From NCBI GenBank assembly GCA_964016885.1, contig OZ024754.1:10168001-10232000 (forward strand): a stretch of 64,000 nucleotides of DNA, in the 5' to 3' direction. This DNA is from Eledone cirrhosa. Its lineage: Eukaryota. The notes beneath the pieces are model-generated. The model made no database searches and had not been told where the DNA came from. It saw only the letters and a program-made list of their open reading frames with translations. This document shows positions 1-64,000 of the stretch, piece by piece. Position 1 is the first letter of the stretch; each line of letters starts with the position of its first letter. The translations under genes and the position numbers were made by a program.

Positions 1-293
1 CATTGGTGATACCATCCAATAGTGATACCATCCATTGGTGATACCATCCAATGGTGATACCATCCATTGGTGATACCATCCAATGGTTATACCATCCAAT
101 GGTGATACCATCCATTGGTGATACCATCCATTGGTGATACCATCCATTGGTGATACCATCCATTGGTGATACCATCCAATGGTGATACCATCCATTGGTG
201 ATACCATCCAACGGTGATACCATCCATTGGTGATACCATCCAATGGTGATACCATCCATTGGTGATACCATCCAATGGTGATACCATCCAATG
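1..293. repeat. 16-bp minisatellite (CCATCCA[T/A]TGGTGATA)n, runs off the window start
   Basis: About 18 tandem units read directly. The array runs straight into the SINE body at 294. Confidence 0.95.
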
Positions 294-432
294 GTTGCAA
301 CTCCTGGCAGAAGATGCAACGTGAAATAAAGTGCCTTGCTCAAGGACACAACACATCAACAGGTCTGAGAATTGAACTTGCAACCTCACAATTGCAAATC
401 CAACTCTGTAACCACTCAACCATGCACCTCCA
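294..432 (-). mobile_element. tRNA-derived CORE-type SINE (short form), diverged
   Basis: Minus strand has A-box-like TGGTTGAGTGG, B-box-like AAGTTCAATTC and CORE-like GTGTCCTTGAGCAAGGCACTTTATTTCAC. Similar to 63395-63573 and 32620-32755. Confidence 0.8.
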
Positions 433-1176
433 CCATTTGAGATGATAATTGCCAATTTTTGGTTGTTAACAGAAAACAATGAAGATAAATAATTATAAGC
501 AGGAAAAAAAAAAGAAGAAAGAATGCAAAGAGGGAAATTTGGAGAGCAAGTAAAGAATCACTGGACAGATTTTGGGGATCCAGCCGGATCAGTTGGAAAT
601 GATTGATTCTTACAAGACCCACTGGAAGGAGTGTTTGAGGACTCTGCCCCCACAACCCTCTTAGGAAGAAGAAGAAATAGAAGGAATGTAGAGAAGGTTA
701 GAGAGAGGACATTTAAGAGGGAGAAGAAGTTGGGTTACATAAGAGAGGGACAACTAAAAGGTAGCAATAACATTATAGATGAGATCATTCTATCACTAAT
801 TACGAACGATTTGTGATTATCCTGATATAACTATCTTCTTCACCATGGCCCACACAGCATCACTTTACAGTGCTGAAATGTACTGATGACTGGCAGACCA
901 AGACAAGAACAGGACAAAGCTGGTTCTGAGTCAACCAGATGAGATCATTGATGACCTTAATGACACTAGAAATGAGATGGTGCAGCCAATCTCTCTGGAC
1001 CATTGGACATCAACTTGATAATAGAATCTACTTCAGGTGACCTTTACAAAATGAAACGGGTCATTGATTAATGTTAAAAGTGAAGAAATGGGAGATTGGA
1101 CATCGTAGAAGTATTACATCATCAGGAGAACTGATTGTATTTAAGAGAAATGTTAAAATGTTAGAATAAACCAACT

Positions 1177-1270
1177 ACAGTGAAACCTCAGGTCATGAAC
1201 TTAATTCATTCCTGGAGGCTATTTGTCATCCGAAATGTTTGTAAAGCAAAACTATTTTTCCCATATGAAA
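1177..1270 (+). mobile_element. Tigger/pogo-like DNA transposon terminal remnant
   Basis: TA followed by CAGTGAAACCTC...GAACTTAATTCATTCC resembles pogo/Tigger termini. The partner end is not clearly visible. Confidence 0.4.
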
Positions 1271-1581
1271 TGTTGAGAGAGAAATACAGTGAGCGAGAGA
1301 GAGAGTGACTGTGTGTGAGAGACAGATAAATATCACTAGAGTAACTAACTACACAGTAAGTGATGCTTTCCTGCTGATACTTCCAGCTTGTCACCAACCA
1401 TTATTGCCAGCTTGCATGTTTGTTACTCGAGACACTGTTCGTCATCTGAGACATTTTATATTTGGAAAAATTGTTCTATTAATGCAGATGATAAAAACAA
1501 ATATAAGGATTTCTAACAGAGGCCACAAGAACAGAAATTTAATGGGGAAGAGAAGAATATAAAGGAGGTCTAACTAAATAT

Positions 1582-1782
1582 TCATTTCTAATTTAGGTAC
1601 AACACCAGCAAATTTTTTTTTTGGGGGGGGTGCAAAGTTGATTAAGTACTTGACTGGTACTGTATTTTATCAACCCTGGAAAAATTGAAAAGCAAAGTTG
1701 ACCTTGGCAGAATTTGAACTCAGAATTTAAAGAGCCCAGATAAATATTGCCTGGATAAATACCAATTCTGCCAATCCACTAC
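1582..1782 (-). mobile_element. SINE family A, older diverged long variant
   Basis: ACTGGTAC...TTTTATCAACCC...GAAAAGCAAAGTTGACCTTGGCAGAATTTGAACTCAG matches family A copies elsewhere in the window. Confidence 0.75.
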
Positions 1783-2261
1783 CTAAATATTGCAAGGCTG
1801 TTGTACATATTTTGCCATTCCATCAAATATAATGAACTCATATGTTGAGAAACAAAGAAAGATATCAGATAATTCTCAATAATATAAATCTATTGATAGC
1901 TAACATTTATCAATGGATATAAGCCAATTCAATGAAAAATTTAAATTTTCCTATTGATACCACTCATTCCCAATCTCTCTCTCATTCTTAATTATCTGCC
2001 ACCTACCTTTTGAAGCTTATATGAATCTGCTAACGCAGGAAGCTTCTCTGAAAAGTACAGCTACAGATATTTTACAGCTAGTTGTCTATTTTCTGTCAAT
2101 TAGTGAATTGTAAAGTGAGAATAAGAGCAGTAATTCAGCTGCATAAACTGAATGAGATAAAATAAAGTATTCTTACCTAAAGTACAAAACTTGAAGTAAT
2201 ATAGAATTTTTAAATAACTTACTTAATGCATTCTGCTATATAGTTGTTGCCTTTTTTTAAA

Positions 2262-2680
2262 ATTCTTTATAGAAACCAGCTAGTTATACAATATAATATT
2301 TTTAATTCATTATAGAAACTAGCTAGTGATACAATATAATATTTTTAATTCATTATAAAAACCAGCTAGTTATACAATATAATATTTTTAATTCATTATA
2401 GAAAGTAGCTAGTTATACAATATAATATTTTTAATTCATTATAGAAACTAGCTAGTTATACAATATAATATTTTTAATTCATTATAGAAACTAGCTAGTT
2501 ATACAATATAATATTTTTAATTCACTGTGGAAACCAGTTAGATACATAATATATTTTTAATTCATTGTGGAAACAAGCTAGTTATATAATATAATATTTT
2601 TAATTCATTGTGGAAACTAGCTAGTTACGTAATATATTTTAAACTCATTATGGAAACAAGTTATGTAATATCATATTTTA
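2262..2680. repeat. 43-bp AT-rich minisatellite, about 9-10 copies, decaying 3'
   Basis: Unit TATAGAAACTAGCTAGTTATACAATATAATATTTTTAATTCAT recurs at 2268, 2311 and onward. Confidence 0.9.
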
Positions 2681-3259
2681 ATTATTATGCATGGTTCAGA
2701 CATGTATATCATGCCAACAATAATAATTAATAATAGTTATATAAATGTAAAAAACATTTGCCAGCCCACAACAGAAAATCAACTGCAATAGCTAACAGAG
2801 GGTATTAACAACATTTATAAAGATACATAGCAACGCTATTAAAGATATATTTAATTTTTGCATATAGAAGAAAACGAGAACAACATGCAAAAAATTCCAA
2901 TTTTTGTTTGCATAGCAAATTTGCAGCACTTAGCGACGATAGTCTCTATTTAAACAACAATTACAACAGTAAGAAAGACCAAAACAATCTTTATGTTTAA
3001 CTTCTACTAACTTCATTTTATTTCTTCCCTCCATCCAAATATTTACTCTGTTTCGATTATTGAATACAGAAAGGAAATAATTTGTAATTTCCCCCCTTTT
3101 GAAATTGTTCTTGTGAAGTTCTCATATTGGAGAGGAGCTTAACTGGAGTGGACTAATGGTCAATTAAAATTGGGAATATATATATATCTAAGAAATATTT
3201 ACACTGTTCCCCATTCTTCCTCACCACACACAAATAAATATGCATTAATATTCACAAAC

Positions 3260-3280
3260 AACACACACACAAACTTGTGC

Positions 3281-3313
<33 letters not shown>

Positions 3314-3496
3314 CATACACACCACACCACACCACACACACAAAAGTGTGTGTGTGTGTGTGTATATACATACACACCACACACAAAATTGTGTGTATGG
3401 TGTGTATATATATATTTATATACACACCACACACACAAAATTGTGTGTGTGGTGTGTATATATATATATATATACATACACACCACACACAAACTT

Positions 3497-3541
<45 letters not shown>

Positions 3542-4184
3542 CACACACGCGCACACAAAATTGTGTGTGTGTGTGTACATACACACCACACACATAAACG
3601 CGTGTGTATATATATATATACATAGACACACACACATTATATATATACATATACATACTCATTTTATATATGCACATACGTATAGATACATAGCCACACA
3701 CACACACACACACATATATTGCAATGTATATATGTTCACACACACACAAATTCATACATGTATACATACATATACATACATACATAACATACATACATAC
3801 ATACATACATACATACATGTATATATGCATGCATAACATGTGATTATTTGCAATAGCGTGATCATCCAAGACACATCACAGCATAACCACATATCTCTTC
3901 ATCTCACTTAACTTTTGAAAATCATAAAACTGTGAAACTGGTAAAGTAATTGTAAAAACATGGCTAGATGCCATTTCTAATGTCAACCACTTTACAGCAT
4001 TACTAGAAGCATTTTATTATGGCACCTGAACTACAACCATACAGAGAGGACTGGGTGCATTTTATCATGGAACCGACACTACCAATATCACAGAGTGGAC
4101 TGGGTGCTTTATAATGGCACCAACACTACTCCTCCGATGTTATTTAGCCATTACTAAGTTGACTTTGGGGCAATGTATGTATGT

Positions 4185-4221
<37 letters not shown>

Positions 4222-4266
4222 AATATATACATATGCATATATATATATATATAAATATAAACACAT

Positions 4267-4311
<45 letters not shown>

Positions 4312-4460
4312 AATATATACACATACATAAATATATACACATACATATATATATATACACACACATACGTATATACACACATACATATACATATATACAT
4401 GCATACATATATACATACATACATATATACACACACATATATACATACACACACTCCAAC
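3260..4460. repeat. Two compound (CA)n/(TG)n/(TA)n microsatellite fields (about 3260-3830 and 4175-4460)
   Basis: Read directly. Source of many spurious ORFs. Confidence 0.9.
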
Positions 4461-4726
4461 AACACAGACAAAGACACATATATTATAGATACACAAAGCA
4501 GTGTGGATGTAAAAGAAGCTCAAATTATCTGGAAATTTTATTCATGCCAGACTGCTTTCATTGATTTGGAGCTCAAAAATAATTATTCCCAACCCTGTGT
4601 GTCTGTGCGTGCGCCCCCCCCCCCCCCTCTGCTTCACGTGATTATACTATCATCACCCTAACATATATTTTCTGTCTTGTTGGTGTGAGCTGGATATATG
4701 TAGATTACATTATATATAATTGCCAT

Positions 4727-4900
4727 TATCGGTAGAGAGTCGGACGCCATGCTTTGATGCACAGAGTTACGGCCCTTGCCATTATGAGTTCAAATCCCAC
4801 CGAGGTTAACTTTGCCTTTCATCCTTACGGGGTCGATAGAATAAAGTACCAGTAATGCACTGGGTTATTGCTGGCCTTGTGCCAAAGGTAGAAACAATTA
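4727..4900 (+). mobile_element. SINE family A (tRNA-derived)
   Basis: B box GAGTTCAAATCC, body GAGGTTAACTTTGCCTTTCATCCTTACGGGGTCGATA, tail GGCCTTGTGCCAAAGGTAGAAACAATTA. Confidence 0.9.
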
Positions 4901-5039
4901 TATATGTTCTCACCTCAGCTGTGGGGCCTAGACTACAGAGATCCAATCTCAAACTATCGTCGCACAATTTCCCCTACCTGGGAGACACATATTCTCGGTA
5001 GAAAATCCCTATTCATAATCCTGACTAAGCTTACTTCAT

Positions 5040-5255
5040 TTAACCCTTTACCATTTACATAACTCTATATTTACTATAGTATTTTCACGGTAAAGGCTTT
5101 ATCTCACATAATATTGAATCTATGAGATTTTGATATTATTTATCTTGAGAACAATACCTTAACATCAGTATGAGTAGCAAGTTACAGCCAGTCTGAACTG
5201 AAAGAGGTGAGAGACTTCTGGCTGGATATGGCCAGTTTAAATGCTAGAGGGTTAA
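5040..5255 (+). mobile_element. piggyBac-like MITE (about 210 bp), TTAA-flanked
   Basis: TTAA|CCCTTTACCATTTA ... TAAATGCTAGAGGG|TTAA gives imperfect TIRs starting CCC and a TTAA target. Four more copies are in the window. Confidence 0.8.
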
Positions 5256-5284
5256 ATTAAAACCAATATTTTCATGAAAATTGG

Positions 5285-5640
<356 letters not shown>

Positions 5641-6538
5641 GGCTGGAGGATTTATGAAGAAAATTACATTGTCATGTTTTGCATTTTAAATACACATAAC
5701 ACAAATATACAAATACATTAGTTATGAATTATTTTGGAATTATAGGATCAAGAAACATCACAGTTATCATCATTGTTTTTGCATCTGTTTTTTTTTTTCT
5801 TCCTGCTAGCATGGGTTGTATAGGGCGTTTTGAAGCAATGTTGTACAACTGGATGTCATTTCTGATGGCAACCACATTTTAATAACATTTTACGACATGT
5901 GGGGATACAGTGTACATAGTGGTACAAACAGATTTTCAAATAATGTGTTGCATTAGAGATTTGTAAACAACTGTTAGTTCCCCAATCTCTGGAGAAGTTG
6001 AGTGGAGTGTGGCATTGAATGGGGTGGAATTATTCAATTTTGTTGGCAAATATTTAGATTTTCTTGAAGAGGTTTGCAAAGTTATTAGGAGAAAAATGCT
6101 AAGAAATAAATACAAGAAATATAATAAAATTAAAAAAATAATCTTTGTGCAAAAATACATTTTTGTTTGAATCAGCAAACATCTATTCTAGCTGGTGAGA
6201 TGGAACTCTTTTTATTATTATTATTATTATTATTTCTTCTTTTATCACAAGGAAACACTGAACAATAATCACAGCATCACAACAACACTCTTCATCATTT
6301 TCTTTTATTAACGGAGACTTTGTGATATCAGCATGCTGAAAGGATGCAGAACGTATGGTTGAAACCTATGGTTATCATTTGTGTGTTGTAGGTAAATATA
6401 CCTTGTTAATTACAGGGATGATGTCTCTTTACACTAGTGGCATCTCTTAACTGACAAAAATATGGTGTCAGCTGATGTGGCTACAAAATTGGTATTTACT
6501 GTAAGATATGATGAGATGTTTAGGCTAAGTAAACTATT

Positions 6539-6569
<31 letters not shown>

Positions 6570-6931
6570 AAACCTTTAGGTATAGTAAAGGAAAGATTAG
6601 TGACAGTTGATGTCAATTGGAATGTTTCATGGAACCAATATTGGTTGGAAGTTTAGGAATGTTTAACAGTGCTGTTTGAAACAGTTGGGTAAGAAATCTG
6701 TTTTCAAAAACACAGACTCTTAAAAATAAGTACCTTGATTTTGAACTATTGAATTGCTCCCTAATTTCTCACCAATACATGTAAATTGCTTCTTACAAAC
6801 AAGGAAAGTTCTCAGTGGACGCTTTCCCTGCTAGAAAAAGGAGCTAAATTTCCTTCAAATGACACTCCCACCATCAGTCTTGAATAAGGAAAGTACATAA
6901 TAGATAATGTTTAGAGTACTAAATATCCCTA

Positions 6932-7250
6932 AAATCGAGATGATCATGGTTGGGATATCTTTGATCATAGGACTGCTCAATCTGGGATAACCTAATAATC
7001 GAGATGATCATGATTGGGATATCTTTGATCATAGGACTGCTCAATCTGGGATAACCTAATAATCGAGATGATCATGATTGGGGGATCTTTGATCATAGGA
7101 CTGCTCAATCTGGGATAACCTAATAATCGAGATGATCATGATTGGGGGATCTTTGATCATAGGACTGCTCAATCTGGGATAACCTAATAATCGAGATGAT
7201 CATGATTGGGGGATCTTTGATCATAGGACTGCTCAATCTGGGATAACCTA
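6932..7250. repeat. 64-bp tandem repeat, 5 copies
   Basis: AATCGAGATGATCATG...CTGGGATAACCTAAT with a period of 64 (6934, 6998 and onward). Confidence 0.93.
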
Positions 7251-8639
7251 GTCTAAAACAGCAACAATAACAACAACAACTAGTTACCTGGGTAACGTAG
7301 TCTAAACCACCAACAATAACTATAATAACAACAACTAGTTACCTAGATAACCTAGTACTAAACAACCAACAATAACAACTATACTATTTACCACAACTAG
7401 TTACCCGTCAGTTTTATTCAATAATCAACCCTGATCCAGCAAGTCTAAGGTAGTAATTAATAAAATTGTATACAATTAAATGAAAGAGCTACTTCAATGG
7501 TGGGCACTAAATAAAACCAGTAAAAATATAGTTTTCGATGATGACACTAAGTCTCAACTAATACCAAATCTCTATTTAAATTATCTGATCACTAGGAGGT
7601 ATTAGATTATTTATCTCATATGAAAGAGAACATTTGAAAAGAATTACTGAGAAAGAAATTAATTGCCATTGTAAGTGAATTCCCTCCTACACCCACCATC
7701 GCTGGTTTCTTCTCTGTCTCATCACAACAGCACTCTTCATAATGACTTGAGCATTTAGAGAACAAAACTGACAAAAATAATTAGAAGTGAGCCACAGGAG
7801 ATAATTTTAATTCTGAAATTTAAAGGATAACAAAAACACAAATGAAAAAAAAACAATGGGGGTTGTGTGAAGGTGTGTGTGTGAATAGGTGTGTGAAGGT
7901 GTGTGTGTGTGAAGGTGTGTGAATAGGTGTGTGTGTGTGTGTGTGAATGTATGTGAACGAGTGTGTGTAAATGTGTGCATGTGTGTGTGTGTGTGTGAGT
8001 TTGCGTATGTTTTTATACATGTTTATGTGTATGTGTCTGTGTGTGCATTCACTAATTCAAAAGGAGACGGGAGTGTGGAAGGAGTATGAGGGAGGAGAAG
8101 GAGAGTGGGGGGGAGTAAGCCAAGTGCTAAGAACAACTAGAATGCTGCTGCCACTGTTGTTGTTGATAGATCAACTGTCGTCAACTCTCATTCTAGGATG
8201 ATTAAAAAACAATCTGTCATTCTAAATTTGAAAATATTAAGATATAATCTATGCCTGATGCTAAATCAATTTTGGGCTGATGAATAATCTGCACCTAAGA
8301 TAGCTCCAGTTAGCTGAATGTGATATGCCACTTTAAATTGATTCACTAAATCCCTTTCAATCATTATATCAGCATCATTATCATCATCTCCATTAGTTTT
8401 TACATTTGTTTTCCATCCTAGTATAGGCCAGACAAGAGTTTTTTTTATACAATATTCTATAGCTGGGTATAAACTCTTGTTTGTTTTCCTAAGTAAAGTA
8501 CAACATATCTAAGTAACTACCAAAGTATGGTACTTCTGCTAATGTGGAACATAAAGTAAACAACACTGTATCGAATGTAAATCAAAGAGTTAGGGACAAA
8601 CAAATAAGCACACACACATTTCTACACATTCATTCATAT

Positions 8640-8875
8640 ATAATTGTTTCCACTTTTGGCACAAGGCCAGCAATTATCCCAGTGTATTACTGGTACGTTA
8701 TTTTATGGACCCCGTAAGGATCCAAGGCAAAGTTAACCTCGGCGGGATTTGAACTCAAACCATAAAGGACCATAACTCTTTGTTGCAAAGCATGGCGTCC
8801 GACCCTCTACCGATACTGCCAATCCACCACCCTAGCATGGCGTCCGACCCTCTACCGATACTGCCAATCCACCGT
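8640..8875 (-). mobile_element. SINE family A with tandemly duplicated 5' head
   Basis: Full family A body. GCATGGCGTCCGACCCTCTACCGATACTGCCAATCCACC is present twice (about 8790 and 8835). Confidence 0.9.
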
Positions 8876-8918
8876 CATATATAATGATGGCTGCAACTCA
8901 ATTCCAATTAATGCCATC

Positions 8919-9083
8919 GCTTGATACTTAAACATGAGTATTACACACCTGACTTTTTAGCTTGATACTTAAACATGAGTATTACACACCTGACTTTTTA
9001 GCTTGATACTTAAACATGAGTATTACACACCTGACTTTTTAGCTTGATACTTAAGCATGAGCATTACACACCTGACTTTTTAG
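8919..9083. repeat. 41-bp tandem repeat, 4 copies
   Basis: GCTTGATACTTAAACATGAGTATTACACACCTGACTTTTTA at 8919, 8960, 9001 and 9042. Confidence 0.93.
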
Positions 9084-10782
9084 TCCTGCTAGGGACTTGT
9101 CTATGGCCAGCAATACCATGTATCGCAAAAAAAATCTAACATATCAACTGATGCCTGTGCACAGGGTCAATACCACTTTCTGAACATCGAAGAACATACA
9201 TACATATATACATACAGATATATACATATACAGACACTAACACACACAGATATATAGAGGGTTTCCATACAGTTTCTGTCTACTAATTTCCCCCAGAAAC
9301 TATTGGTTGGTTCAGAAAACATTTGCGGTTGCAAAACAAACATTTTAACCAGACCCGCACACACACACACAGACACACATCTGCATCTATATTATGATAA
9401 GATTATCTGTACAAAAAAAAAACAAACAAAAAAAAACTTGAAAAGCTCCAGTATGGCCATACCTGACAGTAGAGGAAGTCTTGTAAATAATTACGCAATT
9501 TTTTTTTTCTTTTTGAAGAAGAATTATTTTATCTCAAAATACTAACAAAAATAACAAAGAATTTAATATTTAGTCTAACAAATAGAAAAAAATGGTAGCA
9601 TTGGAAGGACTATAAATGCTATGAGAGGAAAAGGAGGAAAAGAGCAAGGATTATTAAATTATTAAGCAACAAAAGAAAGCTTGAACTCAGGTACAAACTT
9701 AATTCAGAGAGACAAACCATCACCTATCCTAGATTTTCTTCCACAGACAATTAATATGAAGATTCATATTTACATTCTGTAGAGACATACAACTAAACTC
9801 TATACAAAATTGAAGACGAAAATAATTATCAAGAGACTTGCTTGGGACTAATGATGGAAGTTGTGTTAATAATCACGTTCTTGAGAAACTGTTTGGAGAT
9901 TTCTGTAGCAATCAACAACCTTGTCAGCTGCTTGACAATGGAGGAGTTTACAAAAAAATAAAAATAAAAAAAATCCTTCACTTTAGGATTAATATAGACC
10001 ATACTTTGACACTATTTTAAAATGACAAAAACATATTTCTCAACAGATATATTTCTTACATATTTAAATAAATTTTTTTTTTTTTGTCAAACAGATATTA
10101 CAATACATTAAAACTACTCCATATTTTTTCTGACATGATTCTTCTTATTTTATGTTGTTTTTTTTTTTAAACTATCCCAAGTTGAAATCAGTTCTGTACA
10201 ACAGATATACTTCATGGTTAATATACTTCATGGCTTTCTACTACTCTGGTTATACACATAAAATACCATTATTATGAATACTATTTTAACAAATTTTTCA
10301 GTATAACAAAATTTTTTTCAATCCTCTGAGGTAATAACAAACAAACGCTTGATTTGTTTTGGTCGATCTCATTATAAAGAATTTTTTTAGACTCCATGAA
10401 TTTTGTTATAACGGAATTTCACTGCACTTAACTATATATTGTATGGTCCCGTAATTCCTGATGGAGTTGTAAGGGCGCCATAGAGGCATACAGTATTTCT
10501 TGGTCATTTTAAACCTGGTGACGCACACCTCCTCTCCGTGTTTGAACATGACAGATTTCTTTCAGAGAAGGATAAAAAGTGAGAGAGAACAAGTGAGAAA
10601 GAGATAAAAAGTGAGAGAGAACAAGTGAGAAAGAGATACAGAGGAAGAATCGACCCCCAGTACTAGACTGGTACTTTTTTTTTATCAAACTCGAAAGGAT
10701 GAAAGGCAAAGTCTACTGCTGCTACTACTACTGCTGCAACAACGGCAACAGTCATCACGAATAATATAATACATTATAATTA

Positions 10783-11066
10783 GTTCAATTCTCAGACCAG
10801 GCAATGTGTTGTTTCCTTGAGCAAGACACTTTATTTCACATTGCTCCAGTTTACTCAGCTGTAGAAATGAGATGATAGGACTGGGGTCCCTATCATTCCA
10901 CTGCAAAGTGGTCATGGAGGTGCCACGGCAAAAAAGCACCCAGCACTCACTGTAAATGAGGTTGGTGTTAGGAAGGGCATCCAGCTGTAGAAATCAAGCC
11001 AGAATCAGTTCCCGTCCCACCCTTGCAAGCAGGGAAAAAGCGGACATATGATGAAATGATGAAATG
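10783..11066 (+). mobile_element. SINE family B (tRNA head, CORE, RTE-derived body and tail), 5'-truncated at the B box
   Basis: Nearly identical to 21530-21876. Flanked by the 10-bp direct repeat ATTATAATTA (10773-10782 and 11067-11076), a TSD. Confidence 0.9.
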
Positions 11067-11668
11067 ATTATAATTACAAATTTAATTCTTAACATTCTGT
11101 AATGATTTAGCAAAAATATTTAAAAATGAGTTTGTTAAATCAAATGTTTGTAGTATCTTTAATACTGGACAGATCATTGTAAAAACTGGCAGTATAAACT
11201 AAAATAAAAACTTTATTTTTGAATGTGATGTAGTGTAGTCATTTGTACTTTCAAGCATGTCATGCTAATGTGGTTTCATGTGGTACAGGACATTTACAAT
11301 TAAACAATGTTCCGTGTATGCTATCACTTCCACCTTATCTGACTACAATCTATAAGCTGTCTATACATTCTCGCTGCAATATGCTTTTAAGAATTAAAAC
11401 AACTATTATTTCTTACACATAATTCATCAAAATCTGATTGACAAAAATTACTATATCACTAAGAAGCAGTTATATTCAGTAAGAGTAGTAACAAGTCTAT
11501 GCTTGCAGTTGATTATTGCTTAATAAATGCTTCAGTCTTTTATCTTATTAATAATAAAAAGAAAATTGGAAAAATCTAATTTCTCTAAAATCCATTTCAT
11601 TTCTAATAATTAGTTAAGATAAAATATTGTGTTTGTTCTAAGTAATTACAAATTAACATAGGAAGAGG

Positions 11669-11705
<37 letters not shown>

Positions 11706-11980
11706 AGAGAGAGAGAGGGGGGGAGAGAGAGAGAGGGGGGGAGGGGGTGGTGCGTGTAAGTTATAATTGAAAATTTTACTTAAATGATTTATTAGTCATT
11801 TTCATAACTTGGATTTCTAAAAGATTCGTAATTTCATCAACAAATTTTAATTAATTGGGGTGGACAGGAGGCGGAGTGATATGAAATTTGTTACACTTTT
11901 AAAATATAAGTAGTATAGATACTATTATATATGAGGTATACACTATTAATTACCCTTTATTTAAGTAAGGTATTGACAGT

Positions 11981-12184
11981 AATAATTGTTTCTACTTTTG
12001 GCACAAGGCCAGCAATTATCCCAGTGTATTACTGGTACTTTATTTTATCGAACACCCCCCCCCCCCCCGTAAGTATGAAAGGCAAAGTTAACCTCAGTGG
12101 GATTTGAACTCAGACCGTAAAGGGCCGTAACTCCATGCTGCAAAGCATGGCATCCGACCCTCTACCGATACTGCCAATCCACCA
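11981..12184 (-). mobile_element. SINE family A, full length
   Basis: Complete head-to-tail match to the other family A copies. Confidence 0.9.
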
Positions 12185-13289
12185 TGTATTGATATTAATA
12201 ATATCTAAGTAGCAGGTATTAGTTTCGAAGAGTTGGATAATATTCGGAATATTCTAAATAAGATAGAAGCAAAACTCCCACTTGAATATACTGACAGAAT
12301 ATTGAGAAAATACAGACAGACACACATATACATAAACAATACAAGAAAAAACATTAGCACAAACACTACAATATATTTTACAAATGTTTGAAAGTTTTCT
12401 AATGAACACAAAACATGTCTTTCCACACGTTTTTTTCTTCTTCTTGGGAATGAAATTTCAATGGGTTACTTTTAAAAAGCAAAAAAGCAAAAGAAAAAAA
12501 ATGAAACAAAGTAAAAACAAAAAAGAAATGAAAAGAAAAAGAAAACTTACATGTAAATACAAGAAAGTATATACATATGTATATTGGTTGATTGAATTAT
12601 AGCATAAAATGTGCCAACAAAGGCCAGTGGTACTGGAATTTATTATCAGCTAGAGCCAAGAGTCTTTTTGTTGGCAAGTTTATTGTTTCGCAGACCAAGC
12701 CATCACAACCACGACCGACACAACAACACTTACTTAATACTTTATTTAATTTTCATCTTACTTATTCATACAGCTTCCTCATAAACCTTAATTATAGTCA
12801 TATCTCAAAATAAAAATAATAAAAACTAATAAAAAAAAAAAACAAAGGAACTTCTGGAGAAATCAAACACAGGCTTTGACAATATGTGGTTCTCTGTGAG
12901 ATTTAATTTACCAAAAAACATCAACAACTAGTTTGTGTAGAAAGAACGTCAAAGTCTGTGTGTGCATAAGTCAAAGATGTAAACTTGAAAATAAATAGAA
13001 TGCAGACTAGCAGCAACACCTCAATTCCTTGTTGTCTAACAGCCATCAATCTCACAAAAACAAATCCTCATAAAAAACCGTAATAGAAGGAAGAAAATAG
13101 ACCAAAAAACTCCACCAAAATTGATATAAATTATGGATAAAACAGAAGAGATATAAAAACAAATTGTTAAATATTCTATAACTAAAACACAGAAGAGAAA
13201 ATGAAATACAAAATGATTGATATAGATTAAAAATAAAATAATAGCAAGCTGTTACTTACTAATTAATAAATATTTATATCAGATACGCA

Positions 13290-14420
13290 CGTATAAATGT
13301 GTGTCACTGTTTGTATAGTAGTGTGTATATGTGTTGTGTATACATATATGTGGTATATGTGAATGTGTGTGTGTTACTGTTTGTGTATTACTGTGTGTAT
13401 ATGTGTGTTGTGTACACATATCATATATGTGTAACACAACACACACATTTACATATATCATATAAATATGTAAATGTCTGTGTGTTACTGTTTGTGCATT
13501 ACTGTGTGTATGTGTGTGTTGTGTACACATATATATGGTATATGTGTGTGTGAATGTCTGCATGTGTTGTGTATACATATATGGTATATGTAAATGTGTG
13601 TTGTGTACACGTGTGGTATATGTGAATGTGTGTGTGTGTTGTAAACACATGGAGTATGTGAATGCGTTGTGTACACGTGTGGTATTTGTAAATGTGTGGT
13701 GTGTTGTGTATACATATGGTATATTGTGTGTATTGTGTACACATATATGGTATATGTGCGAGTGTGTGTGTTGTGTTAATCATATATGGTATATGTGTGA
13801 GTGTGTGTGTTGTGTACACATATAATGGTATATATGTGAATGTATGTGAGTGTTGTGTTAACCATATATGGTATATGTGTGAGTGTGTGTGTGTTGTGTT
13901 AACCATATATGGTATATGTGTGAGTGTGTGTGTGTTGTGTACACATATATGGTATATGTGTGTGCTGTGTACACATATATGGTATACGTGTGTGTTGTGT
14001 ACACATACATGGTATATGTGTGAATGTATGTGTGTGTTGTGTTAACCATATATGGTATATGTGTGAATATATGTGTGTTGTGTTAACCATATATGGTATA
14101 TGTGAGTGTGTGTGTTGTGTACACATATATGGTATATGTGTGAATGTATGTGTGTGTTGTGTTAACCATATATGGTATATGTGTGAGTGTGTGTGTTGTG
14201 TACACATATATGGTATATGTGTGAATGTATGTGTGTGTTGTGTTAACCATATATGGTATATGTGTGTGTTGTGTACACATATATGGTATATGTGAGTGTG
14301 TGTGTTGTGTACACATATACGGTATATGTGTGAATGTATGTGTGTGTTGTGTTAACCATATATGGTATATGTGAGTGTGTGTGTTGTGTACACATATATG
14401 GTATATGTGTGAATGTATGT
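13290..14420. repeat. Complex TG/TA-rich minisatellite with alternating GTTGTGTACACATATATGGTATAT and GTTGTGTTAACCATATATGGTATAT units
   Basis: Read directly. Units of about 30-40 bp, more homogeneous toward the 3' end. Confidence 0.88.
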
Positions 14421-14444
14421 GCTAATAATAATAATAATAATAAT

Positions 14445-14826
14445 GATTTCTTTATTGGCCACAAGGGCTGACATCAAGAAAAACATTAGAGACGGTACAG
14501 GACGGTACGATGTGGGTTTTGTGCGTGTAAATATTTTTATTATTTATATAAGAAAAGAAAAAAGACATAAAACATATATATATCTATAAACAATAAAATG
14601 AAAATTGAAACAATGAAAAATTCCCCAATAGGGGGGGAAACCTGACTACCAGGGCAAGCGCCCTCTCTCAATTTTTCCATCTCTCAAACTACAGGCGTAT
14701 ATTCAGCGCTGTCCCGTTCACTCGGACCATTCTCGCTACATTCACCCACCTTTCAACAAACTTGCTAGAAAGCAGCACTTGCCTCTCCACCCTGATTTTC
14801 CTCTTCAAGTGAAACTTGAAAAAGTT
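14445..14826 (-). mobile_element. 3' end of a Tx1/L1-like non-LTR retrotransposon inserted in (TAA)n
   Basis: Encodes FFKFHLKRKIRVERQVLLSSKFVERWVNVARMVRVNG..., homologous to the ORF at 35509-35748. The 3' UTR ends GCCCTTGTGGCCAATAAAGAAATC. (TAA)n lies on both sides. The clade call is inferred. Confidence 0.7.
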
Positions 14827-15537
14827 AATAATAATAATAATAATAATGTGCATGTACAAGTAGCTGTAAGATACCAGCGTGGTGTCAAAGATAGCTGAAT
14901 TGAAATTTTCAGAGTTCCTGAAGCAAATATAAGTTAAAAGAGCCAAGTTTTCGACCAGCTTATGCTCCTGACAGCCTCACATTTACACAGAACAATACTT
15001 TTTCCACTAAACAGAACACAGGCAACATTACTGGTCAATGAATCGAATACATCAGACAAAATCTCAACAGAAACCAATGTCCATGGAACAGAAGAGTTTG
15101 TGGTATTCACATCTTAATAGAATATCACAATTAAAGCAAAGAAGATGAACAGTAGCAGCAGACAGACATCTTTGCATTTCTAATGAAGAAACCTAAGAAA
15201 TAGAAGGCACATAGAGTCAGGGTTGATAAAGAGAGAGAGAAGAGGAAAGAAAAAAAAAAAAAAGAGTGACAGCATTGAGATAGCTATTATGAATGAGAGA
15301 GAAAGACTGAGGTTGTGGAAGTAAATACTAAGTATCAAGGGAATTGTTTAACAGGATAGTCTTTAGAGGAGACAAAGAAAATAGTGTATGGCAATTCAAT
15401 GACAAGCAAAAAATTAGATTTAAGTATTCTTTGTTCCTGATTTGTTTCCATATGTATAGAAAGAAGGATTATCTTAGCATTTCCAGCTATAGGCTTCAAT
15501 AAGAGAAAGTATTATCCTTAATAGGCATTACTTTACA

Positions 15538-15951
15538 TGGATGTATTAGTGTGTGCATCACTAACATACATACATACATACATACATACATACATACATA
15601 CACATATGCCTGGATGTACCAGTGTAAGCATCACTCACATACATACATACATACATACATACATACATACATACATACACACACAGGCATGGATGTACCA
15701 GCGTAAGCATCACTCACATACATACATACATACATACATACATACATACATACATACATACATACACACATGCCTGGATGTACCAGTGTAAGCATCACTC
15801 ACATACATATATACATTCATATATGCACATTTACAATGTTTGGATGTACCAGTGTATACTCACACACACATTCATATATACATACATACATACATACATA
15901 CATGCATGCATACATACATACATACATACATACATACATACATACATACAT

Positions 15952-15990
<39 letters not shown>

Positions 15991-16000
15991 CAGGCATGGA
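15538..16000. repeat. Repeat of a TGGATGTACCAGTGTAAGCATCACTCA core separated by variable (TACA)n
   Basis: About 5 cores at 15538, 15611, 15690, 15775 and 15841. Confidence 0.85.
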
Positions 16001-16234
16001 TAAATAGCAATTCCGACACACACACACATCTCTTATCCTGTTGAAAATGGATATTCTCGTTGTTCAATCAATTGAACAGCCTCCTTAGTGTAATAAGTGG
16101 CTGAGTATTCCAAGGCAAATCAGTATGACACAGTGATTGACAAGAAGTTTATCGTGACAAAGAATTATGGCTGATGTCATCTGGTAGTATGACAACTTCA
16201 GAAATACACCTTGCTAGGGATAAGCAATTATACA

Positions 16235-16635
16235 TAACATTTATTAAACTGGGAAAGGTATTTGATAGGATTTCACATTCTGTAGCCTGAGGTTTGCTTA
16301 AGAAACAGAAATAGATGAATGACTTATCAGAGTCATGGTTGGTGTTAGGAAGGGCATCCGACCGTAGAAAACCTGCCAGATACAGTCCTATACGAGTGAG
16401 ACATGGTCACCCGATCAATCTTGCCACAAGTGGGACAATTCTCGTCTAACCCATGCTAGCGTGGAAGATAGACGTTAAACAATGATGATGATGATACAGA
16501 AGAACTGTATATAAGGTGAGAGTTAGCAGCTAGTTCAACAACAAATTTAACATACAGTTAGGTACCTATTAAACCCCCTTCTGTTTCTTATAGTCATCAA
16601 GGCCATAACAGAGGAGTTTCAGAACAGCTGTCTGT
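16235..16635 (+). pseudogene. Decayed RTE-clade reverse transcriptase fragment interrupted by a SINE tail (about 16337-16493)
   Basis: Frames give FIKLGKVFDRISHS (cf. FIDLEKAFDRV) and PLLFLIVIKAITEEF (cf. PLLFIIV), both non-LTR RT motifs. Stops and frameshifts are present. Confidence 0.65.
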
Positions 16636-16994
16636 AATAATATATGCATGCTGAAGACCTACTGTATATACCCAAATATAAGCTGACCCCTCTAAGTTAT
16701 TCCTGAGAAATAGGCAAAAACCCAAACCCAGTTTATAAGCTAAGGCAGGTAACCAAGACATTATGTTTAGATGGTGTGGTTTTAAATTCTCATTACTGTT
16801 GTTAGTTTTTAAAATATGGGGGACAATAGGCAGTTTATATTTACAGAGAATATTTACAAATGGTAATAAAGAAGTCTTTAAGGTTTGTCTCAGACATTCA
16901 ATTTGAAGCCAAAATATCACAAACAAAAATTATTAAATAAGATCACCAGTAAGTTTGCAAATGTTTTCCTTTATGCATGAATGCACTTAAACGT

Positions 16995-17270
16995 CTGAAG
17001 TTTATCTTGAGCCCAGAGCCTCATCAGGCCATGTGTACCCCAGTTTCTGTGTCATGAAGTGACTAAGAGTTCAAGACCTCCCTCTAGACAGAGCACCAGT
17101 CCATCACATGGTTAAATTAAACTCCCAGCTACGGCTGCTACTCATTTTCAGTTGAGTATACTGGAACAACATGAAATGAAGTGTCTTGTTCAAGAACACA
17201 ACACAAAAGCCAGTCCAGGTATTGAACCCATGACATTATTATCATATGTCCAACACCCTTGCCACTACAT
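16995..17270 (-). mobile_element. Old CORE-containing SINE with a different 3' body
   Basis: GAAATGAAGTGTCTTGTTCAAGAACACAAC CORE-like block and a B-box-like GGTTCAATACC on the minus strand. Confidence 0.6.
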
Positions 17271-17440
17271 GTATACCTATACATAAAAAACATATGAAAC
17301 TTGTATGATTTGAAATCCAGTTCCTGAAGGTTTAGCATAATGTCTTTGTGTAAAATGCCCACTACACCCGCCAAAAGAATTACCAACTCATACTTTTATA
17401 GACTTGTAGGATTGGGTTGTTAAGGTGAAACAACTTAATT

Positions 17441-17955
17441 TTAACCCTTTATCATTTACATTACTCTATATATACTATTGTATTTTCACAATAAAGGCTT
17501 TACCTCACATAATATCTCACATAACATTTACATTACTCTATATTTACTATTGTATTTTCACAGTAAAGGCTTTACCTCACACAATATCTCACAACATTTA
17601 CATTACTCTATATTTACTATTGTATTTTCACAATAAAGGCTTTACCTCACACAATATCTCACATAACATTTACATTACTCTATATTTACTATTGTATTTT
17701 CACAGTAAAGGCTTTACCTCACATAATATCTCACATAACATTTACAATACTCTATATATACTATTGTATTTTCACAGTAAAGGCTTTATCTTGCATGATT
17801 ATCTCACATAATATTGAATCTATGAGATTTTCATATTATTTATTTTGAGAACAATACCTTAACATGAGTATGAGCGGCAGGTTACGGCTAGTTTGAATAG
17901 AAATAGGTGAGAGAATTCTGGCTGGATACGGCCGGTTTAAATACCCTGGGATTAA
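17441..17955 (+). mobile_element. piggyBac-like MITE with its internal 70-72-bp segment amplified about 5 times
   Basis: Same ends and body as 5040-5255. ATTTACATTACTCTATAT...CTCACATAA is repeated over 17454-17790. Confidence 0.85.
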
Positions 17956-17974
17956 AACATTCATATATCAAATA

Positions 17975-18143
17975 CTTGTTTCTACTTTAGGCACAAGGCC
18001 AGCAATTACCCAGTGCATTACTGGTACTTTATTTTATCGACCCCGTAAGGATGAAAGGCAAAGTCAACCTCGGCGGGATTTGAACTCAGATCATAAAGGG
18101 ACGTAACTATGCTTGAAAGCATGGCGTCCGACCCTCTACCGAT
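17975..18143 (-). mobile_element. SINE family A with TSD
   Basis: Flanked by the direct repeat ATTCATATATCAAATACT (about 17959-17976 and 18142-18159). Confidence 0.92.
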
Positions 18144-18448
18144 TCATATATCAAATACTGATGTAATAAATTATTTTACAAGGAACACCACACTTCTGCT
18201 GGTTCTCAATCAAAAAGATGGGATAAATGTAATGAATTCTTTGTTGAGAATTAGTTTTTCAAGAATTTGAACAAGGAAATCTTCCCAGTTTTGGAAATAA
18301 GAAATCTAAGTGCAGGACACATTTTGAATTTTATTTTGAACCATATAGATTCTCCATAAATTGAAATTTGAATATATTATCCAATAAATATATATATAAA
18401 TAAATAACAAGGATATATTCTAATAATAATAATCGTATTACATAAATA

Positions 18449-18449
<1 letters not shown>

Positions 18450-18500
<51 letters not shown>

Positions 18501-18960
18501 GCCGAGTGTGTATGTGTGTGTATGTGTGTGACTGAGGCCAAGTGTATGTGTGTGTGTGAGAGAGAGGCCAAGTGTATGTGTGTGTGTGTATGTGAGAGGC
18601 CATGTGTGTGTGTGTGTATGTGAGAGGCCATGTGTGTGTGTGTGTATGTGAGAGGCCATGTGTGTGTGTGTGTATGTGAGAGGCTGAGTGTGTATGTGTG
18701 TGTATGTGTGTGAGTGAGGCCAAGTGTATGTGTGTGTGAGAGAGAGGCCAAGTGTATGTGTGTGTGTGTGTATGTGAGAGGCCATGTGTGTGTGTGTGTA
18801 TGTGAGAGGCTGAGTGTGTATGTGTGTGTATGTGTGTGTGTGAGGCCAAGTGTATGTGTGTGTGAGAGAGAGGCCAAGTGTATGTGTGTGTGTGTATGCG
18901 AGAGGCCATGTGTGTGTGTGTGTGTGTGAGAGGCCAAGTGTATGCATGTGTATGTGTAGT
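18450..18960. repeat. (TG)n-derived minisatellite punctuated by GAGAGGCCA
   Basis: Read directly. Confidence 0.88.
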
Positions 18961-19684
18961 ACACACATATACACACACAAACATATAGAACAATTGTAAA
19001 CATTTGCAAAAATAGTTCCTATCTTCGATTTAGTTATGTACAAAGTAGGAACACATATTGCTTCGATCACTGCTTTTATTGACAGTAAATTACATACAAC
19101 TGTCTTAAAATCTGAAGAAACCAAGACATTTTTTTCCTATCTCTTTCTCTCTTACTCTTTTTTTCCCCCCCCGTCTTCTCTCTCTCTCCCTCTCACTCAT
19201 TCACACACACCCTCACTCCCCCCACATTTATTTGTAGCTTCAATTTATAAAGACCATTTGTAAGGAAAATTCAATTTTACTACTTGTTCTGCAAATATTA
19301 TATTATCATTGTTTAATATTTACTGAAATAAAATCATTAGAAGAAAAGAGTAAAAGAAAAGAAAAAACATTATATTGGCAGAAAATTTGATTTTTAAAAT
19401 AAAATATTTTTATTGCCAATTTTATTATTATTATTTTTTTTTCCAAGAGAGAGAGAGGAGAGGGGGGTAAGAAAAACTGCAAAATAATCAAACACCAAGA
19501 AAGCAGTTATCAAAAAGGTAGCAAAGGAAGGAATTTAATAGAAATATTTTGCAAAATGTTTTAAAGATTTATATATATACACAAATACATACTAGTATAA
19601 GTATCTCTATGTGTGTGTATATATATATATATATATATACACACACATATATATATTTAGATTAGTATATATATCTCTGTGTGC

Positions 19685-19729
<45 letters not shown>

Positions 19730-19770
19730 CATATATATATATTTAGATTAGTATATATATCTCTGTGTGC

Positions 19771-19820
<50 letters not shown>

Positions 19821-20101
19821 TAGTATATGCATGTATGTGTGTGTGTGTGCGTGTGTATATATATATGTTAACACTAACACATACATTCTCAGCTGCACTT
19901 AATAGTGATGGGAAATTATTTAATTAGACAATCATTATGATGGTCTTGATTTTCACTATCATTACTATAAAGTGTATTGACAAAAATAACAAACCCCACA
20001 GGACTATTTGCTACAAATATCCAAGTGGGTATCTTTCTGATTAGGTTCAAACCCAATAAACATTATTTCCACTATTCATTGTTATTATTATTATTGCTAC
20101 A

Positions 20102-20290
20102 GGCGGTGGATTGGCAGTATCGGTAGAGGGTTGGACGCCATGCTTTCCAGTATAGTTATATCCCCTTACAATATAAGTTCAAATCCCGCCGAGGTTGACT
20201 TTGCCTTTCATCCTTACGGGGTCGATAAAATAAAGGACCAGTAATGCACTGGGTAATTTGCTGGCCTTGTGCCTAAAGTAGAAACAATTA
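20102..20290 (+). mobile_element. SINE family A, full length, with TSD
   Basis: GGCGGTGGATTGGCAGTATCGGTAGAG (A box) through GAGTTC-like B box. ATTATTATTGCTACA flanks both sides. Confidence 0.92.
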
Positions 20291-20374
20291 TTATTGCTAC
20301 AAATTTCTTTTCTAAATCACTAAATCAAGAACATCAGAATTAAAGATGTACCATGCAAAAAGATATATATATAT

Positions 20375-20895
20375 ATCATCATCATCATCATTTTACGTCC
20401 GCTTTTCCCTGCTTGCAAGGGTGGGACGGGTCTTATTCAGCACTGCATCTCTCCACTCGTCACGGTCCCTCGTCATCTCCACCGTGAGCTTCAATGATCT
20501 GAGGTCTGTTCTCACCACCTCCGCCCATGTTTTTATATAAATATATATATATATATATCAACATCATCATTTTACGTCCGCTTTTCCCTGCTTGCAAGGG
20601 TGGGACGGGTCTTATTCAGTACAGCATCTCTCCCCTCGTCACGGTCCCTCGTCATCTCCACCATGAGTTTCAATGATCTGAGGTCTGTTCTCACCACCTC
20701 CGCCCATGTTTTTATATAAATATATATATATATATCATCATCATCATCATCATTTTACGTCCGCTTTTCCCTGCTTTGAAGGCTGGGACGGGTCTTATTC
20801 AGTACAGCATCTCTCCACTCGTCACGGTCCCTCGTCATCTCCACCATGAGCTTCAATGATCTGAGGTCTGTTCTCCCCACCTCCGCCCATGTTTT
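20375..20895 (-). mobile_element. Three tandem copies of the 3' end of an RTE-clade LINE
   Basis: Unit 1 encodes KTWAEVVRTDLRSLKLTVEMTRDRDEWRDAVLNKTRPTLASREKRT*, the typical RTE ORF C-terminus (W..V..DL...DR..WR). Units 2 and 3 differ by a few substitutions. Each about 180-bp unit ends in (TGA)n. Confidence 0.85.
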
Positions 20896-20914
20896 TATAT
20901 AAATATATATATAT

Positions 20915-21253
20915 ATCATCATCATCATTTTACGTCCGCTTTTTCCCTGCTTGCAAGGGTGGGACGGGAACTGATGCTGGCTTGATTTCTACGGCTGGAT
21001 GCCATTCCTAACACCAACCTCATTTACAGTGAGTGCTGGGTGCTTTTTTTTTTGCCGTGGCACCTCCACGACCACTTTGCAGTGGAATGATAGCGACCCC
21101 AGTGCCTATCATCTAATTTCTACAGCTGAGTAAACTGGAGCAATGTGAAATAAAGTGTCTTGTTCAAGGAAACAACACATCACCCGGTCTGAGAATTGAA
21201 TTCACAACCTTTCAATTGCAAGGCCAATGCTCTAACCACTAAGCCATGTGCCT

Positions 21254-21257
<4 letters not shown>
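20915..21257 (-). mobile_element. SINE family B, full length
   Basis: Minus strand: A box TGGCTTAGTGG, B-box-like GAATTCAATTC, CORE-like block, GGTTGGTGTTAGGAATGGCATCC and the RTE tail with (TGA)n. Confidence 0.92.
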
Positions 21258-21310
<53 letters not shown>

Positions 21311-21529
21311 TAAATGCCACCGACAAATGCGAGAAAGTACTTCAGAAAGTTAACCGGGATTTTAAAAAAAACTTTCAAATAAAGTTAACAAAGGACTTAT
21401 TAGATCTACATAGCAAAATTATAAAATTATAACATTGTAAAATTATAAAATCAAATTGTTATAGAATACTAAGTGAATTGTTATAGAATACAAGTGAAAT
21501 CATTCTTTTCCTTTTTACAAATATATATG

Positions 21530-21876
21530 CATCATCATCATCATTTCATCATTTCATTTTACGTCCGCTTTTTCCCTGCTTGCAAGGGTGGGACGGGAAC
21601 TGATGCTGGCTTGATTTCTACAGCTGGATGCCCTTCCTAACACCAACCTCATTTACAGTGAGTGCTGGGTGCTTTTTTGCCGTGGCACCTCCACGACCAC
21701 TTTGCAGTGGTATGATATGGACCCCAGTCCCTATCATCTCATTTCTACAGCTGAGTAAACTGGAGCAATGTGAAATAAAGTGTCTTGCTCAAGGAAACAA
21801 CACATCACCCGGTCTGAGAATTGAACTCACAACCTTTCGATTGCAAGGCCAATGCTCTAACCACTAAGCCATGTGC
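21530..21876 (-). mobile_element. SINE family B, near full length
   Basis: Nearly identical to 20915-21257 and 51200-51530. Confidence 0.92.
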
Positions 21877-21942
21877 ATACATACATATATATATACACAT
21901 ATATACATACATACATACATACATGTATGTATATATGTATGC

Positions 21943-21975
<33 letters not shown>

Positions 21976-22781
21976 TATGTATGTATATATATATACATAT
22001 ATATGTATATATATATGTATATATGTATATATGTATACATATGTATATATATATGATTGTATGTATATATATATGTATGTATATGTATGTATGTATATAT
22101 ATATGTGTATATATATATACATATATATCTATATACATATATACATACATATATATCTATATACATATATACATACATATATATCTATATACATATATAA
22201 ATACATATATATCTATATACATATATAAATACATATATATCTATATACATACATACATATATATGTATATATACATACATATACATACATATATATATAC
22301 ATACACATTGAGGGAGAAATTGAGAAAAACATCACATGGGTATTCAGCCAGCCATTTTGGATACATATGTGTGTGTGCATGTGTGTGTGCATGTGTGTGT
22401 GCATGTGTGTGTGTATATATACTATATATGAGATCTTTAAAATATCTCCTACAAAATAATACAGCCAATTACACAATACAATATAGTTAACACCCCAAAC
22501 GTTTAATTGGGAATATACTCCATTATGTCCTAAGGTCTGTTGAGCGAGTTGGGAATTGGTCAGAGTATCGCTATTACCTGTCTCCGTTTATGTTATTATA
22601 TATATCGTATATATATACTATATATATATATACGATGTATATATATATATATTGTATATATATACTATATATATATATATATAGTACATATATATAGTAT
22701 ATATATATATATATATACTATATATATATATATATATAGTACATATATATATAGTATATATATATAGTATACATCACACAC

Positions 22782-22850
22782 TTACACCTCTCCAAGACAA
22801 TGTCACTGGACCGAGACCTTTGGCGGTACTCAGTAACAGAGAAGACCCGC
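22782..22850 (+). mobile_element. Short 3' fragment of a second RTE-like LINE
   Basis: Translates LHLSKTMSLDRDLWRYSVTEKTR, homologous to the C-terminus at 20375-20534. Confidence 0.6.
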
Positions 22851-22899
22851 CTTACCTAAATATATAGTAAAACCTACTCCAGCCAGTAGGCATCTCTAA

Positions 22900-23258
22900 C
22901 AAAATACACCCCGTCCCACCACCACCACCCCCACCCCATCCACACCACCCCGTTCTATGTAAAGTTATGTTGGTGCCGCGCCATCGAGGCCGAAACAAAT
23001 GAGATCGTGTAGGTGTCACGACAAAAAAAACACACAGTCCACGCTGTAATGTGGCCGTGTAGGCAACACGGTAAAAACCTCTCAGACCCACACTGTAAAT
23101 GTGGTTGGTGTTAGGAAGGGCATCCAACTGTAGAAAACCTGCCAGACAGTCCTATGCGAGCAAGACAATCACTCTTGCCTCAAGTGGGACTACCCCCGTC
23201 CAAACCCATGCAAGCGTGGAACACGGACGTTAAACGTTGATGATGATGATGATGATGA
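22900..23258 (+). mobile_element. RTE-dependent non-autonomous element (family C)
   Basis: GTAAAGTTATGTTGGTGCC...GGTTGGTGTTAGGAAGGGCATCC...CCCATGCAAGCGTGGAACACGGACGTTAAACG(TGA)n. Paralogs at 35050-35357 and 33050-33318. Confidence 0.8.
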
Positions 23259-24927
23259 TATATATAGTATATATATATATAGTATATATAGTATATATAT
23301 AGTATATATATATATACTATATATATATATATATAGTACATATATATATAGTATATATATATAGTATATATATATATATATAGTATATATATAGTATATA
23401 TATATATAGTATATATAGTATATGTATATATAGTATATATATAGTATATATATATATATATATATATAGTATATATATATAGTATATATATATACATAGT
23501 ATATATATATAGTATATATATATACATAGTATATATATATACTATATATATAATCATTGATGATGACATATACACACACGTGTGTGTGTGGGGGGGGGGG
23601 CACAATCTTTTGGCAGATATTGGCAGCCAATCGAAGAAACTGGGTTATATTCTATGATTGATAGTTTAATAGAAAACTGAATGCCAGTGATATGTTAGCT
23701 ATGAAAACCTATACAGCACACTTGTTGACTTAAATTGTTGACAACAATATATGACAACTGAAAGCTATAAGAATTCAGCCTCCCAAGATAACATATATGG
23801 CGCCCCTTTAGGGGATTCCACCATTTTCCTGTGAAACCACAGGAAATTCTTAATGTAGTTATTGAAATCCCTCCAGGTTATATTCAATATTACAATATCT
23901 TAAGGCAGTAGATGTTGACACAGGAGAATTAAAGTCAGATTAAGGCACTACTGCCTCTCGTGTTCCTGAGTTCAAATCTCAAAGGTTATGGAGGTGAAGG
24001 TGTCTTCTGCACACTTCATACAGTAAACATTTTAATATAATTTCCTTCAACTACATCAACACCACAACGTTTTATCAAAGAAAATAGAGATGTAATTATA
24101 CTTAACAAAACATCAACAGTAGTCGTAATTCTATTTTTGGTTAACACTGTAAAATATTTGACATTATTTTGGTTTTCTACAATTCAAACTTTAAAAAAAC
24201 AACAACATTTTAACACTTCTGTTACCATGACAAATAAAAGTCACTGCCTATGATTTTCAAATCATTTTGAAAATAAAGAATTTGCAGGTATTTATATATA
24301 GCTAACCATCATATAAGTTTTTACATATAATTATGATGGAAGGTTTTCATGCAGATATTTATATATTTTAACATAAATAGATTTGTGTCATAGCTGAAGG
24401 AACAGTTTCGGGCAATTTGGTACCAAAACAGCTAAATCTTCCATATATAACTCATCATCATCAAAAATATTTTTACATCAGATTTTTCATGTTAGCATGG
24501 GTCTGACATGACTTGATATTTGTGGCAGTTGTTTATCTATGATCGGATACCTTTTAACACAGTTTATTTATAAAGTATGGTATACACCTCTCACACCTTC
24601 ACTGAAGCAATTAGCTGTGGGATGTATTTTTGTTTATGCAAGACATAAACAAATGTCACTATTAATGTAAATTGATGAGACCAAGCATGCTAACAAGGTA
24701 TTTTTAATGTATATTGAGATTGTGTGTGCGCGCACATGTGTGTGTGTTAAGAATGAGAGATTAAAGTCTCATTTTATTCATGTAAAAGCATAGAATACTC
24801 AAACAGGTGCCACCAATGGTAACATAGCACTACTCACAGGCTAACAGTTTGTGTGTATATATTGGGTCGTCAAGTATGGAATTTGTAGAAATTTTTGAAG
24901 AAAAAAAAACAAATTTCTACAAATATT

Positions 24928-24993
24928 TATTTCATTATACATATTTCAAGGGCCACCAGAGCAAACTATGGTGCGCTTTCATCAGATAAAATA
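24928..24993 (-). ncRNA. Minimal type I hammerhead ribozyme (inverted copy)
   Basis: Exact reverse complement of 25229-25294. Confidence 0.75.
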
Positions 24994-25228
24994 TAATATA
25001 GGTTAGTTTTATAAATAAATATTGACATACCCTTAAAAAATGCAACCATTTTTTTCCCCTATTCCAACGGCTTAATTTAAATATACTGTTTTTAAACCTT
25101 TCCAACACTAATTTGCATAATAAACCAACAATAAATCTAATAACTCCACTATCCAGAAGATTCCAACCAAAATGGTTGCATTTTTTTAAGGGTATGTCAA
25201 TATTTATTTATAAAACTAACCTATATTA

Positions 25229-25294
25229 TATTTTATCTGATGAAAGCGCACCATAGTTTGCTCTGGTGGCCCTTGAAATATGTATAATGAAATA
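25229..25294 (+). ncRNA. Minimal type I hammerhead ribozyme
   Basis: Stem I UAUUUUAU/AUGAAAUA, core CUGAUGA (25237-25243), stem II AAGCGCACCA/UGGUGGCCCUU, GAAA (25275-25278), palindromic stem III AUAUGUAU, predicted AUA cleavage after 25286. Confidence 0.78.
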
Positions 25295-25530
25295 AATATG
25301 GTTTTATAAATATAGTTTCCATTTGTTAATATATTGTGTATTTACTCCAATAATTTGTTGAGTGCTTTATATCAGTTAAAAAAATATTTTGCTTGTTGTA
25401 TCCCAACAAATTAAATATAACCTCTACACATATATATATATTTATATATATAGAGAGAGAGAGAAGGGGGGGGGGTATTTGTGTTGGTTTTACTAGTATT
25501 CTGTCCATTAGAGATTTTACATAAGTTATT

Positions 25531-25577
<47 letters not shown>

Positions 25578-25580
<3 letters not shown>

Positions 25581-25723
25581 TTTAGTACAGCATTGACGAA
25601 ACTTTAGAATACGGCCAAGCTAGCGTATATGCATACTCGGTCTGTAGCTTGAGCACTCAGATGAGGAAAGACCCCCAGAGTAATATATACATATACATAT
25701 ATATGCATACACACACATATATA

Positions 25724-25771
<48 letters not shown>

Positions 25772-26000
25772 CACATATACACATACATATACATATATAT
25801 AAATATTTTAGTACAGCATTGACGAAGCTTTAGAATACGGCCAAGCTAGCATATATGCATAATCGGTCTGTAGCTTGAGCACTCAGATGTGGAAACACCC
25901 CAGAGTAATAACATTACGTTCAGACAGCTTAGCAAATCAGATATAGCGGTCGGCAGTCCAGCCGCATCACTAGAGCAACGAAAATACAGGACCCAGAAAA
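25578..26000. repeat. Unclassified ~105-bp element duplicated in tandem across (TA)n
   Basis: TTTTAGTACAGCATTGACGAA...CCCCAGAGTAATA at about 25580-25685 and 25807-25910. Confidence 0.8.
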
Positions 26001-26535
26001 AGATATCACCATCATTTTTATGTCTGTTTTCCATGCTTGGAACCACCATTAAATAGCGATTCCTACATATTAGTTTCATGAAATAAAACCAACCATTTTC
26101 AAGGGTTTCTTTTCAAATTAAAATCTTCCAGCATAATTTCATATGAGAACATTTTGTTAACATCATAAAAATGAAGTAATCAATAATTTTTTAATAAATC
26201 CTTCCAAATTCATCAATAATTAATTAATAAAAAAAAAAAAACTGTTTTCATTAATAATAACGAGACGAAAGGGTTAAATGACAAAGAGTTTGAGAAAAAA
26301 TGAAAATATGGGAGATACAGTGGAGAACACAAAATCAGAACTATCAAAACTATGTTGAAATATCACTTAGTTAGGGATAAAACAGGGACTATTATATATC
26401 TGTGTTGAAATATTAATTAGAGATAAAACAGGGACTATTATATATGCCCTTCCTAATGCCAACCACATTTACAGTGTCGACTGGGAGCTTCTTAACGTGT
26501 CTCCTACACGACCACTTTACAGTGTAGACTGTTTG

Positions 26536-26598
<63 letters not shown>

Positions 26599-27027
26599 AC
26601 CCTCCTGTTGATTTGATGTATGAGGGTGCAATAGTCTTTTCAAGTAAAACAATTATATTATATATTTGAAACTGTGAGTGTATCAATGCAGAAAGTAAGT
26701 AATAACAACTAATTGCTATGAAATATAGTTAAAAATATCAGATTAAAAGCCCTGAAGAGGGAAATATAGGGTTTGTTTACCTTATACTATCTCTACTATT
26801 AGTTAATCAGATTTTCTTAACTATTATTTACAGGGATCAATTGTTGTTACAGTAACTTCCTGTATCGGGACTCCCACACCTTCCAATTTCTAGCTCACCC
26901 AACATTTTCTAAGTCATAAAATTTGTGTAAATATACATATATTCATACATGTCTTGCACTATACTGTATTCTCCTAATGTTCTTATGACAAACTTCTGAT
27001 ATTATATTTGTGTATACCTTTATTATA

Positions 27028-27074
27028 TACTCTGATGATTCCAGCCTTGTGCTAGGATGAAACGATTGTTAGTG
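27028..27074 (+). ncRNA. Minimal type I hammerhead ribozyme, second family
   Basis: Stem I UACU/AGUG, CUGAUGA (27032-27038), stem II UCC-AGC/GCU-AGGA, GAAA (27059-27062), self-complementary stem III ACGAUUGU, GUU triplet ending 27070. Confidence 0.65.
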
Positions 27075-27166
27075 ATTAAATGTTCTAAACACTCTTTGAT
27101 TACTGTTTATAAAGTATATTCATATATATATATATATACACACACACACAGACATACATACACACA

Positions 27167-27210
<44 letters not shown>

Positions 27211-27742
27211 TACACATAAATATATGTACACATATATTAATTAAAAGGTTAATTAGTCTCTAATACTTAAACATCTCAATGAATGGATAAAATATATAGA
27301 TAAGATCTCTCAGAGAAGCAATATTATATATTAAATTTAAGTGTAAAAAGCTCTATTTATAGGAGTACAGGCCAGACAGAGAAAATTAAGTTAGTCTCAC
27401 TGATATAAACCCCTCCCTACCATGGTTTCATTCATGAAAGAAACAAATTATGGGAATAACCAATATTGCAACAATCCGTGATACGATACCCTACCTTTGA
27501 GGGTAGATATTCTTCAAATCTAAGAGGCTATATTACTACCATTCATGTAAAGAAGCAACTTAAACTTTTTGATACCAACTCCCCCAAATCTGTCACTGGT
27601 TCCATCAAACAAACTCCTCATTTTAGAGGGTTCCTATTTAAATTATGCCCTCCAGCATATTACATATGAATCATTTTGTTATGTTACTGGCACCACCTTA
27701 ATAATGCAATGAATAAGAATTCTAGTAAATCCCTTCAATTCA

Positions 27743-27953
27743 AGCTTTTCATTAAAACCAGCCATATCTAGCCAGAATTCTCTCACCTGTTTCTCTTCAA
27801 ATGGCTGTAACTGGCTACTCATACTGATGTTAAGGTATTCTCAAAATAAATAATATCAAAATCTCAGATTATTCAATATTATGTGAGATAAAGCCTTTAT
27901 CATGAAAATATATAGTATATATATATAGAGTAATGTAAATGCTAAAGGGTTAA
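27743..27953 (-). mobile_element. piggyBac-like MITE
   Basis: Reverse complement of the 5040-5255 family. Ends TAAATGCTAAAGGGTTAA. Confidence 0.82.
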
Positions 27954-28327
27954 ATGAAAAAGAATGTATGTCATTAGACATGGTTACAGAAGAGTTAAGA
28001 ACCACTTACAAGACAAGACCCTCCAAAACCAAAACAAAGAGAAAACAAATGAAAAAATAACTTTCAAATATTTAATAGGTGTTAAACTTGTAACTGCCCT
28101 ATTGGCAGAGTTGTTAGAACGGTGGATAGAATGTTTTATGATTTTCATTGCAGTTCTCCTATCTCTGCTGTCAACTTTGCCTTTCATCCTTTCAAAGTCA
28201 ATAAAAACAAGTACCAGTCAACTATTGGGGTCGATTTTTGTATGTCTCCCTCTCTCACTTTCTATCCTTCTCTAGAAAAAAATCTACTGTGTTTAGAACT
28301 GAAGAGGTGATGAGTTCTACCAGGTGC

Positions 28328-28741
28328 AATCCTTTAGCATTTACATTACTCTCTATATATTAGTATATTTTCATCAGTGGATTGGCAGTATCAGTAGAGG
28401 GTCGGACGCCATGCTTTCCAGCATAGTTACGTCCCTTTACGATCTGAGTTCAAATCCCGCCGAGGTTGACTTTGCCTTTCATCCTTACGGGGTCGATAAA
28501 ATAAAGTACCAGTAATGCACTGGGTAATTGCTGGCCTTGTGCCTAAAGTAGAAACAATTATATTTTCATGGTATTTTTATTTCACATAATTATCTCGCAT
28601 AATATTGAATCTAAGATTTTGATATTTATTTTGAGAGCAATACCGTAACATCAGTATGAATGGCCAGTTATGGCTGGTTTGAACAGAAAGAAGTGAAAGA
28701 ATTCTGGCCAGATATGGCTGGTTTAAATGCTAAAGGGTTAA
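28328..28741 (+). mobile_element. piggyBac-like MITE interrupted by a family A SINE
   Basis: The MITE halves rejoin when 28375-28558 is removed. Confidence 0.85.
28375..28558 (+). mobile_element. SINE family A nested in the MITE, with an 11-bp TSD
   Basis: TATATTTTCAT at 28364-28374 and 28559-28569. Confidence 0.93.
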
Positions 28742-30142
28742 AATGCCAAAGAAACGCTGTATGCCATTACAGTCCCCTTAAGACTACAACAGAATTACGA
28801 GACTATCACATCACATCAAACTTGTAGCAAAAATAGTTCCAGTGTACACTCTAAAAGACTTTCACGTGGAGTATATTAATTCTAGAGAAACGGTTGGAAG
28901 AAAACCTAACTAAAAGTAATTAACAAGAGTGTGTGTATGTTATGAGACCTTCTGAATAATAGGGTCAAGATTTTAGTAAACTAAAGAATTCCCAGAAGGG
29001 TATATATTTAAGTCAAAGTACTGACAAGTATGTGTTGAGATGTATAATGACACATCCTTCACATTTAATTTCTACTTACATATCATCATTACATCACGTT
29101 ACGAAATTTCAATTCTATAAAAGATTCTTTACATATTGAAAAAATAAAAAATTCTATAAGCTTTTTGATACCTACCTACCCCAGGTTCTACAATACTAAA
29201 CTAAGTACTTTAAAGTGTTTACATTTATCTAGAATCTTTTTGTTGTAATTTTATGTTATAACCTTTGTTGTGTTACGTTTCAAAACTAACTTATGAGAAG
29301 GTTTGGTAGATTACTAAACCCTTCAAAATTCTTGATTTTCATTAAAAATCATCCACCAGAACCCACCCCAAGTTCTATAATACCAAACTAATTAATTTAA
29401 AGTGTTTGCATTTATCTAAAAACTTTCCATAAAAATTCTATGTAAAAACATTTGTTATGTTCCAAACATCAGCTTAATAATGAAAATGGTTTTAAAAATT
29501 ACATTTTATTCATAATGTACCCCTGTATAATTAGTCAATACTGACAGAGCTCTAATTGAGGATTAAAACTAAAGTGGGAATGGTAAATTTCTTTCTGGTC
29601 ATACAGAGATTAAAAATATAATTTAGTAACACAAACATTAATTTAGAACTTGTTTAATAATATAAGCAAAGAGTTTACAATACTTAGAAATGTTTCAAAC
29701 TTTCAATAGGTACTGTCTTAACCTTTTACTTATATTTCTAATGAAAAATGCTACTTTATTTCTAATGAAAGACACTGCTTATGTTTTTTTTTTTGTTTTT
29801 TTTTTTAATCATGGAAATAATCAAGAATTTGGAGTGACTTAGTAATATAACAAACTTTCTTATTAAACTAATGTTTGGAATATAACAAAGTTTCTTAGAT
29901 AAAATTGCAACGGATGGTTTTTGGATAAATATAAATGCTTTAATACAAACATTTTGTGTTGTAGTAATTGGGGGAAGTTTGGGAATAAAAGGGTTGAATA
30001 TTTATTATTCTGTACCTTTAGGTATGAAGAAAGAGCAGCGAAAGTTCATTGAAGAACATACAAGCAGGGTTAAAGAATACATAACCCAGTAAAAAGACTA
30101 GGATTCTTTTTGTTAGAAAGCAAAAGAAATACACATAAATAT

Positions 30143-30396
30143 CATAAAGGATTTGAAGAGAAAAATACCCCAGTTACAGATTGGGCTGCAACGAAGAGTT
30201 CATAAATAAAGGATTTGAAGAGAAAAATACCCCAGTTACAGATTGGACTACAACGAAGAGTTCATAAATAAAGGATTTGAAGAGAAAAATACCCCAGTTA
30301 CAGATTGGACTACAACGAAGAGTTCATAAATAAAGGATTTGAAGAGAAAAATACCCCAGTTACAGATTGGACTACAACGAAGAGTTCATAAATAAA
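30143..30396. repeat. 62-bp tandem repeat, 4 copies
   Basis: ATAAAGGATTTGAAGAGAAAAATACCCCAGTTACAGATTGGACTACAACGAAGAGTTCATAA with a period of 62. Confidence 0.95.
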
Positions 30397-31984
30397 GATA
30401 TCTTTATAATAGATATTCAAGTTAAAGCAGCTACTGTGAAATGGTTTATTTTTCTTCAGAGAAACACATGTGTCTGCTGACTGGAAGGAAGGAAGATAGG
30501 ATGGACATGTTTTGAAGAGCCAAAACTGATAGAGTATTATTTTCAAATATTTCTTAAGTAATGATATAATAAAAGACTATAATATTTGCAAGATATTTAT
30601 TATTTTTGTTTGGTTTTTAAATAATATTTTACACTAGTACCTTTCAAAGTGTCAGAAATATATAAATAATATATAAATCCATCAATTAGAATGTATATAG
30701 AAAGGAGGAAAACAACTAATAGACATAATATCTGTTTATAAATTTTACCCTACGATGACTATACATTATTAAATACAGATATATACAAGTAGAATTAACT
30801 CTTTCCATCTTATTACTTTTAACGGTAATAACTATTAGCATTTAAAACATTGCTTTCACCATCTTAATCATCTAATACCTTTTCAGATATAATATTACAG
30901 TCAAAATGCATACATTTTTATAACCATAAGCTAGTCTTAGGCAGATATTAGATGATAATCTCATATAAGAAGATTATGAAGGGACAAATTTACTTTAAAT
31001 TTTCAGATTAATTTTAAAACCAGGTTCTGAAAATGCATGACGTCATTTCTCATAATATTTCTGTGCCTAAAATGCATCATTATCATCATCTCAGGAAATA
31101 TAAGTCTATGTATATATGTATATATGTGCATATTTATTAACACGTGTTACTGAAAGATCTATATACAAAAGTTGCAGCATGTGTATAATATTTCTATATG
31201 TACGTACGTATGGACGGAGCCATAACTCCCGATAGAGTCGTAGGGGCGCTGTAATACATCGTTTCTTGGACATTTTAAGCCTGGCAGAGCCCATCTCTCT
31301 CCAGGAGTATTTCTACATACACAGGCCAATATGTGTGTGTGTAGCTGATGGTCTAAGATGACCAGGGACTAGTCAGGTCCATTCCACTTTCTCAGCCCAG
31401 GTTATACCAGCTGGTGTAATCATTTGCTGTATATTTTCCACAGAAATATTAAAATTGTTTATCATGAAATTTCAAAATATCAAAAATAAAAAGTGAGGGC
31501 TAGACACTGTCTAGAGCATTATTAATTAATTAACCATATTGTTATTGCAAGCAATGTTAGGTATACCAGGAAGGCCAGTTTAGTTACTTAATCACAAATA
31601 AAAAGGGAAAATCCATGACCTTTTTAAGGACCTTTGAGACTAGTGAAGAGATGTAGAGAGGAAGGTGTCCTTAAAACACAGACTTGATGCAAATGCTTAT
31701 AGCAAAATATATGTGAGCTTGGAAACATTATAAAGGTGTCGACAGAAGACTGGTAAACTATTGTAGACAGAGTTCTAAGAGGAGTAGAAACTAATTTTCT
31801 GTCTTCGGAGAGATAAAACCAGTAGCATAAGCACATTGTTTATAAAAAAGTAAAGGTTGTATGTTTATTAAAAAAAATTGTATATTTTTAATGATTATTT
31901 TTCTATGAAGACATGGGTAGGGTGGGCTGTCACAAAAAAAAAAATCAGATTGTAATCAGACCTACTTTTCTTCCAAACATTTTG

Positions 31985-32022
<38 letters not shown>

Positions 32023-32320
32023 TATACACATACATTTCTGTATGTATGCAAAAGAGAAACAGAAATAATGAAGCAAACGACACAGTAGGTAAAGAGACTC
32101 AACGTTTTGGACGCTAGACCTTCATCAAAAGATAGAATGAGAAATTAAAGAAGAAATACAAAGATTGAGGAAACAGACAGAGAAGAAAAAAAAAATGTTA
32201 AGAAAAATAATAGGTCCATTCATGTTGCTTTCTCTTGGAAAACTGTTGATGCCAGTGTTTTGTGTATGATATATTTTTTAAAAAAAACTATGTACATACA
32301 CAAAACACACACACATCTGC

Positions 32321-32360
<40 letters not shown>

Positions 32361-33049
32361 GCGTGTTTGTATGTATATGTGCGTGTGTGTGTTGTATACA
32401 AGCTGCACTATGCGTTGCTTCCTTCATCAGCTGTTGACAGGAGATCACAATTTCAAATCCTTCCAAAAATCTTGCTTCAAGAGACAGATTAAATCCTTTT
32501 GAGGACCCAAGAGATTAAAAGAAAAAGCATATGGTCCCACCCCACCATATATGAAGTCGGCAAAGAAAAAAAAAAATGGATTTATTTAGTTACCTATTTA
32601 ATATAAGGAGACACTAGTCTTTTCAATTGTTAATACTATCTACTTGTCACAAAGCCAGGCAGAAGGTGGAACGTGAAATAAATTGTCTTGCTCAAGGACA
32701 CAATGCATCACCCAGTCTGGGAATCGAACTCACAACCACTCAGCCATGTGCCTTCACACACACACACAAACACTATATATATATACATTTTTTTTTTTTT
32801 TTCATCTGGACATTGCAGAAGTAAAATCAACTTTTGTAAAGTTATATCACACAGAAGTGATGGTCCTGGAGGGAGATATTTACATATGTCTAACTAAAAG
32901 CACATCAAACTTTCTACAGTAAACTAAATGTGTGCACTCTCAACAGTTGATTGCAGCTGCATAACTGCAATTTGCCAGATTCATTGAGTGAGCTAGACGC
33001 TGGCCGAGGGACACTGTATTTATACCAGCGATCTTTGTTACTTCCATCC

Positions 33050-33318
33050 ACACCACCCTTTCTCTGTAAAGTTATGTTGGTACCTCAGAGCATCCAATCC
33101 ACACTGTAAAGTGGTTCTGTAGGTGACACGAGACAAAAAGCACCCAGTCCACACTGTAAAGTGGTTGCCGTTAGGAAGGGCATCCAGCCGTAGTAAACCT
33201 GCTAGAAACAGTTCTATACGAGCGAGATATGGTCACCCGACCAATCTTGCCTCGAGTGGGACAAACCCGTCCAACCCATGCTAGCATGGAAGATGGATAT
33301 TAAACGATGATGATGATG
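33050..33318 (+). mobile_element. RTE-dependent non-autonomous element (family C-related)
   Basis: Shares GTAAAGTTATGTTGG, GTTAGGAAGGGCATCC and the AACCCATGCTAGCATGGAAG...(GAT)n tail. Confidence 0.75.
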
Positions 33319-33332
33319 ACACACACACACAT

Positions 33333-33362
<30 letters not shown>

Positions 33363-33364
<2 letters not shown>

Positions 33365-33700
33365 ATACGATATTAACAAATGGAAACTATATTTATAAAA
33401 CCATATTTATTTTATTATACATATTTCAAGGACACCACGTTAAATTATAGATATGGTTGCATTTTTTAAGGGTATGTCAATATTTATTTATAAAACTGAT
33501 CTATATTGTATTTTGTCTGATGAAAGCACACCATAATTTAACGTGGTGTCCTTGAAATATGTATAATAAAATAAATATGGTTTTATAAATATAGTTTCCA
33601 TTTGTTAATATCGTATATTTACTCCAAATACTTGTTGAGTGCTTTATATCAGTTATAAAAATATTTGCTTGTTGTATCCCAACAATTTAAATAGAACTTT

Positions 33701-33705
<5 letters not shown>
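33363..33705 (+). mobile_element. Penelope-like pLTR remnant, second copy, with an 86-bp inverted arm
   Basis: 33363-33448 is the reverse complement of 33533-33618. The body is homologous to 25169-25430. (TA)n lies on both sides. Confidence 0.7.
33509..33573 (+). ncRNA. Minimal type I hammerhead ribozyme, paralog of 25229-25294
   Basis: Stem I UAUUUUGU/AUAAAAUA, CUGAUGA (33517-33523), stem II AAGCACACCA/UGGUGUCCUU, GAAA (33554-33557), stem III AUAUGUAU. Confidence 0.8.
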
Positions 33706-33752
<47 letters not shown>

Positions 33753-34339
33753 AAAGACAAATACATTGAATTTGGTTAAAACTGTGCCTTTCTTAACTTG
33801 ATAGCATAGCATGTTCTTATTTTACTTAATGTTTAATCCAGCTCTTATTGCTCTCCCTCCAAAAATCCCAACGTTCCCAGAAATTGTCCAGGGGATCTGT
33901 GTGACCCTCATTAAGTATATCTCTGCTATCTATATAACTAGCACACAAAACCGGGTCAAGCTGCAACCACTTCAATCATGCTGTAAATATTTTGTTTTAT
34001 GTTTCGGGGTTTGTTCTTTACATCCATCTTCAGCTTCCCTCCCATACATCAAACCCATTCTATCAATAATTGTTTCTACTTTTGGCACAAGGCCAGCAGA
34101 TACCCAGTACATTACTGGTACTTTATTTTATCGACCCCCGTAAGGATGAAATATAATAATGTACTTTCTCTTTCATTCTTACAGTTCATGAATCACTATC
34201 ATAAAGCTAGGTATGTATGTATGTGTGTGTACATATATATATACACACACACACACACATATATATATATACACACATACATACATGTATATACATACAT
34301 AGATATAAATACAGACTAAGATCCAAAGAGGACTCCTTA

Positions 34340-34382
<43 letters not shown>

Positions 34383-34516
34383 TGTGTGTGTGTGTGTGTA
34401 TAAGTATATATAAACCCGTAGAGCAAATAGTTATTAATTCAGATTAAAAGTTTAAGCAAAACGTGTTTGCTTTAAGCAGAAATCTTTTGCTTAAACTTTT
34501 AATATGTACTAATAAT

Positions 34517-34566
<50 letters not shown>

Positions 34567-34700
34567 CTTCATTTTTATGTCCGCTTTTCTATGCTTGAAT
34601 GGATATATATATATATATAATACAAATAAACACAGACCCCAACATATATATGTGTGTGTGTGCACTGAATATTAAATGGGTATTAAGTAATGATGATGAT

Positions 34701-34750
<50 letters not shown>

Positions 34751-34858
34751 ATAGTATAACTATGCATTTAGGTATCTATATATGTGTGTGTGTGTGTATG
34801 CAAGTTTTAAACATATATCTGTACACATAGATACATATGTGTGCAGATGTATGTGTAC

Positions 34859-34945
<87 letters not shown>

Positions 34946-35018
34946 CATATATATATATGTATATATTTATTTATTTATTTATACACACGGAACTAAATTT
35001 ATTAGGTGCTCTTTCTCA

Positions 35019-35049
<31 letters not shown>

Positions 35050-35357
35050 ACAAAATACACCCCCCACCCACCCCATCCACACCGCCCCTTTCAATGTAAA
35101 GTTATGTTGGTGCCACAACATCCAGGCCGAAACAAATGAGATCGTGTAGGTGTCACGACAAAATAATGTGGCCGTGTAGGCAACACGGTAAAAACCTCCC
35201 AGCCCCACACTGTAAATGTGGTTGGTGTTAGGAAAGGCATCCAGCTGTAGAAAACCCACCAGACAGTCCTATGCAAGCAAGACAACCACTCTTGCCTCAA
35301 GTGGGAAAACTCCCGTCCAAACCCATGGACGTTAAACGATGATGATGATGATGATGA
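35050..35357 (+). mobile_element. RTE-dependent non-autonomous element (family C)
   Basis: Close paralog of 22900-23258. Confidence 0.8.
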
Positions 35358-35491
35358 TATATAGACATAAAAGTTATATTTATATCTGATAAGATGCCAG
35401 AACATAGAAAGTTAGGTAAGGATCACCAAGTTTAAGTTGTTTGGCTATCTATCTATCTATCTATCTACCTATCTATCTACCTACCTATCTA

Positions 35492-35983
35492 TCTAAAACG
35501 AAACAGAGGTGGTTTTCCTCTGTACAGTGGCTATGGTGAAAGAAGTTATATGGTGGACGAGATTGAGAGGACTGAGGACAGATGCCTTTCTCTCCGGACA
35601 ACAATTGATTCCCTTCTTTAAGTATCACTTTAGAAGGAGAATCAGGGTGGAGAGAGAGGCACTGCACCCCAGTAAATTTACTGAAAGGTCGGTGAATGAA
35701 GTGAAAATGGCCCGAGTGATTGGGCCTTCTCTGTTTATAAGCCTGTAGGTTGAAGAAGAGAGCAAAAGGAAGAAAGGAACACTTGCACAACACGCTCCTG
35801 GAGTTGAGGGTTGTTCTATCGACGGGGTATTAAACAACCCATTTGTGGCGCCTCCCCCCTATTGGGGATTTCGATTGTTGTAATTGTTTGTTTTATATTT
35901 TTTACACGACCGTATGTAAAATCCACGGCATGTCTTTGTATTGTCCCCTATTCTTGTGCGCCCTTGTGGCAAATAAAGAAATC
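35492..35983 (+). mobile_element. 3' end of a Tx1/L1-like non-LTR retrotransposon inserted in (CTAT/CTAC)n
   Basis: ORF 35509-35748 (...KEVIWWTR...FFKYHFRRRIRVERE...) is homologous to 14689-14826 and ends with the same GCCCTTGTGGCAAATAAAGAAATC terminus. Confidence 0.7.
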
Positions 35984-36034
35984 TACCTACCTACCTACCT
36001 ACCTATCTGGTTATTTCATTCACCTGTCATACCT

Positions 36035-36194
36035 GAGCTGATATAGATGGCTAACGAGGGAGGAGAGAGTTTAGTAGGGGACTGTCATGGTTAGATTCAC
36101 ATGATTTTCTAACAGAGCTGATATAGATGACTAACGAGGGAGGAGAAAGTTTAGTAGGTGACTGTCATGGTTAGATTCACATGATTTTCTAACA
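36035..36194. repeat. 80-bp tandem duplication
   Basis: GAGCTGATATAGATG...TTTTCTAACA at 36035 and 36115. Confidence 0.9.
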
Positions 36195-36261
36195 ACTTAA
36201 AAAGCACATGGCAATGTCTGTAGAAGTTCACCCAGCAACATAGAATAATAGCAATAATAAT

Positions 36262-36367
36262 AATAATTGTTTCTATATTTGGCACAAGGCCAGCAATTAC
36301 CCAGTGCATTACTGGTACTTTATTTTATCGACCCCGTAAGGATGAAAGGCAAAGTTAACCTCGGCGG
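36262..36367 (-). mobile_element. SINE family A, 5'-truncated
   Basis: Tail and body match. Similar truncated copies at 34065-34150, 39808-39945 and 61290-61430. Confidence 0.88.
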
Positions 36368-36967
36368 GAGAATAATAATAATAATAATAACAATAATAAT
36401 AATAAAACAACTTTCATTATTGATGATGAATGTTGCTTTTGTTTTCTTTCACTCTTTACTGCATTTTTCTCCATGGTGATGAAAATGATAATGGTGATTA
36501 ATGTTGAGGTGGTGGTGTTGGTGGTGAAGATATTGATGGTGGTGATGGTGGTGGTGGTATTGGTGATGAGGCTGCTGGTAATAGTGGTGGCGGTGATGAA
36601 GAAGATATTGATGGTGGTGATGATGAAGATATTGATGGTGGTGGTGATGGTGATGAGGCTGCTGATAGTAGTGATGGTGGTGATGATGATGATGAAGATG
36701 CTGATAGTGGTGGCGGTGGTGGTAACAACCATGACACCAAGTTTAATAGGATTCTTTATAGAGGGCAAAGTGGTGGTGGTGGTGAAGGAGGTGGCGGTGG
36801 TGGTGGTCTCAACAGATGACTAAGAAGTGGCAGTGTAAATGCAGTGTAAGTGATAAGTGTGGTGTTGTATATAAATGTGTGTGTGTATATATATATGTGT
36901 GTATGTGTGTGTGTATATCTGTGTGTGTATATATATATATGTGTGTTGTGTGTATGTGTGTGAGTGT

Positions 36968-37004
<37 letters not shown>

Positions 37005-37329
37005 TGTGTGTGTGTGTGTGTGTGCATGTGGTGAAACAAGAGTGCAACAGTAAAATGCAACAAATAACAGAGACAGCTAACAGACAACTTCAGAAGAGAT
37101 CAGGGGGGAAGGGGGAGCCGAGAGAGAGAGAGAGAGAGAGGCGGATGGATCTGATTAAGGAAGTCCTTCATTCACAACATACTGGTTTAACAGCATGATG
37201 ACAATGATGATGATGATGATGATTATAACAATAATATTGATGATGATGATGATGATGATTATAACGATGATGATGATGATGCTAATGATTATTATTATAA
37301 TGATGATGATGAAGAAGTAAAAGAACTAA

Positions 37330-37895
37330 GAGACAGAAGAAAGAAAGAATGAATGAAAAAGAAAGTAAGAATGAATGAAAAAAAGAAAGGATGAATGAAA
37401 AAGAAAGAAAGAAAGAATGAATGAAAAAGAAAGTAAGAATGAATGAAAGAAAGAAAGGATGAATGAAAAAGAAAGGATGAATGAAAAAGAAAGAAAGAAA
37501 GAAAGAATGAATGAAAGAAAGAATGAATGAAAAAGAAAGAAAGAAAGAATGAATGAAAGAAACAATGAATGAAAAAGAAAGTAAGAATGAATGAAAGAAA
37601 GAATGAATGAAAAAGAAAGTAAGAATGAATGAAAGAAAGAAAGGATGAATGAAAGAAAGTAAGAATGAATGAAAGAAAGAAACAATGAATGAAAAAGAAA
37701 GTAAGAATGAATGAAAGAAAGAAAGAATGAATGAAAAAGAAAGTAAGAATGAATGAAAGAAAGAAAGGATGAATGAAAAAGAAAAAGAAACAATGAATGA
37801 AAGAATGAATGAAAAAGAAAGTAAGAATGAATGAAAGAAAGAAAGAATTAATGAAAGAAAGAAAGAATTAATGAAAGAAAGAAAGAATGAATGAA
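37330..37895. repeat. (GAAT)/(GAAA) compound purine-rich repeat
   Basis: Read directly. Confidence 0.92.
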
Positions 37896-38490
37896 AGGAG
37901 AAATGCTTTCCTTCTTCATTTTCTCGTTTTAAGAGAAACAAGTTTCAGTGAGAATTTTAAAAAAAAAAGATAGAAATTTTTTTTTTTTTTAAATAGGGTG
38001 GAAGACAACAACAACAACAACAACAACAACGGGAAGAATTCTGAATGTACACAATATTCTTCCTCCTCCTCGTCCTCAGATCTGACTACCCCAGAGCTAG
38101 CATCTATTGATATCAACAGTATATGACAATAATACCACACATGCAACACACCTTATTGGCTACTAATGATGGATAAACACACCGAAGACTGAAGATTCTT
38201 AATATTATTATACACCAGACTCCCAGACACCAAAACAAGATTAACACATATGTGCAATAGGGTGCGTGTATGCGTGTGTAAGTGTGTGGTGTTGTGTGTG
38301 TGGTGTTGTGTGTGTGTGTGTAAGTCTGTATGTGTAAGTACATGGTGTGTGAGGTGGGGGGTGGGGGTCAATATACTTTCTTTCAGTAACCTTTTATTTT
38401 CTTCTTTCATTCATTCTATCATTCCATAAAGGATTCTAAGAAAGGAAAGTAATAAGGGAGCAGCATGCAAATAGATTCAATGTTTTCAAT

Positions 38491-38572
<82 letters not shown>

Positions 38573-38715
38573 CATACCTGCATGTATGTATATTAGTATA
38601 TGTATGTGTGCATATGCACATTATATATATATATTAATATCGTGTTAATTTAAGCTCTGTAACCTACATAGAGCACTCTTTTTTCCTGAACCTTTCCGAC
38701 GGAATTACTTCATTT

Positions 38716-38748
<33 letters not shown>

Positions 38749-38807
38749 ACCCATGCTAGCGTGGAAAATGGACGTTAAACGAAGATGATGATGATGATGA
38801 TATATAT

Positions 38808-38947
38808 AGTAATAATAATAAATTTGAAGACTAAAATCCAAAGAGGGCTCGATAAGGATAAATATATATCAAATATATAAGAACCGTAGAGCAAATATTT
38901 ATTAAAATAACAGATTAAAGTTTAAGCAAAGAATCGCTGCTTTCACG
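38808..38947 (-). mobile_element. Family D repeat (probable Penelope-type terminus) in (TA)n
   Basis: Near-identical to 49095-49240 and to the reverse complement of 50895-51054. Diverged copy at 34313-34503. Confidence 0.7.
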
Positions 38948-38948
38948 T

Positions 38949-38983
<35 letters not shown>

Positions 38984-39072
38984 TAAATTGATATACACAC
39001 GATATAATAATACACAAACAAATATGCTGGCAGTTAAAACAAATGTTAAATGATGAATATATACATGTTCAT

Positions 39073-39112
<40 letters not shown>

Positions 39113-39157
39113 GAAAAGTATAGAAATTGTTGTAGCGAGAAGCTAACAGTATTCCAT

Positions 39158-39205
<48 letters not shown>

Positions 39206-39226
39206 CATCTATCTTCCATGCTAGCA

Positions 39227-39270
<44 letters not shown>

Positions 39271-39493
39271 CATCAACATCTATCTTCCATGCTAGCATGA
39301 GTGTGTGTGTGTGTGTATATATATATAAGGTCGGCCGACCGGACACTGCCCACAACAGGACAACCCGTCTAACCCATGCTAGCGTGGAAGAACGGACGTA
39401 AAACGGTGATGATGATGATGATACATATGTGTGGGATTATTTGTATGCATGTATTTATGGATACACTCAGTACATATTGACAGACATATCTAT

Positions 39494-39528
<35 letters not shown>

Positions 39529-39999
39529 CTCTCTCTATATATATATAGATAGATATATATATATATATCTACGAGCATCTGTGTGTACAAGTGTTTCTGC
39601 ATGTATGTATAGATAGAAATACACGATAATGTACTGTAAAGAAAGTAAGCAGAATATTTAACCTATTTTGGGGGTGAGGATGGGATCAGAGTTAACAAAC
39701 TCCCACCCCCAACACAAATTGTATCACCATCACCACCACCACCACCACCACCACCACCATCATCATCATCTCTACCTCAAACATATTCTATATATCCCCA
39801 CCTCAAATAATAATTGTTTCTACTATTGGCACAAGGACAGCAATTACCCCAGTACATTACTGGTACTTTATGTTATCGACCCCCGTAAGGATGAAAGGCA
39901 AAGTCAACCTCGGCGGGATTTGAACTCAGACTGGCAAGGGCCGTAAATAATAATAATAATAATAATAATAATAGTAATGTATATATATATATATATATA

Positions 40000-40213
40000 T
40001 AATGATTTCTAGTAGAGGCACAAGGCCAGCAATTTTGGGGAGAGGGGGGAAAGTCGATTAAATCGACCCCAGTGCGTGACTGGTACTATATTTTATCGAC
40101 CCCCCCATAAGGATGAAAGGCAAAGTTAACCTCTGTGGGATTTGAACTCAGAACGTAAAGAGCCATAACTCTATGCTGCAAAGCATGGCATCTGATGCTC
40201 TACCGATACTGCC
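40000..40213 (-). mobile_element. SINE family A, long variant
   Basis: Retains a GGGGAGAGGGGGGAAAGTCGATTAAATCGAC segment absent from most copies. Confidence 0.88.
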
Positions 40214-40219
40214 ATGATG

Positions 40220-40254
<35 letters not shown>

Positions 40255-40256
<2 letters not shown>

Positions 40257-40512
40257 TTTCATTTATTAGCCACAAGGGCCGACATGTAGGGGACAATACA
40301 AAGACAGGGACAGTGTGGGGGTTTACAATAAGGTCGAGTAAAAGTGCACAATGGCAAGACTAATTTAACAATGAAGATATAAAAATATAAAATAAACTAT
40401 GCATAAATATAACAAAATAAATTCCCCGATAGGGGGGTGGACGACCCTGGGGTTATACGGTTACCCCACCAATCGTGAACCACCCTGCGCTTCTAGGGCA
40501 CCCAGGGAGAGC
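40255..40512 (-). mobile_element. 3' UTR of a third Tx1/L1-like element next to (AAT)n
   Basis: Minus strand has CCCCCCTATCGGGGAA and GCCCTTGTGGCTAATAAATGAAATC, as in the other two copies. Confidence 0.6.
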
Positions 40513-40941
40513 AAATAGTAGTAATAATAATAAAGAAGAAGTAGATGTTGGTTGTAAAAGCTCCAGTAACAAATAACAAGTAGTACAAGTTTACTTTCAC
40601 TATCAACAGCAACAGACACCACTGGCTGACCAGCCTCGCTCTGTCTGTCAGTCTGGCTTGATGTTGTCTAACCCTTCTCTCACTCTCTTCTAAATGTTGT
40701 GAGTAAAGAACCAAATATAATTAGTATACAGCAGCAGTTGAGAGATATTAAAAGATGCACTGTGCACCCGGGTGGTGCAAGAGATAGAGATAAGGGAGGG
40801 AGGGTAGGGCGATAATAAAAACTCCGAAAAAAAAGAAAAAAAAATTGGTAAAAAAAAAAAAAAAAAAAAAAAAGACAGACAGACAGACCGACAGACCAGA
40901 ATGCAACTTGTGTGTAGATGGACTGTCAAAGTTGTACTTAC

Positions 40942-41019
40942 CTCAAGCATACAATAGTAGTAATTTCCCACAATTTTGTAATAGTAAAATACATCCTCGT
41001 CTTCTTCATCTATCACCAT
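40942..41019 (-). CDS. Candidate first coding exon, 26 codons (MVIDEEDEDVFYYYKIVGNYYYCMLE), product unknown
   Basis: Strong start context ACCATGG, an open frame of unique sequence, and a consensus donor GAG|GTAAGT at phase 0. No homology recognised and no downstream exon identified. Confidence 0.35.
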
Positions 41020-44000
41020 GGTCGTTGTTGATGTTGTTGTTGTTGTTGTTGTGTTTAGTGTAAGTTAGCAAAACGAGAAAGATAAACCAGGTGGGGATGG
41101 AAACTGCGACACAACCACAAGTTGTGCAACAAGCAAAAAGTGAGCGGAGAGGAGTGGGGCGAGTGTGTGTGTGTGTGTGGGGGGGATAAGTGAGGGAGAC
41201 ACTGGAGGAGGGGGGTGGGGGAGCAGAGAGGAGAGAGAGAGAGAGAGAGAGAGGAAAAGGAGAGAAAGCTGCTTGGATTCCAGCAGAAAGGGAGAGTAGA
41301 TGTAGCAGCAACACTAAGAGAAGGAGAGGAAAGGAGGGTACTGAGAACAGTTTCGTTGTTTATGATAATCCAGTGAAATAGTGTGGCACAGACACGAGCG
41401 ATGGGTAGGGCTAAAGTTTCTAATATGCAACAGCGATCAGCTCAAACAAGTGCCCTTTACAACCAGAATACTGATGACTGTAGCAATCATGTGGTGTGTG
41501 TATATTTTTCTATATATTTCTGAATCTATATATATATATATACGTATATATGTATGTATCGATGAATATATGTATGTTTGTGTATATATATATATATATA
41601 GTTATGTGTGTGTCTGTATATTTGTCTGTCTGTATAACAAACAGGAGATTGAGAAAGGACTTCTTATTAATGATCACAGTTATTGCAGTATTTGTTTACT
41701 GGGCTAAAACAAAAGAAGGTTCCCCACTTCAACAAAGTGATAGCATTTATGTAGCGAGCTAAGATACACTTGCGGGAGAAGAATAGAAAGAAAAAAGTAA
41801 AGAGAGAAAGGAAAATATTGAGATTCTACATCAATTAAGTTATGAGTCGCTCACTAAAATGTGCAGCTAAATCATTCTTTTGTTTCTTTTAAGAATTAGA
41901 TGTGTGCTGCTTTTAGTTGTTTCTTTTCAGTTTTGCTTTTTCCATAACATCATTTACAATATATATATTTAGCGAGAAAAGTTAAATGAATAAACCATCA
42001 TTTTATACATACATACATAAATATAAATATATGTGTTTTTGTGTGTGTGTGTGTATATATATAGATATATATCTATATATATATATGTGTGTGTGTGAGG
42101 GGTTTTGTAGTGTGCTTTTGTTTGTTTTAATTACTTCCTTATGCACTAATAAATGCTGTGTGGAGTTGAGAAGAATAGATTAAGTGTTTAGAGTGATGTT
42201 CATTAAGAGTGTGATGGCTGTGAAACAGACCATAGAAAAGTGACAACAAGAGTGAGAAAGAAGAGTTTGGGAGTGAAATGTGGGAGTAAATAGAGTGTGA
42301 AATAAAAAAAAAAAAAGTATGATGCTAGTGAGAGAAAGAGAGAGAGAGAACACTTAAAAGTACAGTACTACTCTGACTGCCACTGGTTCTACCAAAGAGT
42401 TCTTTACATTAGTAGCACTGACTTCCTGTTAGTGTATCAACAGTTACCTAACAGGTGTGCTTTGAGGACTTCTAATAAGTAAAGCTGACTGGTGCATATC
42501 CAAATAGACATCACATTGGTTACTAACCAACAACTGGAACTAGTTTTCCTTGACAACAAGGAAAACGCAGGTTGTTGTGGCTGCTGGCTCTGTAAAGGAG
42601 GATTTTCAGGTTACATTGAAGTTCCATTTTCATATGTTTCAAGTCAGTCATGGATCAATATATATATTTAAGCATATATACATGTAAGCATGAATAAATA
42701 AATGCATGCATTAAGCCGTATATACACAAATATAGGTGTGTATATACATAAATAGAATGTGAACAGCCAGTTAATATTTAAAGAAGCTGCACACTATCTA
42801 CAAATGATTTGAATGGTTCAGTACACACACACACATATATACATATACATTCAACATACACAAACTCATTCAGAGTTACTTATTCAGATGTGTAAGATTT
42901 GTGCACGCTATGACACACTGTTGATTAGTATTATTATATTATTTAGCAGTTAATCAATAAAGTTAGAAATGTTTAACTAATTAATATTTGAGGTTAAGTT
43001 CTTTTGTTCTTCAAATTTTCCTCACCAGGAGATAATTATTTATAACAGGAAGCCTCCCTCCTTCCCTGATTAGAGCTAGAGAGGACCCAAATAACAACAA
43101 CAACAACAGTTAAAGAGACAGTGTTCAATTATGAGGTGGAGCTATTGTTATCAGCTGACAGCTCTAGCAAAACACCTCTTTCTCTCCCCGTCTCTCCCTC
43201 TCTCAAACATATACACACACTAGAGTAAAGGTATTGAAAAGGTGTGTCAGTGACAGGAGGGTGTGAGCAGCATCTAAGGCAGGAATGATGGAGACCCAGA
43301 TTCCTTATAATGGGTAACCTTCAAGCAACACCAGCTGCTGTCTTTCTAAAAAAAAACCTTGTTATGTTGGAAGATGAGCTGCGGGTGGCAACAAAGTCCA
43401 GCAGATGCAGAAACTTAATTTCAATAGGGAGTACAGCTGATATAGGTGTTGCTATCAGCTATTATATAGGTGAAGAGAAGTAAAAAAAGGAAAAAGATAC
43501 TAGAAAGAGTTATGTTTGTTCTCCTCCTTGCTCACTTTCACAGTTGGCTAAAACTTTTTATTGTGAAAATATTTCAGGGAAAACCTAATTGTTTTGATCA
43601 CAGAAGTAAATGGCCAGTGTAAAGGAAAGTGCAATATTTTTCTGAGATGACTTTTTTTTTTTTTTTTTATGGAGACAGTGTGGAGTTAGTGCAGGTTTTA
43701 AATAATTTCCAGTGAAAAATGGACCACAGAGGTAATTTCCTTAATGAAATGAAAAGGCAAGGGTTAAAATGCACCTTTGCTGTACCAGAAAACTGGGATA
43801 AAAATAGAAGGCAGCTGATATTATGGAGTAGTAGTAAGGTGGTTTGATCACAGCCAAAACACAAAGGCTTGATCTGTAATAGAGTTGAAACTATAAGAAA
43901 ATGAAACTGAAAGGTTGTAGATTGTGTATTGTATAAATCCAAGAAGACTGATTTTAACAGCTCCGTTTCTATCTTCTTCCTTCGAACTTGGAATTCCCTG

Positions 44001-46550
44001 TAGTCTATTCCAAAATTGAATCAATCTTACAGTGAAAAGGAGGTGAAGAAGGGAAAAAAAGCAATGAGAATGTAATGTTTGATTTTACATAGTAGAACTC
44101 CAGAGGGCTTTGTATAAATCCATCTACAGTTTAGTAAGGATCACAATAAAGGATGCTAGCAATTATATTAGTTGTGTTGATGATAGTGATGTTATTAAGA
44201 TGGAGCCAAGAAATAGAATCCCTAGTAATTCCATCACATAAAACGAGCCTTTAGTAGTCCCTGCATATGAGTATATCTGTAGGGAAACACAAGCAACACT
44301 TCAAAAATAGAAAGCTCCACATTATTTTATGTGAAATAATTCCAAGAATGAAGGAGCAAATGAGTAAAAATGTTGCTGATGCATTCACAGTTCTGCTGTA
44401 GTAATGTGTTATAGTAGGCCTCGAAACTTCAACTGAAAAAACCCAAAGAAGAAAGGATCAGTAGTAGGGGAAGGAAGCAAGATATTGAAAGAAAGGGATG
44501 TTACAGCCTGCTGCTGTTGCTGCTGCTGCTGCTACTACTTAGGAGAATGCCATTGACAACAGTGGAGCCTGTATTGTAATTTCCATGATGAATCAATGTG
44601 CATAGACCACCAGTAGCTAGCAGCCCCCACCATACAAGCAATACTGCAGAAGTATGTGTAAGAATCCCAAATTGTTGCTGGAAGAACCAGCCAGACAGTC
44701 AGTCAGTCAGTCAGTCAGTGAGTTAGGAAGAGGTAAGGGGCTTGTAAAATGAAAAGTATTGCCAATACAACAACAGTAGTAGCTGGAAAAATGAAGGGAG
44801 AGGGAGGATGCTGGAAAAAGTTGATGGTGTTGCAGATAGCCAATAAGTGCCCCACAGAGAAAGAAAGAAGAAAGACAAAATTTCTATATTAGAGAATGCT
44901 GTTCTTTATACATCATAAAATAGTTTAAATGATAGCTGATTTGTCAAAGGGTTCATGCAAAAGGAATCTATGTCTGCAGTGTCACAGACAAAGATCAGTC
45001 ATCAATTGCCAATTATATTCTACAGACTAATATTCTACTGAAATATTACACACTCTAAATCTAGGAATGAAATAAATCTAACTAACTTCACAACTGGCAA
45101 TGTTCTCTCTTCAAAAAAGATTTATTTTTAAATTGATTTTAATTAATATCTAAAGCTATAAGATCTTGAAATATTATCCAGGGAGCTAAAACAGTATTAA
45201 ATCAAAAACTACAAAGTAGGAAACTAGTACAGTCGTGAAAATATTGGTGAAAGAGATAACTAAGAATTTGATTGAAAACCCATATGAAATTTATATTGGT
45301 TTTAAGAGAAATATAGTTGGGGGTTGGTGAGGAATGGAAGTTAGGAGGGAGTTTGAAATCAATAATACCACTGTGACTTCTAACCAAAATATAGTCAGAT
45401 GCTTCTGAAATTTCCTTTTTATCTTTGTAAATGAAAAATCCTGTTTAATCTCGTCTCTTATATATAAATCCATTTACTACGATGAACCACTCTCTGCAAC
45501 TTGGAGATAAACATTTTTATATTTATCATTTATTCAAGCCTTATATTGTTTATACAATCAATTCTCATTCTTCAGTGAGGAGGAGAAAACAGATAGAATG
45601 ACAACTGAGGAGACAAATAGACGGACAGACAGACGGACAGAGAGAGAGACAGACAGTCAGAGAGAGAGACAGTCAGAGAGAGACAGACAGACAGAGAGAG
45701 ACAGACAGAGAGAGAGAGGTAAACCTCCCAAATCTGACCAAATTAGTTGCACAGCCAGCAAAAGAAAGTGGTAGTAAGCTGGACAATCATGGACAATGTC
45801 AAACCAAATCCATGGAAGTAAAGTGTAATCAATAGTTGAAAAATAAAAGTAGTAAATGATTCAGTGCCAATTGGCAGATAATTCTCCATTAAGTGGCTCC
45901 TTCAGTGCATTCTATGGGATGAAGGGGAGTTGGAGAGTGCAGCAGAGAAGTAAAATTGGTATAGTAATGTTGATTTTGGAGATTCACGGCATGATGGCAA
46001 CTGCTCAAGATTTCACCAACATCAACGCCATCGTTTTACATTCAATGTGATGAATGTAAAGTGCAGAGTAGTGAACATGGAATTTATATTTCCGAGATTA
46101 ACAATAGCTAAATCAGGTGCTTAATTAAAATTTATTCTACTCGCAAAAAAAAAAAAAAAAAAAAAAAAAAAATGATAGTTATTATTCCTAAAATATTGTG
46201 CAAATAAATGTAGTTGGCAAATAAGTAGTCAACTGACAGTAGAAAAATAAAACTGAAGCCGAACTGGATGTCTACACAATCCATAAATCACACAATTACT
46301 TTCCTAACTGGTTCTATTTATCAATATTCAAGCTAGGCACTTTTATATAAAGTTATTATTTGATTCATATTTTATTCTATTCCCTTTCTAAACCATTACT
46401 GCCAGTTAGTTTGGAATATAGTAGTTCTTGCAAAGTTAGTGTTTTAGTTATAATTCATAAACCACTACAGAAACCCACCAGAACAAATACCACAAAGCAT
46501 GTTATCCGATGTTGTTCTACTGGTTCAACCAATATGTTACACATGATGAA
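41020..46550. promoter_or_regulatory. Putative promoter/enhancer block, depleted of interspersed repeats
   Basis: None of the SINE or MITE families seen every 1-3 kb elsewhere is recognisable here. GA-rich segment at 41140-41340, with TGACA/TGTCA and CAGCTG motifs near 43150-43260. Confidence 0.3.
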
Positions 46551-46597
46551 ATAATATTAATCATAGTTTGGCTGTAGTTAAACCTGTAACCAGGGCA

Positions 46598-47905
46598 AAT
46601 ATGGTGGACCACTTTTATGTTGTCTGAAGTGAACTAGCCAAGATATAGTTGGCCCCTAAAACAGATATGGTGGACCACGTTTATGTTGTCTGAAGTGAAC
46701 TAGCCAAGATATAATTGGCCCCTAAAACAGATATGGTGGACCATGTTTATGTTGTCTGAAGTGAACTAGCCCGGACATAGCTGGCCCCTAAAACAGATAT
46801 GGTGGACCATGTTTATGTTGTCTGAAGTGAACTAGCCAAGATATAGTTGGCCCCTAAAACAGATATGGTGGACCACATTTATGTTGTTTGAAATGAACTA
46901 GCCAAGATATAGTTGGCCCCTAAAACAGATATGGTGGATCACATTTATGTTGTCTGAAGTGAACTAGCCCGGACATAGTTGGCCCCTAAAACATATGGTG
47001 GACCACGTTTATGTTGTCTGAAGTGAACTAGCCAAGATATAGTTGGCCCCTAAAACAGATATGGTGGACCACATTTATGTTGTCTGAAGTGAACTAGCCC
47101 GGACATAGTTGGCCCCTAAAACATATGGTGGACCACGTTTATGTTGTCTGAAGTGAACTAGCCAAGATATAGTTGGCCCCTAAAACAGATATGGTGGACC
47201 ACGTTTATGTTGTCTGAAGTGAACTAGCCAAGACATAGTTGGCCCCTAGAACAGATATGGTGGACCACTTTTATGTTGTCTAAAGTGAACTAGCCAAGAC
47301 ATAGTTGGCCCCTAGAACAGATGTGGTGGACCACATTTATAATGTCTGAAGTGAACTAGCCAAGATATAGTTGGCCCCTAGAACAGATGTGGTGGACCAC
47401 ATTTATAATGTCTGAAGTGAACTAGCCAAGATATAGTTGGCCCCTAGAACAGATGTGGTGGACCACATTTATAATGTCTGAAGTGAACTAGCCAAGATAT
47501 AGTTGGCCCCTAGAACAGATGTGGTGGACCACATTTATAATGTCTGAAGTGAACTAGCCAAGATATAGTTGGCCCCTAGAACAGATGTGGTGGACCACAT
47601 TTATAATGTCTGAAGTGAACTAGCCAAGATATAGTTGGCCCCTAGAACAGATGTGGTGGACCACATTTATAATGTCTGAAGTGAACTAGCCAAGATATAG
47701 TTGGCCCCTAGAACAGATGTGGTGGACCACATTTATAATGTCTGAAGTGAACTAGCCAAGATATAGTTGGCCCCTAGAACAGATGTGGTGGACCACATTT
47801 ATAATGTCTGAAGTGAACTAGCCAAGATATAGTTGGCCCCTAGAACAGATGTGGTGGACCACATTTATAATGTCTGAAGTGAACTAGCAGGACAGTTGGT
47901 CCCCA
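46598..47905. repeat. 66-bp minisatellite, about 20 copies
   Basis: ATGGTGGACCAC...GTCTGAAGTGAACTAGCCAAGATATAGTTGGCCCCTA(A/G)AACAG with a period of 66 (46601, 46667 and onward). Confidence 0.97.
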
Positions 47906-48999
47906 GAACTATTCTATAGGTCAATGATTAAACAACAAAACCACTTAGAAGTGAAAAGCCTTGTCAAGTACTTTCACACTGTCACATCCTTCAACAATGC
48001 ATCAATTGTACTTAACAAATGCTTCATTGTTTTCTTTTTTTGTTAGTTTTCCCCCTCCCCCATAGAAAGAATATTTTTAAGACTCTTGAATGAACACCAA
48101 TCAAATTTAGCATCTTCACATGCTATTTACTTAATTCTCTGAAAAAGTAAAGAGCCTATCTATTTATTTATAATTCAGCAGCAAAAGCAGGAAAGAGGTA
48201 TTTTTAGGTTCTGGAGGTATAAAAAAAATTTTTTTTTTTTTAATTAATTAAAAAAAAAAAAAAAATTCCGCATAAATTTAAAACAATTTATTGTTTTTCA
48301 ATTATTTATAGAAAAAAAATGAAGCTACTATAAAGTGAAATAAAATTAAAAGAGGCAAAGTTGTACTGATAAAATTATTTAACTTCATTTTCGTTGTATT
48401 GCTTCAACATTAAGAGAAACTACAGTTACAGCATCAGATTTCATGAAAATATATTCATTTGCTTTGAAAATAGGATTTTATATTTCGTTTCTTGTTTTGC
48501 TTATTTTTATTTTTATTATTTTTTTTTCCTCTTCCATCAAGTTGTTAAATTTTAATAAAGGTAAATTGTTTTCATTCAGAATTCACTTGCTTAAGAAATA
48601 TAACATCTTTTAAAAATCATATTAATAAAAGATATTAAATAATTCTTTTAAAATAATATTAATAAGAGAAACTTGAGTTATGATCTCTCTTTCTCTTTCT
48701 CTCTATCTATCTCCTTCTCTCGCTGACATACACACACACACACACATAGCTCCCAATAGCAAAAACTAAAAATGTATTCCGTTCATATATAATTGGCTGA
48801 TTGAGCTGTAGGTGTCATAGGTTTGCCAACTCTGTTTGAGGAGCTACCCTAACTATTGAGAGATTATGAGATGTTCTCAAAAGAATATAATACAGATTCC
48901 CATAATATCATGTAAATAAAATAGACAAGGACACAAAGCAGTGAGCCACTGGCAACAAATTCAACTACTGTCAAAATATAATGTAATATAATATAATAC

Positions 49000-49035
<36 letters not shown>

Positions 49036-49094
49036 AACAATGTATGAAGCCCACTTTTGGGATTTTGAAGCGCTGACTATATATATATATATAT

Positions 49095-49240
49095 AGTAAT
49101 AATAATAAATTTGAAGACTAAAATCCAAAGAGGGCTCGATAAGAATAAATATATATCAAATATATATGAAGCCCAGACCAAATATTTATTAAAATAACAG
49201 ATTAAAGTTTAAGCAAAGAATCGCTGCTTTCACCCTTAAC
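49095..49240 (-). mobile_element. Family D repeat
   Basis: Matches 38808-38947 and is flanked by (TA)n. Confidence 0.7.
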
Positions 49241-49304
49241 ATATAAAATATATATATATATATTTTATGTTAAGTATTTCGGTGGAAATATATATATATA
49301 TATG

Positions 49305-49341
<37 letters not shown>

Positions 49342-49344
<3 letters not shown>

Positions 49345-49705
49345 AATATTGTGTACAGTGCTCAGGTGCACTACAACTCATCAAAAAGTGTATGTATAGT
49401 ACATAGGGTAATGTACAAACATCAGGAAAATGAACAGTGCATGAGTCATGATACACACATGTGTGCATGTGTATGGAAGGGGTACATCAGGTGTAGTTTT
49501 GGCGTATTTCGTGAAGCATGAGTGTCTTAAAGGATGCAGTGTCTCGGCAGCTAATAACTGACGCAGGCAGTTTGTTCCATGCTTCAGCAACTCTAAGCGT
49601 GAAAAATTGTTTACGAAAGTCATGGGAGCTGTGCTGTTTTCTGATTTTGTAGGCATGTCCACGTGTGTTAGACACGTGGAGATCAAAGAGGTGCTCAGGG
49701 TTGTA
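49342..49705 (-). mobile_element. 3' end of a CR1-group LINE
   Basis: Encodes NPEHLFDLHVSNTRGHAYKIRKQHSSHDFRKQFFTLRVAEAWNKLP...*, the TRGH...R..FF..RV...WN.LP signature of CR1-group ORF2 C-termini. Short 3' UTR and (TTA)n tail. Confidence 0.88.
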
Positions 49706-49954
49706 ATATATGTGTTAGGTAACTCCGAAGAAAAAGCAAAGGAAAAAAGAGTGCTCTATGTATAGAACAGAGCTATTTAATTAGAAAGGGAACAACACAA
49801 TATATAACTATAATATATATATATTTATATATATATCTTTATCCCTAATTTTACGTTCTGATTCTGTGTGTACATGAATTTTTTCCCGTTATTTTATTTC
49901 AGCCTCACTTTCATTTATAATAGATTTTAATTTCATATCTGATATCCATATAAA

Positions 49955-50026
49955 GATTTCTGATGAACGGATTCAGGTGCCTCTGTTAGAATTGTCTAAC
50001 TTCGTGAAACCTTGAGTAATGGAATA
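49955..50026 (+). ncRNA. Hammerhead-like fold with intact core but eroded stem I, third family
   Basis: CUGAUGA (49960-49966), stem II ACGGA/UUCGU enclosing a GUUAGA/UCUAAC hairpin, GAAAC...GUA. Stem I pairing is poor. Confidence 0.45.
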
Positions 50027-50057
50027 ATTATATTTTTTTTTTTATTACATAAATAAG

Positions 50058-50123
<66 letters not shown>

Positions 50124-50330
50124 TTATATATATATATATAATTTCTTAGGATACAGTGGTCACAGCATTGGATATTTGAGTTCTGCAAATACTTGTACAT
50201 TTGCACATAGCATAACTAGGCTGTAGTACCACCGTGGAAACATTTGTAAGCACACGGAATAAATTACCTTTTTTTATGTCTACCTGTTATTATTCATTCT
50301 TTATATATATATATATATATATACATGCAT

Positions 50331-50554
50331 ATAACAAAGAAAGTGCTCAAGCTCAGAAATGCTACAGAGATAGCTTATAAAAATGGGGTGAAGACTCTTA
50401 AAAGATAGAAAAAGATGTTGCGATCGGCCACTGTATCTGGAAGATATGGGGTCAACTTCCTCATAGCGGCTGATGGCAACTTCTTTATCCGTCTTTTACG
50501 GGTCTCCACCCTATTTTATAATCTATCTTTATACCATAGCACTTTCTTTATATA
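50331..50554. repeat. Imperfect ~220-nt palindrome (MITE-like or structured RNA)
   Basis: Outer AAAGAAAGTGCT/AGCACTTTCTTT, and an inner ~75-bp arm pair that aligns with scattered mismatches. Confidence 0.8.
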
Positions 50555-50894
50555 AACTTCCATCGCTAATTAAAAACAAAGCCAATGCTCTACAGTAAAA
50601 CTAAATGTGAGCAATCTGAACAGGTGATTGCAGCTGCATAACTGTAATGCACTAGATTTGTTGAGTGAGCTATATGCTGCATTTATACCAGCAATCTTTG
50701 TTAATATTGTTTTATATATATATATACACACACACACATATATATTTACACACACACATTTATTTACACACACACACACACATATATATATATTTACACA
50801 CACATACACACATATATATATATATTTACACACACATATATATATATATATATATTAATATTTACTACTGCATTCACAGATTGATTTTTTTTTA

Positions 50895-51054
50895 GTTTCA
50901 GAAGATCCCGTTAAGGGTGAAAGCAGCGATTCTTTGCTTAAACTTTAATCTGTTATTTTAATAAATATTTGCTCTAGGGTTCTTATATATTTGATATATA
51001 TTTATCCTTATCGAGCCCTCTTTGGATTTTAGTCTTCGCATTTATTATTATTAC
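50895..51054 (+). mobile_element. Family D repeat, longest copy, beginning with a hammerhead-like motif
   Basis: CAGAAGA-U-CCC-GUUAA-GGG-U-GAAA has one core mismatch to CUGANGA. The remainder is the reverse complement of 49095-49240. Confidence 0.6.
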
Positions 51055-51055
51055 T

Positions 51056-51197
51056 ACATAGTTACGTCCCTTTACGATCTGAGTTCAAATCCCGCCGAGG
51101 TTGACTTTGCCTTTCATCCTTACGGGGTCGATAAAATAAAGTACCAGTAATGCACTGGGTAATTGCTGGCCTTGTGCCTAAAGTCGAAACAATTATT
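51056..51197 (+). mobile_element. SINE family A, 5'-truncated
   Basis: Nearly identical to 28420-28558. Confidence 0.9.
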
Positions 51198-51199
51198 AT

Positions 51200-51530
51200 A
51201 TCATCATCATCGTTTTACATCCGCTTTTCCCTGCTTGCAAGGGTGGGACAGGAATTGATTCTGGCTTGATTTCTACAGCTGGATGCCCTTCCTAACACCA
51301 ACCTCATTTACAGTAAGTGCTGGGTGTTTTTTTTTGCCGTGGCACCTTCACGACCACTTTGCAGTGGAATGATAGGGACCCCAGTCCCTATCATCTCATT
51401 TCTACAGCTGGAGCAATGTGAAATAAAGTGTCTTGCTCAAGGAAACAACACATCACTCAGTCCGAGAATTGAACTCACACCCTTTCGATTGCAAGGCCAA
51501 TGCTCTAACCACTAAGCCATGTGCCTCCAT
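51200..51530 (-). mobile_element. SINE family B, full length
   Basis: Matches 20915-21257. Confidence 0.92.
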
Positions 51531-51538
51531 TATATATA

Positions 51539-52109
51539 CTAGCAGAAAAACCACTCTTCGGGTGGTTTTCTGCTATCATGTGTAGTGTGTATATTGATAT
51601 TATACGCAGGTATATATACATGTAGATATGATACATCAAATAAAATCGTAATTGACAATATAAACAGAAATTGAACGAAGATGTTGTTACACTGTCTTAT
51701 GTAATCCATGATACATTAAAAAAAGACGATATTATATATAAACTGCATTAGGAGAAAATTTGTATGTTTATTTAAGTGATCGCCACTGGAAGTGTTGACA
51801 TCACACACTCTCTCTTTCTATATATATGGTAGTTGAAGTGGTGGTGGTGGTGGTGGCGATGATATAGCGGAAGTGCAACTTTGAAAATAAGTCAATTTTA
51901 AATTATTTTTGTTTACAAAATTTAGTAGATAAATTATGTAATATTCATTCTACGGGGTTGATAAAATAAAGTACCAGTAATGCACTGGGTAATTGCTGGC
52001 CTTGTGCCAAAAGTAGAAACAATTATTTATTCAAAGTAATCCAACTTAATTTAATAACGGGATAAAAAAAAATAAACCGTACGCAGACCTTCCTTTATTA
52101 TAGTTTAGA
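51539..52109 (-). mobile_element. Non-autonomous Helitron containing a family A SINE tail (51948-52026)
   Basis: Minus strand: A|TCTAAACTATAATAAA 5' end, 3' end ...CTAG|T, a subterminal hairpin CCAC...GTGG, and no TSD. Confidence 0.65.
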
Positions 52110-53079
52110 TATAGTATGGCCATTCTACAGCAAATTATTCAGTCCTATTGTCATATATTTCAACTGAAGAGGTCAAAGTTTACTAATGTAATAACAGACA
52201 TCAACAAGTGAACACTCTTAACCAACGGCTCATTACTTAGAATGAATCTCTAACTTACTATCATTTACAGGTCATCAAACACACAGACACAGAAACATAC
52301 TAACATACACAAACACACTATACACCTGCATACAATAGCATACACATAAGATACAAACATTACATACATACATACAACACACAATAACACACACATGCAC
52401 ACACAAATAATTATATAAACACACACACACAAATAATCACACTCACAATCACACATATGAAAAAATAATTACAAACACAGACAATTCACATGCACACAAT
52501 AACACACACATACACACATACACACATAAACAATTACACACACACAAACAATTACATAAACACACACACACACACATACATACATACACACATAAACAAT
52601 TACACACACACAAACAATTACATAAATACACACACACACACATACATACATACATACAAATAATCACGCTCACAATAACACACAAACAATTATATACAAA
52701 CGCACACAATTCACATGCACACAATAACACACACACAAACAATGACATACAGATACACATACAATTACCTATACACACAAACTCTGAGGATGTAGAGTAA
52801 AAAAGTATCAGTACCATTACATAATTATTTATAGACAGCCATCAAATGGCTGATGGCTGTCCAATAATAAAAACTGGAAATCTAATTTGATTTAAATATG
52901 ATTAGCAATAAGTATTACAAGAAGACACAACTTTTGCTTAATAATATCTTGAAGTGAACTAGTAATGAGAGAGTTTTATAGTAGTTCCTCTGACAGTTTC
53001 TTATCAAAGACTTCTAACAGTTGTGTTTTATAGAAGCCCTTCAAACATTTGTGTCTTATCAAAGCCTCTAAAATTGTTG

Positions 53080-53518
53080 TGTTTTATCAAAGCCCCTAAA
53101 ATAATTGTGTTTCTGAGAATGAATAGCTGTTTATATAGATCTATAAACACTGGAGTAATGAGAGAGGTAAATAATTGATTCTACGTTTGCAACAAGGCCA
53201 GCAATTATACCAGTGTATTACTGGTACTTTATTTTATCAACCCCATAAGGGTGAAAGGCAAAGTTAACCTCAGCAGGATTTTCTCATAATAATTGTTTCT
53301 ACCCTTGGCACAAGGCCAGCAATTATCCCAGTGTATTACTGGTACTTTATTTTATCGACCCCGTAAAATAAAGTACCAGTAATACACTGGCATAATTGCT
53401 GGCCTTGTGCCAAAAGCAGAAACATATTTACCTCTCTCATTACTCCAGTGTTTATAGATCTATATAAACAGCTAGCCAGTCTCAGAAACACAATTATTTT
53501 AGGGGCTTTGATAAAACA
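53080..53518. repeat. Fold-back inverted duplication spanning flank sequence and SINE A tails
   Basis: 53080-53237 is the reverse complement of about 53363-53518. The central SINE tail turns back on itself around TCGACCCCG (about 53355-53362). Confidence 0.9.
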
Positions 53519-53726
53519 ACTGTTAGAGGGGCTTCAATAAAACAGACAAATAATAGAGTGTAAACATATTAATCAGAATATAATAAATCACGCGAGGGGG
53601 GGGGGGGGGAGATAGATGTGTGTAGATGAGAGAGAGAGAGGAGTATAGATTAGATAGATTGAGAGAAAAAGAGAGAGAGAGAGATGGATAGATAGATAAA
53701 TTTGATTATATATATATATATATATG

Positions 53727-54604
53727 AGAGAGAGAAAAAGAGAGGGTGATAGAGAGAGAAAGAGAGGGTGATAGAGAGAGAAAAAGAGAGGGTGATAGAG
53801 AGAGAAAAAGAGAGGGTGATAGAGAGAGAAAAAGAGAGGGTGATAGAGAGAGAAAAAGAGAGGGTGATAGAGAGAGAAAAAGAGAGGGTGATAGAGAGAG
53901 AAAAAGAGAGGGTGATAGAGAGAGAAAAAGAGAGGGTGATAGAGAGAGAAAAAGAGAGGGTGATAGAGAGAGAAAAAGAGAGGGTGATAGAGAGAGAAAA
54001 AGAGAGGGTGATAGAGAGAGAAAAAGAGAGGGTGATAGAGAGAGAAAAAGAGAGGGTGATAGAGAGAGAAAAAGAGAGGGTGATAGAGAGAGAAAAAGAG
54101 AGGGTGATAGAGAGAGAAAAAGAGAGGGTGATAGAGAGAGAAAAAGAGAGGGTGATAGAGAGAGAAAGAGAGAGGGTGATAGAGAGAGAGAAAGAGAGAG
54201 GGTGATAGAGAGAGAAAGAGAGAGGGTGATAGAGAGAGAAAAAGAGGGTGATAGAGAGAGAAAGAGAGGGTGATAGAGAGAGAAAGAGAGGGTGATAGAG
54301 AGAGAAAGAGAGGGTGATAGAGAGAGAAAGAGAGGGTGATAGAGAGAGAAAAAGAGGGTGATAGAGAGAGAAAGAGAGGGTGATAGAGAGAGAAAAAGAG
54401 GGTGATAGAGAGAGAAAAAGAGGGTGATAGAGAGAGAAAGAGAGGGTGATAGAGAGAGAAAAAGAGGGTGATAGAGAGAGAAAGAGAGGGTGATAGAGAG
54501 AGAAAGAGAGGGTGATAGAGAGAGAAAAAGAGGGTGATAGAGAGAGAAAGAGAGGGTGATAGAGAGAGAAAAAGAGGGTGATAGAGAGAGAAAGAGAGGG
54601 TGAT
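53727..54604. repeat. 20-22-bp GA-rich minisatellite (GAGGGTGATAGAGAGAGAAAAA)n
   Basis: About 40 units. Explains ORFs 53650-54657, 53746-54273 and 53768-54205. Confidence 0.97.
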
Positions 54605-54741
54605 GCGGGGATACAGTTGGATAGAAGCATAAAGAAATATTGAGAAGCAGTTAACATGAAAGTATGTTTGATAAAATATACATAAACTACATATAGTTCA
54701 CAAACACTATAGAGAAGGAGAACTAGGTTTTCAGAGGGTGT

Positions 54742-54856
54742 AGGAGGAGGAGGGGGGCGAGGGGGGACGAGGAGGAGAGGAGGGGGGGCGAGGGGGGACG
54801 AGGAGGAGAGGAGAGGGGCGAGGGGGGACGAGGGGGAGAGGAGGGGGGGGGGGGGT
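54742..54856 (+). repeat. G-run-rich ~30-bp repeat with G-quadruplex potential
   Basis: GGGGGGCGAGGGGGGACGAGGAGGAGAGGA x3 plus a long G run. Confidence 0.7.
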
Positions 54857-55687
54857 GCCTTTATAGATCTTGTTTTTGGTTAAAGCATTAAATCTTTCAA
54901 AAATGGCAAGATTCTACTAGATAGATTAGCTCAATATAAAACAGCAATGGAATAGGGGGAGGTGGGGGTTTATAGGATAGGATTGAGGCTAGGATAGGAG
55001 TGGCATGGGATGGGATGGGATGGGATGGGATAAGAAAATCATATCGAAATTGCAGTTCAGTTGCAGATATTGGTCAGGGGTGGCAAGTGTAGAACTTTGC
55101 CAAGATAATAATGACGTAAAGAAAACATTAAGTTAGGAGAAATTCTGACAAACTGACCATAAATATATTCTGGTATATGCTTCAACTGTCTTAAATGCAA
55201 TGAAAATCTGTTGGTTTATACAAAAAAAAAAAAAATAATAATAATAATAATGATAATAATAAATAACCAAAGAAACCCCTGCAAAACTAACAAAATCCAA
55301 ACAAAAAAAAAATAATTGTTTCTGCTTAAAAGCTATGTATGCCTTTATGATCAATATAGTAGCAAGTAATTAGAACATGCAAGGCCACTTTTCTATGTAT
55401 ACAGCCAATAAAATATAAAACTGGAGAATGTTGAGTTCCTCGGAGCTATATATACTGGAGAACTTACAAGAAGCAAATGTATAAGTACATGTATAAATTA
55501 CATCTATGCTGCAGGAGGAATAAAGAGACAGAAACCAGTTCAGACAACAGCAGGTTTTGGTTTTGGTTTGTGTTTAGGTTTGTGTTTTGTGCTTTTTGCC
55601 ACTATTCTCTCTCCTCACTACCTCCTCCAAAACTACCCTCAAGAATTATTAACTGCAAATTTCTCATTATCATTATTGTCATTATCT

Positions 55688-56120
55688 GATAATGGTGATA
55701 ATATAACAACAACAACTAATGAAACAATAATAACTGTGATAATGGTGATATTATAATTACAGCAACAACAACTAATGAAACAATAATAGCTGTGATAATG
55801 GTGATATTATAATTACAACAACAACAACTAATGAAACAATAATAACTGTGATAATGGTGATATAATTACAACAACAACAACAAATGAAACAATAATAACT
55901 GTGATAATGGTGATATTATAATTACAACAACAACAACTAATGAAACAATAATAACTGTGATAATGGTGATATTATAATTCAACAACAACAACAACTAATG
56001 AAACAATAATAACTGTGATAATGGTGATAATATAATTACAACAACAACAACTAATGAAACAATAATAACTGTGATAATGGTGATATTATAATTACAACAA
56101 CTAATAACAGTGATAATATA
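55688..56120. repeat. About 53-56-bp minisatellite, about 7-8 copies
   Basis: ACAACAACAACTAATGAAACAATAATAACTGTGATAATGGTGATATTATAATT repeated. Confidence 0.93.
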
Positions 56121-56319
56121 GTTACAACAATAAATAACAGTGATTAGAATATAAGATGAAATAATGCAGGGGTTTGTATGATGACATTGTAAGGATGTGA
56201 TGGATGTAGAATATAGGGAGGGGAGAAAGGGAGAAAGGGAGAAAAATAGAGAGAAAGAGAGAGATAGATCGATAAGAAAGATAGAAAGAAAGAGAAAAAG
56301 AGAAAGAAAGATAGGTAGA

Positions 56320-56352
<33 letters not shown>

Positions 56353-57260
56353 AAGAAAGATAGAAAAGAAAGAGAAAGAAAAAGAAAAAGAAAGAGAAAG
56401 AAAAAAGAAAGAGCGAAAGAAAAAGAAAGAGAAAAAGAAAAAAAAGAAAAAAGGAAGAAAAAGGAAATAAGAGAGAAAGAGAGAATGAAAAAAGAAAGAA
56501 AGAAATAAAAGAAAGAAAAAAAAAGAAAAAAAGAAAGAAAAAAAAAGATAGAAGGAAAGAAAGAAAGAAAGAAAGAAAGAACTAAGACATTGCCAACAGA
56601 GAAGTAAAGAGATTATAATTAAAATATACAATTTCCAGCTTCAAGTAAAATTCTAGTAATATTTATATATTTATTATTTTTCACTTGCCTTCAGCAATAT
56701 TAGGGAAGGAAAAACAACATCGTTAGCAACTATATACTAACTTATGTATGTATACAGGTAACACACACACACAGATTCATACATAGACACATATATACAC
56801 ACATAAAAACATTTATATATTCACATATATATAAAAACATTTATATATTCACATATATATATATATATATAAACATATATATTCAACAATATGCACATAT
56901 GTATATTTATATAAAAAAACATGTTCACAATATGCATATATGCATATATATATATATATATATATACACATACACACTCAAACATGTATATATGCATAGA
57001 TATATACACACACCCACACACATATATATATATAAACATATATAAATGCACGATATACACACATATACACATGTACATATATACACACACACATATACAC
57101 CGGGAGAGAGCAAGAGAGAATGTTAGTGAGAGAGAGAGAGAGTTTGTACAAAAGACGTTAGAAAGTAAATGGACAGGGGAGTGTTCATTACAATAGGGGA
57201 GAGAGAGAGAGAGGGAGAGAGAGAGAGAGAGGGAGAGAGAGAGAGAGAGAGGGAGAGAGA

Positions 57261-57319
<59 letters not shown>

Positions 57320-58176
57320 AATCAAAGGTAAAGTATCTATGACCAAATATTTCCTGAAAGAGATCCCTTACATTCAGATCTCTCATTACTTATCCAATTA
57401 ACAACTGGTGTAGAATGTTCAATTGTATTTTCAGACCCACTATACCAGCTAGACTAATTCCTGAGATAGTTATTACAAACATAATTAGGAATTAAACTCT
57501 GATAATTTCCATTGCCTGAAAGGGAAATACTAGTATTTAGGAGCTTAGAAAATAAATAAATATGAAGATCGAATCTACGAACATGAGTGAATAAAAGTGA
57601 ACAAATATGTTAAGCACAGCCTGTACCACACCCAAGTAACTGAAAATGATAGGACAACAACTGTTCGATAATTGTAAATGATAAACCATGGCTGCCTGTT
57701 AGCCTATAGGAAATTGTATACAAGAGTGTCGAAAAGAATTAGGTAGATAAAATTGTAAGTATTTCCTACTTATTCTGAAGCCTGACGAAGCATATCCCTA
57801 ATTCTACAGAAATTAGTTACGCATATTTATCCCGAACAAAAACGTTTCCAAACAATAACTGCAGCTTTCAGGCATTTGAATATCATTAGGATTTAAGACC
57901 AAGTGGGAACGCAATTGAAAATTTGATTTACTTCCAAGAGAGTAAACTGAGAAATGAATGAATGAATAGATGATGCAGTGACCATATCAAATGACCAGAT
58001 ATAAACTATGTTAAGCACAAACTCTTCAGTCACAGGATACAGTCTCAACTTGTTACTGTTCTCTCCTTGATTTTTCTAAACCAAAGTCACATCTTGGAAA
58101 AGTCAGTAATAATATGCAGAGTACAATGTTGTTAGAATGGAGAAATTCTGACTTTTAAAATATATATTCTATTAAA

Positions 58177-58301
<125 letters not shown>

Positions 58302-59814
58302 AGGGAGAGAGAAAGGGGGAGAGAGAGAGAGAGAGAGAGAGGGGGGGGAGAGATGGTCAAGTAGCAGAAATACTTCAAATTAGACACACATTCATTCTAT
58401 ATAAAATAATAGTCATATATATTTAGTCTATATTATTAATCAAAACATACTTTTTTCATTATCTTTTTCAATCTATTTTTATAGAAAGAGCAAATAGAAG
58501 TTAAATAAAGACAAACGTTGATAAAAGTAGATATTAACAAAAAAAAAAAAAAAAAATAATAATAATAATAATAATAATAAATTGGATAAAACTGAAAATG
58601 TGCCATTGTTTTATTTTTACACTCCTCTTGGAATCAATTTTACATTTTTCACATCATGTACACATCTAATCTGGCCAAGTCTTCAAACATATCAGTTATA
58701 AATGTGCACTTTACTATTATTGAAATCATGACTAGCTTTCACAATTAATCATTTTCTACTCATTTCACAAGAATATTTTTATGTTTCGAGTGAGTGATAT
58801 AGAGTTGTTCGTGGACAGTTGTTGCTGTTGACTCATACTGTTTTTAGAAACACAGGCATATCACCAAACTTCATCATTATATCCCGATCAGTATTACTAT
58901 GGCGCAGTGTTCTAAACAATCATCATCATCGTTTAACATCCATTTTTCACCAAAATATTAAATGTACATTTAAAACAGAAGTGACAAAATTTGGTCTTTA
59001 ATGAGTACAGTTAGCCAGATTTTCTAATTTATCAATCTATCTTTCTAGTATATATATATATATTTTTTTTTTAGATATATATAATTTCGTAGATACTTTA
59101 AAAGTAAATACTGTTTTCAGCTATAAAATATTCAAATCATTATCATATTGTTTTCTGAATAATGAGTTTTTTCTACAGTGATTTCATACAATCTTGAAAA
59201 GAGTAGCTTTATAGGAAAGTTGAAGTTATATCTTACATGAATAAATTATTCTATATTTGAAAAATTTGTACAAAGATATCACAGTGTAATTGGGAAAACT
59301 TTAGCATTTAATAAGAAATATGGCAGCAATAACACGGAGTTTGAACATTTCAATAATTCTCTACATGGCCAAGATAAAAATATATGAATAAATAATGACA
59401 ATAAAAGGCATCTTCATTACTCTTTGATATTTTAATCTGAACCAGGAATCATTATACCATTCATGTTGTAAGAGGTGATTAAAACAGTTATCATCAAGAA
59501 GGGCATCCAGTGGTAAAATATTGCCTCAAAACCTCCCACCCAACCCATGGCAGCATGGAAAAGTTAGCCTAAATACGAGATAACATGGAAACTGAATTCC
59601 AGTAGAAACTTCCCGACAAAAAGAATAGAAATCCTGACCCAGCAAACATCTTTCTAAAAGTGCAGGAACTTTGATTAAAAAAGGAAAGAAAAAACTAAAA
59701 TTAAAATCACGTATATTGATCTCTTTTTATTCACTTAAGAAATGGAAAAATCTGGGTGCCATGTCCCAGAATAAAAAACAAATATATAAGAATAATTGGT
59801 GTCGACACCACTTC

Positions 59815-60005
59815 CACCACTACACACCATCATCCTCATCCTCATCATCATCACCACCACCACCACCACCACCCCTGCCACCACCACCATCATCATCACT
59901 ACCACCACCACCACCACCACCATCATCACTACCACCACCACCACCACCACCATCATCACTACCACCACCACCACCACCACCACCACCACCACCACCACCA
60001 CCACC

Positions 60006-60069
<64 letters not shown>

Positions 60070-60158
60070 CTACCACCACCACTGTTACCACCACCATCAT
60101 CATCATCACCACCACCACCACCACCATCCCTGCCACCACCACCATCATCATCACTACC

Positions 60159-60216
<58 letters not shown>

Positions 60217-60246
60217 CCACCACCACCATCACACCCACCACCACCA
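59815..60246. repeat. (CAC)n/(CAT)n trinucleotide expansion adjoining an RTE-type SINE tail (60246-60390, minus)
   Basis: Contiguous with TTTAACGTCTATTTTTCCATGCTTCCATGGGTTAGAC, the reverse of the RTE-type tail. Confidence 0.88.
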
Positions 60247-60397
60247 TTTAACGTCTATTTTTCCATGCTTCCATGGGTTAGACAGGTCGTTCACATTGCA
60301 AGACACGTCTGGCCAGTTGGCCACACCATACCTTGTTCAAACAGAACTGTATATTGGCAGGGAATTCTACAGCTGGATCCCCTTCCTGACATTTCAA

Positions 60398-60580
60398 ATA
60401 ATAATTGTTTCTACTTTTGGCACAAGGCAAGCAAATACCCAGTGTATTACTGGTACTTTATTTTATCGACCCTGTAAGGATGAAAGGCAAAGTTAACCTC
60501 GGCGGGATTTGAACTCAGAATGGCAAGGGCCATAACTATGCATCAAAGCATGGTGTCCGACCCTCTACCGATACTGCCAA
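60398..60580 (-). mobile_element. SINE family A, near full length
   Basis: Matches the family pattern from tail to A box. Confidence 0.9.
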
Positions 60581-61139
60581 TATTTACATACATCCATTGC
60601 ATTTTTAGTGGAGATTTGTCAAGGAACATGACAGCTTTAGCAACAGATTCATAAAACACATCTTTCAATCTTTAACACTTAAAAGGGGGAAAATATGAGT
60701 GTTTTATTTTAATTTTTTTAACAAAGCATTATATTAAAATTACCAGGCTATTCTAAAACACAGGGAAATAATCAGATATAAGAAACGACTACAATTTACT
60801 TTTACACCAACCATTTTGAGAAAATAATAAATACATATATATCTAAATATAAAACATTATGTTTTGCAATAGTGATGATTCTGTAGTTTTATTCCAAAAT
60901 AGCTATAGGAAAATATTTTACACAATTCCTGTTATAGCGCTATTTGGCTGAGAACATATTCTTGTTAAACAGCTCGTTAAGTCCGACTTCAGTGTTATTT
61001 CTTGACAATATCTCATCTTACTACAGACATTGCCAACTTCAGCCAATAAACACAACTAAAACTAACACCACAAATACTGTAACTCACACTACCACTACTA
61101 CTCCTGATGATGGTGATGATGATGATATAATAATGATAA

Positions 61140-61182
<43 letters not shown>

Positions 61183-62151
61183 AATAAATAAATAAATACA
61201 ACTAAAACTACCACCACAAATACTCTATCCCACACTACTACTACTACTCCTGATGATGGTGATGATGATATAATAATAATGATAATAATAATAATTGTTT
61301 CTATTTTAGGTACAAGGCCAGCAATTACCCAGTGTATTACTGGTACTTTATTTTATTGACCCCGTAAGGATGAAAGGCAAAGTTAACCTCGGCGGGATTT
61401 GAACTCAGACCGTAAAGGGACGTAACTATGCTGATAATAATAATAATAATAAATAACAACTAAAACTACCACCACAAATACTGTAACTCACACTACTACT
61501 ACTACTGATGGTGATGATGATGATGTTAAAATAATAATAATTACAACTAAAACTACCACCACAAATACTGTAACTCACACCACTACTACTACTACTACTA
61601 CTACAACCACCACTACTACTGATGATGGTGATGATGATGATAAAATAGTAATAATAATTACAACTAAAACTCACACCACTACTACTGATGTTGATGATGA
61701 TGATGATGATGATAAAAAATAATAATCTGTCATGCGTTCAACATACTTATGAAATAAAACCATAATATAAAGGAGACACAAAAAAAAAAAAAAAAAAAAA
61801 TATGCAAGAATTTCCAACATTGACAATAGCAAATATTAAATTTTCATTGGTTAAATTCAACAAAGAAACAACGTTAGCGGCATTTACATTAATTATAATC
61901 AATCTTCACTATTTTTTAAAATCTTTTATATGTACATTATGAAACAAAAATAAACATATGCTTCTGTATATGAAAACACAGATCTATTCTACTTTTGTAA
62001 TAAATTATATGATTCAACAGGTGTGTATGTCTGTACAGGTGCTTACAAGCTGCTTGTGTGGGTGTTCAGTCCATGCTTTTAGTGTATGGCTGATGTATGA
62101 TGAGGTTAACCATATAATTAAATCCAAATCATGCTTTCATACAAGGATCTG

Positions 62152-62378
62152 AACCCTATAACATTTAAACTGGCCATATCCAGCCAGAATTCTCTCACCT
62201 CTTTCTGTTCCAACTGGCTGTAATTGGCTGCTCATACTTATGTTAAAATATTCTTCTCAAAATAAATAACACCAAAATCTTGTAGATTCGATGATATGTG
62301 AGATAATTATGTGAGGGAAAGTGTTTACCATGAAAATAAAATAGTAAATAGAGAGTAATGTAGATGTTTAAGTGTTAA
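62152..62378 (-). mobile_element. piggyBac-like MITE, diverged
   Basis: AACCCTATAACATTTAAACTGGCCATATCCAGCCAGAATTCTCTCACC is the reverse complement of the family 3' end. Confidence 0.75.
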
Positions 62379-62929
62379 ATAATCTGGTTAACAGAACTTA
62401 TCTGCTATACCTGGATAATTCATGGGTTTTAAATGATTGTGGCTTCTCATACTGTTAGCTGAGTTGAAAACCCTAGAATACTGGGGGAGGTGGGGGTGAA
62501 GTGCTAAGGTGCAGAATTAACAGGTATTGATGTTATACCCTTAAAAACTGAACTAAGTCAACTTGAAAATCAGAAACTGTTAAAGAAAGAGGGGGCCGAG
62601 CAATTCTTTCTGATCAGCTTTCTTCCATAGTTGGCTACCTTCAGCTATTCTTATCTTAAAACTCCTAATTTGTGTCTAACATCCATGCATTCATGCATGG
62701 ATGTCTCTCTCTATATATATCAATGTAATGCTTATGTGCTGCTAAGTCCTCAGCCGACAATATACATGTTATAATCAACAGCAAGAAATCTTTCATTTAA
62801 CTCTTGGGTAACGATTAAATCTTACAAATTCCCCATCTATACATTTTATAAAACAGAATCTTCATGCCTACATAAATATTATTCCTTCACTCTCTCACTG
62901 AGCAGAGACAGATACGTATAGTCACACAC

Positions 62930-62993
<64 letters not shown>

Positions 62994-63067
62994 TATAACG
63001 GCATTCCTGTCTTAACGACATCACAACTTTCTCCGCTTGGCCTGTTCCCCCCCCCCTTTTGGAACTT

Positions 63068-63103
63068 TCCCCCGTTGATGGGCGTGAGCCCGAAATATTG
63101 GGA
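63068..63103 (+). ncRNA. Degenerate minimal hammerhead in a (TA)n-flanked insert (about 62999-63295)
   Basis: Stem I UCCC/GGGA, stem II GGGC-GUGA-GCCC, GAAA, palindromic AUAU. The core reads CCGUUGA, two mismatches to CUGANGA. Confidence 0.5.
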
Positions 63104-63394
63104 TTAAATCTCCACTACGGTAACCCTTCTACCTTTGTTTTGTTTTCATCTTTGTCTCTCTCAATTTTCACTTCCTCCTGTTTCTCCTATCTATCATTCA
63201 CTTCCTACCTCGAGATTTCCCTCTGCATTGTTGTGGCTTTCTTAACTACGTATTTTACACATTTCACAATGCTTCAAGCAAACTTTAACACCCTCATATA
63301 TATATATATATATATACATATATACATATATATATATACATATATACATATATAAAGGAACGATCGACTTTCGTCAAATCGGACCAAGAGAACA

Positions 63395-63573
63395 ATGTTT
63401 CCGTTGGTCTTTCCAATTGCTAATACTATCTATCGGTCGCAACTCCAGGTAGAAGGAGCAACGTGAAATAAAGTGTCTTGCTCAAGGACATAACGCATCG
63501 CCTGGTCCAGGAATCGAACTCACAACCTTACGATTGCGAATCCAATTCTCTAACCACTCAGCCACACGCCTTC
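63395..63573 (-). mobile_element. tRNA-derived CORE-type SINE (short form)
   Basis: Minus strand: A box TGGCTGAGTGG, B box GAGTTCGATTCC and CORE-like TGTCCTTGAGCAAGACACTTTATTTCAC. Confidence 0.85.
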
Positions 63574-63786
63574 ATAAAGTGAAGCAAGTCCATAGAATTA
63601 TTTGATAATATATATACATCATTTCAACTCCCAATTAGCATAATTAACCACACAAAAAATCAATTAGACCAGGCTATAAGATTAAAAGGCACCTATGAAG
63701 AAACAGTAAATAAATATACCATAGCAGCGTCTTTGCGGCCAACCGCTATAAAATATCTATCCAACATTTCAACAGCACGTGGAAAT

Positions 63787-63835
<49 letters not shown>

Positions 63836-64000
63836 AGTTTTTCCAAATTGAAGGATAAGTATTTAACCTTAATTTTATTCTGAGTTAAGACTCTATTGGT
63901 TTTTTTCCCTGGATTTCACAAAATCTGTGGATAAAATTTCTGTCTTGACTTTTTTTGAATTGGGTTTGAATTATTTTCCCACATCTTACGTTAAATATTT

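Follow-up and report, generated by a model that had tools for sequence, protein, structure and literature searches.

Opposite-strand hammerhead motifs in Eledone cirrhosa lie in a head-to-head pair of repeat copies that is probably a Penelope-like element insertion

A stretch of 64,000 nucleotides of Eledone cirrhosa DNA, hereafter called the window, contains at 24923-25299 an inverted repeat (locus 1) in which a hammerhead ribozyme motif is present in each of the two arms, on opposite strands. The question raised by this locus is whether such an arrangement represents a functional switch, in which the ribozyme is silenced by the antisense arm of its own transcript, as had been proposed in a preliminary description, or whether it reflects the manner in which a mobile element was inserted. 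Global alignment of the reverse complement of 24923-25052 with 25169-25299 indicated that 130 of the 131 columns were identical, with one indel in a T run (T6 vs T7) and no substitutions, bearing out the earlier statement that the arms are reverse complements save one homopolymer indel. The feature was, moreover, found to be bigger than first described, in that the 116-nt spacer between the arms and about 130 nt to the right of them are parts of the same repeat, and the whole forward copy extends from 25053 to about 25428, where it ends in (TA)n. The spacer was counted as element sequence because a diverged contig (run X2, record 10) covers 25105-25213 on the forward strand unbroken, with 19 differing letters, and because raw reads of run X9 span 25169 and show many variants, supported from 15-37 start places. 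Locus 1 thus consists of a forward copy and, head to head in front of it, an inverted copy of part of its interior. The features of locus 1 and of a second copy of the repeat in the window are as follows.

24881..24924, no strand assigned: perfect hairpin at the left junction, 14 bp with a 16-nt loop, one of four such non-simple hairpins in the 64 kb
24923..25052, reverse strand: inverted second copy with a truncated 5' end, corresponding to forward-copy positions 25169-25299
24928..24993, reverse strand: type I hammerhead motif of the inverted arm, predicted cut after 24936, without the outer 13-bp stem I helix
25049..25055: T run within which the inner end of the inverted arm is ambiguous
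25053..25168, forward strand: spacer, belonging to the element as the 5' part of the forward copy and rarer owing to 5' truncation
25169..25428, forward strand: pLTR-like core of the forward copy, right end approximate, then (TA)n
25205..25312, forward strand: type I hammerhead with extended stem I, core at 25237-25243 and 25275-25278, predicted cut at 25286/25287
25340..25428, forward strand: one-sided, tail-like 3' extension of about 85-90 nt, between the short and the long end of the family
33363..33448, reverse strand: inverted arm of the second copy, identical at 86/86 bases to 33533-33618, without CUGAUGA, beginning in (TA)n
33449..33703, forward strand: forward arm of the second copy, with an intact hammerhead at 33509-33573 and a right end at about 33703 in (TA)n

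The second copy (33363-33703), which had been overlooked in the preliminary description, is located 8 kb from locus 1 and has the same head-to-head layout with other breakpoints; the core at 25169-25428 is 89% identical to 33453-33728. The arms are identical within each locus (130/130 aligned bases at locus 1 and 86/86 in the second copy), whereas a comparison of the two loci over the arm interval gives 12 differences in 126 aligned bases (about 10%). Therefore, both arms of a locus are likely to have been copied at insertion from a single template or from sibling templates that were nearly identical. In both of the window copies, the inverted arm is nested within its forward counterpart, for which the chance expectation is one in four. 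In the second copy, the inverted arm is broken off inside stem II, as a result of which it has no CUGAUGA, and it carries the short end of the family while the forward arm carries the long end, so that the extension is one-sided.

Three of the four junctions in the window are in (TA)n. The left junction of locus 1 is not; it comes about 40 nt before the short end of the family would be reached and adjoins the 14-bp hairpin, which could have been templated during repair. A candidate TSD at this locus is a direct match of 11 nt, with a single mismatch, between 24916-24926 and 25423-25433; it may be a TSD or else the element end, its right copy also aligning with the end of the second copy. The left flank was also considered as an old remnant of the family and was rejected, as 255-281 of 300 shuffles reached its alignment scores. 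Separately, a 6-bp mini-hairpin at 25164-25178 has a loop that coincides with the inner end of the inverted arm of the first copy and with the 5' end of the forward arm of the second.

A descriptor scan of the window identified three type I hammerheads, at 25229-25294 and 33509-33573 on the forward strand and at 24993-24928 on the reverse strand, in all three of which an inner stem I of 8 bp is combined with CUGAUGA, GAAA and AUAUGUAU-A. When the window was shuffled chunk-wise with dinucleotides preserved (50 shuffles), the loose descriptor gave 0.04 matches per window and the strict form (stem I of at least 8 bp and stem II of at least 3 bp) gave none. No family of Rfam, hammerheads included, reached the gathering score across the window, and the 12 weak Rfam matches up to E 10 within 24700-25500 included no hammerhead, the best being a miRNA model that matched the hairpin. 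In the forward copy, stem I is 26 bp (8 + 5 + 13, with two bulges), stem II consists of 3 bp, a C.C mismatch and 6 bp, and stem III has 2 bp and a loop of 4 nt. The inverted arm ends at the equivalent of 25299, so that the 3' strand of the outer 13-bp helix is absent and its hammerhead is complete for the core and the inner 13 bp only. The earlier claim of a complete type I hammerhead in each arm accordingly stands as to the core and the 8-bp stem I but not as to the outer helix of the inverted arm. Likewise, a palindromic stem III is present as had been claimed, but the palindrome of locus 1 requires two G-U pairs and is weak, at -2.2 kcal/mol as a homoduplex. The 66-nt motif by itself folds no better than shuffles (z -0.10), and the folding z values were -1.7 for 25200-25320 and -3.1 for the second copy. 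No pile-up of ends was observed at 25287 in the DNA sequencing runs compared with the repeat.

With respect to dimers, a sense and an antisense copy are unable to form a hammerhead dimer within one RNA. Dimer dependence is not necessarily strict for the locus 1 hammerhead, since an axolotl motif with a similar stem III (2 bp and a tetraloop) is given in a passage of PMC7229834 as showing 22% cleavage per hour as a monomer and far more as a dimer.

The repeat belongs to a very abundant family. Four of the 11 listed sequencing runs were compared with 25053-25412, three of them from one sample (6634, 5823 and 6159 matching contigs) and one from a second study (30133 raw reads). In run X1, the summed word depth is 3-11 thousand in the spacer, about 1 million over the core (a rise of more than 100-fold) and 3.7 million at 25293-25304, compared with a depth of about 4-27 for single listed contigs, although this summed depth is not a copy number. 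From the two insertions in 64 kb, we infer that there are, roughly, tens of thousands of copies. A steep 5' boundary of depth is found at about 25182-25192, approximately 15-20 nt upstream of the outer stem I, where variants also affect the depth; four listed opposite-strand joints start there, plus one at 25192, and the boundary may be an RNA 5' end or an RT stop. Many family copies end at about 25332-25341 and continue into (TA)n, as indicated by loose ends behind 25327-25341, and others reach the long end.

Opposite-strand joints account for 9 of the 15 joints listed out of 26, at varied positions, and five of the nine were in raw Illumina reads. These joints bear on the possibility that locus 1 is an assembly or read fold-back artefact, which we regard as extremely improbable. 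Such an artefact would be in line with the perfect arms and with the absence of the locus's own joint (25053 to 25169-72) among the 15 joints listed, but it does not account for the opposite-strand joints in raw short reads of an independent study, for the distinct unique flanks on both sides or for an arm that is nested in the element instead of mirroring the flank. A later origin of the inverted arm, independent of retrotransposition and through DNA repair or template switching at replication, is also very unlikely, as is later homogenisation of the arms. The atypical left junction with its 14-bp hairpin could be explained in this way, and so could the identity of the arms in a copy that bears family-rare letters at 25157 and 25379 (each less than 1% of run X1 depth); however, the layout is present in both window copies and at many other loci, and in the second copy the arm reaches the short end of the family, in (TA)n.

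The variation within the family was then compared with the predicted fold. No substitution was found in the catalytic core among the 40 listed of the 104 family variants, and the 25282 G>A change, which accounts for 42% of run X1 depth, makes the stem III palindrome perfect. Judged by eye from loose ends before 25270-25275, stem II subfamilies still pair, with CCATA/TATGG in 13790 reads and TACCA/TGGTA in 38 contigs, compared with CACCA/TGGTG at locus 1. The two window copies differ at 13 positions over 25200-25320, comprising six unpaired, four pair-keeping and three pair-breaking differences, and none of the 13 falls in the 13 bases of the catalytic core. The pair-keeping changes include A-U to G-U and G-U to A-U in stem I and one G-C to A-U in stem II, and the three pair-breaking differences disrupt two predicted pairs at the stem II tip. 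Because the differences between copies and within the family avoid the core and the stem II variants keep pairing, the ribozyme is likely to have been under selection in the source elements.

A separate question is whether the inverted repeat at locus 1 acts as a functional switch, with the ribozyme silenced by a dsRNA trap and activated by internal initiation or by A-to-I editing. Two premises of this proposal were upheld. The antisense arm is made first on either strand, as given by the head-to-head geometry, and capture is predicted in read-through RNA of both strands, where the hammerhead fold would cost 104.9 kcal/mol (forward) and 102.8 kcal/mol (reverse), compared with 4.5 kcal/mol in the forward copy alone. 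The duplex is also predicted to form co-transcriptionally, with 21 of the first 22 right-arm bases paired with the left arm, and a passage of PMC5625713 describes lizard Penelope copies as heavily A-to-I edited. However, capture is a consequence of any such inversion. The inverted arm of the second copy has no core and the joints vary between loci, the identical arms point to a young insertion rather than a conserved one, and no host gene was found among the 206 window frames searched against Pfam. Reactivation by A-to-I editing is unlikely, since editing would presumably also alter the catalytic-core adenosines contained in the same duplex. A functional self-silenced switch is thus highly improbable. 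The presence of two whole cores at locus 1 is an accident of where synthesis stopped, because the inverted arm of the second copy is without CUGAUGA and the joints elsewhere are at many positions. A sigma-70 promoter scan gave four sites against 5.4 expected, with a bacterial-type model that is not relevant to an animal genome.

By analogy with published insertions, the locus appears to behave like a PLE insertion, and as a single locus it has an ordinary, known layout. The head-to-head pair is very probably a dead 5'-truncated PLE insertion, or a non-autonomous derivative moved by a PLE, with the reversed arm made during integration. According to passages of PMC8557442, an adjacent inverted 5'-truncated copy, a one-sided tail and a (TA)n bias are standard in PLE insertions, and a passage of PMC3846280 describes inverted pLTRs placed head to head in rotifer Penelopes, together with antisense small RNAs and a hypothesis of self-priming. 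The likeness to Penelope/Poseidon, Neptune and Nematis, as far as these passages describe them, comprises the inverted truncated copy in 2/2 window copies, strong 5' truncation, one-sided extension, AT-rich or (TA)n targets and a terminal-repeat hammerhead, and this layout supports the connection drawn in the preliminary description with Penelope-like pLTRs and a partial inverted copy of them. The family has two 3' ends; its extension is one-sided in the second copy but measures about 85-90 nt, compared with the 30-40 bp of the PLE tail in print. Locus 1 further differs from EN+ PLE insertion units in that no ORF was found and in that a 116-nt spacer is present in place of a short junction palindrome.

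Membership in this class rests on layout, as an RT/GIY-YIG parent was not found. Among the 206 window frames (entropy-filtered, at least 55 aa) compared with Pfam there were no RT or GIY-YIG matches, the locus copy being truncated, and no credible host-gene match; two DUF3915 matches at 34755-35136 are probably low-complexity. The spacer frame had no match among longer proteins and none in 1.84 billion representatives. Two pattern scans of metagenome contigs gave no matches. In the open frame that runs through the spacer (25053-25253), 4 of the 10 listed family substitutions are silent as counted by hand, and a +1 insertion at 25090 is common.

The hammerhead itself shares some features with those of known PLEs. 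Dual hammerheads on opposite strands, 100-700 bp apart, in Schistosoma mansoni are ascribed to truncated PLEs in a passage of PMC4209133, and locus 1 has the same arrangement within the same distance range, its cores being about 250 bp apart. A palindromic 15.2-16.2 with loop 3 and a long helix II, as in the min-HHRs of that passage, are present at locus 1. In the min-HHRs, by contrast, helix I is 4-5 bp, one base is left unpaired ahead of stem II (between 9 and 10.1) and G10.1-C11.1 is present, none of which is seen at locus 1, where stem I is 8 bp, extended to 26, and A10.1-U11.1 follows CUGAUGA directly.

Features shared with retrozymes raise the alternative that the family consists of non-LTR retrozymes, that is, tandem units of 170-400 nt processed to circles, with the locus as a solo copy with an inversion, which is unlikely overall. 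Passages of PMC7229834 on the retrozymes of Mytilus and on axolotl HHR_Amex2 describe a 2-bp helix III, a tetraloop, low GC, a unit of a few hundred bases and a very high copy number; here, the distance between the 5' boundary near 25185 and the long end would give a unit of about 240 nt, with low GC and the 2-bp stem III and tetraloop of invertebrate retrozymes. Some joints that link the 3' part with 25181-25305 are listed without their kind and may be tandem, and a passage of bioRxiv 10.64898/2026.07.22.740005 argues that retrozymes derive from pLTRs. Against this, unlike the retrozymes described, neither window copy is tandem and no head-to-tail joint is among the 15 listed, the common 3' ends run into (TA)n, and the element extends for 130 nt or more on the 5' side of the boundary. 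Since a retrozyme would itself probably depend on PLE enzymes, this alternative is compatible with the PLE insertion that we prefer.

For a PLE insertion, the reversed arm could be made as follows. A GIY-YIG nick at an AT-rich site would prime reverse transcription inside the RNA, the first cDNA would stop at 25053, and the second strand would be made from the same template. We lean slightly toward a second strand formed when the cDNA end folds back and pairs through 3-4 nt of A/T microhomology, which the junction T run offers; priming at the second nick, with the same RNA or a sibling of it as template, is almost as probable. Fold-back and double priming fit alike, since the arms are nested in both window copies and microhomology is available, and since two-nick priming of an anole PLE in vitro, with both strands nicked and extended and two internal RT starts, is described in a passage of PMC11167929. 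In the source elements, the ribozyme would cut tandem transcripts, best as a dimer, and at locus 1 the read-through RNA would trap it in a 130-bp duplex as a by-product without a role.

A further-reaching possibility is that the inverted arms are fold-back copies, that nearly every insertion plants a perfect hairpin, and that tens of thousands of these feed ADAR and Dicer with dsRNA specific to the family and mute their own ribozymes as a built-in brake on the element, which we consider improbable. If it were true, the family would settle the origin of inverted pLTRs, since under fold-back every inverted arm should lie within its own forward copy and match it exactly. The single locus matters little, and the family is of modest value as a very abundant one with an unusually long stem I and rewritten stem II subfamilies. 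Its many inverted junctions should, nevertheless, permit a genome-wide test of fold-back against double priming for inverted pLTRs. The family itself is apparently undescribed, as no description was found in the literature, although the supplements of the cited papers may list it.

The window also contains other repeats. A SINE-like segment of about 87 nt at 34065-34151 has more than 10 copies at 82-94% across the window. Recent local tandem duplications are present at 20378-20918 (three copies of about 180 nt, 95-97%), at 21048-21317 and 21673-21942 (270 nt, 91%) and at 25533-25675 and 25759-25901 (143 nt, 90%). Perfect hairpins are located at 53328-53390 (27 bp with a 9-nt loop) and 34443-34503 (19 bp with a 23-nt loop).
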